Assembly (NCBI GenBank): GCA_050952625.1
Contig: JBMNLH010000001.1
Location: 1,184,001-1,248,000, forward strand
DNA from: Bacillota bacterium
GTDB taxonomy: Bacteria > Bacillota > Ch66 > Ch109
Length of the DNA stretch: 64,000 nt
Direction: 5' to 3'
Part shown: positions 1-64,000 of the stretch, piece by piece
Numbering within the stretch: the first letter of the stretch is position 1
Layout: each line of letters begins with the position of its first letter
Translations under genes and position numbers: made by a program
Notes under the pieces: model-generated
What the model was told of the DNA's origin: nothing
The model's database searches: none
The model's input: only the letters and a program-made list of their open reading frames with translations

Positions 1-507
1 GGAATCAGGCTATTTAGATTGAATAACCTACTACCGTTTGAACCTGAACCAAATCAGCTTGGTTTGCTTGGTGAAATCACAAAACTAGCTAAACCCTTAG
101 AATTGAATGAATGGTCGGAGACGAAACACGGCCTTATTGACCAAAATCAGTCGGAATTGTCCCCGATGATCAAAAAAATCGATCAACCCCTGAATTGCGT
201 TCCAATAGGAGGATCTCGGACTTTGGAACCACTAGAGTGGTCCCTGACTTTGTTATATCCGGAAAGTCCCTTAATTCCCAACTATACTGAGGGAGGAAGG
301 TCGGTTCAGTGGTATTTGCCGGAACAAAAGCTGGCGGTCGCCCGAAGGCTTGATAAGGACAGTAGTGCAACAAATGACAGAAAGTTTTGGCAACAAAGGG
401 GAATATCTTTAATCCTCCTGACAGAAGCTGAAATGCAGAATCATCAAGCTGTCCGCCGGCAGATTCGTCGGCAAAAACAGTCAGCTATGGCAGTTGGGAC
501 TAGATGA
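1..507 (+). CDS. Hypothetical protein, possibly 5'-truncated; C-terminus weakly resembles a degenerate DUF559/PD-(D/E)XK-like domain
   Basis: Frame is open from position 1. The C-terminal pattern (VQWYLPEQKLAV...RKFWQQRGISLILLTEAEM) resembles DUF559/Vsr-like folds, but the acidic catalytic residues are absent. Confidence 0.4.
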   Translation, partial: GIRLFRLNNLLPFEPEPNQLGLLGEITKLAKPLELNEWSETKHGLIDQNQSELSPMIKKIDQPLNCVPIGGSRTLEPLEWSLTLLYPESPLIPNYTEGGRSVQWYLPEQKLAVARRLDKDSSATNDRKFWQQRGISLILLTEAEMQNHQAVRRQIRRQKQSAMAVGTR

Positions 508-536
508 TTGACGCACGCTTTCGGGAATGTTAAAAT
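508..536 (+). promoter_or_regulatory. SigA promoter for the T-box leader
   Basis: TTGACG-17 nt-TAAAAT with extended -10 TG. Confidence 0.75.
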
Positions 537-600
537 TACATTCAACATACATTTTAGATTAACGGCTATTAAGATTATACTGTTATTGTTTATACTGATT

Positions 601-846
601 AGGCGATGACCGGAAAAGTAGCTGGAAACCTTCGTTTAGAGAGTCGGTGAGGGTGGGATACCGGCCGGAGGTCCCAGGGAAAGCCGCCCGGTAGCTGTTG
701 GTCGAAAGGATATGAATCTATCATTGTCTGAGTAGGTCCAACCGGTCCCTCCGTTAAGGGGAATTTGAGGTGGGCATTAGCCAATTAGGGTGGTACCGCG
801 AGAAAAGGTCTCTCGTCCCTTAGGGGAGAGACCTTTGCTTTATTTT
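601..846 (+). promoter_or_regulatory. T-box riboswitch, Ala-specific
   Basis: Stem I has GA, AGTA and AGAGAG motifs. Specifier loop GAAA-GCC-G (GCC=Ala, 683-685). T-box AATTAGGGTGGTACCGCG at 783-800. Terminator AAAGGTCTCTC/GAGAGACCTTT followed by a T-rich tail. Confidence 0.93.
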
Positions 847-872
847 ACATGCAGTAAAGCGCAAGGAGGAGG

Positions 873-1361
873 TTGACAGATTTGCGTGAGGTACTTGAAT
901 TATTGGAAGAAGATGGTCGAATGCGGCCGGAGGAAATCGCTGTTCGATTAGGTCGCGACGTTGACTGGGTAATCAGTACTCTCCGTCAATTAGAAGAAGA
1001 GAAGGTGATCCTGGGATATAAAGCTTTAGTCAATTGGGATCGGGTAGGAGGTAATGGGGTTACCGCGATAATTGACGTGAAAGTTACCCCAGAAAGAGAA
1101 GTCGGCTTTGATAAAGTGGCCGAGCGTATTTATCGGTTTCCCCAGGTCCGAAGTGTTTACCTGATGTCCGGTGCCTATGACCTCTCAGTTGTTATTGAAG
1201 GAAAAACCATGAAAGAAGTAGCTTTTTTCGTTGCCGAAAAATTAGCTACTTTGGAGTTCGTTCAGGGGACGACGACTCATTTCGTTTTAAAAAAGTATAA
1301 ACAAGACGGGGTTGTCTTTGAAGAAAGCGAAAAAGACTTTAGATTGGTGGTGACGCCATGA
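873..1361 (+). CDS. alaR: Lrp/AsnC family regulator (AlaR/YugG-like)
   Basis: N-terminal HTH, Lrp C-terminal motif (YLMSGAYDL), strong SD AGGAGGAGG; coupled to an aminotransferase behind an Ala T-box. Confidence 0.88.
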   Translation: MTDLREVLELLEEDGRMRPEEIAVRLGRDVDWVISTLRQLEEEKVILGYKALVNWDRVGGNGVTAIIDVKVTPEREVGFDKVAERIYRFPQVRSVYLMSGAYDLSVVIEGKTMKEVAFFVAEKLATLEFVQGTTTHFVLKKYKQDGVVFEESEKDFRLVVTP

Positions 1362-2608
1362 CTGCTTTGAGTTCAAACTTAAAACTTGAAGACCGAATTT
1401 CTGGCGACTCAGTTAGATCCATTCCGGCTGATACCCCGGGCAAGTGGGATCCGGCAAACTGTGTTTCTCAGATCGTGCGGGATATTCCCCCTTCTGGCAT
1501 TCGAAAGTTTTTTGACCTCGTCTCACAGACCAAAGGAGTTATCTCTTTAGGAGTAGGCGAACCGGACTTTGTTACTCCCTGGCATGTTCGAGAAGCTTCG
1601 GTATATTACCTGGAAAAAGGACACACCAGTTATACTTCTAACTGGGGAATGCCCGAACTAAGAGAAGAGATTGTACGTTACCTTTACCGTCGTTTTGGAC
1701 TTAACTATCAACCTAATAATCAAATCCTAGCCACTGTGGGCGTAAGTGAGGCAGTCGATTTAGCCCTGAGAACGGTAATCTGTCGTGGCGACGAGGTATT
1801 AATTCCAGAGCCGTGCTTTGTTTCTTATCGACCATGTGTTGAATTGGCTGGCGGTATCCCCGTGGGAGTACCGACCAAAGCTGAGGATGAATTTAGGCTC
1901 ACCGCAGAAGCTCTTCGGGCTGCCCTTACTCCCAGAAGCAAAGTACTGGTACTTGCGTTTCCCAGTAATCCTACTGGCGCAGTTATGCGGCGGGAACACC
2001 TGGAAGCAATAGCGGAGGTAGTAAGGAAGCATAATCTACTTGTTATTTCTGATGAGATTTACGCCGAACTTACCTATGAAGGCAAACATGTTTCGATCGC
2101 TGGTTTGGAAGGTATGGCAGATCGAGTGATTGTGATGAATGGATTTTCTAAGGCATTTGCGATGACTGGCTGGCGTTTGGGCTATGCTGCTGGACCGGCA
2201 CCAATTATCGAAGCAATGTGTAAAATTCACCAGTATACGATCATGTGTGCACCCACCCAAGCTCAACGAGCCGGTATTGAGGCCTTGCGCAACGGTGAAC
2301 CCGAGATGCAGCGAATGATCCGATCATACGATCAACGGCGTCGGATGATGTATCGCGGCTTACAGAATTTAGGCTTAGAATGTTTTGAGCCACAAGGTGC
2401 TTTTTATGTATTTCCTTCGATAAAAAAGACCGGTCTTTCTAGTGAGGAATTTTCAGAAAGATTGCTAATGGAAGAAAAAGTAGCCGTAGTTCCAGGGAAT
2501 GCCTTTGGCCAATGCGGAGAGGGGTATATTCGTTGCTGCTATGCTGCTTCGGCCCAGGATATTGAACAAGCACTTCAAAGAATAGACCGTTTTATCAATC
2601 GACTTTAA
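1358..2608 (+). CDS. alaT: PLP-dependent class I/II aminotransferase (AlaT/YugH-like)
   Basis: GEPDF, PSNPTG, DEIY and GFSKAFAMTGWRLG motifs; ATGA overlap with the upstream gene. Confidence 0.88.
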   Translation: MTALSSNLKLEDRISGDSVRSIPADTPGKWDPANCVSQIVRDIPPSGIRKFFDLVSQTKGVISLGVGEPDFVTPWHVREASVYYLEKGHTSYTSNWGMPELREEIVRYLYRRFGLNYQPNNQILATVGVSEAVDLALRTVICRGDEVLIPEPCFVSYRPCVELAGGIPVGVPTKAEDEFRLTAEALRAALTPRSKVLVLAFPSNPTGAVMRREHLEAIAEVVRKHNLLVISDEIYAELTYEGKHVSIAGLEGMADRVIVMNGFSKAFAMTGWRLGYAAGPAPIIEAMCKIHQYTIMCAPTQAQRAGIEALRNGEPEMQRMIRSYDQRRRMMYRGLQNLGLECFEPQGAFYVFPSIKKTGLSSEEFSERLLMEEKVAVVPGNAFGQCGEGYIRCCYAASAQDIEQALQRIDRFINRL

Positions 2609-2694
2609 AGGTAATGTCAAATATAAAAAATGGAGAAAAAAGTCGAATAGCTTTGAAAACTAGAAGAAAATTCTAAGCAATCCTCTTTTTTGGG

Positions 2695-2723
2695 GGCAGG
2701 ATTTATGTTTCCAAACGTCGAAG
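2695..2723 (+). promoter_or_regulatory. SigH-like promoter
   Basis: GCAGGA-TTT..18 nt..GTCGAAG. Confidence 0.55.
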
Positions 2724-2850
2724 TACTAGAATACCGAATAAACTTAGAATGGCGGAAAACCGCCATTTTTGGTTTTAACAAAATACATCCAGTAAAAGTA
2801 ATTATAACAAACGCTTGGAAACAAATGCTTCCCATGAGGAGGAGAAACAA

Positions 2851-3324
2851 ATGGGTGGTTTTACTTTATCAGAAATGCAGGTTATTAATCAGTATGTCCT
2901 ATTAACTCCTGAAGCCCGAAAGCAACTTCAATCTTATTTAGAATTTCTAGTCGTTCAACAATGTCAGCGCGAGTTGTCAAATCAACTGCTGCATAATCAA
3001 TGGTTTTATAATAATCTATTAGGTCTTCAACGTCTTTCGGAAACCTCAGATAACTATTGCCATGAAGTGATGGACAGGGTGCACCGGATTAGGAGTATTT
3101 GTCAGGGGGTTTTCGAACACCTCTTTGATAAATATTCACCGGTTTTAAATAGTTGTGCGGTTTTTGACGGTGTTTTAGACTGGATTCTTATCGGACTGAA
3201 TAACATCACTGAGGCCGCCTGTTCTGGGAATTCAGAACGAACCCGGAAAGAAATCATTGATCTTATAGAAGTTCATAAAACCTTAACCCGGAGCCATCCG
3301 AAGACCAGAGTTCGGGCTATCTGA
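2851..3324 (+). CDS. Hypothetical helical protein
   Basis: AGGAGG SD before ATG 2851 (preferred over TTG 2815); no family recognised. Confidence 0.65.
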   Translation: MGGFTLSEMQVINQYVLLTPEARKQLQSYLEFLVVQQCQRELSNQLLHNQWFYNNLLGLQRLSETSDNYCHEVMDRVHRIRSICQGVFEHLFDKYSPVLNSCAVFDGVLDWILIGLNNITEAACSGNSERTRKEIIDLIEVHKTLTRSHPKTRVRAI

Positions 3325-3367
3325 AATTAACGGGGACAAACTGGGGCAAATTTAAGGGGGTACAATT

Positions 3368-4975
3368 GTGAAAATTCAGTTCTTGGGAGCTGCTCGGACC
3401 GTTACTGGGTCTTGCTTTTTGTTGGAAACTAAGCAGTCAAAGTTTTTAGTAGATTGCGGGATGTTTCAGGGTTCTAAAGCCTTAAAAGAACGAAATTATG
3501 GTAGTTTCACGTTCGACCCAACCCAAATAGATTTCGTGCTTTTGAGTCATGCTCACATTGATCATTCCGGGATGATCCCCAAACTATACCGTCACGGATT
3601 TCGAGGACCAATTTATAGTACAGCGGCTACAGCCGATTTATGTGAAGTCATGTTGCCGGACAGTGCCCATATTCAGGAGATGGAGGTTGAACGGAAAAAT
3701 CGCAAATTTAGTCGCGCCGGTAAACCACTGATCACACCCATCTATACAACTGAAGATGCTGAGGGATGTGTCAAATTGTTTAGCCGGGCCAGTTATGGTG
3801 AGACCCTAACAATATCTCCCGAAATTACGGTGCGCTTTCAGGATGCGGGACACATTCTAGGTTCATCCTTAATCGAAATCTGGATCAACGAGGACGGTCA
3901 AGAGACTAAACTAGTCTTTAGTGGTGATGTGGGTAATTATAACCGACCATTAATGAAGGACCCAACAATAATTGAAAGTGCTGACTACCTGTTTCTAGAG
4001 TCAACTTACGGTGACCGGCAGCACCAAACGATTGCCAATACCAAAGAACAATTCCGGGATATTATTGTACGGACTATTGGTCGTAAAGGCAATGTGATTA
4101 TCCCGGCTTTCGCCGTTGAACGAACCCAAGATCTGATCTATACCCTGGGTTTGCTGGTTCGAGAAAAGGCGATTCCTCCGGTGCCGATTATCATTGATAG
4201 TCCACTGGCCATCCGCACGACTGAAATTTTTCGGCGACATCTGAAGGATATGGATTCAGAAACCCAGGATTTGCTGAAAGACGGGCATAACCCATTTGAA
4301 ATCCCTGGTTTAAGATACTCAATGACCGCGGATGAATCGCGGGCTTTAAACACTCTAAAAGGCGGGGCAATAATTATTTCGGCTAGCGGCATGGCCGACG
4401 CCGGCCGAATCAAACATCATTTGAAACATAATCTGTGGCGTCCAGAATCATCAGTCATCTTTGTGGGCTACCAAGCGGAAGGAACTTTAGGCCGCCGCCT
4501 GCTTAACGGAGAGAAACTGGTTCGTATTCATGGTGAAGAGATTATGACTCGGGCGGAAATTTATAACTTAGATGGATTTTCCGGTCATTCGGATCAAGAA
4601 AACCTTTTACGTTGGATAAAACGATTCCGAGTTGGTCCGGGCTGTATCTTCCTGGTCCATGGCGAGGAGGCTTCTTGTGAGAATTTAGCGCAAAGAATTA
4701 CCCAGGAGACTGGTCTGCGGACCCGGATCCCCTACTGGCTGGAGATAGCTGAACTTCCTCCTATTACTGAAAGAATCGCTGTGCCGGAGATTGAAAAACC
4801 AGTTTCTATTGAAGAAGATCTGTGTCTTCGGGTTGAGCGGGAGTACTTCAAACTGCGTTTAAAAATCAGAGAATTGGTGGAAAAAGGAATTGATGACCAA
4901 AACTACGATTTAGTTCTTAAGCAATTGAGGGAGTTGGAGAAGCAGGTTCATACCTGCTCACTTGTCGGAGCTTAG
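3368..4975 (+). CDS. MBL-fold beta-CASP ribonuclease (CPSF-like)
   Basis: SHAHIDHSG, AGHILGS, SGD, ESTYGDR, FSGHSD and VHGE motifs. Confidence 0.92.
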   Translation: MKIQFLGAARTVTGSCFLLETKQSKFLVDCGMFQGSKALKERNYGSFTFDPTQIDFVLLSHAHIDHSGMIPKLYRHGFRGPIYSTAATADLCEVMLPDSAHIQEMEVERKNRKFSRAGKPLITPIYTTEDAEGCVKLFSRASYGETLTISPEITVRFQDAGHILGSSLIEIWINEDGQETKLVFSGDVGNYNRPLMKDPTIIESADYLFLESTYGDRQHQTIANTKEQFRDIIVRTIGRKGNVIIPAFAVERTQDLIYTLGLLVREKAIPPVPIIIDSPLAIRTTEIFRRHLKDMDSETQDLLKDGHNPFEIPGLRYSMTADESRALNTLKGGAIIISASGMADAGRIKHHLKHNLWRPESSVIFVGYQAEGTLGRRLLNGEKLVRIHGEEIMTRAEIYNLDGFSGHSDQENLLRWIKRFRVGPGCIFLVHGEEASCENLAQRITQETGLRTRIPYWLEIAELPPITERIAVPEIEKPVSIEEDLCLRVEREYFKLRLKIRELVEKGIDDQNYDLVLKQLRELEKQVHTCSLVGA

Positions 4976-5202
4976 AAGGATTGACCTGGTATAAGAATAG
5001 AGCTTAGTTTTTGTTTTTCGACTTTTTTGACTCCTGCCTAGCAGTCTATGCGTATACTGTTCAAAAATTAATAATCCTGTTGAATATTGAGGATGCTTTC
5101 ATGGCAAGGACTTAAAAGGTCTTTTAGCTTACTAGGAAAAAACCCAGTCGGGTGATATAATGAGCCAGTGCTATTCTAATCAGGTGAAAGGACTGGTCGG
5201 GT

Positions 5203-6039
5203 TTGGCAAACAGGACCAATTTGATAGCAGAATTTGGCCGGGATTTGCTTGCCCAAGGCTATACCAGTATTCCTAATTTACTTCTTCGTTCTTATCAGAG
5301 TATGGGCATTAACGATCAAGAATTAGTGTTATTACTGCACATAATTTATCTTCAATCAGCTGAAAACAATCGATATCCAACGGTGGAGCACTTTGAGTCG
5401 CTAATGAGTGCGCCACCTTCTACCATAGAAGATTGTTTGAACCAACTTTTGGAGAAAAAAGTCCTAGCAATTGACCAATATTTAGATCCGGTAACCTTGG
5501 AGTATCAACCAGTCTATAACCTAGAAGGTTTGTTTGATAAGCTGGCTGAAGTATGGGCGATCGAAAAGAACAAAGAATATATAGAGCAGCAACAATTGTT
5601 GCAAACTAGACGAGAGAGGAATCAAAGAGCGGTTAATGTTAGGGGAATTAAACAGCTCCCGGTATCAGCCGCCAACACTATCTCAGAAACAGTAGCACGA
5701 GTTTATAAAGTCTTTGAAAGTGAGTTTGGACGGCCCCTAACACCAATGGAAGGCGAATCAATTATCAGTTGGTGTGATCAATTACCGGCTGAACTAGTAA
5801 TTGAAGCTCTTAGAATTTCAGTTATTCAGGGGACCTTCAATTTGCGCTACATCGAACGTATTTTACAGGATTGGCGACAAAAGAATGTTCGTACTTTAAA
5901 TGAGGTCAGGAAATTGGAAGAAAGCTTCGCGGAGAAAAGGGTTTATGCCGGGAGAACACGCAACCGGAGCATCCGTAATGAATCCAAGAATCAATCTCCA
6001 GCTCGAGAAGATAAATATCGGGATCTTTACGTTACTTAG
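5203..6039 (+). CDS. dnaD: DnaD-domain replication protein
   Basis: N-terminal winged-helix region plus FESEFGRPLTP and YIERILQDW DnaD motifs. Confidence 0.88.
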   Translation: MANRTNLIAEFGRDLLAQGYTSIPNLLLRSYQSMGINDQELVLLLHIIYLQSAENNRYPTVEHFESLMSAPPSTIEDCLNQLLEKKVLAIDQYLDPVTLEYQPVYNLEGLFDKLAEVWAIEKNKEYIEQQQLLQTRRERNQRAVNVRGIKQLPVSAANTISETVARVYKVFESEFGRPLTPMEGESIISWCDQLPAELVIEALRISVIQGTFNLRYIERILQDWRQKNVRTLNEVRKLEESFAEKRVYAGRTRNRSIRNESKNQSPAREDKYRDLYVT

Positions 6040-6041
6040 GA

Positions 6042-6830
6042 GTGACCTTGATGGTTAAGTCGAGTCAGTGCCCTATATGCCACGATCGAGGTCTGAGGTT
6101 GTTGGAAACGGGAGCGGTTCCATGTCTGTGTATCCAAGAACGTAATAGAATGCGCCTTCGACAGAAAGCGGGCCTTACTCCTGGGATGGAAGAATTCACC
6201 TTCCGAAATTTTTCTCTTGATTATTATTCCAAACAACTCTGTCACCCGGATAAATATATTTCTTATTACCAAGGAGCTAGACAAGCAGTTCAGGCCGCTG
6301 AGGCTTTTGTGCAGGAATTCCTGAAGGATGCGCACACCAGCGGCCTTATGTTTGTTGGTCCGATTGGTAGTGGAAAAACTTTTCTAGCAGCAGCCATCTG
6401 CAATGCATTAATAGATGTCGGAGTAAAGGTCCAGTTTGTTGTTGTTCCAGATTTATTAGACGAACTTAGGGCAAGTTATCGTCGGCCCTATTGGGTTTCA
6501 AATCGAGATGAGAACCGGTCTGAAGATTGGGGAAACGAACCATTGATAGAACGAGTATTAAAAGTCCCCCTGCTGGTATTAGACGATTTAGGGGCACATA
6601 ATTATACTGACTGGACCCGTAATACGATCTATAGTTTACTTAACTATCGGATGAACTATCGTTTACCGGTAGTTATTACCACCAATTTGGGTTTAAATGA
6701 ATTAGACGGATTCCTTGGCGAAAGAACAACCTCTCGGATTATCTATTTATGCCGTTCCTTCCGTTTGATGGTAGAAAAAGACATCCGGCACATAAAGAGT
6801 CAGGAGAGGGAGGGCAGATACCGACGCTAA
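6042..6830 (+). CDS. DnaI/DnaC-like helicase-loader AAA+ ATPase
   Basis: CPIC..CLC Zn motif, Walker A GPIGSGKT, Walker B LLVLDDLG, ITTN; lies directly after dnaD. Confidence 0.85.
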   Translation: MTLMVKSSQCPICHDRGLRLLETGAVPCLCIQERNRMRLRQKAGLTPGMEEFTFRNFSLDYYSKQLCHPDKYISYYQGARQAVQAAEAFVQEFLKDAHTSGLMFVGPIGSGKTFLAAAICNALIDVGVKVQFVVVPDLLDELRASYRRPYWVSNRDENRSEDWGNEPLIERVLKVPLLVLDDLGAHNYTDWTRNTIYSLLNYRMNYRLPVVITTNLGLNELDGFLGERTTSRIIYLCRSFRLMVEKDIRHIKSQEREGRYRR

Positions 6831-6940
6831 TTATTCTATTTTTATTAAGAATATCGTCGGGAGGAGACTGCACTCTTTTTTATTGAAGCTTTACCATGAA
6901 GCGCATATCAAAACTATCAATACTGAAGGAGGAGTTATTA

Positions 6941-7789
6941 ATGGAATTATGGTTGGTTGAACAACACACCCCTGGATACAGTGTAAATTGGAAACTGCGA
7001 CGAACGATTTATACTGAAAAGACACCCTACCAGGAGTTAGCGATAGTCGAGACCGTAGATTTTGGTCGGGCCTTGATTTTAGACGGTATCGTTCAGGTTA
7101 CCTTGGATGATGAATTTATTTATCATGAGATGATAACTCATGTGCCACTATTTACTCATCCGAATCCCAGGGATGTTTTAGTAATCGGTGGCGGAGACGG
7201 GGCAACCGTACGGGAAATTTTGAAACACCCTCAAACCAACGTTGATTTAGTTGAAATTGATGAACGGGTTATTAATGCGAGTCGTCAATATTTACCTGAG
7301 ATAGGCAAAGCAATGGATGATCCCCGAGTCAGGATTCTGATTGACGATGGAATTAAATATGTCAAACAAACTGATAAAAAATATGATGTTATTCTGATTG
7401 ACTCATCCGACCCTATCGGACCAGCTACTGGTTTGTTTGGTCGAGAGTTTTATCAAGATGTCTACCGAGTGCTGAATGATGATGGTTTGATGGTGGCTCA
7501 AACTGAATCACCGCTTTTCAACAAGGAACTTTTGGCCGGCGTTTATCAAAACCTATCTGAAATATTTCCGCTTTCCCGAGTCTACTTGACCTGTATCCCT
7601 ACTTATATAGCGGGATTCTGGACTTTCTCGTTGGCCTCTAAAAAGTACGACCCTCTTCAACCAGATGTTTCCTCTAAGGGTTTGTCAGGTATGGATTTAC
7701 GATATTATACACCGGCTGTACATCAGGCTGCCTTTGTTTTGCCGCGTTTTGTTCAGGAAGTATTGGATGGGGGAAAAAGTACCCGGTAA
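6941..7789 (+). CDS. speE: Spermidine synthase / polyamine aminopropyltransferase
   Basis: LDG..Q, YHEM, VIGGGDG, VEID and DSSDP motifs; SD AGGAGG before ATG 6941. Confidence 0.93.
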   Translation: MELWLVEQHTPGYSVNWKLRRTIYTEKTPYQELAIVETVDFGRALILDGIVQVTLDDEFIYHEMITHVPLFTHPNPRDVLVIGGGDGATVREILKHPQTNVDLVEIDERVINASRQYLPEIGKAMDDPRVRILIDDGIKYVKQTDKKYDVILIDSSDPIGPATGLFGREFYQDVYRVLNDDGLMVAQTESPLFNKELLAGVYQNLSEIFPLSRVYLTCIPTYIAGFWTFSLASKKYDPLQPDVSSKGLSGMDLRYYTPAVHQAAFVLPRFVQEVLDGGKSTR

Positions 7790-7831
7790 ATATTACCCAA
7801 ATATCAAATTACGGTGTAATGCGACAGAAAA

Positions 7832-7858
7832 AGAGGAAATGAAGCAACTTTGTTGAAT
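7832..7858 (+). promoter_or_regulatory. SigH-like promoter upstream of iorA
   Basis: AGAGGA-AAT..17 nt..GAAT. Confidence 0.55.
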
Positions 7859-7904
7859 ATAAACTATTTACTGATTTGAAATAAATGATAGAAGGGGGAC
7901 ATCC

Positions 7905-9650
7905 ATGGTTGACCTGCTTTTAGGAAATGAGGCTCTTGCTTTGGGGGCTTATGAAGCCGGAGTCAGGGTTGCGACTGCTTATCCGGGTACCCCAAGTACA
8001 GAAATCATTGAGAACTGTTCTCGATATCCTGAGATTTATACGGAATGGTCACCAAATGAAAAGGTAGCTTTCGAGGTAGCTGTTGGTTCTTCAATCGGAG
8101 GCGCGCGAACCCTGGTGGCTATGAAACATGTTGGAGTTAATGTCGCGGCCGATCCACTTTTTACCTTTTCCTACGTCGGGGTAAATGGTGGGTTAGTCCT
8201 GGTGACAGCCGATGATCCTGGGATGCACAGCTCCCAAAACGAGCAAGATAACCGGGGATACGCCCGGATGGCTAAGATACCAATGCTTGAACCATCTGAT
8301 AGCCAGGAAATCAGAGATCTGGTGCCGATAGCTTTTGAAATAAGCGAGACCTATGACACACCAGTTATTTTGCGTCTAACTACTCGATTGGCCCATTCTA
8401 TGAGTTTAGTAGACTCCTCCAAAAATCGGGTAGATTTAGCGGTACGGCCATATATCAAAGATGCGCCCAAGTACGTTATGTTACCGGGTCATGCGCGAGC
8501 CCGGCACATCAAGGTTGAAGAACGAATGTCTGCCTTGAGGGAATACTCCGAAGTTAGCCAGTTGAACCGGATCGAGTGGGGAAATCGGCAGATAGGGATT
8601 ATTGCCAGCGGAGTAGTCTACCAATATGCCCGGGAGGTTTTGCCGGAAGCCTCATTCTTGAAACTAGGGATGACAAACCCTCTTCCGCGCAGAATGATCG
8701 AGGAATTTGTTAATGGAGTGGAAAAGGCTTACGTAATCGAGGAATTAGAGCCAATTATGGAAGAACAAATCCGCTCCTGGGGACTTTCGGTTATCGGTAA
8801 GGAGATATTCCCTAGAGTAGGGGAAATTAGCCCGGAATTAATTGCAGAAAAAATTTTGGATTGTAAAGCAACCTCAGGTTATAGTATCGCCGAGATCATT
8901 CCCGGCCGGCCGCCGGTCATGTGTCCTGGTTGCCCGCATCGGGGAATGTTTTTTCAACTAAACCGCATGAAGCTTACCGTTTGCGGTGATATCGGCTGCT
9001 ACACCCTAGGGGCATTGCCGCCTTTATCAGGGATGGATTGCTGCGTGTGCATGGGAGCCAGTATCGGAATGGCTTTAGGCATGGAAAAAGCCCGGGGCCG
9101 GGAATTTGCCCGCAAAACAGTGGCTGTTATTGGCGATTCTACTTTTATTCATTCCGGGATTACCCCACTGATTGATATAGTATACAATCAAGGTACAACC
9201 ACGGTCATAATTCTAGATAATGGGACTACGGCCATGACCGGCCACCAGGACCATCCAGCTACTGGGTATAATGTCTGCGGACAGCCAGCACCAAAAATTG
9301 ACTTGGAAGCCTTGGTCCGAGCAATCGGAATTGAACGGGTTCGCGTAGTTGATCCATTAGATTTAAAACAAACCCGGCAGGTTCTGAAAGAAGAACTGGC
9401 CGTTGAAGCACCTTCGGTAATAATTTCCCGCCGGCTGTGTGTTTTAAGGGATAAACCGAGCGGAGAGTTATACCAGGTAGATAAGGATAAGTGTACTGGT
9501 TGCCGGGTATGTCTACGGACCGGCTGTCCCGGCTTAGAGTTCCGGGAAGAGAAGGTAATAGTCAATTCTCTGCAGTGTAGCGGCTGTGGTTTATGTGCCC
9601 AGGTATGTGCATTTGAGGCGATTGAAAAGGCAGGTGACTCCCATGCATGA
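7905..9650 (+). CDS. iorA: Indolepyruvate:ferredoxin oxidoreductase alpha subunit
   Basis: YPGTPS, NEKVA, MKHVG, CPGCPH, GDIGC, GDSTF and a C-terminal 2x[4Fe-4S] domain. Confidence 0.95.
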   Translation: MVDLLLGNEALALGAYEAGVRVATAYPGTPSTEIIENCSRYPEIYTEWSPNEKVAFEVAVGSSIGGARTLVAMKHVGVNVAADPLFTFSYVGVNGGLVLVTADDPGMHSSQNEQDNRGYARMAKIPMLEPSDSQEIRDLVPIAFEISETYDTPVILRLTTRLAHSMSLVDSSKNRVDLAVRPYIKDAPKYVMLPGHARARHIKVEERMSALREYSEVSQLNRIEWGNRQIGIIASGVVYQYAREVLPEASFLKLGMTNPLPRRMIEEFVNGVEKAYVIEELEPIMEEQIRSWGLSVIGKEIFPRVGEISPELIAEKILDCKATSGYSIAEIIPGRPPVMCPGCPHRGMFFQLNRMKLTVCGDIGCYTLGALPPLSGMDCCVCMGASIGMALGMEKARGREFARKTVAVIGDSTFIHSGITPLIDIVYNQGTTTVIILDNGTTAMTGHQDHPATGYNVCGQPAPKIDLEALVRAIGIERVRVVDPLDLKQTRQVLKEELAVEAPSVIISRRLCVLRDKPSGELYQVDKDKCTGCRVCLRTGCPGLEFREEKVIVNSLQCSGCGLCAQVCAFEAIEKAGDSHA

Positions 9651-10239
9651 GGTGAAAACCCCTTTAACTAATGTATTGATCGTAGGAGTAGGCGGACAGG
9701 GAACCTTGCTAGCCAGCCGGGTCCTAGCTCAAGCAGCTGTTGCCGGCGGATTTGATGTTAAGGTTTCTGAGATTCATGGAATGGCGCAGCGGGGCGGCAG
9801 TGTTGTAACTGAGGTGCGGTTTGGCTCAAAAGTATATTCTCCGCTGATTCAGATTGGCCAGGCTGATTATATTTTGGCTTTTGAAAAGCTGGAAGCCTTG
9901 CGTTGGCTGCCCTATCTTAAGTCAGGTGGCGGGTTGATTGTTAATGACCAATCGATTGATCCTCTGCCGGTCCTAACTGGTACCGCTAAATACCCGGCAG
10001 ACATTTCCCAGAAGATTCAGGCAGTGGTTGAAAAATCGATTATTGTCGACGCAGCGAGGATTGCTTCAGAATTGGGAAATGTTAAAGCGACTAATATAGT
10101 CTTACTGGGTATTTTAGCCGGTTTTTTAGATCTACCGTTAACGGTTTGGGATAAGGCTTTGGAAAAAGCGGTTCCAACCAAGGTTTTAGCCCTTAACCGG
10201 GATGCTTTCCAACAGGGTTTAGCTTTGGTAAAAAAGTAG
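9643..10239 (+). CDS. iorB: Indolepyruvate:ferredoxin oxidoreductase beta subunit
   Basis: GVGGQG and HGMAQRGGSV motifs; overlaps the iorA stop. Confidence 0.95.
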   Translation: MHEVKTPLTNVLIVGVGGQGTLLASRVLAQAAVAGGFDVKVSEIHGMAQRGGSVVTEVRFGSKVYSPLIQIGQADYILAFEKLEALRWLPYLKSGGGLIVNDQSIDPLPVLTGTAKYPADISQKIQAVVEKSIIVDAARIASELGNVKATNIVLLGILAGFLDLPLTVWDKALEKAVPTKVLALNRDAFQQGLALVKK

Positions 10240-10333
10240 ATATCTGACGAGTTAAACACAAGTGTTAGTTATTTTTAGATTTTTTGATCTTTGAATACGG
10301 TAAGAAAAGGTTAAGTTAGGGAGGTGCGCAAAA

Positions 10334-11446
10334 ATGTCCAGGCCGATAAATGAATTGGCTCGTCCCAGCATTCTGGAGATCAAACCATACTTCCCGGGTA
10401 AACCTATTGAGGAAGTTGAGCGGGAACTGGGCTTAACTGACGTTATTAAATTAGCATCTAATGAAAACCCGTTAGGACCTTCCCCTCAGGCTGTTGCCGC
10501 GATAAAAAAAGCAGCTGAAAAAGTAAATTTCTATCCGGATAGCAACTGTTTTTACTTGAAAGAAAACTTGGCTAAATACCTGGGAATAGACCCTGGAATG
10601 TTAATCATTGGGAATGGTTCGGACGAACTGTTGAAGCTTATTGCTGAAGCCTTCTTAAACGAAGGGGAAGAAGTAATTTGTGGCAACCCTTCATTTTCGG
10701 AATATGATTTTGTTACTCAGATTATGGCGGGAAAGATGATTCAGGTTCCGCTTCAGAATTTAACCTATGACCTGCGGTCAATAGCTGACAGAATCACTCC
10801 ATCCACCAAACTCATTTTTATTTGCAATCCCAACAATCCTACTGGCACAATGGTTACTTGCCAAGAAGTTGAAGAATTTATGCAGCGAGTGCCGGATGAT
10901 GTTTTGGTAATCTTTGATGAGGCCTACTATGAATATGTTACTGATCCGAAGTTTCCAGATAGCCTGAAATACATTCGCCAAGGACGTCGGGTCATCGTCT
11001 TGCGTACCTTTTCCAAGATCTATGGTTTAGCTGGTCTGAGAGTTGGTTACGGGATAGCCACCCCGGATATTATTGATTGCTTAATGCGGGTTCGGGAACC
11101 GTTTAACGTTAACTCTATCGCCCAGGCCGGTGCCTTGGCCGGCTTAGCTGATCAGGATTGGATTAAACAAGCCAAGGAAGTTAATGCCCAAGGCCGAGAT
11201 TATCTGTATCGTGAGTTGGCCGCTATGGATTTGGATTATGCACCAACCCAAGGAAATTTCATGTTTATTAACGTCAAGACCGCCGGTGTAGAAGTTGGTC
11301 AGCGAATGATGCAGGCCGGTGTCATCGTTCGACCAGGCAACATCTTTGGCTATCCGGAGTATATTCGGGTAACTATTGGAACCAAAGAGCAAAATGAACG
11401 CTTTATCAAAGTTCTTCGCCAGGTTCTAACGGAACTAAAGGGTTAG
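10334..11446 (+). CDS. hisC: Histidinol-phosphate / aromatic aminotransferase
   Basis: KLASNENP, GNGSDE, NPNNPTG, DEAY and RTFSKIYGLAGLRVG motifs. Confidence 0.9.
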   Translation: MSRPINELARPSILEIKPYFPGKPIEEVERELGLTDVIKLASNENPLGPSPQAVAAIKKAAEKVNFYPDSNCFYLKENLAKYLGIDPGMLIIGNGSDELLKLIAEAFLNEGEEVICGNPSFSEYDFVTQIMAGKMIQVPLQNLTYDLRSIADRITPSTKLIFICNPNNPTGTMVTCQEVEEFMQRVPDDVLVIFDEAYYEYVTDPKFPDSLKYIRQGRRVIVLRTFSKIYGLAGLRVGYGIATPDIIDCLMRVREPFNVNSIAQAGALAGLADQDWIKQAKEVNAQGRDYLYRELAAMDLDYAPTQGNFMFINVKTAGVEVGQRMMQAGVIVRPGNIFGYPEYIRVTIGTKEQNERFIKVLRQVLTELKG

Positions 11447-11561
11447 CTCCAGCAAAAGGTTTCCTAAAAGCATAGGGATAGAATAGGATATATAATAACA
11501 TAAGGTTAGCACAAGAAAGCCTCCTGGCTGTGAGTTCAGACAGGGGGCTTATTGGTATCAA

Positions 11562-12206
11562 ATGAGTAGGAGGGCGGTTTCGATAAACAGAGTTGTTTTC
11601 CGTGAAATCTATCCTTGGCCTAACCAAACACTAGCTTTAGCTAAAAAGGTTCAACAGACCTTGAGGGAAACGGCTGGAGTTATCCGCTTGGAAGCAGGTC
11701 CGGCTCAAGAACAGAAAAAATCTCCAGTAGTAGTGCTTTGCCTTGGATCAATGGAAGTACCAGGAGACTCCCTAGGGCCTCGAGTTGGTAGCCAGTTAGA
11801 ACAGACCCTCCCGCAATACCCAGTGTATGGCACTCAACTGGAACCGCTAGATTCGACTAACCTTCACTCGAAGTTGGAGCAGCTTAATAAAGAATATCCA
11901 GGTGCTCTGCACCTAGCGGTAGATGCCGCAGTAGGATCATGGCTGACAGTAGGTCAGGTTTCAGTGCGAAAAGGGCCGCTAATCCCGGGGATTGGTCTGG
12001 GAATTGCTTTGCCACCGGTTGGGGATGTTTCAATTACGGCCGTGGTTAAACCACGACGTTATAATCCATTATGCCAACTGGTTAATAACTGCCGCATCAA
12101 GCCCGAGCGTTGGGCTGAGATGCTTTCCAAGCTGATCGCTGATAGTATCCAGCAGGCACTGGAACCGGGGGATATGTTCTCTGTCGCTCATGATCCAGCA
12201 GACTAG
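11562..12206 (+). CDS. Spore protease YyaC (DUF1256) family protein
   Basis: CLG....GDSLGP, YGT..EP, AVDAAVG, PG.G and LPPVGD motifs. Confidence 0.75.
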   Translation: MSRRAVSINRVVFREIYPWPNQTLALAKKVQQTLRETAGVIRLEAGPAQEQKKSPVVVLCLGSMEVPGDSLGPRVGSQLEQTLPQYPVYGTQLEPLDSTNLHSKLEQLNKEYPGALHLAVDAAVGSWLTVGQVSVRKGPLIPGIGLGIALPPVGDVSITAVVKPRRYNPLCQLVNNCRIKPERWAEMLSKLIADSIQQALEPGDMFSVAHDPAD

Positions 12207-12339
12207 GCTGGGTACACAGGGAACGAACCGTCTGTTTCGTTAAAGCATACACACTCACCGAACAGTGCTGCCTGTTTATCCAGCTGTCTCTGCGCTTGTG
12301 TTCTAACTCAGTCAGCATTCAAATTATTTATCTGGTTAC

Positions 12340-13488
12340 CTACAAGTTTTTCTCTAAAATATCCTGCAAATCTTCTCGCTTAGCCATCCTTGGATTAGCT
12401 TCCAAGGATGAGGAGGGAAGGGCCGCTTCAACCAGTTCAGATAGGTGTTCCCTTTGTAGACCTAGCTCATTCAATTTATTCGGAAATCCTAGTTTGGCAC
12501 GCAAACGGTAAACATAATGGATTAAACGATTGGCCGCTTCTTCTTCAGATAACGAGGGCGCGGCGATACCAGCCAAGTGGGCTAGTCGGGCATACTTATC
12601 CAGAGTTCGGGGAAGGTTAAATTCCATAACGTAAGGAAGTAAAACCCCACAGACCAAGCCATGGGGCAGACCGTAGCGTACTCCCACACTGTGGCTCAAG
12701 GCATGGACCGCCCCGCAACGAACTTGAGCGATCGCTGAACCGGCTAAGAAGCTGCCGAGCATCATTTTTTCTCGAGCCTCTCGAGAACGACCTAGATTAT
12801 AAGCGGTATAAATATTGCGCATAATGAGTAGGGCCGCCTTTTCACTAATTGCCTCCGAATAAGGGTTAGTCCAGCGGGAGGTATAGGCTTCGATAGCGTG
12901 GGTCAAGGCATCTATCCCGGTCAGAGCAGTTAGTTTTTTAGGCATTGACATAGAAAAAATCGGATCGACGATAGCAACTTGAGCGGTCCAAAGCTCATGC
13001 CGAAGACTGCATTTTTTGCCGGTCTGTGGATCAACTAGGACCGCGTTAGTCGTCGCTTCTGAACCACTCCCAGCCGTAGTTGGAACCGCGATCCAAGGTA
13101 AGGGCTGGGTGGTTATACTACGGCCGTCGTAAAAATCCTTGGTCCTAGACTCTTCGTAAAAAAGACCGGCTGCTGCTTTGGCTACATCCAAAACACTGCC
13201 GCCTCCAACCCCGATGATCATTTCACAGGCCTGTTCTCTGGCTAGAGATCTAACCTGATCGACTTTTTCAATCGTAGGTTCAGGACCGACCTCATTATAA
13301 AATATGGTATCAATGTCTGCCTGTTTAAGAGGGTTAGTGATTCTATCTAGATTGCCAGAAACCAACAGGCTCCTCAGACCGGTAATCACTAGAGCGCGTG
13401 TCCCTAATCGCCGCGCCTCTTCTCCCAGCCGATAACAGCTGCCGGGCCCAAACAAAACGCGAGGTGGTGCAAGAAAATCAATAAGCAA
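12340..13488 (-). CDS. Iron-containing alcohol dehydrogenase
   Basis: GGGS, PTTAGSGSE, DALTHAIE and HALSH...HG metal ligands. Confidence 0.92.
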   Translation of the reverse strand: MLIDFLAPPRVLFGPGSCYRLGEEARRLGTRALVITGLRSLLVSGNLDRITNPLKQADIDTIFYNEVGPEPTIEKVDQVRSLAREQACEMIIGVGGGSVLDVAKAAAGLFYEESRTKDFYDGRSITTQPLPWIAVPTTAGSGSEATTNAVLVDPQTGKKCSLRHELWTAQVAIVDPIFSMSMPKKLTALTGIDALTHAIEAYTSRWTNPYSEAISEKAALLIMRNIYTAYNLGRSREAREKMMLGSFLAGSAIAQVRCGAVHALSHSVGVRYGLPHGLVCGVLLPYVMEFNLPRTLDKYARLAHLAGIAAPSLSEEEAANRLIHYVYRLRAKLGFPNKLNELGLQREHLSELVEAALPSSSLEANPRMAKREDLQDILEKNL

Positions 13489-13595
13489 TAGCTGCAGCCT
13501 CCTAACTTAGATAATAGTTTTTGGATAAGAAATTATTAAGAAAATTATTGCTGATTAAAATTATTTTTAAGCAAACCATTTGAGTTAATCTTATT

Positions 13596-14567
13596 TTAAA
13601 TCCATAGCTTTTTAGTAAAAAACCAAAGCATACCGGCAGAAATAATTCCACTGCCTAAAACTATTACCCAAAATGAGCTTACATGCTCAGGCAACGGCAA
13701 GGGTACGTTCATCCCAAACAGCCCGGTGATAAAAGTTAACGGCATCATAATCGTCGAAATAATTGTTAAAACCCGAATTACTTCATTAGTTCGACCTGAA
13801 AGCACCGAAAAGAAGGAGTCCAGGGCGTTATTGACTAGATCTCTATAGGTATCTGTAGCATCAATTATTCGTTCCAAGTGATCAGCCAGATCCATATAAA
13901 AAGGTTGATTCTCTGGTCGAACTGTAAAGGAATAGCGCCCTCCCACACTGGCGAATATCCGTCTTTGCGGCAAAACGACCTTGCGCAACAGCAAGGTTGT
14001 CCGTTTTAAGGACAAAATTTCATCAGTAATTTCCTGCGCCGGATTTATATATAATTCATCCTCCAATTCATCAATCCGTTCCCCAATTCGATCAATAATG
14101 GGAAAGTAGTCATCAACGATCGCGTCGACAATTGAGTAAATCAGATAGTCCGGTCCCCGATCCATTAAAGCATGGTGCTTTAAGCACTGCTTGACCACTT
14201 TTCCAACGGCAGCTAATGGACGTTTATGAATAGTGACAATATAATTCTGTCCTAGAAAAACATCTAATTCGGAAGTAGTGATCTCGTCTTCGCCTTCTTC
14301 ATCATAATGAAGGGCGTGAAAGACGAAAAAAAAGTATCCGTCATATTTATCCACCTTGGCCCGAGGACTCAACTGAAGACAGTCTTCAATGGCCAGGGGG
14401 TGAAAATCGAAGACCTTTCCGATATAATTTAGCTCTAAATCATCACAATTAAAGACATCTACCCAGAGTAAGTTTTCTGGAGAGGCGAGGTATTCGTCTT
14501 TGCGGCCTAAATCTACATCGGGGTAGATTTTTCTTTCTGAATCCTCGTAGAAATATGTCTTGATCAT
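13596..14567 (-). CDS. corA: CorA family Mg2+/Co2+ transporter
   Basis: FHPLAIED, MPLTFITGLFGMN signature, two C-terminal TM helices. Confidence 0.93.
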   Translation of the reverse strand: MIKTYFYEDSERKIYPDVDLGRKDEYLASPENLLWVDVFNCDDLELNYIGKVFDFHPLAIEDCLQLSPRAKVDKYDGYFFFVFHALHYDEEGEDEITTSELDVFLGQNYIVTIHKRPLAAVGKVVKQCLKHHALMDRGPDYLIYSIVDAIVDDYFPIIDRIGERIDELEDELYINPAQEITDEILSLKRTTLLLRKVVLPQRRIFASVGGRYSFTVRPENQPFYMDLADHLERIIDATDTYRDLVNNALDSFFSVLSGRTNEVIRVLTIISTIMMPLTFITGLFGMNVPLPLPEHVSSFWVIVLGSGIISAGMLWFFTKKLWI

Positions 14568-14584
14568 AAAAATTTGCGCCCCCC

Positions 14585-14686
14585 TTAGCGAGGGTTGGCA
14601 ACTCGGTGGTTAAAATCAACCCTCCACAGGCTTTCTGTTAAAGTTTCAAAGCTATGTTGTCCTTGATAATCGGGTATCGGATCGAT
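14585..14686 (-). CDS. Putative MgtL-like corA leader peptide (33 aa from ATC; in-frame GTG at 14695)
   Basis: SD AAAGGGGGTG precedes ATC-GAT-CCG-ATA-CCC-GAT (xDPIPD); its stop TAA abuts the corA SD. Confidence 0.5.
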   Translation of the reverse strand: MDPIPDYQGQHSFETLTESLWRVDFNHRVANPR

Positions 14687-14719
14687 TTCAACCACCCCCT
14701 TTACTAATGGTACGTTAGT

Positions 14720-14748
14720 ATTATAACACTATAATCTTCAACAACCAA
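14720..14748 (-). promoter_or_regulatory. SigA-like promoter for the corA leader
   Basis: TTGGTT-17 nt-TATAAT with extended -10 TG on the minus strand. Confidence 0.55.
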
Positions 14749-14839
14749 AGGACCTTTGGATTTATGTAAAAAAGGCAAGAATAGTTAGTAGGTTAGTTAA
14801 AAACTGCAATATATAACCTCAGAATAATAAGGAGTAATC

Positions 14840-16822
14840 ATGTTTAAGGTCTGTAAGTGGATCAGTCGAATCTTTATAATCTTTTTTCTTATAGGCATAC
14901 TCAATATTGTATTATTAAATATTCCTGGTTGTAGTTGGGGTGTTCTTCCGGCTCCACGACTTCCTTTTCCCGCCCAAATATTTGATGTAAATGGCCAGTT
15001 AATTGGTTCTATATATGAAGAGAATAGAGAAGAAGTAGCTTTGGAAGAAGTAGCCCCCTTCTTTCTGGAAGCAATTGTCGCCATTGAAGACTCTCGGTTT
15101 TACGAGCATAACGGCATCGACTTTCGGGCGGTGATAAGAGCTCTGTTAACTAATCTCAAAAAAGGACGGATAGTCGAAGGCGGAAGTACGATTACCCAGC
15201 AAACGGCCAAAAATCTCTACCTTACACCTGAACGAACTTGGAATCGAAAAATCAAAGAATTATATTATGCAATGCGATTAGAAGGTCAACTAACAAAACA
15301 GGAAATTTTGCAGCTTTATATCAACCAAATATATTTTGGCCATGGTGCTTATGGCGTGCAAATGGCGGCGAGAACTTTTTTTAATAAATCAGCCAACAAT
15401 CTCACAGCAGCAGAGTCGGCTCTGCTGGCTGGACTTACCCGCTCGCCGCGAAACTATTCACCTTTTCTCAATCTAGAGTCAGCCCGGGAGCGACGGAATG
15501 TGGTCCTTAATCGAATGGTGGAATTGGGCAAGTTATCAGCCAAAGAGGCTGAACAAATCAAAAAAGAACCGGTTCAGGTGGTCAATCAGGAACGGCCTTC
15601 CCCTAGGGCTGCGTATATAATTGATGAAATAAGAGAGTACATCATTACCAATTATCCTGATGGGGCATCGATGCTTGATAATGATGGACTGGCTATTTAT
15701 ACGACTATTGATTTACAAATGCAGGAGGCGGCTGAAAAAGCCTTTACTAACGGACTTGCTCATTTAGATAGCGAGTTAAACGGGGCCTTAGTTGCCATTG
15801 AGCCGATGACCGGACACATTAAAGCCATGTTAGGGGGGCGTAATTATCGTCAAAGCAAATTTAATCGGGCTTCCCAGGCAAAGCGCCAACCGGGTTCGGC
15901 TTTTAAACCTTTTGTCTATACCGCTGTTATTGATTGGGGTTATACTCCGGCCAGAATGGTCCAGTGTGAGCCAGTGGCTTACCCACAACCAGATGGGACC
16001 GTTTATGCACCAAAAGACTTTAGTGAACCGCTATATCACTACCGCGGCCTAACCTTGAAAGAAGCCCTGATGGTGTCTGATAACGTCATTGCCGTTCGCC
16101 TAAATCAAGAAATTGGTCCTTCAACTACAATAAAATATGCCGAACGGATGGGAATCCAAAGTGAACTGGGGCCCTATCTTTCTCTAGCCTTGGGTACCTC
16201 AGAGGTTACCCCTTTAGAAATGGCCGCTGCTTTTAGTCCATTGGCCAGTGGAGGTTACTACGCCGAACCCACTCTCATCCTGCGCATAATAAATCGCGCC
16301 GGCCAGGTTCTTGAACAAACCGAAACTAAGTCCCGAGCAGTTTTAGACGCGCGAACTGCCTATATCGTGACTGATATGCTGCAGGGTGTATTACAGCCAG
16401 GTGGGACCGCAGATCATCTCGCTCCTCTAGTCGGTCGACCAACTGCCGGCAAGACCGGCACAACCCAGGACCGCCGAGATGCCTGGTTTGTCGGCTATAC
16501 GCCAGAACTAGTAACTGCTGTCTATGTAGGGTATGATCAGCCGGATCGTCCAGTTGGGGTAGGGGGGAGAGTTGCTGGCCCTATTTGGGCTAACTTCACC
16601 CGGGAGGCCCTAAAAACAAAACCGGTCCGTTATTTTACCCGTCCCCCAGGCATAGTTATGTCCGAAATATGTGCTGACAGTGGTGCTAAAGCAACCTTTC
16701 ACTGTCCCCGGCGTCTTTCAGCCGCCTTTCGAGAGGGAACCGAACCGCTTATTGATTGTTCGATTCACCCTACTTTCGAAAACCAGACGGTACCCCTGCC
16801 AAACCTTGGTCTTTTCCCTTAG
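14840..16822 (+). CDS. Class A penicillin-binding protein (PBP1A family)
   Basis: Transglycosylase motifs EDSRF, GGSTITQQ, RKIKE; transpeptidase motifs SAFK, SDN, KTG. Confidence 0.95.
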   Translation: MFKVCKWISRIFIIFFLIGILNIVLLNIPGCSWGVLPAPRLPFPAQIFDVNGQLIGSIYEENREEVALEEVAPFFLEAIVAIEDSRFYEHNGIDFRAVIRALLTNLKKGRIVEGGSTITQQTAKNLYLTPERTWNRKIKELYYAMRLEGQLTKQEILQLYINQIYFGHGAYGVQMAARTFFNKSANNLTAAESALLAGLTRSPRNYSPFLNLESARERRNVVLNRMVELGKLSAKEAEQIKKEPVQVVNQERPSPRAAYIIDEIREYIITNYPDGASMLDNDGLAIYTTIDLQMQEAAEKAFTNGLAHLDSELNGALVAIEPMTGHIKAMLGGRNYRQSKFNRASQAKRQPGSAFKPFVYTAVIDWGYTPARMVQCEPVAYPQPDGTVYAPKDFSEPLYHYRGLTLKEALMVSDNVIAVRLNQEIGPSTTIKYAERMGIQSELGPYLSLALGTSEVTPLEMAAAFSPLASGGYYAEPTLILRIINRAGQVLEQTETKSRAVLDARTAYIVTDMLQGVLQPGGTADHLAPLVGRPTAGKTGTTQDRRDAWFVGYTPELVTAVYVGYDQPDRPVGVGGRVAGPIWANFTREALKTKPVRYFTRPPGIVMSEICADSGAKATFHCPRRLSAAFREGTEPLIDCSIHPTFENQTVPLPNLGLFP

Positions 16823-16885
16823 CGTACAACAACTCAGATGGGTGGGAATAAGGCAGAAACATTACGTTGTTTTTTCTAGTTAGGA

Positions 16886-16912
16886 GCAGGAATTTTAGCT
16901 TCCTTGTCGAAG
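16886..16912 (+). promoter_or_regulatory. SigH-like promoter
   Basis: GCAGGA-ATT..17 nt..GTCGAAG. Confidence 0.55.
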
Positions 16913-16977
16913 ACAACGAATGAACGAGTGGCGAGTTGGCGGATACAAGTTGTTAGTAGCTGGCAGGGGGTGAACTT

Positions 16978-17124
16978 TTGGAAACTGATTGGGGGTTGGT
17001 TTTTTCTGTTGTTGTTCAAGGATTTGGCGCAGTTGTCTTAGTCCTTTTAATTTTGATGTTCGCCTTAATGGGGGCTTCAAAAATTATCCGTTGGCTGGAA
17101 CGTTATGCTTCCGATGAGGCTTAA
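16978..17124 (+). CDS. Small single-pass membrane protein, OadG-like (48 aa), not in the ORF track
   Basis: SD AGGGGGTG plus TTG; METDWGLVFSVVVQGFGAVVLVLLILMFALMGASKIIRWLERYASDEA; has its own promoter and terminator. Confidence 0.65.
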   Translation: METDWGLVFSVVVQGFGAVVLVLLILMFALMGASKIIRWLERYASDEA

Positions 17125-17154
17125 GTCCAGTACTAATTTATTATTATAAGCTTG

Positions 17155-17182
17155 TAAACGCGAGGATTTTTCCTCGCGTTTA
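17155..17182 (+). terminator. Hairpin terminator
   Basis: Perfect 12-bp stem TAAACGCGAGGA/TCCTCGCGTTTA. Confidence 0.7.
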
Positions 17183-17294
17183 GTTTAGGGGATTTAAGTA
17201 TTTATAAAGCTTTTTCCAGATAGTTTATGGCAAAAAATTTTGTTAAAAATTTTTTGCGTAGCAGGAATTTTCGGAATTGTGTCTAATATTATAT

Positions 17295-17376
17295 ACATAG
17301 ATCCGTAAGTAAAAATTTTTTAATTTATATACCCTCCTTCACTACATTGCCTCCTTTACAGGGGGTTCTTTTTTTG
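17295..17376 (+). ncRNA. Candidate sRNA with two CCTCCT motifs
   Basis: SigH-like promoter at 17261-17287, no plus-strand ORF, CCCTCCTT and CCTCCTT motifs, hairpin plus T-tract end. Confidence 0.35.
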
Positions 17377-17660
17377 TTTTATTACTAGTTCGCTTTTCCT
17401 TTATAATCAGTCTTGACGGCAGGAAATATTCTGGATAATGTCGAAGTAGGGTTCATGATTTAAGGGTTTATCTGTTTAGGCTATGTTTAAAACCTGGAGA
17501 CTAATCGTCAAAAACCTCCTAGCATATAACATATAATATAAACAAGGTGCCAGATCAAACACACTCTTTTTTGCAATTATATATCTTATGCTGAGCTCAT
17601 AATACTTCTGGAGTACGGGGCCGATTAGAGGTTAAAACTCTTCAGGAAAGGATGACATGA

Positions 17661-20072
17661 ATGAAAAAAAAGCTGCAAGTATCTTTAGATCAGACAAGAC
17701 ATCGCTGTGATTATACCCAGTTTGAGTTTGAAACTACTGAACAGGTATTACCCCTCCACGGTTTTATGGGTCAGGAAAGAGCTAAACGAGCCATCGAATT
17801 TGGTTTACAAATTGAGAGCCATGGCTACAATATTTTTATGACTGGCCCTGGAGGAAGCGGAAAAACCTCATTTGCCCGTAAAGTAATAAACGAGTTCGCA
17901 GCTAACAAAGCACAACCTAATGACTGGCTATATGTGTATCATTTTAAACAACGGGAAAAACCAAGAGCTCTATGTCTTCCTCCCGGCTGGGGGTCAAAAT
18001 TAAAAAACAGCATGTTAGACTTCATTGAAGAACTAAAAAAAGAAATACCCCGCGTTTTTGGTGGGGAAGAGTATGAAAAGCTTAAAGGAAAGATACTGGA
18101 AAAGTTTTATGCCCAAACAAATGAAATCTATCAAGAATTAGAACAATTTGCCCGAGGTGAAGATTTTGCCATCACTAAGACAGGCAATGGGTTAGCTAGT
18201 GTTCCTCTAATTAATGGACAGCCGGTAAGTGAAGAAGAATATGAAAACCAGCCAGATGAAATCAAAGAGAGTATTAAGGAACGTAACCGTCGAGTTCAAG
18301 AAAAAATGAATGAATCAATGTGGCGGTATAAAGAGTTAGAACGGCATACTAAAAACCGAATAAGCAAGCTTGAACAAGAGGTGGCTCATGAGACAATTGG
18401 CCCGTTTATCAATGAGATAAAGTCAGAATTCGAACATTTCCCCGAGGTGATTGAGTATCTAGAAGAAGTCGAAAATGATTTAGTTGAAAATCTTGACATC
18501 TTTATTGAGAAAGAAGAATCTCAAAATCCGGCTGCTCTATTTAAACGGTTAGCTCGCCAAAACATTTTTTATCGATACCAGATTAATCTACTCGTTGATA
18601 ACTCGGAGCTAAGAGGAGCACCAGTGATCGAAGAAAAAAATCCTACTTTTGGCAACCTTTTTGGAACTATTGAATATGAAGGAGAATTCGGGGTTCTCTC
18701 AACCGATTTTACGAAAATAAAAAAAGGGGCTATTCATCAGGCTAATGGAGGCTACTTAATTTTACAAGCAGCGGATGTTTTAAAGAGTGGTATTATTTGG
18801 GATACTTTAAAAAGAATCTTGCGTAATCGGGAAGTTGTTATTGAGAGTGTTTTTCGTAATCTTAATTTAGGCGGGGCAGTTACTCTCGATCCCCAGCCAA
18901 TCCCGATCAATCTTAAAGTTATTCTAATTGGTGAGCCATATCTCTATCATTTGCTTTACACTTATGATGAAGATTTTCGTAAATTATTTAAGATTAAAGC
19001 AGATTTTGATACTGAAATAGATCGGACCCGAGAATATATGGAGAAGTATGCTAGTTTTATCAGTCAAGCTTGCTACCGAGATAATCTTAAACATTTTGAT
19101 CGGACTGCGGTGGCTCGAGTAATTGAGTATAGTTCGCGTTTAGCAGAAGATCAAAATAAACTTTCAACATTATTTAATCAAATTGGAGAAATAGTAATTG
19201 AAGCGGCAACCTGGGCCACTATTAAAGATTCTGAGTTTGTTACTGCGGAACATGTGGATATGGCGATAAAGGAAAAGAATTATCGTTCTAATCGCCTTGA
19301 ATTGAAAATTCAGGAATTGATTAAAGAAGGCACTCTGATGATCGATATTGAAGGAAAGATTGTTGGACAGGTAAACGGGTTGGCTGTTTATAGTCTAGGA
19401 GACCATACCTTTGGGAAACCAAGTCGAATTACGGCCAAGACCTTTATGGGGGGAAGGGGCGTAATCAACATTGAACGTGAATCCAGAATGAGCGGGCAAA
19501 TCCATGATAAAGGGATTTTGATCTTAAGCGGCTATCTAGGTGGTCAGTATGCTCAGGATAAACCCTTGACCCTCTCCGCTAGTCTTACTTTTGAACAGTT
19601 ATACGGCGGGATAGAAGGGGACAGTGCTTCGAGTGCCGAATTATTTGCCCTTCTTTCCAGTCTTTCTGGTCTGCCTATTGATCAGGGGATTGCAGTTACT
19701 GGTTCAGTCAACCAACGGGGTGAGATTCAACCAGTTGGCGGGATAAATTATAAGATTGAAGGGTTCTTTCGGGTTTGTCAGGAACGTGGGTTAAACGGCC
19801 AACAGGGAGTAATTATCCCTAAACAAAACCTGAGAAACTTGATGCTTGAGGATGAGGTTGTTCAAGCAATAAGCGAAGGGAAATTTAATATTTGGGCAAT
19901 CAATCACGTTGATCAGGGGATAGAAATCTTGACTGGAGTACCGGCTGGCATAAAGCGTAAAGATGGGAAGTTTCCGGCTGGGACCGTTCATTATTTAGTT
20001 GATAAACAATTAAAAGCTTGGGCACGCAAAAATCGTCCTAGATTAACCAGTAATTCTCGAGATAAAGATTAG
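17661..20072 (+). CDS. Lon-family (LonB/LonC-like) ATP-dependent protease
   Basis: GPGGSGKT, HQANGG, GQVNGL, catalytic GDSAS and GGINYK. Confidence 0.9.
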   Translation: MKKKLQVSLDQTRHRCDYTQFEFETTEQVLPLHGFMGQERAKRAIEFGLQIESHGYNIFMTGPGGSGKTSFARKVINEFAANKAQPNDWLYVYHFKQREKPRALCLPPGWGSKLKNSMLDFIEELKKEIPRVFGGEEYEKLKGKILEKFYAQTNEIYQELEQFARGEDFAITKTGNGLASVPLINGQPVSEEEYENQPDEIKESIKERNRRVQEKMNESMWRYKELERHTKNRISKLEQEVAHETIGPFINEIKSEFEHFPEVIEYLEEVENDLVENLDIFIEKEESQNPAALFKRLARQNIFYRYQINLLVDNSELRGAPVIEEKNPTFGNLFGTIEYEGEFGVLSTDFTKIKKGAIHQANGGYLILQAADVLKSGIIWDTLKRILRNREVVIESVFRNLNLGGAVTLDPQPIPINLKVILIGEPYLYHLLYTYDEDFRKLFKIKADFDTEIDRTREYMEKYASFISQACYRDNLKHFDRTAVARVIEYSSRLAEDQNKLSTLFNQIGEIVIEAATWATIKDSEFVTAEHVDMAIKEKNYRSNRLELKIQELIKEGTLMIDIEGKIVGQVNGLAVYSLGDHTFGKPSRITAKTFMGGRGVINIERESRMSGQIHDKGILILSGYLGGQYAQDKPLTLSASLTFEQLYGGIEGDSASSAELFALLSSLSGLPIDQGIAVTGSVNQRGEIQPVGGINYKIEGFFRVCQERGLNGQQGVIIPKQNLRNLMLEDEVVQAISEGKFNIWAINHVDQGIEILTGVPAGIKRKDGKFPAGTVHYLVDKQLKAWARKNRPRLTSNSRDKD

Positions 20073-20091
20073 GAGTACTTGATTCGATTTA

Positions 20092-20427
20092 TTGGAGGTG
20101 TTGTTATTGATAAAAAAAAGCAGCAAAGGTAAACGGTTAGGTTTAGGGTCGGGGTTACTATTTTTTTTCTTATTAACTATGTTAGCTGGGTGTCAATTAC
20201 CGGGATCTCAGACAAAAACTCCTGAGTCAACTCCGGTTTTAACCAAAGTTGAGGTGCATTTTACCGGGAATTCAGAACCTCTTGTCGGATATGTTAAAGA
20301 TTTAGATGTAGCTAATGATGGAACTGTGTATCAAGGCGGTTCTTCAATCGCCCGGCTATATGATCAGAATGGTAATTTAATAGCTGTTTTTAATTATGCT
20401 CGTGTTGAATACATTAAAATTATTTAA
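20092..20427 (+). CDS. Hypothetical lipoprotein
   Basis: Basic N-terminus, hydrophobic stretch, lipobox LAGC. Confidence 0.7.
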   Translation: MEVLLLIKKSSKGKRLGLGSGLLFFFLLTMLAGCQLPGSQTKTPESTPVLTKVEVHFTGNSEPLVGYVKDLDVANDGTVYQGGSSIARLYDQNGNLIAVFNYARVEYIKII

Positions 20428-20574
20428 AAGAAGGATTTTCTGACCTTATGTAGAAAAATCTAACAATAAGTATTTTAGCAATGAAGGGAGGGACTTAAGC
20501 TTCTTCTACTAATTTAAATCCTTGGGAATATAGCTACAGACATACTCTATTTTCCGGCTAACAGGAGGGAGCGG

Positions 20575-22269
20575 ATGAAGAAAATACGGATTGGGGTTAG
20601 GCTAAAACTAGGCATTGTTTTTGCTGCAGTAGTAATTCTTCTGGCACTAAGTATGGGAACTTATGCCTACGTAACCATGAAGGACAAAGTAATTGAATCT
20701 GCTCAAGAAAAATTAGAATCTGACTTGCAGTTAGGTAGGAAGTTATTAGAAACTCGTTACCCAGGGGATTGGTCTATTAAACAGGGTCAACTCTACAAAG
20801 GGGATACCTTAATGGAAGGTGATCTAAGTATAATAGACGAGATCGGAAACCTAACTTCCGACTCGGTTACCATCTTTAGGGGCAATACACGAGTCGCTAC
20901 TAATGTTTCTATTGATGGAGTACGGCAAGTTAATACCCAAGCCGCACCACAGGTTCAAGAAACAGTACTGCGTCAAGGCAAAACTTTCCTAGGAGAAGCT
21001 GATGTCGTAGGAATTCGTAACCTAACCGCTTATGAACCAATTCTCAATTCACAGAATGAAGTAATTGGGATGTGGTTCGTGGGAGTACCAGTGACTCCAT
21101 ATGAGCAGATGGTGGATAAATTCCGCAATAGTTTGGTTTTATTTGGTATATTCGGGTATCTACTAACCATGAGCGCAGCCGGAATATTCTCTTCAAAAAT
21201 ATCAAAAAGAATTTTGCTGGTAGCCGAGGCTATGAAAAAGGCAGAAGCTGGGGATTTGACAACCACCGTTCAGCTTAAGGTTAATGACGAACTGGGACAA
21301 TTAGCCTGTAGTTTCAACCAAATGATGGCTAACTTGCAAGGTCTCATTCATAAGATTGATGAGGTTGGTCTGCAGATTAATAGTTCCGCCGAAGAATTAA
21401 GTGCCGGAGCTGAAGAAACTGCAGAGGCTATCGGAGTGATGACCAATAGCCTTCAGGAAGTTACTGTAAATACAATGACTCAGTCTAACAATGTTGATAA
21501 GACAGCTACTATGGTAGAACGAATGTCCGAAGGTGTTCAACAAGTAGCCCGTAACTCAGCCCAAGCTTCAACTGCCTCCCTAGAAGCGGCCGGAGTGGCT
21601 GAAGAAGGGGGCGACCTGATCAAGCGGGCAGTTGGTCAAATGACGGTAATCGACAAGACAGTTACGGATTCAGCCTTAAAAGTTCAATCCTTGGGAGAAA
21701 AATCCCTGGAAATAGGACAGATTGTTGATGTTATTACCAGCATCGCTGGACAAACAAACTTATTAGCCCTTAATGCAGCCATTGAGGCAGCACGGGCAGG
21801 AGAACAAGGACGTGGATTTGCAGTTGTGGCTGAGGAAGTGCGGCAGCTAGCCGAACAGTCCGCGGAAGCAGCTAAAAGAATCGCCCAGTTAATTAATGAG
21901 ATCCAGCAAGAGACCCAAATTGCAGTTCAGGCGATGAACCAGGGGACAATAGAGGTTAAGAACGGCCTGGAAGCTGTCTCTTGCGCGGGCAAGTCCTTTG
22001 CTGACATCGTCCAGGCTATTCAGAAAGTGAATCGGGAAATTGAAGCAGTAAGTGCTTCTAATCAAGAAATTGCGGCCAACTCCGAGGAAGTGGCGCGAGC
22101 GGCTGGTGGAATTCGTAATCTAGCTCTAAATTGTTCTGCCGGTGCTAGAGAAGTTTCCGCAACGGCTGAAAAACAATTGTCAGCTACCCAGCAGGTTGCT
22201 AACTCCGCTATTGCCTTGGCCCGTATTTCTCAGGATTTAAAAGAAGCTGTACAACAGTTTAAAATCTAG
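20575..22269 (+). CDS. Methyl-accepting chemotaxis protein (Cache + HAMP)
   Basis: Two TM helices, Cache-like sensor ([12 protein letters not shown]), HAMP (DELGQL), [31 protein letters not shown]. Confidence 0.95.
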
Positions 22270-22300
22270 TCTCTTTAAATCTAATCTCAAAGGAAAATTT

Positions 22301-22330
22301 ATTTCTAGCAATTTCTAGCAATTTATAGCA
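22301..22330. repeat. 3x 10-bp tandem repeat
   Basis: ATTTCTAGCA ATTTCTAGCA ATTTATAGCA. Confidence 0.85.
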
Positions 22331-22438
22331 ATAAACCCGGATCCGAATTATGATTAAGTAGATCTGGGTTTGTTACTTTTGACTTCCTAATTTACAATTT
22401 TAAATAGACTTAATTATTATAATGATGGAGACAATTAC

Positions 22439-23125
22439 ATGGTGCAAATTCTTGATTTTGTAGTTCGTAAGCGATTAGGCTTTGACGTTCGAATAAACTC
22501 TGACCAGGCAACAGTTGAAGACTACCGCCGGGCACTTAATGAATGGATAGATCATAAGAAATGGGATCGTTTACGAAATCCATCAGTGATTAATTGTGCC
22601 GGCTGTAATTGCTGTTGTCAGGAACGCATTCCTCTAACGATAATAGATATTATAAACCTTAAACAAGCTAACGAGCCCGGAGTCGAGGCCGACAATACAA
22701 TTGTCGGAGGAGTACAAAAATGGGGATATGTTTGGGCAAAAGGTCCAGTCGTTGATATTACGCTCCGGCGAATGATTAGTGGAACCTGTACATTTCTTGA
22801 TCCGAGCACCTCGCTTTGCCGAATATATGCACATCGTCCCTTCGTTTGTCAAACTTATATTTGTTGTCCCAGCAGTCAGAGAGCTCAGTCCTTACGCGAA
22901 GCAATAGTCAATATAGGGGAAGATGAGCTGGTCCGATTATGGTTACAAGAGTTAATTCAATCAGAAGTAGACATTCAAAACTCCCCGCCAGTGAACCAGG
23001 GTAAAGAAGTATGTTTGTCCCTGAAAGATTGGTCGGCTACCCCTTTTACCGGGGCCGAAAGCTGGTCAAAAGTTAAACTGAGAGATTTATGCACCGACCA
23101 TTTATGGGAAGCTCTACGACGATGA
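22439..23125 (+). CDS. YkgJ family cysteine-cluster protein
   Basis: CAGCNCCC, CTFLD...CRIY..RPFVC motifs. Confidence 0.85.
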   Translation: MVQILDFVVRKRLGFDVRINSDQATVEDYRRALNEWIDHKKWDRLRNPSVINCAGCNCCCQERIPLTIIDIINLKQANEPGVEADNTIVGGVQKWGYVWAKGPVVDITLRRMISGTCTFLDPSTSLCRIYAHRPFVCQTYICCPSSQRAQSLREAIVNIGEDELVRLWLQELIQSEVDIQNSPPVNQGKEVCLSLKDWSATPFTGAESWSKVKLRDLCTDHLWEALRR

Positions 23126-23263
23126 GGCTATTCTTTCCCCAAGAGCCTCGAATTACCGAAGAAAAAGAACAAAGCCAACCAGGAAAAACAATAACAATAG
23201 CGAATTAAAGATATAGGAATATCAACTGGTATTGCAGGTTGTGATTTATAAGGGGGGATTAGC

Positions 23264-23458
23264 GTGTCCGTTCAAGAACAGGAGAAGTTTGTTCAAACCC
23301 GGTGCGCCTTTTGTGGTCGTAAAGAGGACATACCAGCCGGTCATAAAGACTATGAAAAAATTAGGTTAAATGTAAAAGTTGTATATATTTGTAATCATTG
23401 TAATAACAAGGCGCGTTATGATGCTGATGAATCATTAAAACCCAAAAAACCGATGTAA
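23264..23458 (+). CDS. Small Zn-ribbon protein, DUF2197/YlaI-like
   Basis: CAFC...YICNHC; SD AAGGGGGG; SigH-like promoter at 23181-23205. Confidence 0.65.
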   Translation: MSVQEQEKFVQTRCAFCGRKEDIPAGHKDYEKIRLNVKVVYICNHCNNKARYDADESLKPKKPM

Positions 23459-23483
23459 GTTTAAAGGAACGAAGGGATTACCG

Positions 23484-24287
23484 TTGGAAAAAGTATGGTT
23501 TACTAATTCACGGGGAGAGAGACTCGCTGCAGTATTTCAACAGCCAGAGTGTACACCAGGAGCCACCCTGATCATAACCCATGGGTTTCGCGGTAGTAAA
23601 GAGGGAGGCGGTCGGGCGGTCCTCTTGGGTGAAGAATTGGTAAAGCGGGGTTATGGCGTATTCCGGTTTGATTTTAGTGGTGTTGGGGAAAGTGAAGGAG
23701 ATTTTTCAGAAATCACCCTGGCCCGTCAGGTTGATGACTTGCTGGCGGCAGTGAATTGGGTCCTTAATTTTGGTACCGGTCCCAGGATACCCTTAGTAGG
23801 ACTTGGGCGCAGTTTCGGAGGAAGTACTTTGCTTGCGGCAACTGCCAAGGAATCAAGAATTGCCGGGGTTTGCTTGTGGTCAACGCCTTTCGACCTCCCC
23901 CAAACATTTAGGCGGATTTTAGGAGAATACTTCACCCGGCTGGAGTTAGGAGAAACAATAGTCGAACTATGTGATGAGAAGGGAGTATTCAGCCTAAAAC
24001 CTGATTTTGTCCACGGCCTCTATCATTTCAAAGTGGAACAAGTGCTGAGCCGGCTTAGTCCACGTCCGGTCCTGATTATTCATGGTGAAAATGATGAAGT
24101 AGTTGATGTTCAACAGGCCAAACAGACTTATGCCTTAGCTTCGCAACCTAAGTCAATTCACATCATTCCCAAGGGAGATCATCAGTTTCTGCAAACTTGG
24201 GAACAGGTCTGGCGTCTGCTGTTTGAATGGCTTGATCAGTATTATCCGGTCGCGGATAAGCAAATTAACACATTGGGTTTGTTGTAA
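23484..24287 (+). CDS. Alpha/beta hydrolase
   Basis: HGF, FDFSGVGESEG, nucleophile elbow GRSFG, HGENDEVV, GDH. Confidence 0.9.
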   Translation: MEKVWFTNSRGERLAAVFQQPECTPGATLIITHGFRGSKEGGGRAVLLGEELVKRGYGVFRFDFSGVGESEGDFSEITLARQVDDLLAAVNWVLNFGTGPRIPLVGLGRSFGGSTLLAATAKESRIAGVCLWSTPFDLPQTFRRILGEYFTRLELGETIVELCDEKGVFSLKPDFVHGLYHFKVEQVLSRLSPRPVLIIHGENDEVVDVQQAKQTYALASQPKSIHIIPKGDHQFLQTWEQVWRLLFEWLDQYYPVADKQINTLGLL

Positions 24288-24336
24288 CAAGTAATTAATT
24301 TAAGTTAATTAAAAATAAGTCCATTAATTTATGACA

Positions 24337-24370
24337 AGAGTCCTCTTTATTAATTGAGGACTCTATTTTT
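24337..24370 (+). terminator. Rho-independent terminator
   Basis: AGAGTCCTC/GAGGACTCT stem plus T-tract. Confidence 0.7.
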
Positions 24371-24509
24371 ATGTCGATTCTCTCTAGAATAATAATACAA
24401 TAAATCAAAAATAATGTTAATATATTACAAAATTGGATGAAGGAAACATAAATTATTTATAGAAAATAAATTGGTATAAACTGTAACTTTGATAGGGGGG
24501 TACTTTATC

Positions 24510-25550
24510 ATGGGTAAGGCTAAGCCTCGTAAACAACAATTGCCGGCAGAACGAAAAGAGGTTGCCGAGAAAAAAATACTCCAGCCAGCACCTATTACGG
24601 TCCCAGCACCCATGCCTTTATTGTCAACATCAGCAGGTAAATTAAATCACAGTGTTGAAGAATTATTTTTTGAAGTTGACCAAGTACATACTCTGGAAAC
24701 CCGTCTCAAAAGAAAAGATAACCTGCTGCAGCAACAGCAGAAGAAGATCCAATCTCTAAAGCAACGGATAACTCGCCTAGAGGAAGAAGCGCGTAATCGC
24801 AACCGAACCATCGCTAGTTACCAAGCTGAATTAATTCAATTCAGCAAGGATCTGGAAGATCGACAAAGTCAAATTAAAGCATTGGAGGCTAGTGTTGAGG
24901 AAATTTGCCAACAAATCGAAGATGTTCAAAAGGAAAAACAATTAACGGAGGAAGAAAAATCTCAACTTGCGACGGAATTAACCAAAGTTCAGAATAAATT
25001 AGCGATGGCCGAAAAAGAGATTGGCGGTCTGAGGACTGAACTTAAACAAAAGGTCCAGGACTCAGCTCTAATCAGTAAAGAGTTGAAGGAACAAAAAAAA
25101 GCTTATCATGAATTACAAGAGTCATTTGATGTTTTATTAGCTCAAAATACCGGTTTGGACCGGCAGGTACAAGATTTAAAACGGCTCCGAGAAGAAATGG
25201 AAAGCCGATATACTAAAACTCTTGATAACCTTAAGGCTGAAGTTAGAATTCGCCAAGGTGAGTGCAGTAAACTTCTTCGTGAATTACAAGAATTAAAAAG
25301 AGAAAGGGAGGATCTAGAAAGGCTTATCGATGGCATTGAACTAAAAGCTGAGATGTTAACCTCAAATAATGCTTCCTTACAAAGAAAGCTGGAGAAGGCT
25401 AATCGTCAAAAGTCCAATCTTGAAGGGCAACTAAATAATTGGTTGGTTCGAGGTGCAATGGCAATTGTCCGATTCTTCGGGCGATGGTCGGACGCTGAGG
25501 ATACTCAAGACACACGTGTATCCGTCGATAAGCAACAGGTTATGCTATAA
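24510..25550 (+). CDS. Long coiled-coil protein of unknown function
   Basis: SD AGGGGGG before ATG 24510; long heptad-rich E/K/Q/L rod. Confidence 0.75.
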   Translation: MGKAKPRKQQLPAERKEVAEKKILQPAPITVPAPMPLLSTSAGKLNHSVEELFFEVDQVHTLETRLKRKDNLLQQQQKKIQSLKQRITRLEEEARNRNRTIASYQAELIQFSKDLEDRQSQIKALEASVEEICQQIEDVQKEKQLTEEEKSQLATELTKVQNKLAMAEKEIGGLRTELKQKVQDSALISKELKEQKKAYHELQESFDVLLAQNTGLDRQVQDLKRLREEMESRYTKTLDNLKAEVRIRQGECSKLLRELQELKREREDLERLIDGIELKAEMLTSNNASLQRKLEKANRQKSNLEGQLNNWLVRGAMAIVRFFGRWSDAEDTQDTRVSVDKQQVML

Positions 25551-25720
25551 AAAAATGTAAGCAAATTACCCCCTCCCCTGTGTCACTCCGGTGAGCAGGG
25601 GGTTTTTTCTGGCTTTTCATAAATCTACTATGATAAATTTTAAGAATTATTTAATATGACACATTTGGCCGGTAAAAGGGTACAATAATGATGCTGATTA
25701 TTAAACAAGGGATGAGAGAC

Positions 25721-26896
25721 ATGCCTAACTCAATCTGGTTATATCGCTTGTATGATGTAGCTGAAGAAATCAACTTAAACCTCGTCGAACATATTCTAGC
25801 CGATACTCGTTCGGCTTCACGGGTCCGTTTGTACCGATTTCCCAGTCAGTCCATCTACTTTCATAACCCGCCAGTAGCCATGGTCTTAGATCAAGTTAAA
25901 GTTAGGTTAGGTTCGGCTACTTTTCAAGGTCATTTCTCAGGTAAGGTCTATGCTTTAGGAGTCATTTCTCTAATCTTAAAAATTGACCTTCCAGCAGAGG
26001 ATTATGAGTCAATTAAAGAATTAGCTTTTTTGCTAGAAGCCCAGGAAAAGATAAAAACTGATGGGGATTCGGATTACGTTAACGAAATAACGGCACCGGT
26101 GTTTTCTTCAATCCATGACTCTTCCCATTACTCTTCGGGTCAGCTTAGTAAGGTAGAAGATGGCCAGGTTGAGGCTCTTTTTTTTAATCAGATCGGTTCG
26201 GTCTGCGAAATCCTGGCTCCGGCTTTAATTAAACCTAGTCAACGTTTCTTTGTCGAGGACTACACTGTGTTCTTTTGCACCGCTTGGCAAGAGGAGTGGG
26301 ACCCGTTACCGCTGCTTTTAGGAGAAGATGGGCCTTTTAGTCCTCAACTCCGTGAGGATACCCGGCGCTACTCTTTAAGTTATAGTCCAGATGATCTAAC
26401 GATCATTACCTGGGATTCCGCTTTAGTCTACGATACTGCCGGCAGTCAGGACATTCCTTATTTGCTTGAGTTTGCTGTGTGTCAATTGTTGGAATTGCGT
26501 TATTATGACCACCGCCTAAATGAGGAAATTGCCAAAATGTATGACGCCATTGAGGAAGCCCAACAGGTTACTCCCTATCGACGGTATGGCCAGTATCGAC
26601 GAATTATGAAACAAATGATGGAACTGGTAATTGATATAAATGATATTACGGAACGGATTCAAAATTCCTTAAAGGTTACCGGAGATATCTATTACGCCCG
26701 TGTTTATCGCGCAGCCCTGGATGCCTTTCGCTCAAAGATTTGGATGGAAAGTCTTGACCGTAAAGTATCTCTCATTCAACAGAACTACAGCCTTTTAAAT
26801 AACGAAATCGTGAATGAGCGGGGAGCCCTTTTGGAATTGGCAATTGTTTTATTGATTATCCTGGAGATAGTTTTAGGACTCCTCCAGTTGTTGTAA
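25721..26896 (+). CDS. Conserved hypothetical protein, RMD1/DUF155-like, with C-terminal TM helix
   Basis: YRLYDVAEEI N-terminus, QLLELRYYD, C-terminal LELAIVLLIILEI; start chosen from SD (ORF track gives 25688). Confidence 0.6.
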   Translation: MPNSIWLYRLYDVAEEINLNLVEHILADTRSASRVRLYRFPSQSIYFHNPPVAMVLDQVKVRLGSATFQGHFSGKVYALGVISLILKIDLPAEDYESIKELAFLLEAQEKIKTDGDSDYVNEITAPVFSSIHDSSHYSSGQLSKVEDGQVEALFFNQIGSVCEILAPALIKPSQRFFVEDYTVFFCTAWQEEWDPLPLLLGEDGPFSPQLREDTRRYSLSYSPDDLTIITWDSALVYDTAGSQDIPYLLEFAVCQLLELRYYDHRLNEEIAKMYDAIEEAQQVTPYRRYGQYRRIMKQMMELVIDINDITERIQNSLKVTGDIYYARVYRAALDAFRSKIWMESLDRKVSLIQQNYSLLNNEIVNERGALLELAIVLLIILEIVLGLLQLL

Positions 26897-27142
26897 GGCA
26901 CGAGACGTGCCGTCTGCAATTGACCATCTGCAACATCATGTTATCTTCCCGGCCTTATTCAGCCAAATCAAACACAAGCATTGATTATTATACATTGTTT
27001 ATACTTAGAGACAGTAAATCGGCTGTCTTTTTTTATTTATTTTTGGTCTGTTAATAACAAAGTCAAAAAGGTCACAGTCTAGCCAGTAAATGAATATAAT
27101 GGATTAATCTTAACCCAGGATAAAAGGAGGGTTTATCCGAGA

Positions 27143-27379
27143 ATGGATAAGATATCGCACCCGGATAAAAAACTGGCCCGGGCTTATGTGCCATTTCAGG
27201 TTTACTCAACGCGGTGGGGACCGCTAGAGGGGCTAAAAAAAGGAACTATCTTCCCAGAACTCTACCATCCATACATTAAGCAAAGAAATAAATACCAGGA
27301 TAAACGGCACCACAAACATGAACAGTTGCCGGAACAATACTTGCCCGAACACCCAAAGCAGAAGTGGGGGAGGGAATAA
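27143..27379 (+). CDS. cotJA: Spore coat-associated protein CotJA
   Basis: LARAYVPFQ..GLKKGTIFPELY motif. Confidence 0.88.
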   Translation: MDKISHPDKKLARAYVPFQVYSTRWGPLEGLKKGTIFPELYHPYIKQRNKYQDKRHHKHEQLPEQYLPEHPKQKWGRE

Positions 27380-27380
27380 A

Positions 27381-27641
27381 ATGATAAGCGAAGCCCAAAA
27401 AAGACTGTTGCTATCTATTCAGGCGATTGAATTCACGGCCTTAGAATTAAATCTATACCTGGATACTCATCCAGATGATAAAAAGGCCTTGTCCGATTAC
27501 AATGCCGCTAGCCGTCAATTTCTGAGTTTAAAACGTGAATATGAAGCCCGTTACGGTCCATTAACCAATTTTGGTTACGCTCCCAGTCAGTTTCCTTGGC
27601 AATGGATCAATGAACCTTGGCCTTGGGAGATTATGTTCTAA
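27381..27641 (+). CDS. cotJB: Spore coat protein CotJB
   Basis: ELNLYLDTHP, YGPL, WINEPWPWE; ATG at 27381. Confidence 0.92.
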   Translation: MISEAQKRLLLSIQAIEFTALELNLYLDTHPDDKKALSDYNAASRQFLSLKREYEARYGPLTNFGYAPSQFPWQWINEPWPWEIMF

Positions 27642-27661
27642 AGAGAAGGGAGACTCAACTA

Positions 27662-28234
27662 ATGTGGGTGTATGAAAAAAAATTACAATACCCGGTTAGA
27701 GTTAGCGGTCCTAACCCCAAACTGGCCAAAACCATTATCACGCAATATGGAGGACCGGATGGAGAACTAGCTGCTTCTTTGCGCTACCTAACGCAGCGGT
27801 ACACCATGCCAATACCTCAAGGCAAGGCAATTCTCACGGATATTGGCACCGAAGAACTAGCCCATATGGAGATAGTGGCCGCCTTAGTTTATAATCTGAC
27901 GAAAGATGCCTCGATTGAGGAGATAAAAGCGGCCGGGATGGAAGGGTACTATGCTGATCACGACAAAGCCTTGTATTTTGTCAATGGTGATGGGGTGCCC
28001 TGGACCGCTGCCTATATCCAGTCCAAAGGAGACCCAATAACCGATTTGTATGAGAATTTGGCGGCCGAAGAAAAGGCCCGCTCAACTTATGAGTGGTTAA
28101 TCAACCTGTCCGATGATCCCTGCGTAACTGATGTTTTACGCTACTTGCGGCAAAGAGAGGTCGTTCATTTCCAGCGGTTTGGCGAAACCTTGGAGTTAGT
28201 CTACGAATATGTAAACAGTAAAAAGTATTACTAA
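27662..28234 (+). CDS. cotJC: CotJC, manganese catalase family
   Basis: MWVYEKKLQYPV, GGPDGE, DIGTEELAH, REVVHFQRF. Confidence 0.93.
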   Translation: MWVYEKKLQYPVRVSGPNPKLAKTIITQYGGPDGELAASLRYLTQRYTMPIPQGKAILTDIGTEELAHMEIVAALVYNLTKDASIEEIKAAGMEGYYADHDKALYFVNGDGVPWTAAYIQSKGDPITDLYENLAAEEKARSTYEWLINLSDDPCVTDVLRYLRQREVVHFQRFGETLELVYEYVNSKKYY

Positions 28235-28272
28235 AGCTATAATCATTTTAACTAATTCTTGTATAAGCCTAA

Positions 28273-28458
28273 CTACCATCGATACCCAGGTACAACCAAA
28301 AACACCATCAAGGGAGCAGTCAAAGTAAGTAGGGCTACAGTCCAAATTCCGACTGCTCCCAGCCAGTTTTTTTGCCGGGCCGCCCAGATCCCGAAACTAA
28401 CCAAATATATGGCTGAGCTAACCGTTACTAATCCACCAAAAATCATCCAGAAAACCAA
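28273..28458 (-). CDS. Small two-TM membrane protein at the end of the ger operon
   Basis: SD GGAGGG plus TTG; two hydrophobic helices. Confidence 0.6.
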   Translation of the reverse strand: MVFWMIFGGLVTVSSAIYLVSFGIWAARQKNWLGAVGIWTVALLTLTAPLMVFLVVPGYRW

Positions 28459-28506
28459 TCATCATCCCTCCATTGCCCGTAATTAATTAAGGCAGCTGCA
28501 ACTTGA

Positions 28507-29811
28507 TTATCGCGTTGCTAAGGGAGCTGTTTCATGCAACAACCCAAAATAGCGAATCCGCGTTCTGGCCTCTGCCGTAATAATTGCTTGGGGAAACTGG
28601 GTTCCTAACCAATCATATTCGCGCCACTGCTGGATAGTTAAAAACTTATGTTTTACAATTTTTCCCAAATGCAGAATATCCGCCTGAAACTCGTTTTGTG
28701 CCCGGTCAATTATATCGGCCATAAAGCCTTCTAGTTGTTGATTAATTATGGCTTCTAAAATCAACCGGTTTGACTCCTCTTCGAAATCAACAGACAAATT
28801 CTGGTTGCCCAGCAAAGTGCCATGGAGGCGAACAATGATATGAATTCTCGGTACCGGCCCGCTTAAGTCGACTTGGAACTGGGGTGACCGGTAAGCAGTC
28901 AGGTTAAAGGCTAACATTTTGCTTGGATCAAAAGGGTCTTCGGCTGAAAGATTGGTTTCATTAAAAGTACCGCGAATCAGCATCAGCCCGGTCATTTGAT
29001 CCCCATTGATGTCACCCACGTAGCGGTCATTCTGAAAGACCGCAGCCCCAATTAATTCTACGTTATTGCCCCCACTGCGGGGAAGCTCCCCGGCGTAATA
29101 GGCCCCTTCACTAACCCATTCTTCACCGGTCACTGGGGGCCCTTCCCCTTGAGGTGTTTCCCGGCGCAAACCAACCATCAGACAAACTGGGTCAGCATCA
29201 TCAGCCTTGGCATCGTTGTAAAAATAGTGAAACTGTGGTTGAGCGGGAATAAAACCGGTAAACTGGGAAAAAGCGGTCACCATTTCCGCGTGCTTGGCCG
29301 GGTTCACCTCTAATACTCGATTGTTGTTTTCTAGCAACTCTCGAGCAGTGATGCCTCGACAGACCGCGATTAAGACCGAACGGCGAAACTCCGGGTAGCG
29401 GCCCATGACCCCCAGGTAAGTCATCATTCCTTCCCGGGCTAATTCTTCGGAAAAGACAATCACCTTGAGGTGTTTTAAAGATAAACGTCGGTCCAGAAAA
29501 ATATTCATCATGGTCATGGCAGCGGTAAAGGTCGGGGCTTCCACCGAGACGTTCGCGATCGATTGCCCATCGTTTTGCGGTGAGCCCATTCCGCCATCTC
29601 CGCCAGCGGCCCCGACAATTGCTCTAGGCTTTGCGATCTGAGCACTCCAGGTCAGCTTGTTTTCTACCCCACGGTCTAAACCCAGGAAAAGGATAAAACC
29701 GGTTTCATCTACCTCCTGATAGCTCCAACATCCTGAAAAGAAAGTAGGAAAAACGCAGATCAGTAACAATAGAGCCACGGTCCGCTTCTTTTTTGCCTTA
29801 AGTTTACTCAT
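28507..29811 (-). CDS. gerKC: Ger(x)C spore germination receptor lipoprotein
   Basis: Lipobox FSGC-W, LKVIVFSEELAREG, GAAVF, ADILHLG. Confidence 0.88.
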   Translation of the reverse strand: MSKLKAKKKRTVALLLLICVFPTFFSGCWSYQEVDETGFILFLGLDRGVENKLTWSAQIAKPRAIVGAAGGDGGMGSPQNDGQSIANVSVEAPTFTAAMTMMNIFLDRRLSLKHLKVIVFSEELAREGMMTYLGVMGRYPEFRRSVLIAVCRGITARELLENNNRVLEVNPAKHAEMVTAFSQFTGFIPAQPQFHYFYNDAKADDADPVCLMVGLRRETPQGEGPPVTGEEWVSEGAYYAGELPRSGGNNVELIGAAVFQNDRYVGDINGDQMTGLMLIRGTFNETNLSAEDPFDPSKMLAFNLTAYRSPQFQVDLSGPVPRIHIIVRLHGTLLGNQNLSVDFEEESNRLILEAIINQQLEGFMADIIDRAQNEFQADILHLGKIVKHKFLTIQQWREYDWLGTQFPQAIITAEARTRIRYFGLLHETAPLATR

Positions 29812-30928
29812 CCTGTTTCCCCTTTCCCTTTCCTGATTGCTTTGTCTGTTTTTTCGGTTGTTTCAGCTGGCAGATGATTAACATAACTGCTGGCAGCAGA
29901 AAAGCAATTATCCCGCTCCACCGCCAAGCCACATGCGTTGCTAAATGCGTCGCCTGATCAAGATCACTGGGCCAAAAGGCCAGAGAAAAGACAATTATCC
30001 CCAAGGGGACAATGAATGGTTTGTAATAGGGCAGTTTCAATAACTCAGCCAGAACAACACTTGATGTAAAAAAAAGAGCGATAAATTTGAGACAGATCGC
30101 AATCATCCAGAAAAAAGCAAAAAAAGCATCGATGCGCTGGAAGAATCTTCCTAAAGAAATTAACCGGGATGTTTGGACCACCGGGAAAATATTTTCGGTA
30201 ATCGCGGGAACGGAAAAGACCAGCAAGGTGATTAAAGCCGCTATCACATTAACTAATAGCCCCATTAGCAGGGGTTGATACCAGAAGCTCATCGGGGAAC
30301 TGGAAACCTTAATGGATGAGTAAAAAACTGCTAAAATAATAATCTCACTGAATAATCCGTGGAGCGATAAACCACCTTTCAGGATATCGCTGATGCCTGT
30401 ACCTAGTAGCGGGAATAGATTATTCCAGTTCCAAAAATTAGCACTCAAAAATAACGGTAATAATAGTCCCCCGATCACCACAGAACTAAAAACCAGAGAC
30501 ATTCGCCCCAGAGCTTCGAGACCGAGATAAGCTACTCCTAGACCGGCTAGAGTCATAAAAAGAGCGATCACCGGTGCCGGGGTATCCGGTAGATAAACCA
30601 GCGCGATTCGGTCCGCCTCAACCCGTAAAAACAGGGCACTGGCCAGGAGAAACGTGTTAAAGTAGAGTAATCCGACGCAGAAGCCCCCCGTCGGCCCCAA
30701 GACTTCTTGACCCACCCCTATCAGCCCCTTATCCGGATAATGAACCATTAAACGAGCGGGGAATAGGGTCCCAAGTGCGGCTAGTCCCCCGGCGACGATA
30801 ATGGCTAACCAGCCGGCACTCAAAGCGTAATCAGCCGCTATCGCTCCGGAAAACAAGGCATTTAAGGATATCATAATGGTAATTATACTCATGGCCTCAC
30901 GAGGGCCTATTTTACCTTGCTGGATCAT
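29804..30928 (-). CDS. gerKB: GerAB/KB-type germination permease
   Basis: About 10 TM helices, LPDTP, GLEALGR, FFQRIDA. Confidence 0.88.
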   Translation of the reverse strand: MIQQGKIGPREAMSIITIMISLNALFSGAIAADYALSAGWLAIIVAGGLAALGTLFPARLMVHYPDKGLIGVGQEVLGPTGGFCVGLLYFNTFLLASALFLRVEADRIALVYLPDTPAPVIALFMTLAGLGVAYLGLEALGRMSLVFSSVVIGGLLLPLFLSANFWNWNNLFPLLGTGISDILKGGLSLHGLFSEIIILAVFYSSIKVSSSPMSFWYQPLLMGLLVNVIAALITLLVFSVPAITENIFPVVQTSRLISLGRFFQRIDAFFAFFWMIAICLKFIALFFTSSVVLAELLKLPYYKPFIVPLGIIVFSLAFWPSDLDQATHLATHVAWRWSGIIAFLLPAVMLIICQLKQPKKQTKQSGKGKGKQDE

Positions 30929-33171
30929 TGTCTTTTCTCTCCCTCTTGATTATCCGGGTTTAGAATCCACTGTCGAGCGATCGGTGCTTGACGGTAGCGA
31001 TCCTGCGCGCTTGGAGCATCTAGCCGGCACTCTTGATTCCAGATCATGCTTTGCACCAGAATATCCTTGTTGCCCCTAGTGAAAGGTGCGACGGGGGCTA
31101 AATAAGGCACACCCATTGATTTAAGGTTACTGATTACGGCTACATGCACGACTACTCCGACCGCGATGCCGAATAAACCCATGGTTGCTCCCAAAAAAAC
31201 GTAAGCAAACCGGTAGAGACGGAGCGTAATGGACAGGGAGTAGGATGGAATGGAAAAAGAACTGATTCCGGTGATGGCAACAACAATGATAACGATAGGA
31301 TTGACCAAGTTGGCGGCTACTGCCGCTTGACCCAGGATAATTCCCCCGACGATTCCGAGAGTCGGGCCAATGATACCCGGGATGCGGACACCCGCCTCCC
31401 GAATCAACTCAAAAGCAAGCTCCATCAAGATAACCTCAACTACTGAGGGAAAAGGAACCCGTTCCCGGTTAGCCGCGATGGACAGTAGTAAATCAGTGGG
31501 GATCATTTCCTGATGAAACCCAACAATGGCCATGTATAACCCGGGCAAAAAAAGTAAAATAAGCGCGGCCATCAGGCGTACTGCCTTCAACATGGTCGCT
31601 CCTAATCCTCGTATACTGTGGTCCTCCGCAGTTTGCATCAGACTCCACAAGGATGAGGGAAAAACCAGAGCAAAGGGGTCGCCTTCCAGGAGAACTACGA
31701 CTTTTCCATCCAGCAAGGTGGCTGCAGCCCGATCCGGTCGTTCCGTAGCCATACTCAAAGGGTATATTCCCCAGGAGTTATCCTCAATATATTGCTCCAG
31801 GGCTCCGGTGCTGAGAACAGTATCAACCCGCAGTGATTGAATCCGACGTTTGATTTCTTGGACCAGATTAGGGTTAACCAGGTCTTGGATATACAGAAGG
31901 GCTAACTTATTTCGCGCCCGCAGTCCGACCGTAATATCCTCCTTAATCAAGAGTGGGTCGCGCAGGATGCTGCGGATCAAGGAGATATTGGTAGCCAGGT
32001 CCTCGTTGAAGGCATTCTGCGGTCCCCGGATAACCCGTTCGGAGACAGCTTGTTCCACTCCCCGGCGGGGCCAACCGCTGGTTTCAATCACCAGGGCCTG
32101 AGGAACTCCCTGGATGAAGAGGGCTGCAGCCCCGGAATTTATGGATTCGATGATATCGGAGAACTTTTCCCTTGTTTTCACCGCAGCTACTGGTAACAAG
32201 CGCTGTTTAATCAAACCGAGCAAGGGGGCTCCACTCTGAGCCGAACTTAGCTCAGACATTAGCATTAGCGGCTCAAAAATAGATTGCGCTAATCGACCGG
32301 GATCAGCTAGACCCTCGACATAGACCACAATTGCTTTAGTCGGCGGCTCAGTGCCTACCACAAACTCCCGGACAATTAAACCCGTATCTGTCGGCCAGTG
32401 AAAAGCTTCCCCAATATAGAATAAATTTTGCTCCAGATCGGCATATACTTGAAGGTCTTGAGCGGTGTTATCATTAGAGTTAGGACCGGTTGTTTTGTTC
32501 CCTTCTGGAGCAGAGGCCCTTTTAATTGAATGATTGCCCTTATTATTGCTACTAGTATTTTTGTTTTCCGAATTAATACTATTTGACTGTTTAGATGTCG
32601 TGCCTTGATTGGACTGCCGGTGCTGACGGTGTTGTCGACGACTACGCGAACCCGAACCGGGTTGGTCTCCTTTGGAACTGCTTGGTGATTCGGTGCTTTT
32701 TTGTCCGGATTTGGAGTCTCCCGAACTAGCTCGAGATTCACCGGCAGCTTGTTTTTGCTTAAGCTGGTCGGATACTTTTTTCACTAGCTCCACGGTAATT
32801 GGGTCGCCAATTTTGGCAGCCCGGGTCGGCCGACGTGCCAACCGATAGCCGGGCCCTGGTTGACGGACCGATGTAGAAGCCGCTTGAGTATCATGGTCTT
32901 GTTTCTGCTGACCAGGCGGCGGTTGATTAGGGTTTTGTTGATTCGAACCACCAGTCTCCGCATGAGTTTTGGCTGGTTGACTATCTTGAGTTGAACCGCT
33001 ATTTGATTGAGTTGTATTTGTTATTGGCGGTTGTTTCTGGTCTGCGGTTTGCTCGGCGGTTTCTTTGTTTCCTTCTGGTTGGTCATCAACAGATTCCAGC
33101 AACTCAAAAGGCTGGGCTTGATCCGGTTCTTGAAAAGTAAGAATTTTAGCCAACGTTTGCCAAAAACCCAA
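30925..33171 (-). CDS. gerKA: GerA/KA germination receptor subunit with a long N-terminal disordered insert
   Basis: IRGPQNAF, TERPD, RERVPFP, ELIREAGVRIP motifs. Confidence 0.92.
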   Translation of the reverse strand: MGFWQTLAKILTFQEPDQAQPFELLESVDDQPEGNKETAEQTADQKQPPITNTTQSNSGSTQDSQPAKTHAETGGSNQQNPNQPPPGQQKQDHDTQAASTSVRQPGPGYRLARRPTRAAKIGDPITVELVKKVSDQLKQKQAAGESRASSGDSKSGQKSTESPSSSKGDQPGSGSRSRRQHRQHRQSNQGTTSKQSNSINSENKNTSSNNKGNHSIKRASAPEGNKTTGPNSNDNTAQDLQVYADLEQNLFYIGEAFHWPTDTGLIVREFVVGTEPPTKAIVVYVEGLADPGRLAQSIFEPLMLMSELSSAQSGAPLLGLIKQRLLPVAAVKTREKFSDIIESINSGAAALFIQGVPQALVIETSGWPRRGVEQAVSERVIRGPQNAFNEDLATNISLIRSILRDPLLIKEDITVGLRARNKLALLYIQDLVNPNLVQEIKRRIQSLRVDTVLSTGALEQYIEDNSWGIYPLSMATERPDRAAATLLDGKVVVLLEGDPFALVFPSSLWSLMQTAEDHSIRGLGATMLKAVRLMAALILLFLPGLYMAIVGFHQEMIPTDLLLSIAANRERVPFPSVVEVILMELAFELIREAGVRIPGIIGPTLGIVGGIILGQAAVAANLVNPIVIIVVAITGISSFSIPSYSLSITLRLYRFAYVFLGATMGLFGIAVGVVVHVAVISNLKSMGVPYLAPVAPFTRGNKDILVQSMIWNQECRLDAPSAQDRYRQAPIARQWILNPDNQEGEKRQ

Positions 33172-33203
33172 AGATTATCCCCCCTCGGGATAAAAGTTTA
33201 CTT

Positions 33204-33234
33204 TAGTTGTTTCCCAAAGAGTGAATCAGTATCC
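33204..33234 (-). promoter_or_regulatory. SigG/SigF-like promoter of the ger operon
   Basis: GGATA..GGAAACAACTA, approximate match to forespore consensus. Confidence 0.4.
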
Positions 33235-33335
33235 AAAAAATGACCAAGCAAGGAAGAACAAAAAAGGCACCACCGGCGATATAACCAGTGCTGCCTTTCA
33301 AGACAGATTGTTCGTTTATCGTTAACAGACTATCA

Positions 33336-34412
33336 TTATAACTCATTCATTTTTCTGATTATGGCATCAGCCATTTCCGCTGTCCCGACAGCAGTGGGGT
33401 CATTGCGATCTAGTTTAAGATCATAGGTGACATCTTTCCCTTCGGCAATAACCGCCATTACTGCTTGTTCCAGTTTATCAGCTGCCTCGGCTTCGCCCAA
33501 ATGGCGCAACATAAGCATCCCGGACAAAATAACGGCAGTCGGGTTAACCTTGTTGAGGCCTTTATATTTGGGGGCTGAGCCATGGGTGGCTTCAAAGACA
33601 GCAGCCTCGTCACCGATGTTGGCTCCCGGAGCGACACCCAGCCCGCCGACCAACCCGGCACAAAGGTCAGATAAAATATCGCCGTAGAGATTCTCCATAA
33701 CCAGGACATCAAAGGCCTCCGGCCGCTGCACTAATTGCATGCACATGGCATCGACCAGCCATTCTTCGTACTCAATCTGTCCTGCATAGTCTCGGGCTAC
33801 TTCTTGAGCTGCCCGATAGAAAAGACCGTCCGTGAATTTCATAATATTGGCCTTAGCCACCGCGGTCACTTTTTTCCGGCCATTGCGGACTGCATAGTCA
33901 AAAGCGTAGCGAACGATCTTTTTGGATGCTTCCAATGAAATAGGTTTGATGGAGATCGCGGAATCGTTTTTAATTTTGCCATTACTCATGGCCATAATCT
34001 GACGGGCTTCCGCGCTTCCCAGGTCAAATTCAACACCGGCATAAAGATCTTCGCTGTTTTCCCGGACAATAACTAGGTCAATGTCTGAGTAGCGAGACCT
34101 CACTCCAGGGTAGCTTTTACAGGGACGGACACAGGCGTAGAGGTTAAGGGCATGTCGCAAAGCAACATTAACACTACGAAATCCCGTGCCAATCGGGGTG
34201 GTTATGGGTCCCTTTAAGGCGACGCGGTTGCGACGAACACTTTCCAGGACTTGATCAGGCAGGGGGGTGCCGTATTTTTCCATAATATCTACCCCAGCCT
34301 CCTGGATTTCCCAGTCTATATTAACCCCCGTTGCATCAATCACTCTTTTGGCTGCTGCGATTAATTCAGGTCCTGTTCCATCACCAGGAATCAAGGTTAC
34401 TGTGTGTGCCAA
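33336..34412 (-). CDS. icd: Isocitrate dehydrogenase (isocitrate/isopropylmalate dehydrogenase family)
   Basis: [47 protein letters not shown]. Confidence 0.85.
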
Positions 34413-34558
34413 CTAACTTCTCTCCCTTCGCCACATTATTTGTTATAACTACTATTGTCATCATCCTTCGGCTGACAATTATCATAATACCATAAAATTT
34501 GTGAATGGGAGGGAAAAAAATAAAAAACCTCCATGCTGGAGGCTGTTGTTCGCTCTTA

Positions 34559-34633
34559 TGGTGCGCCCGACAGGAATCGAACCTGTGCTCCTGGCTCCGG
34601 AGGCCAGTGCTCTATCCCCTGAGCTACGGGCGC
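34559..34633 (-). tRNA. tRNA-Arg (anticodon CCG)
   Basis: Full cloverleaf; anticodon arm CTGGC-CTCCGGA-GCCAG; TTCGA loop; encoded CCA. Confidence 0.96.
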
Positions 34634-34634
34634 T

Positions 34635-34708
34635 TGGAGCGGGTGATGGGAATCGAACCCACGCAACTAGCTTGGAAGGCTAGGGCTCTACCATTGAGCT
34701 ACACCCGC
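34635..34708 (-). tRNA. tRNA-Gly (anticodon TCC)
   Basis: Full cloverleaf; anticodon arm CTAGC-CTTCCAA-GCTAG; encoded CCA. Confidence 0.96.
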
Positions 34709-34720
34709 AAACGCAAGTGA

Positions 34721-34749
34721 ATTATAGCATATGAATAATCTAAAGTCAA
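34721..34749 (-). promoter_or_regulatory. SigA promoter of the tRNA-Gly/Arg pair
   Basis: TTGACT-17 nt-TATAAT with extended TG. Confidence 0.85.
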
Positions 34750-34753
34750 AGGG

Positions 34754-36285
34754 TTAGTTTGATTTTTTTGAGTTGGCACGTAGGATGGAGATGCCGGCCG
34801 CAATTGTACTAATGACAGCGGCTACTTGAAACACCCGAGCAATTGAAGCCGCATAAACTTCTCGGCTTAATTCCACGGTAGTGCAGGTAGGAGTCGAAAG
34901 GGAATAGGACTAAGGAAAAGTACGCAAAGACAGCGGAAGACAGGGTTACTCCCAGAACCATGCCTAAATTGCGTCCAGTAGCGACAACTCCGCCAGCGAT
35001 CCCTAGCTTAAATAGAGGAACTGAACCCATGACTGAACTATTATTTGGGGCATTAAACAATGACATTCCTAATCCATAGATACCTAACCCCACAACAACT
35101 TTAGCAATTAAGGCTGACGAGCCTAACAATGATAAATTGATCAGAGCAAAGGTGGTGATAATGAGACCAAGGCAGGTAAGTGTTTGATAACCAATTCGAT
35201 CAGATAACCAGCCGGCAGTAGGTGAGACAACTGCCATAGTCAAAGGAATGGCGGTCATAATCAGACCCATTTGCTGCGGGGTTAACAAAAGGGAACCTGC
35301 CCCAGGTAAAAGGGGATCCAGAAGGAGACAAAGAAAGACACCATATAAGCCAAGACAGAGGCTGAAATACCGCTGGCGAAGGTCCAATTTTGAAATAGAT
35401 TTAAATCTAGCAGGGGCAATTTAACCCTTTTTTCTCGATAGATGAATAAAAAAAGCAAGTTGAGACCCGCAATGCCAGAGATAAGCGTCAGCGGATTTTG
35501 CCAACCCCAGGTCGGGCCCTGCCCTAAACTAAGCAGGAATAAGATAATACCTGAGGCAAATAAGGCAAAGCCAAGCAGATCAAGCTGATGACGTAGTTGA
35601 ATGACTTGAGATATGAGTCTCTGAATCCGGCCGGTAGGACCGGTTTCTTGATCCATTATAAACTGGTTAGTTTGACCAAGTGAATGATTCGGCAGGTAAC
35701 GGTAAGCTAAGTAGAAGCCAATGACCCCCAAAAAAACGTTGAGGTAAAAAATTTTTGACCAATCCCACGTTCCGACAATAAAGCCGCCGAGGATCGGCCC
35801 GGTAAGGGTGCCTAAGGCCACGACTGTCCCGGTGGTCCCTCAGAGCCTGACCACGTTGACTGGGAGGAAAAGAGGCTGTTACAATCCCCATGCCGGTCGA
35901 CATCAACATCGAAGCTCCTATTGCCTGAAAAGCCCGACACAAGGCCAGGAGCCACACATTTCCAGCCTGACTGCAAAGGCCAGAACCAATAGCAAATATC
36001 AGAAAACCGGTGGAATATACCGGCTTGCCCCCAATCAAATCACCGATGCGGCCAAATAAGAGTAGGGTCGCTGTAATGCATAATAAATAGGCAGTAACTA
36101 CCCATTGAGCAGTCTGGGGAAGGATTCCCCATCGTCACAGCAATCGAAGGAGTAGCGATGTTTACCATGCTTCCATCCATACAGGAGATAAAAATACCAA
36201 CGGAAACTACCATTAAAACCATCCATTTGTTGGCGTAGGGTTCAGTTTTTGGTGACTGGCTTAGCCTTGCTGATTCATAATTCAC
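34754..36285 (-). pseudogene. DHA2/EmrB-QacA-type 14-TM MFS transporter with four frameshifts (pseudogene or sequencing error)
   Basis: Consecutive MFS motifs lie in shifting frames: MDGSMVNIA / QWVVTAYLL..FGRIGDLIG / GPILGG / GWLSDRIG / final TM ending at 34754. Confidence 0.8.
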
Positions 36286-36528
36286 GGGCTTACCTCCAGT
36301 ACTTTTGGATATTTGGCAAGAGGAATTCCTACTTTAGTTTAGCAGACCAGCTAGCATCTGGTAAGTCTAAACTTAGAATCGAGGTAAAAGTCAACAAGCC
36401 TTGTCCCGATTTATCGGCGCCTCCACTTTTTTAAGCCCGCAGGGCAAGGAGAGGTCAGCCTGAAGCCGACGCGGTGCGTTCCTGTCTAGGGTGTGCCCGA
36501 GCAAAATAAGGCATAGGATCTGTTAAGT

Positions 36529-36564
36529 AAAAAGAGAAACCCGGTTAACGTTCCTGGGTTTCTC
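36529..36564 (-). terminator. Terminator of ahcY
   Basis: GAGAAACCC/GGGTTTCTC stem plus T-tract on the minus strand. Confidence 0.75.
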
Positions 36565-36607
36565 ATCATCGGTATTACTTTAGCTATGGGGCCCTGCCAA
36601 TTAGTGA

Positions 36608-37874
36608 CTACTGCCAACTAGCCAGATATTTTTCCTGTTCTGGGGTTAGACGGTCAATTTGTATCCCGCGACTCTGTAGACGGAGGTGAGCCACCAGTTG
36701 ATCTATTTCGGCTGGCACCTTGATGATTCGAGGTTCTAACCGACCAGCATTTTCAGCCAGATAACGAGCGGAAAGGGCCTGTAGTGAGAAGCTAGTGTCC
36801 ATCACTTCCGCTGGATGGCCGTCACCCGCGGCTAGGTTAACCAGCCGACCCTGAGCTAGAAGATAAACTCGACGACCATCGGGAAACACAAATTCCTCAA
36901 TATTGTTCCGAACAGTTCTGGTAGATATAGCTAAAGATGCCAGGTCTGACTTATTTATTTCCACATCAAAATGACCGGCATTGGCCAGAATTGCTTTGTC
37001 CTTGATTACTTCCAGGTGTTCCCGCCGGATTACGCTAACATTACCGGTTACAGTTATGAAAAAGTCACCCTGCGGAGCGGCTGCTAAAAGGGGCATAACT
37101 TCAAAACCATCCATCAAGGCTTCGTTCGCTTTAATCGGATCAATTTCCGTCACGATAATCCGGGCTCCCAAACCCATTCGCCCGCATCGCTACTCCTTTA
37201 CCACACCAGCCATAACCGACAACGACCACGGTCTTACCGGCTATCACCAGATTAGTGGTTCGCATTATCCCATCCCAGACAGACTGTCCAGTTCCGTAAC
37301 GATTGTCAAAAAGATATTTCATTAAAGCATCATTAACTGCGATCATCGGAAACCGAAGCAGTCCGTCTCTTTCCATTGACCGAAGTCTGACTAGGCCTGT
37401 AGTAGTTTCTTCACAACCGCCAACTACCTCTGTAACCTGCTCGGGTCTTTCGGTGTGTAATAGAGTTACGACATCACCCCCGTCATCAATGATGATTTCG
37501 GGGTGATAATCCAGGGCCCGGTGAATATTAGCGAAGTACTCTTCAGTAGTAGAACCATGCCAGGCAAAAGCTCGTACACCACTGGCTACAAGCCCGGCCA
37601 CTACATCATCTTGAGTGGAAAGAGGGTTGCTGGCTACTACAGTAACATCAGCCCCGGCGGCTAACAGGGTCAAAGCAAGGTAAGCTGTTTTGGCCTCAAG
37701 ATGGAGACAAAGCAAAATGCGTCGACCAGCAAGGGGCTTCTCCTGAGAAAACCGACGATACAACTCGTTCAAAATCGGCATATGCATTTTAACCCATTCA
37801 ATCTTTAGTAAACCTTCGGGCGCAAGACCAAGATCTCGAATAAGTGATTGTTGGCTAATTGTTTCATGCTTCAT
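36608..37874 (-). CDS. ahcY: Adenosylhomocysteinase, split by one frameshift near 37175
   Basis: [45 protein letters not shown] | [23 protein letters not shown]. Confidence 0.92.
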
Positions 37875-37991
37875 TGGCTGTTTTATTACCTGCCTTTCTT
37901 TCCAGACATAACTTTTCTTAAACTTGTCCCTAATACTATTTCATTATATTTTAACATAAACAACAGTCGATTTTTTCTTTTCTTATTTTTG

Positions 37992-38019
37992 GAAGGAAAT
38001 TTAAAGCTTAAGAGCGAAT
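37992..38019 (+). promoter_or_regulatory. SigH-like promoter of the glycogen operon
   Basis: GAAGGA-AAT..18 nt..GCGAAT. Confidence 0.6.
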
Positions 38020-38096
38020 AGAATAGTGAAGTCGCTAGGCTCCGGCTCCTAATCAAAATTTCCTATGCTTATGCAGTGAAAGGAGGAGGTTATTGT

Positions 38097-39336
38097 TTGG
38101 TCGACCTAACCAAAGTATTAGCGGTGGTACTAGCTGGTGGCGAAGGTAGTCGGTTATTTCCTCTGACCGAACAACGAGCCAAACCGGCCGTTCCGTTTGG
38201 AGGTAAATACCGTATTATAGACTTTACTCTAAGTAACTGTATAAACTCTGGACTTCGAAGAGTAATGGTCTTAACTCAGTACAAGTCTCACTCTTTAGAA
38301 AGACATATTCGTTATTCCTGGGGATTTTTGAGTGGATGTCTTGGAGAATATATTTATCCTATTCCACCGCAACAAAGGGTTAACAAAAATTGGTATTTAG
38401 GCACTGCTGATGCGATTTTCCAAAACCTATATTCTATCCGAATGGCGAATCCTAGCTATGTGATCATTCTGGCCGGAGATCACGTTTATAAAATGGACTA
38501 TCGGCATATGCTTAATTATCATATTAGATCTGGAGCGGAGATTACCATCGGGACGATCGAAGTAGATAAGTCAGAAGCACCAAATTTTGGAGTAGTTAAA
38601 ATAGACTCCAACAGCGGCATTACTGGCTTTCTGGAGAAGCCCAAAGATCCGGCGATATTGGACCAATTACCACAAAAGGTATTGGTTTCAATGGGCATCT
38701 ATGTATTTCATATCAATAGCTTGATTGAATGGGTAGAAAAAGATGCAGCCAACCTGCAATCTGACCACGACTTTGGCAAAAACGTTATCCCTCAAATGCT
38801 GGAAGCCGGCAGAAGAGTATTTGCTTACCAGTTTCGGCAACCGAACAGTGATCAACCGCCTTATTGGAGAGATGTAGGGACCTTAGATGCTTACTATGAG
38901 GCAAATATGGACCTGGTTTCCGTGTTGCCATCCTTAAACCTTTACGATCCGGAGTGGCCATTTCGGACTTTTCAGGAACAGGTACCGCCGGCTAAATTTT
39001 TATTTAGTGAATCAGATACTGGTCGAATCGGGGACCGCGATTGATTCAATTGTGTGCGATGGTTGTATTATCAGCGGCGGAAAGGTAGTTCATTCCGTTC
39101 TTTCCCCGAATGTTCGGGTCAATAGCTACGCGGATGTTCGGGATTCAGTGATTATGTCGGGGGTTCAGATTGGTAGAAACAGCCGAATTCAAAGAGCTGT
39201 AATTGACAAAAATGTACGGATCCCCCCCAATTCAGTCATTGGTTATAATCCCGAGCAAGACGCCAAGCGATTTACAATAAGTGATTCAGGTGTTGTGTTT
39301 ATTCGAAAAGGAACTATTGTTGATGATTCGGGCTAA
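38097..39336 (+). CDS. glgC: Glucose-1-phosphate adenylyltransferase, split by one frameshift at 39030-39033
   Basis: [40 protein letters not shown]; the beta-helix domain continues in the next frame. Confidence 0.92.
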
Positions 39337-39379
39337 ACTGGAACATTCAATAATTGAGGATTATGCGGGGGTTTTGAAG

Positions 39380-39808
39380 ATGTTTTCCACTAGCCTATCG
39401 GAAAATCTAGGTCCAGAACTACCAGAGAGTTACGGAAGAGACTACCTGGTAGTTTTGATGTGTAATCCAAATAAAGTTTTTGTTTTCTGGGAATCAAGTG
39501 TGCCTGGATTATCTTTAGCTTTACGCCGACGACCAATTGACCGGAACTCATCTGACGAGTTGCTAATCCTTGATAATCTAACTGAGAATCATCAGATGGG
39601 TCGTATCTATCTGGAGGTTCCATCGGGTAATTGCTTAAGGTTGGAATTAGGGGTATGGAAAGAAGGGAACTTTGATTCTCATATTATAAGCAATACCATA
39701 TTGCTCCCAGAATGTAAGGGAATTAGACCTGAGCTAACTGATAATAATCAAATTAAGTTGTATTTGATTATCCCTTGCATAATTTTAAAAAAGTTTAAAT
39801 TAAAGTAG
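39380..39808 (+). CDS. DUF4912-like protein
   Basis: ELPESYGRDYLVVLMCNP..VFVFWE motif; lies just upstream of GH57. Confidence 0.6.
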   Translation: MFSTSLSENLGPELPESYGRDYLVVLMCNPNKVFVFWESSVPGLSLALRRRPIDRNSSDELLILDNLTENHQMGRIYLEVPSGNCLRLELGVWKEGNFDSHIISNTILLPECKGIRPELTDNNQIKLYLIIPCIILKKFKLK

Positions 39809-39819
39809 ATATCAGGAGG

Positions 39820-41433
39820 GTGACAACTTTGCCCGATGGACTGGTTATGCTGGTTTTTCACGCCCATCTTCCGTATGTTCGCCATCCGGAATTAAATTAC
39901 TGTCTCGAAGAGAATTGGTTTTTCGAAGCTATTACAGAGACTTATATACCTCTATTAATGATCTTTGAACAGCTGGTTGAGGATAATGTTAATTTTAAAA
40001 TCACCCTAACCATGACTCCTACCCTGATGAGTATGCTGAAGGACGATTTCCTTCAGGAACGATTTCGGAAGTATTTATCTTCTCGTTTGGAACTCGCTAA
40101 TAAAGAAAAGATTCGCACCTGGGGTCAACCTGGTTTTCACTGTGTAGCCCGCTGGTACCGGGCCCGACTTCAAGAGATTGAGCATTATTACCATAATTTA
40201 TACCGGGGAGATTTATTAAATGCCTTTCGTAAATTTAGCGAGATGGGCAAATTAGAAATTCTTACTTGTGCCGCAACTCACGGCTTTCTTCCTTTACTGC
40301 AGGGACAGCCACAAGCGGTTCGAGCACAATTACAGGTAGGAGTAGATACCTATCGTGACTTTATGGGCCGATCACCTCAGGGTATTTGGCTCCCCGAGTG
40401 TGCCTACTACCCGGGATTGGAAAAGATATTGCACCAAGTTGGTCTGCGTTACTTTTTCCTAGATACGAAGGGAGTAACCGAAGCCAGTCCAACTCCTCCT
40501 TGGGGAGTTTTTACACCTCTGATGACGGATAACCAAATCGCCGCTTTTGGTCGCGAAGCAGAAACATCTCGGCAAGTATGGTGCGCTCAAACTGGCTATC
40601 CAGGAGATCCCGTCTATCGTGATTTCTACCGTGACCTGGGTTTCGATCTGGATATGGATTATATAGGCCCCTATGTCGATCCAGCCGGGATCCGGATTTT
40701 CACCGGATTTAAGTACTATCAAGTGACTGGAAAAACAGATCAGAAACAACCCTACAATCCTCAAATCGCTTTGGAGCGCGCGCGACATCATGCGGAACAC
40801 TTCGCCGAAAGTCTGGTCAATCGGGCCAGGCAGTTGAAGCTTCAAATGAATAGGCAGCCATTGATCGTATCAGCCTATGACGCTGAACTACTCGGCCATT
40901 GGTGGTTTGAGGGACCGAACTGGTTGGAACACCTGCTGCGAACCCTGGATAAAGAAGGAAAGGTAGAAACGGCTACCGGACCCGAATACCTCAGTCAGTA
41001 CCCGGATAATCCAATAGGCCGACCAGCAGTGTCTTCCTGGGGAGATCAAGGATACTACAGCACCTGGTTAAACAACACAAACGACTGGATTTATCCGCAT
41101 CTTTATGCAGCTGGAGAACAAATGTCGGAGATGGTTCGACGTTATCCAAATGCTGCAGGATCGCTACAAAGAGTATTAAACCAAGCCTTGCGTGAGCTTT
41201 TATTAGCCCAAAGCAGTGACTGGGCCTTTATCATAAACAATCAAACAGCAGCTGAATACGCTGAGCGTCGAACAAAAGAACATTTGCATAATTTCCGACA
41301 GTTATACCTTTATGCTTGTTCAAGCCAATTGACCGAAACACTTCCCATTGAAGTGGATACACTATTAACTAGTTTAGAAGCGAAAAACAATTTATTCCCT
41401 AAAATCGACTATCGCGTGTTTAGAGAAAGCTAG
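39820..41433 (+). CDS. GH57 (DUF1957) 1,4-alpha-glucan branching enzyme
   Basis: HAHLPYV, ETYIP, WLPECAY, DAELLGHWWFEG, AQSSDW. Confidence 0.92.
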   Translation: MTTLPDGLVMLVFHAHLPYVRHPELNYCLEENWFFEAITETYIPLLMIFEQLVEDNVNFKITLTMTPTLMSMLKDDFLQERFRKYLSSRLELANKEKIRTWGQPGFHCVARWYRARLQEIEHYYHNLYRGDLLNAFRKFSEMGKLEILTCAATHGFLPLLQGQPQAVRAQLQVGVDTYRDFMGRSPQGIWLPECAYYPGLEKILHQVGLRYFFLDTKGVTEASPTPPWGVFTPLMTDNQIAAFGREAETSRQVWCAQTGYPGDPVYRDFYRDLGFDLDMDYIGPYVDPAGIRIFTGFKYYQVTGKTDQKQPYNPQIALERARHHAEHFAESLVNRARQLKLQMNRQPLIVSAYDAELLGHWWFEGPNWLEHLLRTLDKEGKVETATGPEYLSQYPDNPIGRPAVSSWGDQGYYSTWLNNTNDWIYPHLYAAGEQMSEMVRRYPNAAGSLQRVLNQALRELLLAQSSDWAFIINNQTAAEYAERRTKEHLHNFRQLYLYACSSQLTETLPIEVDTLLTSLEAKNNLFPKIDYRVFRES

Positions 41434-41448
41434 AGAGGAGCAAAACTC

Positions 41449-42897
41449 ATGAAGATTTTACTGGTAGCCGCCGAGGTGTCACCATTTGCTAAAACGGGAG
41501 GTCTGGCCGATGTAGCTGGATCACTGCCTAAAGCACTTAGAGCCTTAGGACATGACATCCGGATAATCTTACCGGCTTACCAGGAAATAAACCCAAAGGT
41601 CCAGAAATTTGTTCCTATCGGTAAAACGGTCAAGGTCAAAATAGGACAACTGCAACATCTAGGGGAAATACTGGAAGGACAATCAGGCGATGTTCCGGTA
41701 TATTTAATTAAGTGTGATGAATTATTTGACCGGCCAGGTATCTATGGTCCTCCTGAAGGAGGGGGATTTCCGGATAACCTCCAAAGATTTGCCTTTTTTT
41801 GCGGGGCAGTACTTGAAGCGATAAAAACGATTCCTTTTCCAGTCGAGGTTATCCACTGTAATGATTGGCATACTGCCTTGATTCCCGGTTTATTGAAAAC
41901 GCTATATGCTCAAGATCCTTTTTTTCAATCGATTCGGACACTATATACTGTCCATAACCTTGGTTACCAAGGCACATTTCCTTTAAATGATTTCGAGTCG
42001 CTTGGATTGGATCCTTGGCCATCTATAGCTGAAGCCTATGAGTATTATGGCGAAGTAAACTTCATGAAGGGTGGGGTTATTCTCGCCGATCTAATAAACA
42101 CGGTTAGTCCAAATTACGCTAAAGAAATTCAAACACCGGAACATGGCTGTGGACTGGATAAAATTTTGAATTTACGACGAGATCAGCTTTTTGGCATCCT
42201 AAATGGAATTGACTACCAAGATTGGAACCCGGTTATTGACCCTAACTTAATTAGCCCTTTTTCAATAAATTCTATTGATCGAAAAACCAAAAACAAGCAG
42301 GCGTTACAAAGAGAGTTAGGGCTCGAAGAGTCTTCTGATATTCCATTAGTCGGGATGGTCGCTCGTTTGGCTGAACAGAAGGGTTGTGACCTCTTAGGCG
42401 AAGCTTTGCCTTGTCTTTTACAGGATACTAATATGCAGTTCGTTGTGCTGGGTACTGGAGAAAAGCGTTATGAGGAACTAATAAAACAGTTAATCTGTAA
42501 ATATCCCAGGCAGGTTGCCGCTGAGTTTAATTTTAACGATCCTCTGGCTCATCGGATTTATGCCGGGGCAGATATTTTTCTTATTCCGTCACAATATGAG
42601 CCTAGCGGTCTTTCGCAAATGATCAGTTTCCGTTACGGGACCATCCCGGTCGCCCGGGCCACTGGCGGATTAGTTGATACAGTAATTGATTACTCCTCTA
42701 GTGAAAAAGGAAACGGTTTTCTGTTTCATGAGTATAGCGGCGAAGCTTTAGCCGGGGCGATCCGACGCGCCTTAGAGGTTTTTGTTCAGCCGGCAAAATG
42801 GAAGCAACTGATTAACAGAGGTATGAAATTGGATTTTTCCTGGAAAAACTCAGCCTTAGAATACCTGGCACTTTATTATAAAATTATTGTGGGCTAA
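41449..42897 (+). CDS. glgA: Glycogen synthase
   Basis: KTGGLADV, HCNDWH, HNLGYQG, RLAEQKG, TGGL. Confidence 0.95.
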   Translation: MKILLVAAEVSPFAKTGGLADVAGSLPKALRALGHDIRIILPAYQEINPKVQKFVPIGKTVKVKIGQLQHLGEILEGQSGDVPVYLIKCDELFDRPGIYGPPEGGGFPDNLQRFAFFCGAVLEAIKTIPFPVEVIHCNDWHTALIPGLLKTLYAQDPFFQSIRTLYTVHNLGYQGTFPLNDFESLGLDPWPSIAEAYEYYGEVNFMKGGVILADLINTVSPNYAKEIQTPEHGCGLDKILNLRRDQLFGILNGIDYQDWNPVIDPNLISPFSINSIDRKTKNKQALQRELGLEESSDIPLVGMVARLAEQKGCDLLGEALPCLLQDTNMQFVVLGTGEKRYEELIKQLICKYPRQVAAEFNFNDPLAHRIYAGADIFLIPSQYEPSGLSQMISFRYGTIPVARATGGLVDTVIDYSSSEKGNGFLFHEYSGEALAGAIRRALEVFVQPAKWKQLINRGMKLDFSWKNSALEYLALYYKIIVG

Positions 42898-42926
42898 AAT
42901 TTTTGGATAATTATTTTTTGAGAGTC

Positions 42927-42955
42927 TTGTCCTGATTAAGGTAATCCAGTAGAAT
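42927..42955 (+). promoter_or_regulatory. SigA promoter of dinG
   Basis: TTGTCC-17 nt-TAGAAT. Confidence 0.55.
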
Positions 42956-42979
42956 ATAGTGGATTATTCGGGGTGAAAT

Positions 42980-45928
42980 ATGTCTTATTTAATGAACTAC
43001 CGACCGGTTATAATTGCCTTTGATTTAGAAACCACTGGATTGTCTCCTGGTCAGGATGAAATAATAGAACTTGGGGCAGTTCGAATTGAAGAAGGAATAA
43101 TCACGGAAAGATACCAAACCTTGGTATGCCCTAGAACCCGGATTCCACCGAGAATAAGTCGTTTAACTGGAATCACCCAGGATATGCTGGATAAGGCCCC
43201 TCCCTTAGGAGAGGTACTGCCCAGTTTTTTGAATTTTTTGAGTAATTATCCTTTAGTTGCCCATCAGGCCTCTTTTGATCTAAACTTTTTAGAAACTAGT
43301 TTGGGACAAAGACTCTCCAACGAGGTTTTAGATACCGTAGAACTAGCCCGTTTAGCCTTCCCAATGGCGGCTAACCATCGATTAGTTAGCCTAGCCCGAG
43401 AATTAGAGCTTACCCTGATTGATGCGCATCGGGCTTTGGCTGATGCCGAGGCGACAGCTTTGCTGTTTCTAAAAATTGATGAGATTATTAAAAGCTGGCC
43501 CTTTGCCCTTGTTCATCAAATAAATCAAATGGCTGCCACCTTTTCTTGGCCTCTGGCTGGATATTTCCAGTACATTGAAAAATTCCTTACCCGTCATCTG
43601 AAGTTTCAACCCGTCGGAAGCTTATCTAACTACCTGGCACCAGTACCAGCTGAGGCTAGTGGAATATTTGCTAAAGAATGGGAAAAAACTAATAAGCCTA
43701 TTCAACCCTATGTCCCAGTAGATTTTCAATGGTTGGAGTCTCTGTTCGGCCCAAATGGAACATTTGCCCAGAGTTTCGGGCTATACGAATATCGACCCCA
43801 ACAGATTACCATGCTTAATAAGATCGCTGAAGCCTTCAATAAAGAACATCATTTACTAATAGAAGCTGGGACCGGTACCGGTAAATCTTTGGCGTATTTG
43901 CTGCCAGCCGTACTCCTTGCCATCCAGAATCAGGACAAGGTTGTCATTTCTACCCATACTATAGCCTTACAAGAACAACTCTGGTTCAAAGATATACCCC
44001 AATTAAGAGAAGCATTGAAAAGTCTAACTTCAATAGACAAAGGCCAAATTAACAAAGAGACCAGTCATAATCTGGAAAATTTTAGAGTTGCTTTAGTTAA
44101 AGGACGGGGTAATTACTTGTGCCTGCGCAAGTGGTTTTCCATTGAACAAAACCTTGATTCTTATACGGCTGAAGAAAAGAGATTTTTTATCCGTCTGTAC
44201 TCCTGGTTAAGTAAAACTAGTACTGGTGACCGTTCGGAATTAAACCTTAACCATCATGAGGCCGAGCTTTGGTTTCTGGTGGCGGCAGACAGTGAGTCTT
44301 GTTCTGGTGGAAAATGCCCCTGGTTTAAGAATCAATGTTTTATTATGCGGGCGCGAAGGCAGTGTGAAGAAGCCCATCTCTTAGTAATCAATCATTCCTT
44401 ACTCCTGGCTGATTTTAAAACTGATAATCAGGTACTGCCTGCCTATAGCCGGGTCATCATAGACGAAGCGCATCATCTGGAAGATGCCGCAACCGAACAT
44501 CTAGGGTTACAGATCAGTTTCCAGAGTTTAATTGGTGCGTGTCAGGGTTTGCATCGTCAGACTCGATATGGCTCGGCCGGTTTGCTCATTAATCTTAAGA
44601 AACAGTTAAATCGTCTAAAATGGCAATATGGTTCCCTTGACCTGGAATCCGGAGAACAAGTAATTGAATCTGTACTTCGAGATCTGTTGACAGTTAAGGA
44701 ACAGGCAGAGACTTTTTTTGGAATTATTATGGCAATAGTTAATCAATCCTCTACAGACTCAGCATACTATAATAAGAGGTCTTTTCGTTTTAGGAAAAAA
44801 AATACCGAATCAAAATGGTGGACCAGCTGGATTGGCACACGAGACAATTTGATTTTTCAGCTTAATTCTCTGCATAAAAACCTAAAATTACTGGAGGACT
44901 GGCTAGAATATATTGAGTTAGCAGTTGGGACCTGGATTGGTGAAAGAAAAGATTTACAAGCTAGACGCCAGTTTTTCAACCAGTTTATGAATGACCTCCA
45001 GTTTATTACGGCTATCGAAGAGGAGCATTGGGTTTATTGGGCTGAAATTGAAGAAAGGCGAGAAAACCATAACACTGTCTTAAGAGCTGCACCTATTGAG
45101 GTAGCTGAATTATTAAACAAGTACCTATTTGCTGTCAAAAAGACAGTCATTTTGACTTCAGCCACCCTGAGGGTTAGTGACAGTTTTAATCATTTCATCG
45201 AAAGAGTTGGGTTGGCGTTAACAGAAGCGGACAAAATCGAGCTGCTCCATTTGGACTCCCCTTTTGCTTATGAAAAGCAGGCTTTGCTTTGTATCCCTCG
45301 CGAGCTTCCTAACCCGGCTGTGGTAGGTGACCGGACTTTTTCCGAAGCTATTTCGCCAATTCTAGAGGAAGTAATCGAAGCTACTGCTGGAAGAACGATG
45401 GTTTTATTCACTTCTCATAATCTGTTGCGACAAACCTATTCCCGAATCAAAAATGCTTTAGAAGCTAAAGGGATAAACTTACTCGGTCATAATATTGACG
45501 GTGGCTATGCTCGTTTAGTAGAAGAGTTTCGAACCACGCCTCGTTCCGTGTTGTTTGGGGCGAGTACCTTGTGGGAAGGGGTTGATATTCAAGGAGAGGA
45601 ACTGAGTTGTGTTGTATTAGTGAAGTTGCCTTTTTTACCCCCTAACTTACCGATAGTCGAGGCCCGCATAGAGGCAATAACAAGGCGAAATCGCAAAGGA
45701 TTCTATCACTATACATTACCGGAAGCCATTTTAAGAATGAGGCAGGGTTTTGGAAGATTGATTCGGTCTAAGTCTGATCGAGGAGTAGTGGTTATTCTAG
45801 ACAATCGAATTATTGAAAAAAAATATGGTCAAGAGTTTTTAAAATCGTTTCCCTTAAAGACTCATGTTAGGATTAACTGTTCTGATCTTAAAGAGACAAT
45901 CAATGCATGGTTAAATAAACTGAATTAA
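42980..45928 (+). CDS. dinG: DinG family helicase with N-terminal DEDDh 3'-5' exonuclease
   Basis: DLETTG, HRALADA; EAGTGTGKS, DEAH, SAT, WEGVD, QGFGRLIR. Confidence 0.93.
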   Translation: MSYLMNYRPVIIAFDLETTGLSPGQDEIIELGAVRIEEGIITERYQTLVCPRTRIPPRISRLTGITQDMLDKAPPLGEVLPSFLNFLSNYPLVAHQASFDLNFLETSLGQRLSNEVLDTVELARLAFPMAANHRLVSLARELELTLIDAHRALADAEATALLFLKIDEIIKSWPFALVHQINQMAATFSWPLAGYFQYIEKFLTRHLKFQPVGSLSNYLAPVPAEASGIFAKEWEKTNKPIQPYVPVDFQWLESLFGPNGTFAQSFGLYEYRPQQITMLNKIAEAFNKEHHLLIEAGTGTGKSLAYLLPAVLLAIQNQDKVVISTHTIALQEQLWFKDIPQLREALKSLTSIDKGQINKETSHNLENFRVALVKGRGNYLCLRKWFSIEQNLDSYTAEEKRFFIRLYSWLSKTSTGDRSELNLNHHEAELWFLVAADSESCSGGKCPWFKNQCFIMRARRQCEEAHLLVINHSLLLADFKTDNQVLPAYSRVIIDEAHHLEDAATEHLGLQISFQSLIGACQGLHRQTRYGSAGLLINLKKQLNRLKWQYGSLDLESGEQVIESVLRDLLTVKEQAETFFGIIMAIVNQSSTDSAYYNKRSFRFRKKNTESKWWTSWIGTRDNLIFQLNSLHKNLKLLEDWLEYIELAVGTWIGERKDLQARRQFFNQFMNDLQFITAIEEEHWVYWAEIEERRENHNTVLRAAPIEVAELLNKYLFAVKKTVILTSATLRVSDSFNHFIERVGLALTEADKIELLHLDSPFAYEKQALLCIPRELPNPAVVGDRTFSEAISPILEEVIEATAGRTMVLFTSHNLLRQTYSRIKNALEAKGINLLGHNIDGGYARLVEEFRTTPRSVLFGASTLWEGVDIQGEELSCVVLVKLPFLPPNLPIVEARIEAITRRNRKGFYHYTLPEAILRMRQGFGRLIRSKSDRGVVVILDNRIIEKKYGQEFLKSFPLKTHVRINCSDLKETINAWLNKLN

Positions 45929-46032
45929 AATCCAAAATTATTACATTTTTATTAGTTTAATTTAGGCCTTCCACCGGTTCTTTAAAAATGATAGAATTAA
46001 TATGTTGAATTAGCTAGACGGAGGAACCCGAA

Positions 46033-46668
46033 TTGCGGAATTTTCCCATTGTCCCTGATGGATGGATATATCTGATTGGTTTGGGTTTTATAACACTACT
46101 TATATTTTTTTGGAAATCTTACGCAGCTCTCATCCCATTTATTCTGTTTATTTTTGTTGGCTTCTTTTTTCGCAATCCAAAACGTGACATACCACTTCAG
46201 CCAGATTTGGTAGTATCGCCAGCGGACGGGGTTGTCATGAGTGTGGAAAAAGTGATCGAAAATCGTTATATCCAGGCAGAGGCAATCCGGATTAGGATAT
46301 TTCTTAATATTTTTAACGTTCACGTAAACCGGGCTCCAGTGGCCGGGACGGTAGGATTTCAGGAGTATCGGCCTGGAAAATTTCTAGCTGCCTACAAAAA
46401 CGAAGCTGCTCAGCTAAATGAACAAAATCTGGTTGGGTTTCAAGACGGAGATTTTAGGGTGTTGGTGAGTCAGATTGCCGGCTTGATAGCCCGAAGAGTC
46501 GTATCTTGGGTCAAACCGGGAGATACTCTTCAAAGAGGAGAAAGGTTTGGTCTGATTAAGTTTGGGTCCTGTACTGAAGTCTATCTTCCCAGTAATGTAC
46601 AGGTTGAGGTAAAGAAAGGAGATCGGGTTAAAGGGGGAGAAACAATCATAGGGAGGGTGATCAGGTGA
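46033..46668 (+). CDS. psd: Phosphatidylserine decarboxylase proenzyme
   Basis: FFRNP, SPADG, NVHVNRAP, self-cleavage motif FGS. Confidence 0.92.
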   Translation: MRNFPIVPDGWIYLIGLGFITLLIFFWKSYAALIPFILFIFVGFFFRNPKRDIPLQPDLVVSPADGVVMSVEKVIENRYIQAEAIRIRIFLNIFNVHVNRAPVAGTVGFQEYRPGKFLAAYKNEAAQLNEQNLVGFQDGDFRVLVSQIAGLIARRVVSWVKPGDTLQRGERFGLIKFGSCTEVYLPSNVQVEVKKGDRVKGGETIIGRVIR

Positions 46669-47180
46669 GACCGGTTGTCAAACCCATAGTGCCCAATCTG
46701 TTTACCTTGAGTAATTTATTGCTGGGCATCATGTCACTAGTCTATACTCTGAACGGTCGATATACGCTAGCAGCGGCGGCTATCCTGGGATCAACGGTGC
46801 TTGACCGAATGGATGGCAATCTGGCTAGGCGGCTTGGAGTTAGTTCCGATTTTGGGAAAGAGCTTGATTCATTGGCTGATTTGGTATCATTTGGAGTTGC
46901 ACCGGCCATCCTCGCTTATGCCTCGGTTCTTGATGAATTTATGGGCCACGCTGGGTTAGTTATTGCCCTTATTTTCATAAGCTGCGGGGCAATTCGATTG
47001 GCCAGATTTAATGTCATTAATGTTTCCGATCATTTTGTCGGTGTCCCGATTACTATTGCTGGTGGGCTAATGGCTTTATCATTACTTCTAATCAATCATC
47101 TGCCATTCTGGGCCGTAGCCATTTTTATGGTTTCTCTGTCTGGATTAATGGTCAGTAAGATTAAAGTAAAGAAACGCTAG
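46665..47180 (+). CDS. pssA: CDP-diacylglycerol--serine O-phosphatidyltransferase
   Basis: DG.LAR...SDFGKELDSLADLVSFGVAP, RLARFN. Confidence 0.92.
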   Translation: MRPVVKPIVPNLFTLSNLLLGIMSLVYTLNGRYTLAAAAILGSTVLDRMDGNLARRLGVSSDFGKELDSLADLVSFGVAPAILAYASVLDEFMGHAGLVIALIFISCGAIRLARFNVINVSDHFVGVPITIAGGLMALSLLLINHLPFWAVAIFMVSLSGLMVSKIKVKKR

Positions 47181-47312
47181 GAATAATCATCAATTGCACT
47201 ATATGGCTTGATAATTTCAGTCTAGTTTAACAATCTCTTGAGCGGAGGAACCTTTTCTTACTAGCTCTAATATATTATTAGAAGAGGTAATATGAAAAGG
47301 GGTGAGATTAAA

Positions 47313-47378
47313 TTGAAGATAGTTTTCATCCCCCTGCCAGGGTTCTTGCGGAGGCTGTTACTACGGATTATTAAGTGA
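47313..47378 (+). CDS. spoVM: SpoVM-like amphipathic peptide (21 aa), not in the ORF track
   Basis: SD AAGGGGTG plus TTG; MKIVFIPLPGFLRRLLLRIIK with Pro9 in an LPxFL motif; terminator follows. Confidence 0.7.
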   Translation: MKIVFIPLPGFLRRLLLRIIK

Positions 47379-47400
47379 GTTAAATACTAACACATTTGTC

Positions 47401-47428
47401 AGCCGAGATATCTCGGCTTATTTTTTGT
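47401..47428 (+). terminator. Terminator after the spoVM-like ORF
   Basis: AGCCGAGA/TCTCGGCT inverted repeat plus TATTTTTT. Confidence 0.75.
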
Positions 47429-47440
47429 TTATCTGTGAAA

Positions 47441-47535
47441 CAAAAAATAAGCCTAAGGCACTTAAGCTATAGGGTTACCTTAGGCACACCGCTATGAAAG
47501 GATTGCGTTCCAGTCAGCAAGCTGGACCGGGAACG
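47441..47535 (-). ncRNA. Candidate two-hairpin sRNA or structured 3' UTR
   Basis: Hairpin, linker AAUCCUUUC, then terminator hairpin plus U-tract. Confidence 0.35.
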
Positions 47536-47568
47536 ATTATAATTGATGTAAGCGATGTGATTGTATGA

Positions 47569-47940
47569 TCACTTTTGGTGAAAAGCTACACCCATAATTC
47601 CACCAAGGATGCCAGCCAAAGCAGCCAATAAAAACTTAATCAATGAGGTGGTCCAGGAGAAATGTCCCGGATTAAAAACCAGATTAATAACTAGAACTAG
47701 GATAATAAACGCAAGGGCCATTTCGAAACCTAATAACAAGCCCTTTGACCCTTGCCGACGAGCCGCTAGAAAACCACCTACAAATACACTAAAGATGAAG
47801 ATTGATAAAGTTAGGAGGGGGGAAACTGACTCGGGGAGATTAGTAAAATACATTAATAAACCAACGATAATTCCTAATATCCCAAGCAAAATGACACCAC
47901 TAGTAAAACCACGGACCAATGGGCTGCTTAATTTAATCAT
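47569..47940 (-). CDS. TIGR04086 family membrane protein
   Basis: Four TM helices, GGFLAARR..SKGLL.G, GILGGIMG; SigE-like promoter at 47995-48022. Confidence 0.8.
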   Translation of the reverse strand: MIKLSSPLVRGFTSGVILLGILGIIVGLLMYFTNLPESVSPLLTLSIFIFSVFVGGFLAARRQGSKGLLLGFEMALAFIILVLVINLVFNPGHFSWTTSLIKFLLAALAGILGGIMGVAFHQK

Positions 47941-48127
47941 TAACCATCGCCTCCACAGATAATTTAGAAGACAATTATCATATTTTATATTAAAACCATA
48001 TGCTGACGGCCCTTAAATATACCCGAGACTTTTTCTAGAATTAAGACTCTTGCATATTGCTATCAACAAGAAAATACGATCTTAACTCAAGTCTATGTAT
48101 CTATAAAAAAGAAAGGAGGTTTGAAAT

Positions 48128-48361
48128 ATGGAAAATACAGTCAGTATGCTTAAGGTTCAAGGGATGTCTTGTTCTCATTGTCAGATGGCTGTTGAAAAGA
48201 CATTGGTCAACTTAAAAGGGGTAAATGCGGTAGACGTTGACCTGTTGTCTGGAAAAGTAAACGTAGACTATGATCCGGTGCTAGTTAACCTTACTCAGAT
48301 GGTTAATGCTATCGAAGAAGCTGGATTTACCGTACTATTTGACCACGAAAAAAATAAATAA
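48128..48361 (+). CDS. copZ: Copper chaperone (HMA domain)
   Basis: GMSCSHC motif, IEEAGF. Confidence 0.9.
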   Translation: MENTVSMLKVQGMSCSHCQMAVEKTLVNLKGVNAVDVDLLSGKVNVDYDPVLVNLTQMVNAIEEAGFTVLFDHEKNK

Positions 48362-48432
48362 GGAATGGAGATAGTTAATGCATCATAGCTTAGACCGAAA
48401 AAGTTTTCCCGTTGGTAAAGGAGGGGAACGAA

Positions 48433-49170
48433 TTGTTATCTATTTTAAGCTATGGTGCATTAGCAGGATTAACGACAACTATGGGTGCGGTAGTGGTCCT
48501 GCTTTTTGGATTACCAGACCGCCGAGGCATCTCTTTTTTTCTTGGTTTAGCTGCCGGGGTTATGTTGGCGGTCGTTGTTTTCGATCTCCTGCCCTCAGCC
48601 TTTCAATTAGGTACTTGCTGGAACGTTTTATGGGGATTAATCACCGGGGGCAGCCTGCTTTGGCTGACTGACCATCTTTTGTCATTAAAAATCGGCATTT
48701 CTAATAATGGTACTCAGACCTTTAGACGACTCGGTTATTTAATTGCCTTGGGTATTGCGATGCATGATTTACCCGAAGGGATAGCAATTGCTTTGGGTTA
48801 TGCAACCGCCGAACGGCTGGGACCGGTTATTGCTATGGCAATTGGTTTACACAATATTCCAGAAGGAATGGCGACTGCTGCTCCTTTATTTGTCGGGGGA
48901 ATAAAACCTTCTCGGATAATTCTACTCACTCTAGTCGTTAGTTTAATTACTCCTCTGGGTACCGCTCTTGGCATCTTGTTAACTCAACTTATTCCTCAAA
49001 ATATTTCCCTAATGCTAGCCTTTGCCGCTGGGTGTATGCTTTACTTAGTTATTGTTGAACTGCTCCCCGAATCTCGCCGCCACCATCCAAAGATTGCTTA
49101 TTTAGGATTTTTTTTGGGAATCAGCCTAATTATTGGTGTAAGCATTTTAGATAAATGCTTTCGAGGATAA
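48433..49170 (+). CDS. ZIP family metal transporter
   Basis: AAGVML, HDLPEG, HNIPEG, ELLPES; SD AGGAGGGG before TTG 48433. Confidence 0.9.
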   Translation: MLSILSYGALAGLTTTMGAVVVLLFGLPDRRGISFFLGLAAGVMLAVVVFDLLPSAFQLGTCWNVLWGLITGGSLLWLTDHLLSLKIGISNNGTQTFRRLGYLIALGIAMHDLPEGIAIALGYATAERLGPVIAMAIGLHNIPEGMATAAPLFVGGIKPSRIILLTLVVSLITPLGTALGILLTQLIPQNISLMLAFAAGCMLYLVIVELLPESRRHHPKIAYLGFFLGISLIIGVSILDKCFRG

Positions 49171-49302
49171 TTGCTTGCTTTATCGGTCATCCTAACCTTG
49201 GATCAATTCATTAATTATATCTTAAACATATCTACGAAAATAATAAACCGATTTCTTGCTCGGTTTTATTAAATATTGATTATGAATTGAGGGAGTAAAA
49301 GG

Positions 49303-49746
49303 ATGACTGGAAAACTTATTTATTTAGTAGTAGCCGGGGTTGCTGGAGCGGCTATGGCCGTACAGGGAACCCTCAATGCAGCCTTAGGAAAGATAATCGG
49401 CTTATGGGAATCAACATTTCTTGTGCATCTTGTCGGTATGATTGTAGTAATTGTTATCCTGTTTGGTTTTAAACAAGGCGACGGAGATTGGAGCCTTCTT
49501 GGTCAAGCTCCTTGGTATACCTATCTCGGGGGTCTGCTTAATGTTTTAATAATTTTTGGCGTTGTTTCTAGCATCCCAAAAGTGGGCGTTGGGGATGCCA
49601 CAACGATGATTATTGTTCTCCAGATCCTTAGTGCTGTGGCAATTGATCATTTTGGCCTTTTTGGTATGACTAAAGTTCCCTGTAAGTGGTGGGACCTACT
49701 AGGAATTGCTTTCCTTGGAGTAGGTGCTAAATTATTACTGCGTTAA
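49303..49746 (+). CDS. DMT family transporter (DUF606/YdcZ-like)
   Basis: Q...N..L, PWY.YLGG, IDHFGLFG. Confidence 0.85.
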   Translation: MTGKLIYLVVAGVAGAAMAVQGTLNAALGKIIGLWESTFLVHLVGMIVVIVILFGFKQGDGDWSLLGQAPWYTYLGGLLNVLIIFGVVSSIPKVGVGDATTMIIVLQILSAVAIDHFGLFGMTKVPCKWWDLLGIAFLGVGAKLLLR

Positions 49747-49931
49747 TTTAGTTGTTAACGATTTAAGTTAAACTAGTGAAAATTGAAAATATCTTTCTGC
49801 TTTAAGCAGAATATTTTTTGTCTAAATCATAAGATATTTGTTGTACGATTTTAGAAGCCTTAGGAAGGACTTTACTTAACTCCCAAGAATTTTAAAAATA
49901 ATGATAAGCATTTGAGAGGAGTGGTTAAGTT

Positions 49932-51185
49932 ATGTCAAGTCTAGCCCAAGGTTGGCGGCAAACAGTGCGCTGGATCATTAATAGTAATTGGGCGTTAATC
50001 TGGGAGTACTTTTTAACCTGTCTGAAAACCTGGCAAATAAGCATAAAACAAGATACAAAAAATAATTACAATGCAACCGAAAAAGATTCCAGGCTACTTC
50101 TGCAATTAGGTAAAAAACTATTTTTACAGAATCAGTTTGAAGAGGCTATTGAACATTTTAAATCCGCCCTAGATATAACACCGGCGTTAACTCCTACATT
50201 TAATAAAAACGAATGTTTAAGATGGTTAGGATTAGCTTACGACAAAACTACTCGTTGGGAAGAGAGCTTGACAGTATGGCAGGAACTATTAAAAACGGAT
50301 TGTCGTTCCCTGGAAAACTGGAATTATAAAGGAAAGGCCTTACTTAATCTAGGGCGTTTCAAAGAGGCAGAGAACTGTTTTAGTCGAGCTTTAAACCTGA
50401 AACCAAATGATTCTACGACACTGAACAATTTGGGAATTTGTCTAATGGTTCAGGGAAGACCGGGTGATGCTTGGCGTTGCTTTCAAATGATTCTGGATGA
50501 GTACCCTCGGGATCCCATTTTTCTAGGTAACGCTGGCCTTGCTTTAAGCCGGATTGGAGATTATTATAAAGCTGTGGAATTTTTGCGTAAAGCTTTTAAA
50601 TATGGATCGCGCGATCCTATTGTGTTAAATAATTTTGGAGTTTGCCTCGCTGAACTCGGACAGTATCAAGAGGCTGCCCAATTCTACCGAGAGGTTCTAT
50701 CTAAGCTAGACACAGAGAATACTGAGGTTTTATCAAACTTAGGCAGTGTTTTTTGCAAAACCGGTTTTCATGAAGAAGCCTTAAAATGCTATTTAACAGC
50801 CTTGAGAAATAACCCCCAAGATCCAGCTTTGCTAAATAATTATGCAATGGCCTTAGAAGCTCTAGACCAGTTAAACGAAGCACTGTATCATTATAACCTG
50901 GCCTTGGAAATTCAGCCCCGCAACCCTATATTTCTCCAAAACAAGGCTGTCTGCCTGGACAAGCTCCAACGTCAAAATGAAGCCATGGAATGTCTAGATC
51001 AAATCCTACAGGAAGAACCATTAAATAGAGCAGCCTGGGATTACAAAGGGGCCCTTTATTTGCGTCAGGGTAGACAAGATCTAGCTGTTGATTGTTATAA
51101 TTTAGCCCTGGGTTTATGTTATCTGCCAAAAGAAGACTTGTTTGTTCCTAAACCGCCGCATCTTGACCGAGGTATCGGAGCATAA
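49932..51185 (+). CDS. Tetratricopeptide repeat protein
   Basis: Multiple 34-aa TPR units (e.g. LNNLG..L...G...A...Y..AL...P); SigH-like promoter at 49864-49890. Confidence 0.88.
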   Translation: MSSLAQGWRQTVRWIINSNWALIWEYFLTCLKTWQISIKQDTKNNYNATEKDSRLLLQLGKKLFLQNQFEEAIEHFKSALDITPALTPTFNKNECLRWLGLAYDKTTRWEESLTVWQELLKTDCRSLENWNYKGKALLNLGRFKEAENCFSRALNLKPNDSTTLNNLGICLMVQGRPGDAWRCFQMILDEYPRDPIFLGNAGLALSRIGDYYKAVEFLRKAFKYGSRDPIVLNNFGVCLAELGQYQEAAQFYREVLSKLDTENTEVLSNLGSVFCKTGFHEEALKCYLTALRNNPQDPALLNNYAMALEALDQLNEALYHYNLALEIQPRNPIFLQNKAVCLDKLQRQNEAMECLDQILQEEPLNRAAWDYKGALYLRQGRQDLAVDCYNLALGLCYLPKEDLFVPKPPHLDRGIGA

Positions 51186-51285
51186 ACAAGCTTAACCATT
51201 AGAGTTTATATAATTAACTGCTTTTTCGGAACCGAGGGTAAGGCTTTCACCGGTAACCCTTGGTTTTTCACTTGCTAAGGGTATC

Positions 51286-51314
51286 TTGGATACCTTTACT
51301 CATTGTGGTACAAT
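51286..51314 (+). promoter_or_regulatory. SigA promoter of the folE operon
   Basis: TTGGAT-17 nt-TACAAT with TG; -35 lies inside the palindrome GGTATC-TTG-GATACC. Confidence 0.6.
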
Positions 51315-51385
51315 TCAAAGTGTGTTGAAATAAGTTAACTCATTTTTAGCGGGAAGGTAGGTGAACCCGGATTTCCGGGTAACCC

Positions 51386-51943
51386 TTGGATCAAGACAAG
51401 ATTAAAGCAGCAGTCAAATTATTACTTGAAGCAATAGGAGAAGATGTTGAACGGGAGGGCCTTCGGGCAACCCCAGATAGGGTAGCCCATATGTATACCG
51501 AAATTTTCCGTGGACTTAAGGAAGATCCACGAAATCATTTAGAAGTTTTCTTTAGCGAACCTCATGAAGAAATTGTAATGCTTAAAGATATTCCTATTTA
51601 TTCAATGTGTGAACATCACCTCCTGCCGTTTTATGGCAAGGCTCATGTTGCCTATATCCCTCGTAAGGGAAAAATTACTGGACTAAGCAAGTTAGCCCGC
51701 GTTGTAGAAGGCTATGCTAAACGTCCACAACTTCAAGAAAGATTAACATCTCAAATTGCCGATTCCATTATGGAGGTCATGAAGCCTAGAGGAGTAGTGG
51801 TAGTAATTGAAGCAGAGCATATGTGTATGACCATGAGGGGAGTGCAAAAACCCGGTACTAAAACCCTTACCTCTGCAGTCAGAGGTGTTTTTCAAACCAA
51901 TGAGGCAACCAGGGCTGAGGCGTTCGCTTTGATTCGGGGATGA
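51386..51943 (+). CDS. folE: GTP cyclohydrolase I
   Basis: [30 protein letters not shown]. Confidence 0.96.
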
Positions 51944-51971
51944 TTAACCTTTGTTTATGAGGGGAGTAGAT

Positions 51972-52196
51972 ATGCTCTTGAAACCTGAGAATATTTCCAA
52001 CACCCGCACTTCAGATGAAAGTATTAGAACAGAAGGAAAATTACAACTGTTAGCTATTAAAACATTAAGTTCCCACGATGAATTGTATAAAGTAGTAGAC
52101 TTTCTAAATAAAACTCTTAAAGAACATCATTTAATGTTCGGCCTGACAAAAAACACCAGAGATAATACGATGACTATTTCCATCTACGAAGTTTAA
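51972..52196 (+). CDS. YpmA (DUF4264) family protein
   Basis: LYKVVDFLNKTLK...LMFGL..MTISIYE. Confidence 0.75.
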   Translation: MLLKPENISNTRTSDESIRTEGKLQLLAIKTLSSHDELYKVVDFLNKTLKEHHLMFGLTKNTRDNTMTISIYEV

Positions 52197-52238
52197 AATT
52201 TCCAAAGAGAAAATACTTGTTCGAGGTGATTCAAAAGC

Positions 52239-52811
52239 ATGATCGAAGACAAGGGGGAATCAACGGATCTTAATGGGAAGTTTACTACTAAAGGATTAGT
52301 GGGATTAATCAAAGAGACTTTAAGTATACTGATAATAGCTTTTTTACTCTCAATGGTATTAAAAGCCTATGTAGTAGAAGCCCGGTTAATACCAAGCGGT
52401 TCGATGCTGCCAACAATTCAGGAACAAGACCGGGTGCTGGTTAACAAGTTTATTTATCGATTTCAGTTGCCAGAGCGTTTTGAGGTAATTGTGTTTGAAC
52501 CTCCACTAGAGACTGGCCACCATGAGGATTTTATTAAGCGGGTAATCGGTTTGCCTGGAGAAACCGTAGAGGTGAAAGATGGCAAAGTCTATATAGACGG
52601 AGAGGTACTAATAGAAGATTACATTCAGGAAGAACCAAATTATAGTTTTGGACCGGTAGTAGTTCCGGCAAATAGCCTTTTCGTGATGGGAGATAATAGA
52701 AATCGAAGTTTTGACAGTCACCTTTGGAGCGGTTGGTTGAGCCTGGATAAGGTCAAAGGAAAAGCTTTTTATACTTATTGGCCCCTGGATCGGATGGGAG
52801 TTATGAAATAG
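52239..52811 (+). CDS. lepB: Signal peptidase I
   Basis: SGSMLPT, IKRVIGLPG, GDNR..S.DS. Confidence 0.94.
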   Translation: MIEDKGESTDLNGKFTTKGLVGLIKETLSILIIAFLLSMVLKAYVVEARLIPSGSMLPTIQEQDRVLVNKFIYRFQLPERFEVIVFEPPLETGHHEDFIKRVIGLPGETVEVKDGKVYIDGEVLIEDYIQEEPNYSFGPVVVPANSLFVMGDNRNRSFDSHLWSGWLSLDKVKGKAFYTYWPLDRMGVMK

Positions 52812-52820
52812 GAGGTAACC

Positions 52821-53591
52821 ATGCGGATTCTCTTAACCAATGATGATGGCATACATGCTCGTGGACTGGACGCCCTCCGGCTAGCTTTGGAAGATATTGC
52901 TGAAGTTATAGTCGCGGCTCCGGACCGCGAGAGAAGTGCAACTGGTCATGGGATAACTGTAGATTATCCTATCCGGGTCAGCAAATATCAATTCTCGCAT
53001 TCATCAACTCCGGGATGGATTATTGATGGCACTCCGGCTGACTGCGTAAAATTAGCCATCTGTGCTCTATTATCTCATCCTCCAGATCTCGTTGTTTCCG
53101 GGATTAATCGGGGTGGAAATCTGGGGACAGATGTCCTGTATTCAGGAACCGTATCAGCAGCTATTGAAGGTATCATCCAAGGAATACCATCTATAGCTGT
53201 TTCTTTGAATAGCTTTGATTTTCAGGCCGACTACAGCTATGCAGCTAGCGTTGCTTGTAAACTATGTCTGGAAATAAAGAAGGTAGGTTTAACTACCGAT
53301 ACCATGCTTAATGTCAATGTCCCGGCAGTTACTGAAGCTGAAATTAAAGGAACGCAAATTACCAAATTAGGTATTCGCCGTTATGAAGATGTTTTTCAAG
53401 AACGTCAGGATCCCCGCGGCAGAACCTACTTTTGGTTGGCCGGAGATATTGTTGACGATGACCAAGATCAAGATGCTGATGTTATGGTAATCAGAAAAAA
53501 TATCATCTCAATTACTCCCATTCATTTTGACTTAACCAATTTTAAGCTGATACAGGAACTTAAGGATAAACTAAACCATGTCTTATGGTAG
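52821..53591 (+). CDS. surE: 5'/3'-nucleotidase SurE
   Basis: TNDDG, GTPADCV, SGIN.G.N, YSGTV. Confidence 0.96.
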   Translation: MRILLTNDDGIHARGLDALRLALEDIAEVIVAAPDRERSATGHGITVDYPIRVSKYQFSHSSTPGWIIDGTPADCVKLAICALLSHPPDLVVSGINRGGNLGTDVLYSGTVSAAIEGIIQGIPSIAVSLNSFDFQADYSYAASVACKLCLEIKKVGLTTDTMLNVNVPAVTEAEIKGTQITKLGIRRYEDVFQERQDPRGRTYFWLAGDIVDDDQDQDADVMVIRKNIISITPIHFDLTNFKLIQELKDKLNHVLW

Positions 53592-53617
53592 CTAGGGAAA
53601 GGTAGAGGTTGATTTAG

Positions 53618-53878
53618 TTGTTTTGGTTAAATTGGGTTTTGAACTCGATTGTGTTTATTATGGTATTTAATCTCTCAAGAATAGTAACCTGGTTTCAAAC
53701 TCGGACCTGGAAGTTTGGAAATCCGGTGTTAACCGTGTTTCTGCCCCTGACTCTAGCCTTAGCTCTCACAGTTGTCGATAGTCTCCGACTTTATTTTGTT
53801 TATCAGTTAATAATTCTGGTAGTAACTGGTGGTCTGCTCTATTGGTTGACTTATAAAACAAAAAAAGACCGATGGTAA
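53618..53878 (+). CDS. Small hypothetical membrane protein
   Basis: SD AGAGGT plus TTG; about three hydrophobic segments. Confidence 0.6.
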   Translation: MFWLNWVLNSIVFIMVFNLSRIVTWFQTRTWKFGNPVLTVFLPLTLALALTVVDSLRLYFVYQLIILVVTGGLLYWLTYKTKKDRW

Positions 53879-53954
53879 TCAGGTTTTTTAATTTTCGTGA
53901 AACACGGAGCAAGCAAGATTTCTGTTCTGATGGTGCTATCTAGTGGCTTGTTGC

Positions 53955-55595
53955 CTACTTAAATAATATAGCGCGAGCTTCCGAAATCTTAAGTGAGTCT
54001 CCCCAAATGAGAATTGCTAAATAAGCTGTCAAGCCGATTAGAGAGGCCAAGATTAATAATGGGATCTCTTCTAGAATAGGTAATTGAATTCTATATACTA
54101 TTTGATGCAGAATTACTCCCATTCCAAAACCGGCAACTAGTGGTATGATTAAGTCCTGTTTGATATCGAGAGTAATTATTTGATTAAGAGGGGTTAGATT
54201 TAAAGCAACCCCCACGACATAACTCAAGATATAGGCCAACGCCACTGCCCCCACACCACTCTCAAGAATGGCCGCGAAGCTTGATCCATAGAAATAATAA
54301 TTAACCAGTATCCTTGAGGTAAAAATATATATCGCACCAATCCGAACTATTGCCATAATTAAACTATTACCTAACACCAGATTTACCCTTCCTAAACCAT
54401 TTAAAACCCCGTTAGTTATTTGGATTACATAGAGAAATAATCCCCCCGTGGCTAAAACACGGAGAGGGACGCCGGCTCCAGTAACGCCGAAAATAAGGCT
54501 GGATACTTTTTCGGGCACCACCCAAAGGATAACCAATAACGGAAAACTAATAATTATTGTATAGTAAATACTCTGCGTTAACCTTTTTTTAAGCCAGGCA
54601 TGGTCTTTTCTAACCTGGGCCGCGGATACAGCTGGTAGTAGGTTTGTACTGATGGCCGTGGTAAAAATATTTGGAATCGATACCAAAGTCAAGACGACTC
54701 CCGTAAACAGACCATATAGGGCGGTGGCCTCTGATTGGGAGTAACCTAAATTTTCTATCCGGCTAGGAATCAAAATTGCCTCAGCGTTGAGCAGAAGTAC
54801 AGCTGCTATCCTGGTTAAAGTAACCGGTCCGGCTATCGGCCAGATTCTCTCTCTAAAGACCGAGGTTTCATTATTAGTAGTCGATAGGTTAGTGCTAGCA
54901 AAATTTGTCTGCGAGCTTTTAATATGATTTTTGGGGGGAAGATACTTATTGCGCTTAAAAAACGATAATCCACCTATGTAAAAACTAATAAGTAACAGGC
55001 AGCCTGCTGTTTCACCAACAAAGACCCCGGCTGTATAGCCTGTAGCGGCCCAAGATACTCCCCATGGTGTCATTTGCTTAGCTAAATACAGGCCAACCAC
55101 CACTCGCACAGCTTGTTCGATAACCTGAGCTACTGCGGGGATTGCCATGCGTTGAATTCCTTGAAAGTAGCCCCTGAAGGCTGAGGAAACAGCGGTTATT
55201 GGCAAAGTGGGGATGAGGACCAAAACACACCAAATTGCCCGGGGATCAGCCATTATCTTGCTCCCTATGCTAGGCAGAAGCAAGGCTAAAACTATGGCCA
55301 GGCCCATGCCAGTTATTCCTAATCTTATGACTGACCAGCGTAAGATTTGGTGGGCGGACCGCGAATTCTTACCAGCTAATTCTTCAGCCACTAATTTGGA
55401 TACTGCCACAGGGATGCCGGCTGTCGTAAATACTAAGGCTAACATGTAAATGGGAATTGCTAACTGAAATAAGCCATACCCTTCGGAACCTATCAAACGT
55501 AATACTAGAACCTGGTTGACTAACCCCAGTAATCGATTAACTAGGTTGGCCGTAGTTAACACTAGCGTACCTTTAATTAAATGCCGATCAGACAT
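53955..55595 (-). CDS. spoVB: Stage V sporulation protein B (MOP/MurJ-like flippase)
   Basis: GIPVAVSKLVAE, RGYFQG, QVIEQ.VR; SigE-like promoter GTCTAAC-14-CATATTA at 55621-55648. Confidence 0.85.
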   Translation of the reverse strand: MSDRHLIKGTLVLTTANLVNRLLGLVNQVLVLRLIGSEGYGLFQLAIPIYMLALVFTTAGIPVAVSKLVAEELAGKNSRSAHQILRWSVIRLGITGMGLAIVLALLLPSIGSKIMADPRAIWCVLVLIPTLPITAVSSAFRGYFQGIQRMAIPAVAQVIEQAVRVVVGLYLAKQMTPWGVSWAATGYTAGVFVGETAGCLLLISFYIGGLSFFKRNKYLPPKNHIKSSQTNFASTNLSTTNNETSVFRERIWPIAGPVTLTRIAAVLLLNAEAILIPSRIENLGYSQSEATALYGLFTGVVLTLVSIPNIFTTAISTNLLPAVSAAQVRKDHAWLKKRLTQSIYYTIIISFPLLVILWVVPEKVSSLIFGVTGAGVPLRVLATGGLFLYVIQITNGVLNGLGRVNLVLGNSLIMAIVRIGAIYIFTSRILVNYYFYGSSFAAILESGVGAVALAYILSYVVGVALNLTPLNQIITLDIKQDLIIPLVAGFGMGVILHQIVYRIQLPILEEIPLLILASLIGLTAYLAILIWGDSLKISEARAILFK

Positions 55596-55832
55596 ATGTA
55601 ATTTGTGCCTCCTTGCCAATTAATATGATTTAGGCAAGCTGGTTAGACTAGGTTAGAAAGGAAAGGACTGTCTGGCAAAATCAAGGCATGCCCTTGACTA
55701 GCTCTTTTACTATCTGGTAAAGTATTATAGGATTTATTTGGTTTTCTAAAGTAAACGACCATTTCCAGCAAACCAGCTCAGATATTGAGGAAATAGTCTA
55801 ATTTTACTGTTCTAGATAAAAGGAGGAGATAT

Positions 55833-57878
55833 TTGTTGAAGGTATATCCAACCAGTAAGATTCGAAATGTGGCTTTAGTAGGACACGTTGGCTCCGGTAA
55901 AACTTCTTTAACCGAAGCAATGCTGTTTAATGCCGGACATACTACACGTTTAGGGAAAGTGGATGATGGAACCACGACAACTGACTTCCATCCAGAAGAA
56001 ACAAAACGGAAAATAACGATTAATGCAACCCTGGCCCCTATTGAATGGAAAGACCATAAGATAAACTTGATTGATGCTCCGGGGTTTGCTGATTTTTATG
56101 CTGAAGTAAAAGGAGCCATGCGAGCGGTTGATAGCCTAATAGTGGTTCTAGATGGAGTAGGCGGGGTTGAAGTCCAGACCGAGGTTGTCTGGGAAGATGC
56201 TGAAAAACGCAATCTGCCTCGAATAGCCTATGTTAATAAAATAGAAAGAGAAAATGCTAATTTCTTTCGAGTTATTGACCAAATGAAAGAGTCCTTATCC
56301 GGCAATATTGTGCCAATCCAATTACCAATTGGTTCAGAAGCAGCCTTTTCCGGAGTAGTTGATCTACTGAAAATGAAAGCTTATCAGTGGGAAGGTAATG
56401 GGAAGTTTAAAGAGGTAGCGATTCCTGCCGAATTAGCGGATGATGCCGCAGCCTATCGTGAGCAACTTGCGGAAGCTGCAGCTGAGGCAGATGATGACCT
56501 ACTTAATAAATTTTTAGAAGGGGAAGAGCTTTCAGCAGAGGAGATCTACACCGGTTTTAAGGTTGCAATACGTAAAGGGATGGTCATACCGGTACTCTGC
56601 GGTTCAGCCACAAAAAATATCGGTATCCAACCAGTGCTTGACCTGATCATTGAAGGGTTGCCTTCTCCAAGCGAAACGGCGGAAGCCGAAGGAAAAGACC
56701 TGGCCGCTGAACCGCTAACTGCCCTTGTGTTTAAGACTTTGGCTGACCCCTATGTTGGTAAACTAAACTTTTTCCGAGTCTTTAGCGGCACCTTTAAGGG
56801 GGATACCTTTGTCTACAATGTCAATAAAGAAAAAGAAGAGAAAATCAGCCAAATTTTAATTATGCGGGGGAAAAATCAGGAATCAGTCCCAGAACTTCAA
56901 GCGGGTGATATTGCAGCAGTAGCCAAACTCAGTGAAACCACAACCGGTGATACCTTCTGCCAAAAAGCAAACCCAATTGAGCTTGAAGGTGTAGAATTTC
57001 CTGAACCAAGACTATCAATTGCCATTGAACCAAAGAGTAAAGGTGACGAAGATAAACTAGGAACCGCAATTGCTCGTTTAATGGAAGAAGATCCTTCTCT
57101 CCAGTGGTCTAAGAATGTCGAGACCAGACAAACCTTGTTAACCGGTATGGGTGAAACCCATCTGGATATTGTGCTTGAAAGGCTTCAACGCAAATTTGGT
57201 GTCGAGGTTACGACAAAAGAACCGAAAGTTGCCTACCGGGAAACTATTCGGGGTACCGTTAAGGTGGAAGGAAAACACAAGAAACAGACCGGGGGCCATG
57301 GCCAATATGGTCATGTTTGGCTGGAGATAGGCCCTAGTTATGACTCGGAATTAGAATTTAGCGAAAGTCTTTTTGGTGGTTCAGTGCCAAAACAATATGT
57401 GCCGGCAGTTGAAAAAGGCATTCGGGAGGGAATACAAGAGGGAGTCCTAGCTGGGTTCCCGGTAACCGGGCTTAAAGTTAATCTTTACGATGGCTCTTAT
57501 CACACCGTTGACTCCAACGAACTGTCCTTTAAAATGGCTGCTATCTTAGCTTTGCGCAAGGGTTTGGAGCAAGCCAAGCCGGTCTTATTGGAACCGATTG
57601 CATCGGTCGAAGTAACAGTGCCGGAACAGTTCATGGGCGACATAATTGGTGACCTTAATACCAAGAGGGGCCGAATCCTGGGAATGGAGCCGCAAGGAAA
57701 ATACCAAGTAATTAAAGCTCAGGTACCTGCTTCAGAAATGCAACGTTACTCGATTGATTTAAAGTCAATCACTCAAGGTCGGGGTTCGTTCAATATGGAA
57801 ATTACCGGCTACGAAGAAGTACCAAGTAATTTAGCGGAAAAGATTATTGCTGCCCGTAAAGCAGAAAAAGAAGAATAA
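55833..57878 (+). CDS. Elongation factor G paralog (EF-G2 type)
   Basis: All five EF-G domains (GSGKT, RKITI, DAPG, NKIE, GMGE.HL, KQTGG.GQY, DGSYH); not in an rpsL-rpsG-tuf context. Confidence 0.92.
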   Translation: MLKVYPTSKIRNVALVGHVGSGKTSLTEAMLFNAGHTTRLGKVDDGTTTTDFHPEETKRKITINATLAPIEWKDHKINLIDAPGFADFYAEVKGAMRAVDSLIVVLDGVGGVEVQTEVVWEDAEKRNLPRIAYVNKIERENANFFRVIDQMKESLSGNIVPIQLPIGSEAAFSGVVDLLKMKAYQWEGNGKFKEVAIPAELADDAAAYREQLAEAAAEADDDLLNKFLEGEELSAEEIYTGFKVAIRKGMVIPVLCGSATKNIGIQPVLDLIIEGLPSPSETAEAEGKDLAAEPLTALVFKTLADPYVGKLNFFRVFSGTFKGDTFVYNVNKEKEEKISQILIMRGKNQESVPELQAGDIAAVAKLSETTTGDTFCQKANPIELEGVEFPEPRLSIAIEPKSKGDEDKLGTAIARLMEEDPSLQWSKNVETRQTLLTGMGETHLDIVLERLQRKFGVEVTTKEPKVAYRETIRGTVKVEGKHKKQTGGHGQYGHVWLEIGPSYDSELEFSESLFGGSVPKQYVPAVEKGIREGIQEGVLAGFPVTGLKVNLYDGSYHTVDSNELSFKMAAILALRKGLEQAKPVLLEPIASVEVTVPEQFMGDIIGDLNTKRGRILGMEPQGKYQVIKAQVPASEMQRYSIDLKSITQGRGSFNMEITGYEEVPSNLAEKIIAARKAEKEE

Positions 57879-57902
57879 TATCAATTATAAGGGTATTAAG
57901 CT

Positions 57903-57932
57903 GAAAGGAGTCTCTGATCGGAGACTCCTTTC
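57903..57932 (+). terminator. Terminator after the EF-G paralog
   Basis: Perfect 12-bp stem GAAAGGAGTCTC/GAGACTCCTTTC. Confidence 0.75.
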
Positions 57933-58151
57933 TTATTATAGTACAGAACGATTGACCATGTTTACATCTAAATCTTGCCTGTGGTTGATTACATCAATTA
58001 CCGTTCTGACTTTGAATCTAGTATCCCCAAATTATGCTTTGCCTATTCTGAGCCTAATAAATATGGATCCATATCTTCTTTCCTCAGAGTAACCTTTAGC
58101 TACTTTTTTTAATATTATTTAGTAGTGCCGGTTATGGAAGGAGGAGATCTC

Positions 58152-58979
58152 ATGGTCTACGCCAGTCGTTATTTGCGGCTGATGTCACCATACATGAGTG
58201 GACCTGATGTTAGGGATGTTCAACAAAGACTCACCGAGCTCGGAATATTTAGAGGGGCAGTTGACGGGATTTACGGCCCGGATACTGAGACGGCAGTTCG
58301 CGAGTTTCAAAGACAAAATGGTTTAGCGATTGATGGAATCGTTGGCCCCAATGCTTACCAGGCCTTATTTCCCGGTTATCCGGGCGGCAAGGGACAGCTC
58401 TCGATAACTATTGATGTGACAAGCCGAATTCTTGAATTAAAAAGAAATGGTCAAACTGTCAAGACTTATCCAGTGGCAGTTGGTAAACCGGAGACCCCCA
58501 CACCAATAGGTGACTGGACTATTGTTCAGAAGACTCTTAACCCTGGCGGTCCTTTTGGAGCACGTTGGATGAGACTGAGTGTGCCCTGGGGAGGCTACGG
58601 CATTCATGGAACTGATAATCCGAGCTCAATTGGCCAGGCAGCCAGTCATGGCTGTATTCGTTTGCATAATCAAGATGTGATTGAACTTTATGATATGGTT
58701 CCATTGGGTACTCTTGTAAAAATAATCGGTTCAGTTATAACCGGTAGAATTCTTCGGGTAGGCAGCCAAGGTGGTGATGTCCGAGAGGTGCAGCAAAGAT
58801 TGAAGATACTTGGTTACTATCAAGGCGATATTGATGGTGTTTTTGGACCGATTACTGAACAAGCAGTTCGTGCTTTTCAAAGAGACCAGGGACTAGAACC
58901 GGACGGAGTAGTTGGCCCGGATACCTACAATGCATTACAGAAGACTTGGGATATTATTCAGGGTGATCGGCAGCCGTAG
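58152..58979 (+). CDS. L,D-transpeptidase (YkuD) with two peptidoglycan-binding domains
   Basis: DG.YG..T..AV..FQ repeats at both ends; HGT...SHGCIRL. Confidence 0.92.
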   Translation: MVYASRYLRLMSPYMSGPDVRDVQQRLTELGIFRGAVDGIYGPDTETAVREFQRQNGLAIDGIVGPNAYQALFPGYPGGKGQLSITIDVTSRILELKRNGQTVKTYPVAVGKPETPTPIGDWTIVQKTLNPGGPFGARWMRLSVPWGGYGIHGTDNPSSIGQAASHGCIRLHNQDVIELYDMVPLGTLVKIIGSVITGRILRVGSQGGDVREVQQRLKILGYYQGDIDGVFGPITEQAVRAFQRDQGLEPDGVVGPDTYNALQKTWDIIQGDRQP

Positions 58980-59050
58980 ATAAACAATCTCCCAACAGAT
59001 AAAAAGAAAGGGATACTCCCTCAGGTGATCCCTTTCTCACATTTTACGGC

Positions 59051-59239
59051 TTAGGCCTCTTTTATTGCCTCAGTTGGACAGCCTTCCACAGCTTCTTTAC
59101 AAGTACTTTCAAGCTCATGTGGTACTTCATCGACAATTGCCTGGGCTTTTCCTTCATCATCCCAATCAAATACTTCCGGGCATGTATCTATACAGGCCCC
59201 ACATTCAATGCACAAATCAGGATCAACAGAAACCTTCAA
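59051..59239 (-). CDS. Single-cluster ferredoxin
   Basis: CIECGAC...CP and C-terminal CP; SD AAGGAGG before TTG 59239. Confidence 0.9.
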   Translation of the reverse strand: MKVSVDPDLCIECGACIDTCPEVFDWDDEGKAQAIVDEVPHELESTCKEAVEGCPTEAIKEA

Positions 59240-59325
59240 TTTCCTGGAACCTCCTTTAGAATTAATCGCCAAGCCAGGAAATAGTTTGTCCAGTTGTTTA
59301 TCAGATCTTTATTGTGACATTATTA

Positions 59326-59574
59326 TTAATGAACGTATTTCTTGCCAAGGCGTAATACGATTTCGGCCATCATCCTTTTTTCCTCATCAGTGGCTATTTT
59401 CCAGATTTCGCTTAGTAGAGCTTCCTCGGGAGTATCCGGTTTAACAAATCGGCTCATCAGGTTTCCAATGCTTACCATCCCTTTGACCATTTGGTCGTTA
59501 CTAACACCATGCTTAAGACCATCGCGGATGTTTTCAGCTAACTCTTGAGGAAAATGAATTTGCGGTTCAACCAT
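59326..59574 (-). CDS. DUF3243 (YmfJ-like) protein
   Basis: P.TPEE.LL.EIW..A...EK...A..V pattern. Confidence 0.7.
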   Translation of the reverse strand: MVEPQIHFPQELAENIRDGLKHGVSNDQMVKGMVSIGNLMSRFVKPDTPEEALLSEIWKIATDEEKRMMAEIVLRLGKKYVH

Positions 59575-59627
59575 TTAAACAACACCTCTTTCAAATTACA
59601 GGCTAGTATTGTTGATTTATCCATTAA

Positions 59628-59657
59628 TAGTATGACCATAAGTATAACCGGCTATGA
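59628..59657 (-). promoter_or_regulatory. SigF/SigG promoter
   Basis: TCATA-15 nt-GGTCATACTA. Confidence 0.6.
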
Positions 59658-59685
59658 CTAGCAGACGGTTATGTTAAGCTCTTGC

Positions 59686-60648
59686 TCATTCAATATTATG
59701 TTTTCGTTTAAACTGAATAGGTTCAGTTGCCGGAGTGATGACTTCAAAAATAAAACCCATTTCTTTTAAACCCTCAATAATTGAGGGGAGAGCCTTTACC
59801 GTACTAGTCATTCTAGAGGAATCATGCAATAAAATAATGATGCGATCCTTTCCCTGCGCCTGTTTAATAGTATTGTTTATAAGCATCTCGGGCGTTTTGG
59901 GACTGCCTGCCGCATCGCCAGGACAAACATTCCAATCATAGTATATATATCCTTTTTCTATCAAACGATCAATATGATGTTCTTTGAGAAAGGGGATTGA
60001 TCCACCAGGAGGGCGAAATATCTTGGGATTATCACCAATTATTTCACCCAAAATATTAGTGCAAATATTGATCTCGTTTATTAAAGTATCAGCAGTACGG
60101 TAGACTTCACTATACTGATGAGAATAACTGTGATTGCCAATCGTATGACCCTCAATAAATGCTCGCTGAACAATTTCAGGATGCTTCTCGGCTTGTTTGC
60201 CAATTACAAAAAAGGTAACCTTTATCTGGTAATGATTGGCGATATCCAGTATTGGGAGGGTAACCTCTCTTGATGGACCATCATCAAAAGTCAGATAGGC
60301 AACCTTACTCGGCTTTTCAGAAAATTGATCTTCTGATTCCGAAGCTTGCGCTTCGCTAGGACTGAAAGATAAGGGTGGAGTCTCACTTATTGAAGTATCC
60401 TCTGGAGTTGAAGTATTCTTATCAATACCCAAGTCAGGATTAGTCAAAGTATTTATATCCGAGTTTAACTCCCCGTTAATTAGAGACTTCTCTGACTTCA
60501 CTATATCTTCAGGTCCCATAAGGAAAATATACTTGCTAAACTGAGTAGGGGTTAAGTCAATAAACCCAACAGTTATTAATAAAAGGCCAGTTAAAATAGC
60601 GGTTGATAAACAACGAATAATATTTTTCACAACCCCCACCCCCATCAC
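59686..60648 (-). CDS. Polysaccharide (peptidoglycan) deacetylase, CE4
   Basis: TFDDGP, HSYSH, RPPGG, LLHD; N-terminal TM anchor and S/T/E-rich linker. Confidence 0.92.
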   Translation of the reverse strand: MMGVGVVKNIIRCLSTAILTGLLLITVGFIDLTPTQFSKYIFLMGPEDIVKSEKSLINGELNSDINTLTNPDLGIDKNTSTPEDTSISETPPLSFSPSEAQASESEDQFSEKPSKVAYLTFDDGPSREVTLPILDIANHYQIKVTFFVIGKQAEKHPEIVQRAFIEGHTIGNHSYSHQYSEVYRTADTLINEINICTNILGEIIGDNPKIFRPPGGSIPFLKEHHIDRLIEKGYIYYDWNVCPGDAAGSPKTPEMLINNTIKQAQGKDRIIILLHDSSRMTSTVKALPSIIEGLKEMGFIFEVITPATEPIQFKRKHNIE

Positions 60649-60778
60649 TAATAAATATTAATGTTATAATACTAACGCATACCCTTTACAAATAGATATG
60701 GAAAAATTTCGCCATTAATAAGGTAATAACTGTAAACCGTTCCAAATATTATTTAGTTTTCTGGATGTAATTTTACCC

Positions 60779-60807
60779 TTGCATTTAACATCGGATCCTG
60801 ATAAAAT
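60779..60807 (+). promoter_or_regulatory. SigA promoter of tRNA-Trp
   Basis: TTGCAT-17 nt-TAAAAT with TG. Confidence 0.7.
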
Positions 60808-60842
60808 AAATAACGTCAATTAGAGAAAGTATAATTTTTTGC

Positions 60843-60918
60843 AGGGGTGTAGCTCAATTGGTAGAGTAGTGGACTCCAAATCCATTGGTTGCGGGTTCGA
60901 GTCCTGCCGCCCCTGCCA
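60843..60918 (+). tRNA. tRNA-Trp (anticodon CCA)
   Basis: Full cloverleaf; anticodon arm GTGGA-CTCCAAA-TCCAT; encoded CCA; terminator at 60926-60953. Confidence 0.96.
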
Positions 60919-61185
60919 AAATTTCTAGCCTTCGGGAATTTTCTCGAAGGCTAATTACTTTCGATTTGTTGTTTGTGTCTCATTGCTAAAGTATTACCTA
61001 AAAGTCTTATAAACGGTAGTTATTTTTAGAAGGCAAAAATCGAAAGATCAAGAATACAAATATAAAGAAAGCAGTCATGCTAGTAAATAATAGGTTGAAA
61101 AGGAGGGAGGCGCGCTATCCAGTTAGATTTGACAATGGTCTTTGTATCCTTGTCCTAACTATCTTGAGATTAAGCGCCATTAAGG

Positions 61186-62124
61186 ATGAAAAAAATTGCG
61201 GTTTTCTGTGGAGGGACCTCTTCGGAACGAGAAGTGTCTCTTAGAAGTGGGGAAGCCGTATATCAAGCTCTGCTGGCAACAGGCTATTCGGCTGTTAAAA
61301 TTGATGCCAATACATCGATCATAGAACGACTACTCCAAGAACGACCCGATGCGGCTTTTATTGCTCTTCATGGTAAGCTAGGGGAAGATGGAACCCTCCA
61401 GGGGTTACTAGACATAATGGGGATACCTTATACTGGTCCTGGGGTTCTGGCCAGTGCCATAGGCATGAATAAGTTAATTACCAAGAAATTATTAAGCTAT
61501 GAAGGAATACCTACCCCACCTTTTATTAGTCTCAATCGAAAAGAAGTCGACACATTAGGCTGGACATCAGTACTGAACAAGATTAAACAACTGTATCCTT
61601 TACCTTTGGTGGTGAAAGCAATAACTCAAGGATCAACCATTGGAGTGTTTTTTGTTCATCGGGAAGAAGACATAATAGCAGCAGTTAAGGATGCTTTGTC
61701 TTTTGACTCTGAAATTTTGGTGGAAAAGATGATTAGAGGAACCGAGGTAACAGCGGCCATTATGGGTGACAATCCGCCAGTCGTCCTGCCCTTGATTGAA
61801 ATAACCTCAGTAACTGGCATCTACGATTACCAATCTAAGTATACCCCGGGAATGAGTCAGCATCTTATACCACCTAACTTACCCGAAACCACCCAGAAAT
61901 TAGCAAGCGAGGTCTGCCTTCGCACCTATCAATCAATTGGTTGTCGAGGATACGCTCGGGTTGATTGCATAATTGATACCAACGGCCAACCTTTTGTTTT
62001 GGAGATAAACACCGCCCCGGGTTTAACTGCCACCAGCCTATTTCCGGATGCCGCACGCCATGCTGGAATTGAGTTCCCTGAGCTTGTTCGCCAAATAGTG
62101 GAAATGGCTCGAACAGGATACTAA
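61186..62124 (+). CDS. ddl: D-alanine--D-alanine ligase
   Basis: GG.SSEREVS, LHG..GEDG, GSTIG, YDYQSKY, EINTAPG. Confidence 0.95.
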   Translation: MKKIAVFCGGTSSEREVSLRSGEAVYQALLATGYSAVKIDANTSIIERLLQERPDAAFIALHGKLGEDGTLQGLLDIMGIPYTGPGVLASAIGMNKLITKKLLSYEGIPTPPFISLNRKEVDTLGWTSVLNKIKQLYPLPLVVKAITQGSTIGVFFVHREEDIIAAVKDALSFDSEILVEKMIRGTEVTAAIMGDNPPVVLPLIEITSVTGIYDYQSKYTPGMSQHLIPPNLPETTQKLASEVCLRTYQSIGCRGYARVDCIIDTNGQPFVLEINTAPGLTATSLFPDAARHAGIEFPELVRQIVEMARTGY

Positions 62125-62328
62125 TAAATACGTGGTGGCCATTAATTGTTTCGCGCACTAGAAATCAAATAATGGCTGCGGATGTATGTTAGATCCTAAA
62201 GTCATTTTCGACAAAGGTTAACTATACGAGGAGGAAATGGCGGAATTATCTCGAAATAGATAAATATTTGTATTTATCAGCTTAAGCAAAAAGAACGGAT
62301 GAAACCCAGAAGGGAGAAACAGGACAAA

Positions 62329-63414
62329 GTGTCGGACCGGTTATTAAAGGATATTCAAAACAAGCTAGATCAAGGGAAGCGACTTACTCGGCAAGACGGA
62401 CTAGCTCTGATGGATTGCCAGGACCTGATAGGGTTAGGCCGGTTAGCCAGAAGAATTAAAAAACACAAAACCGGGCAATATGTCTACTTTAACTCGAATT
62501 TCCATATTAATTTGACTAATATCTGCGTATCCCGGTGTAAATTTTGTGCCTTTGGTCGTGACCGAGATGATGCCGGAGCCTATGCAATGACTCTGGATGA
62601 GGTATTGCAACAAGCCGAGTATGGGGTTGAAGGTGGCGCCAAGGAGCTTCATATTGTTAGTGCTCTCCACCCGGACCTGCCTTTTGATTATTACGTCGAG
62701 GTTATTCGTCTTTGTCGGGAAAGGTTTCCCACGATTCACCTAAAGGCCTTTACGGCAGTTGAGATAGACTACTTTACCAAGATTTCTCAGCTTTCTTTGC
62801 ATCAGGTATTGCAAACTCTAAAAGAAGCCGGTCTGGATTCATTACCGGGAGGAGGGGCTGAGGTTTTTAGTCCCCGGGTACGAGACAAGCTATGTCCAAA
62901 TAAAGCCAACAGTGAACGCTGGCTGGAAGTAATGCGGACAGCGCACAGTTTAGGCCTCAAGAGTAACGCAACGATGCTTTATGGTCATATTGAAACATTA
63001 GAAGAAAGAGTAGATCATCTATTGGCTTTACGTAACTTGCAGGATGAAACTGGCGGCTTCCAATCGTTCATCCCGTTACCTTTTCATCCGCAAAATACTC
63101 AGATAGCAAGTATCCAAAGGACAACGGCTCATGAAAACCTCAAAATGATCGCCTTGTCTCGTCTAATCCTGGACAACTTTGACCATATTAAGGCTTATTG
63201 GATTATGCAAGGAATACCATTGGCCCAGATATCGCTTAATTTCGGAGCGGATGATCTTGATGGCACCGTGGTCAAAGAAAAAATTACTCATGCAGCTGGG
63301 GCTAGAACTAATGAAGGTATAACTAAAGAAGAGCTTATCCGACTTATTCGGGAAGCCGGCTATACTCCAGTTGAACGCGATACTTTATATAATATTCTTC
63401 AAGTATTTGATTAA
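62329..63414 (+). CDS. mqnE: Aminofutalosine synthase (radical SAM)
   Basis: CVSRCKFC, PGGGAE, NATMLYGH, HIKAYW, I.HAAG; next to mqnA; start could be 62299. Confidence 0.88.
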   Translation: MSDRLLKDIQNKLDQGKRLTRQDGLALMDCQDLIGLGRLARRIKKHKTGQYVYFNSNFHINLTNICVSRCKFCAFGRDRDDAGAYAMTLDEVLQQAEYGVEGGAKELHIVSALHPDLPFDYYVEVIRLCRERFPTIHLKAFTAVEIDYFTKISQLSLHQVLQTLKEAGLDSLPGGGAEVFSPRVRDKLCPNKANSERWLEVMRTAHSLGLKSNATMLYGHIETLEERVDHLLALRNLQDETGGFQSFIPLPFHPQNTQIASIQRTTAHENLKMIALSRLILDNFDHIKAYWIMQGIPLAQISLNFGADDLDGTVVKEKITHAAGARTNEGITKEELIRLIREAGYTPVERDTLYNILQVFD

Positions 63415-63436
63415 ACATATAATAGGGGGGTTGTTT

Positions 63437-64000
63437 ATGCGTCCCCGTGTTGGACACATTCAATTTATTAACTGCTTACCTTTATACTATGGTTTAGTTA
63501 AAAAAGGTGTTTTGTTGGATGTCGAGTTAACCAAAGGTACTCCAACCGAGTTAAACCGGATGCTTATTCAAGGTGAATTAGATATTAGCCCCATTTCGTC
63601 TATAGAATATGGGCGACACGCAGAATTGCTTTTACTGATGCCTGACCTGACCGTTAGCGCGGAGGAAGAGGTACTCAGTATCTTACTCTTAAGCAAGGTG
63701 CCAATTGAAGAACTCGAAGGCCGAACCATTGCATTGACCAATACCTCGGCTACTTCTCATGCTTTGCTCAAAATTTTACTAAAGGAAAAATACGGCTTGA
63801 ACTGTAACTTTTTTATTTGTCCCCCAGAATTAGGTTCAATGCTGTTAGAAGCTGATGCTGCCCTATTAATTGGCGATCCGGCCTTACGGGCTTATTTTCA
63901 GCCCCGACCAGACTTGTTTAGTTATGATTTAGGAAAATTATGGAAAGAGTTGACGGGGTTGCCGATGGTTTTTGCTGTTTGGGCAATTCGGCGCGAGTTT
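63437..64000 (+). CDS. mqnA: Chorismate dehydratase (futalosine pathway), 3'-truncated; not in the ORF track
   Basis: Translated by eye: MRPRVGHIQFINCLPLYYGL...SATS...LLIGD.AL...W...TGLPMVFAVW. Confidence 0.9.
   Translation, partial: MRPRVGHIQFINCLPLYYGLVKKGVLLDVELTKGTPTELNRMLIQGELDISPISSIEYGRHAELLLLMPDLTVSAEEEVLSILLLSKVPIEELEGRTIALTNTSATSHALLKILLKEKYGLNCNFFICPPELGSMLLEADAALLIGDPALRAYFQPRPDLFSYDLGKLWKELTGLPMVFAVWAIRREF

Follow-up and report, generated by a model that had tools for sequence, protein, structure and literature searches.

The window, the whole stretch of 64,000 nucleotides analyzed here, carries a corA gene preceded by a leader of 146 nt, and both are read on the minus strand. 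The features of the locus are as follows.

13596..14567, minus strand: corA, the regulated gene, 323 aa, with its ATG at 14567 (Pfam CorA PF01544, E 9.6e-73)
14579..14584, minus strand: corA SD, GGGGGG, sequestered by segment D in the lowest-energy fold
14585..14587, minus strand: leader stop TAA, within the D:SD hairpin loop and adjoining the corA SD
14585..14686, minus strand: putative leader ORF, 33 codons from ATC 14686, xDPIPDYQ...NPR, ending in TAA 14587-14585
14590..14597, minus strand: segment D, CAACCCUC, an anti-SD whose partner is either C or the corA SD
14605..14622, minus strand: segment B, which supplies the 3' side of P1 (helix A:B) and shares 14617-14622, its upper part, with C
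14617..14624, minus strand: segment C, GAGGGUUG, which resembles an SD and is able to bind D as an anti-anti-SD
14669..14683, minus strand: codons 2 to 6, Asp-Pro-Ile-Pro-Asp, the conserved N-terminal motif, at which elongation is proposed to be slow or abortive
14679..14696, minus strand: segment A, the 5' side of P1 (helix A:B), from the MFE fold, RNAalifold on the class alignment, and pair counts
14693..14702, minus strand: extended leader SD, AAAGGGGGTG, the 3' half of which forms the base of helix A:B
14720..14728, minus strand: extended -10 element, TGtTATAAT, read from the sequence
14743-14748, minus strand: weak -35 candidate, TTGGTT, the sole one at 17-nt spacing

A sequence-only reading of this DNA had proposed that a promoter, a strong leader SD, a 33-codon ORF whose TAA abuts the corA SD, and three competing pairings together make up a Mg2+-sensing attenuator of corA, and every element that it listed was found where it had been placed. 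The promoter is represented by the extended -10 element, which is kept in four genomes (G001, G002, G004, and G005) and at which BLAST matches start; it is missing from the list produced by the consensus scan because its -35 is weak. A terminator scan found no intrinsic terminator on the minus strand at the leader, and a candidate terminator after D:SD was rejected, its U-run being present in G000 and G001 only. As to expression, only one 212-nt RNA-library contig with a low depth of 3.6, from a same-genus variant, spans the corA start and the leader up to 14690; seven metatranscriptomes contain small shares of the stretch, and four of these were examined for leader cover. A search for MgtE (PF01769) gave no hit in the window's genome, which is 95.9% complete.

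Segment A spans the end of the leader SD, the spacer, the start codon, and codons 2 and 3, and in the MFE fold it forms 18 contiguous pairs with B (14696-14679 with 14622-14605). The 13 pairs originally proposed for this helix are all present, although the full helix extends well past them. C:D consists of eight perfect pairs, between 14624-14617 and 14597-14590, and the CCCUC of D (14594-14590) is paired to the G-run of the corA SD in the MFE fold, both as proposed. A:B and C:D are mutually exclusive because C overlaps the 3' strand of A:B (14622-14617) and the two helices draw on the same bases. The earlier claim of exclusivity is thus sound, but the reason given for it, that B lies in the C:D loop, is not the whole of it, since C is itself part of the A:B 3' strand.

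The leader as a whole folds with a z-score of -3.28, and none of 200 shuffles folded as well. Compared with 300 dinucleotide shuffles, the window's duplexes gave p=0.003 for A:B and p=0.033 for C:D. The six bases of the corA SD have a mean unpaired probability of 0.18 in the free RNA. Blocking positions -3 to +27 of the leader reduces the cost of opening this main SD from 9.7 to 4.3 kcal/mol; in equilibrium folding, its unpaired probability stays at 0.18-0.19 when the leader start is blocked.

The leader was found by model R1 in six of the seven genomes of the window's GTDB class (G003 is without it), and the ORF and all three pairings recur in 6/7. The leader frame is open in 6/6 of these members, at lengths of 35, 36, or 39 codons, and the other frames are interrupted by stops in 11 of 12 frame-instances. 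Indels within the ORF are multiples of three (-3 in G004, +9 in G005) or are compensated (G006). The variable middle, when shuffled, stays open in 0.25-0.61 of trials, and frame openness combined with the three-multiple or compensated indels yields a p of roughly 0.002-0.006, a product that we formed ourselves. Conservation of an xDPxP ORF among relatives had been suggested as a check on the attenuator reading; the ORF is indeed kept, with in-frame indels and wobble-position changes.

Where translation of this ORF would begin deserves some attention. The window does not have a canonical leader ORF, with an ATG, GTG, or TTG properly spaced from the SD; it has ATC, 8 nt after the GGGGG/GGAGG core. 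The same frame is open for 36 codons from GTG 14695, but this codon was rejected as a start, as it sits inside the SD with zero spacing and the starts of relatives align with ATC 14686. TTG 14691 was rejected as well, being out of frame and not conserved. The choice of ATC 14686 is backed by homology: an ATG, GTG, or TTG is aligned with it in all 33 leaders from outside the class, behind the same extended SD, whose GGTGGT core is kept in 21 of the 26 leaders listed. ATC 14686 is best described as a candidate start. Within the class, the start codon is ATC five times and ATA once (in one genus), so that it is non-canonical in 6/6, and leader translation there may be very weak or lost.

One alternative would take this loss as complete. 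In such an RNA-only switch, the A:B-containing RNA would sense Mg2+, another ion, temperature, a protein, or an sRNA, and the ORF would be untranslated in the class, a relic of an ancestor with ATG. The replacement of the canonical start throughout the class and the burial of the start region in an 18-bp helix speak for it, but canonical starts in 33/33 relatives tell against it, as does the use of near-cognate starts in S. aureus, where conserved AUA/AUU starts behind extended SDs reach ~10-30% of AUG efficiency (PMC13009471). The peptide body is free to evolve, as an RNA-only switch would allow: G000 and G001 differ by one synonymous and four non-synonymous changes. The body is not conserved, and it is only the N terminus and the openness of the frame that argue for translation. 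The conserved residues near the 3' end of the ORF fall on pairing segments, and RNA pairing alone explains them. At the N terminus, however, Asp or Glu occupies position 2 in 26/26 leaders and Pro occupies position 5 in 23/26. In the 16 M-D/E-P-x-P leaders, codon 2 never changes at its first two positions, while codons 2, 3, and 5 each take three to four different bases at the third. The Pro-5 codon, which is not part of A:B, changes at no base but the third (C/T/G) and stands between invariant flanking bases, a pattern hard to square with an RNA-only switch. The same is true of a frame that stays open over class-level divergence with its indels in threes or compensated, and of the 56-nt interior of A:B, which is not conserved, unlike a ligand pocket. 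We consider an RNA-only switch unlikely.

Beyond the class, we define an M-D/E-P-x-P family by means of models R1 and R2. Its members have an extended SD, a start codon, Asp/Glu-Pro-x-Pro, a helix that joins the SD/start to a CCACC-type strand further downstream, and, ahead of corA or mgtE, a hairpin with an anti-SD; the window has all of these. Among 22 corA-orthologue loci of other families, 16 have an ORF with an M-D/E start and a Pro within four residues that ends at most 50 nt from corA or overlaps it, against an expectation from shuffles of 1.12 +/- 0.93 (maximum 4). R1 detects six of these 16 leaders at E<=0.0031. R2 finds the non-training members L057 and L058 at about 1e-6, within a range of 1.2e-7 to 1.5e-5. 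The window's own bit scores (146.3 with R1 and 126.9 with R2) are not independent, as it was a training sequence for both models. Pattern scans for the motif from the SD to Pro5 brought in no new lineages: in genome_contigs, four of eight loci were true, all of them known class members, and the other four were coding matches in unrelated genes, and in metagenome_contigs 0/11 were true.

R2 was built from corA leaders, and it also matches upstream of MgtE-type genes in four further families; the model holds the start and the Asp-Pro codons, so the peptide similarity of these mgtE leaders is partly built in. It further matches 16 of the 34 genomes of another class, one of these matches (L087) being false. 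Across the 46 R2 hits and class members examined, all stand before corA or mgtE-type genes except two that were rejected as false, L076, which is the start of a ribosomal-protein gene as judged by eye from the N-terminal peptide, and L087, a hairpin in front of a superoxide dismutase gene. In L060, L062, L071, L074, and L075 the leader follows immediately after an M-box, as it does in 10 of the 15 loci newly found in the other class, and RF00380 scores 107-153 bits at the relatives' loci. We tie the leader family to magnesium because it also occurs upstream of mgtE, often directly behind an M-box; such a link, read from gene neighborhoods, is supported by genomic context.

It is also conceivable, if improbable, that a translated leader switches corA but reports something other than Mg2+, such as prolyl-tRNA or proline supply, EF-P activity, polyamines, or general translation capacity. 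Pro and Asp/Glu are, after all, the conserved residues, and the proline codons of mgtL and mgtP have been linked to proline/tRNA-Pro sensing and EF-P (PMC11552253; PMC8092293). Against this, 44 of the 46 loci precede corA or mgtE-type genes, and stacking behind a Mg2+-sensing M-box points to Mg2+ homeostasis. Moreover, the leader lacks adjacent prolines, the motif classically associated with dependence on EF-P.

The pairings were also compared across leaders. Measured against shuffles at p<=0.05, the A:B duplex is significant in 16 of 21 leaders, and C:D reaches that level in only 10 of them; L047, a 10-codon form, was left out of these counts and of those of SD-opening cost, and L066 (38% identity) was left out of the counts. 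Over 15 leaders, 83.6% of P1 cells are paired versus 30-50% with slid partners, and 8 of the 20 pairs change on both sides. The P1 covariation score of 0.248, against 0.161 +/- 0.014 in shuffles, was reached by 0/500 of them; these covariation counts were made on alignments fitted to the model's own structure. Alignment A5 omits G000, G001, and G004 to avoid antisense hits, three of which were in the first model-based alignment. For 18 diverse leaders, plain MAFFT produced an alignment too poor for RNAalifold to return any consensus structure, and model-based alignments were used instead. For C:D, C covaries with D in G006, where the two form a perfect 12-bp hairpin. Covariation of A:B and C:D, a further check that had been suggested, thus came out in favor of both helices, which are conserved with compensatory changes.

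When -3 to +27 was blocked, the opening cost of the main SD fell by at least 1.5 kcal/mol in 14/21 leaders, was unchanged in 6, and rose in 1. Blocking the leader start raised the unpaired probability of the main SD by more than 0.3 in only 5 of 22 leaders. Equilibrium folding therefore backs a switch only partly, in that the predicted cost of opening the SD is lowered, not abolished.

Taken together, these observations lean toward a reading of the corA leader as a ribosome-mediated translational attenuator that belongs to a phylum-wide M-D/E-P-x-P family before CorA and MgtE channels, and they support the sequence-only reading of the leader as a Mg2+ attenuator. That the leader senses Mg2+ and that ribosomes stall on it is what we infer from this arrangement. 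In the proposed mechanism, ribosomes would load onto the leader during its transcription. Slow or abortive elongation through the acidic/proline N terminus would leave a ribosome on segment A, where it would block the upper part of A:B; C would then capture the anti-SD D, the corA SD would be free, and corA would be translated. With smooth elongation, the ribosome would instead pass C, B, and D to the stop and erase C:D, after which A:B and D:SD would fold and shut both the leader and corA. With a near-cognate ATC (ATA in one genus) as its start, the class's leader would be translated at a low level, and the set point of the switch may be shifted.

The weakest alternative is plain translational coupling, in which ribosomes finishing the leader would unwind D:SD and CorA would follow leader translation with no stall-dependent switch; the leader stop in the D:SD hairpin loop, 1 nt from the SD, a stop within 50 nt of the main start or an ORF overlapping it in 30/30 measured leaders outside the class, and a frame that has to remain open through D all suit it, but it leaves the conserved C segment, the C-D covariation, and the acidic/proline N terminus unexplained, and with abortive translation at low Mg2+ it would give less importer just as the upstream M-box of tandem loci raises transcription, which makes it very unlikely.

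The attenuator reading can be extended to a more speculative proposal, which we put forward tentatively as a possibility we would sooner doubt than assume. Across the phylum, M-D/E-P-x-P leaders of Gram-positive-type anaerobes could form an undescribed class of Mg2+ sensors that work through the ribosome, and their resemblance to MgtL could reflect convergence or an ancient relationship. They would act on the translation of CorA and MgtE and often stand in series behind an M-box. In the window's class, which would have neither an M-box nor MgtE, the leader would be the only known-type control of the only known-type Mg2+ channel, and the fidelity of AUC/AUA initiation would perhaps be part of the sensor. 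If so, a tandem mRNA would read Mg2+ twice, once by RNA folding and once by ribosome performance.

To our knowledge, enterobacteria are the only group in which leader-peptide control of Mg2+ has been worked out (MgtL, CorL, MgtP/M, and MgtQ), and in Bacillota the textbook Mg2+ control is the M-box. The arrangement is not known to have been described for Bacillota corA, and our literature search likewise found no description of such a corA/mgtE leader family; the leader-switch family is widespread and apparently undescribed. An MgtL-like leader before corA or mgtE across many families would, if borne out, make the sensing of Mg2+ through ribosome performance a general bacterial strategy and not an enterobacterial speciality. 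The tandem M-box-plus-leader mRNAs would be a natural two-stage gate, and the window's class a natural experiment in near-cognate initiation of a regulatory ORF. The family may also offer a compact, portable part of about 140 nt for Mg2+- or translation-responsive control.

Among known systems, the closest in lineage is the M-box (RF00380), which controls mgtE and corA in the same phylum and shares mRNAs with the leader in many relatives, but which differs in that it is an aptamer for Mg2+, has a terminator, and contains no ORF. It gave no hit in the window's leader even at E<=10 (its threshold is 44 bits) or in any of the 7 class genomes, as had been claimed for the window, and the positive controls B. 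subtilis and L. lactis match. A scan of the leader region (14400-14900) with 4227 Rfam families at E<=10 returned only MIR5269 (E 1.6) and CRISPR-DR22 (E 2.1), and both were set aside as chance-level matches.

In design, the leader resembles ermC/cat-type attenuation, in which helices 1:2 and 3:4 form the off state and 2:3 the on state, and a leader ribosome stalled early frees the downstream SD. The window's leader has the same four-segment design. The signal in ermC/cat-type systems is a ribosome-bound antibiotic and the output a resistance gene, whereas the window concerns Mg2+ transport, with no drug implied. A combination of M-box and uORF is found in mycobacteria, where a small ORF follows the M-box, an N-terminal proline is conserved, and the logic is likewise one of SD, anti-SD, and anti-anti-SD. 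The mycobacterial peptide is, however, stated to be specific to that group, it precedes pe/ppe-mgtC operons, and the M-box itself masks the SD (PMC12810186).

The enterobacterial comparison should cover corL-corA and mgtQ-mgtB besides MgtL. Like MgtL of mgtA, the window's ORF is a short leader ORF before a Mg2+ importer, it lies over mutually exclusive stem-loops, and the proposed trigger for transporter expression is poor elongation. Its first residues are also Asp/Glu/Pro-rich after the start, x-D-P-I-P-D from ATC 14686. EPDP after the Met of MgtL is reported to abort translation more at low Mg2+ (10.1101/2021.02.02.429294); the corresponding residues are DPIP in the window and DPDP, EPIP, or DPGP in relatives. 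Slow or abortive elongation through an acidic/proline start at low Mg2+ is described for both MgtL and MgtQ (10.1101/2021.02.02.429294; PMC8092293). MgtL differs in its output, which is Rho-dependent transcription termination, as opposed to SD sequestration in the window's leader, where a terminator is not conserved. Furthermore, the window's ORF is twice as long, its start is non-canonical in the class, and its host belongs to another phylum. The Rfam scan showed no relationship between the two leaders, although its 4227 families may lack models of the enterobacterial mgtA and corA leaders.

The corL-corA system of Gammaproteobacteria shares with the window a uORF with a weak start (UUG) in a structured corA leader, and corA is reported to be expressed in inverse relation to uORF translation, with a leader that is responsive to intracellular Mg2+ (PMC11552253; PMC6429828). 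It differs in that termination is Rho dependent, the published motif is confined to Gammaproteobacteria (PMC11552253; PMC6429828), and the N terminus of corL has a single proline (PMC11552253). No similarity to the window's leader was detected in the Rfam scan, whose 4227 families may lack a model of this leader too.

The switch logic comes nearest to that of mgtQ-mgtB of Salmonella. There, a ribosome on region 1 of a uORF with Asp at position 2 lets the 2:3 helix capture the anti-RBS and so frees the mgtB RBS (PMC8092293). Acidic codons are required for this type of switch, and ribosomal protein bL31 counteracts the effect. mgtQ has only 8 codons and lies between two operon genes, and it shows no sequence similarity to the window's leader. 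The window likewise has a uORF over region 1 of mutually exclusive 1:2, 2:3, and 3:RBS helices; compared with mgtQ, its ORF continues across every segment of the switch and ends next to the main SD.

Upstream of corA in the window lies what is very probably a conserved cis-regulatory leader whose ORF is, or once was, translated. It is composed of the following elements.

Elements of the corA leader in the window
14567 (start), minus strand: corA, 323 aa (Pfam CorA, E = 9.6e-73)
14728-14720, minus strand: extended -10 element TGtTATAAT, upstream of the corA leader
14702-14693, minus strand: leader SD, AAAGGGGGTG
14695 to the TAA at 14587-14585, minus strand: leader open frame
14584-14579, minus strand: corA SD, GGGGGG, touched by the leader TAA
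14696-14679 with 14622-14605, minus strand: helix A:B, 18 contiguous pairs in the MFE fold
14624-14617, minus strand: segment C, six bases in common with the 3' strand of A:B
14597-14590, minus strand: segment D, perfect complement of C

The sequence-only reading had proposed three pairings here, namely A:B (burying the leader SD and start), C:D (anti-anti-SD with anti-SD), and D:SD (anti-SD with corA SD). All are present, and the A:B helix, which it had put at 13 bp, extends to 18 contiguous pairs. The MFE fold combines A:B with a CCCUC:GGGGG hairpin at -48.7 kcal/mol (z = -3.28), and none of 200 shuffles was equally stable. A terminator scan found no intrinsic terminator on the minus strand at the leader, and a permissive Rfam scan returned two chance-level matches and nothing else. 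The M-box covariance model matched in none of the seven genomes of the window's GTDB class, with B. subtilis and L. lactis controls positive; the absence of an M-box, noted in the sequence-only reading, is borne out by both searches. Farther upstream, a perfect 15-bp palindrome (CCAAAGGnCCTTTGG, 14745-14759) lies just upstream of and overlaps the weak -35 of the leader promoter, in the divergent intergenic region common to the corA leader and the PBP1A gene. It is identical in class genome G001, partly kept in G002 and G005, and listed as terminator-like on the plus strand by the terminator scan; a transcription factor might use it as an operator.

The class comprises only seven species genomes, four of them labelled Syntrophomonadaceae bacterium in public records. 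BLAST found the leader in 4 of 61 relatives, the window's own genome counted, and R1, a covariance model built from class leaders, found it in six of the seven class genomes. The seventh, G003, encodes a CorA 81% identical, with a short unstructured UTR in place of the leader. The leader is wholly lost in one genus of the same family (locus L006, 1440-1505), where corA has a TGcTATAAT promoter, a UTR of ~30 nt, and a TTG start. In all six class leaders the reading frame runs without a stop from the SD to the anti-SD hairpin, over 35, 36, or 39 codons, and the other two frames contain stops in 11 of 12 cases. Leader length differs by -3 in G004 and by +9 in G005 versus its congener G002, and the G006 leader carries several single-base indels that cancel each other for frame. 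After dinucleotide shuffling, the variable middle of the leader was open in 0.25 to 0.61 of trials; by our own arithmetic, the rough product for open frame and frame constraint in the non-discovery lineages is 0.002 to 0.006. RNAalifold recovered A:B and D:SD from the six leaders. In G006 an ATC-to-ATA change is compensated within A:B, and C:D is a perfect 12-bp hairpin with bases changed on both strands. The corA gene of G004 (loci L008 and L012, contig C171) gives two matches and has one in-frame TGA behind an intact leader, the split reflecting a frameshift or else faulty assembly of the MAG.

CorA orthologues (49 to 65% identity) occur in 33 of 301 sampled phylum genomes, the window's class included, and the 300 nt upstream were read for 22 of them. 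An ORF with an M-D/E start, Pro within the next four residues, and an end at most 50 nt from corA or running into it was found in 16 of these; shuffled upstream regions yielded 1.12 ± 0.93 (maximum 4 in 100 rounds). The six loci lacking such an ORF are L054, L059, L061, and L063 to L065, of which L059 and L061 have an M-box only. R1, built on the class only, recognises 6 of the 16 leaders (E <= 0.0031), and a wider model seeded with these six and the class, R2, matches the non-seed leaders L057 and L058 at about 1e-6. Locus L047 (2467-2524) holds a miniature leader, a 10-codon ORF (MDPGQAGHGR) that begins with TTG and has its stop overlapping the corA SD; little structure is predicted for it.

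The related leaders share an extended SD with a GGTGGT core, as in the window, and carry ATG, GTG, or TTG exactly at the aligned position of the window's ATC (14686). Twenty leaders outside the class have 11 ATG, 8 GTG, and 1 TTG; 13 further leaders all have ATG or GTG; of the class leaders, five have ATC at this position and one has ATA. Because the window's upstream in-frame GTG lies inside the SD and is out of frame with the relatives' ATG, it was rejected as the start, and homology backs the ATC originally chosen. S. aureus has conserved near-cognate AUA and AUU starts that follow extended SDs and work at ~10 to 30% of AUG strength (PMC13009471; AUC itself is unmentioned there).

The beginning of the peptide is constrained: all 26 leaders have Asp or Glu as the second residue, and 23 of them have Pro as the fifth. 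Among the 16 leaders whose third and fifth residues are both Pro, three or four different nucleotides occur at the wobble base of codons 2, 3, and 5, and the first two bases of codon 2 are invariant; the first two bases of the Pro codons are invariant because the set was chosen by these prolines. The remainder is free to change (one synonymous and four nonsynonymous differences between the window's genome, G000, and G001, by our count), which, judged from the substitutions, is the pattern of regulatory leader peptides, unlike functional small proteins. The Ile4 codon (window 14676-14678 and aligned positions) is ATA in 13 of 16 M-D/E-P-x-P leaders and never ATC, a preference that pairing or slow decoding of the codon may explain.

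The pairings were evaluated in 21 leaders by setting the best duplex that defined segments can form against those of 300 dinucleotide shuffles. A:B reached p <= 0.05 in 16 leaders and C:D in 10, where chance would give ~1 (window, 0.003 and 0.033). Two model-based alignments, fitted to the structure and hence biased towards it, paired 87.1% of cells in 12 leaders (slid partners, 34 to 55%; two-sided change at 4 of 21 pairs; covariation score, 0.159) and 83.6% in 15 leaders (slid partners, 30 to 50%; two-sided change at 8 of 20 pairs); the 15-leader covariation score of 0.248, against 0.161 ± 0.014, was reached by 0 of 500 shuffles. No consensus fold emerged when 18 leaders were aligned with MAFFT alone. 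As D:SD aligns poorly across subgroups, it rests on per-sequence folds. When leader positions -3 to +27 were made unavailable, the energy needed to hold the main SD unpaired dropped by 1.5 kcal/mol or more in 14 of 21 leaders, did not change in six, and rose in one (window, 9.7 to 4.3 kcal/mol). The unpaired probability of the main SD rose by more than 0.3 in only 5 of 22 leaders, and not at all in the window. Equilibrium folding predicts that occupying A opens the corA SD only partly; therefore the switch, if real, would have to be kinetic, with C and D transcribed ahead of the SD.

The leader is also linked to magnesium. R2 gave 14 matches in 151 phylum genomes, nine of them corA leaders already found and one false (gene product judged by eye to be ribosomal protein L32). 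The other four are new leaders (MDSGP, MDPLP, MDAGP, and MDPIP) before genes with MgtE_N and CBS domains, three of which also have the MgtE domain. In the class around one of them, R2 matched 16 of 34 genomes and added 15 loci, with peptides starting MDPDP, MDPGP, MDSDP, MDADP, or MDPYP; 13 of the 15 precede MgtE-type genes (10 by Pfam, three by the same N terminus). Pfam on 11 of these loci gave 10 MgtE-type genes, the eleventh being a false match, L087, before a superoxide dismutase gene and with no leader ORF. Its SD-like GGGTGGTTGAAAGG...CCAACCACC hairpin (1500-1602) scores with R2 at E = 6e-5, so the lower A:B helix is by itself enough for a match to the model. At another locus, L086, what follows the leader is, to the eye, a set of MgtE-like fragments: in the region 1500-2150, an MDPYP leader that looks intact precedes frames in pieces of 107 and 105 aa, perhaps because mgtE is decaying or the sequence contains an error.

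An M-box lies directly upstream of the leader at mgtE loci L071, L074, and L075, at corA loci L060 and L062, and at 10 of the 15 new loci (L077 to L079, L081 to L085, L089, and L091). One mRNA there carries an M-box aptamer and terminator, then an M-D-x-x-P leader ORF with an SD-sequestering switch, then a Mg2+ channel gene; this tandem would provide two-stage control, of which we found no description. Occurring before corA and mgtE and on M-box mRNAs, the leader is one type serving two unrelated Mg2+ channel families. Neither an MgtE domain (PF01769) nor an M-box was found in G000 (95.9% complete), so CorA appears to be its only recognised Mg2+ channel and the leader its only recognised control of this kind.

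Seven metatranscriptome runs contain small shares of the window, and four were examined. One 212-nt contig (depth, 3.6) with variants of the same-genus G001 spans 14478-14690, covering the first 89 nt of corA and the leader up to the fifth base before the ATC. Because an RNA library can contain DNA and the contig shows no ends, this is a weak hint that leader and corA share a transcript.

The ORF and pairings first noticed from the sequence are thus confirmed at this site and conserved in relatives, and their interpretation as an attenuator is supported as far as sequence analysis reaches; the full mechanism, with Mg2+ as the signal, we consider slightly favoured. A ribosome delayed or lost on D-P-I-P would keep the upper A:B helix open, so that C would take D and expose the corA SD. 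A ribosome reaching the stop beside the SD would erase C:D, and A:B and D:SD would then lock. That C:D has to be erased would account for a frame that stays open through D despite the free peptide body.

In the main texts of openly accessible papers, no leader peptide preceding corA or mgtE was found described for Bacillota or Clostridia. The corA motif known from the literature is restricted to Gammaproteobacteria (PMC6429828), and a mycobacterial M-box-linked uORF is stated to be genus-specific (PMC12810186). MgtL has EPDP directly after Met, for which D-P-I-P is the analogue in the window, and its translation is described as aborting within six residues of the start, to a greater extent when Mg2+ is low, which switches mgtA on (10.1101/2021.02.02.429294; PMC11552253). 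In mgtQ, an 8-codon ORF with Asp2 and Glu5, a ribosome occupying region 1 lets regions 2 and 3 pair, and the resulting helix captures the mgtB anti-RBS (PMC8092293). PMC11552253 describes corL as a uORF of corA in E. coli and Salmonella with a UUG start, acting through Rho, its start-codon strength setting corA expression. The design of the window leader matches these enterobacterial cases, and the mechanism above is proposed by analogy with them. The leader would be an MgtL/MgtQ-like switch that acts on translation, occurs in another phylum, and has a noncanonical start in the window's class.
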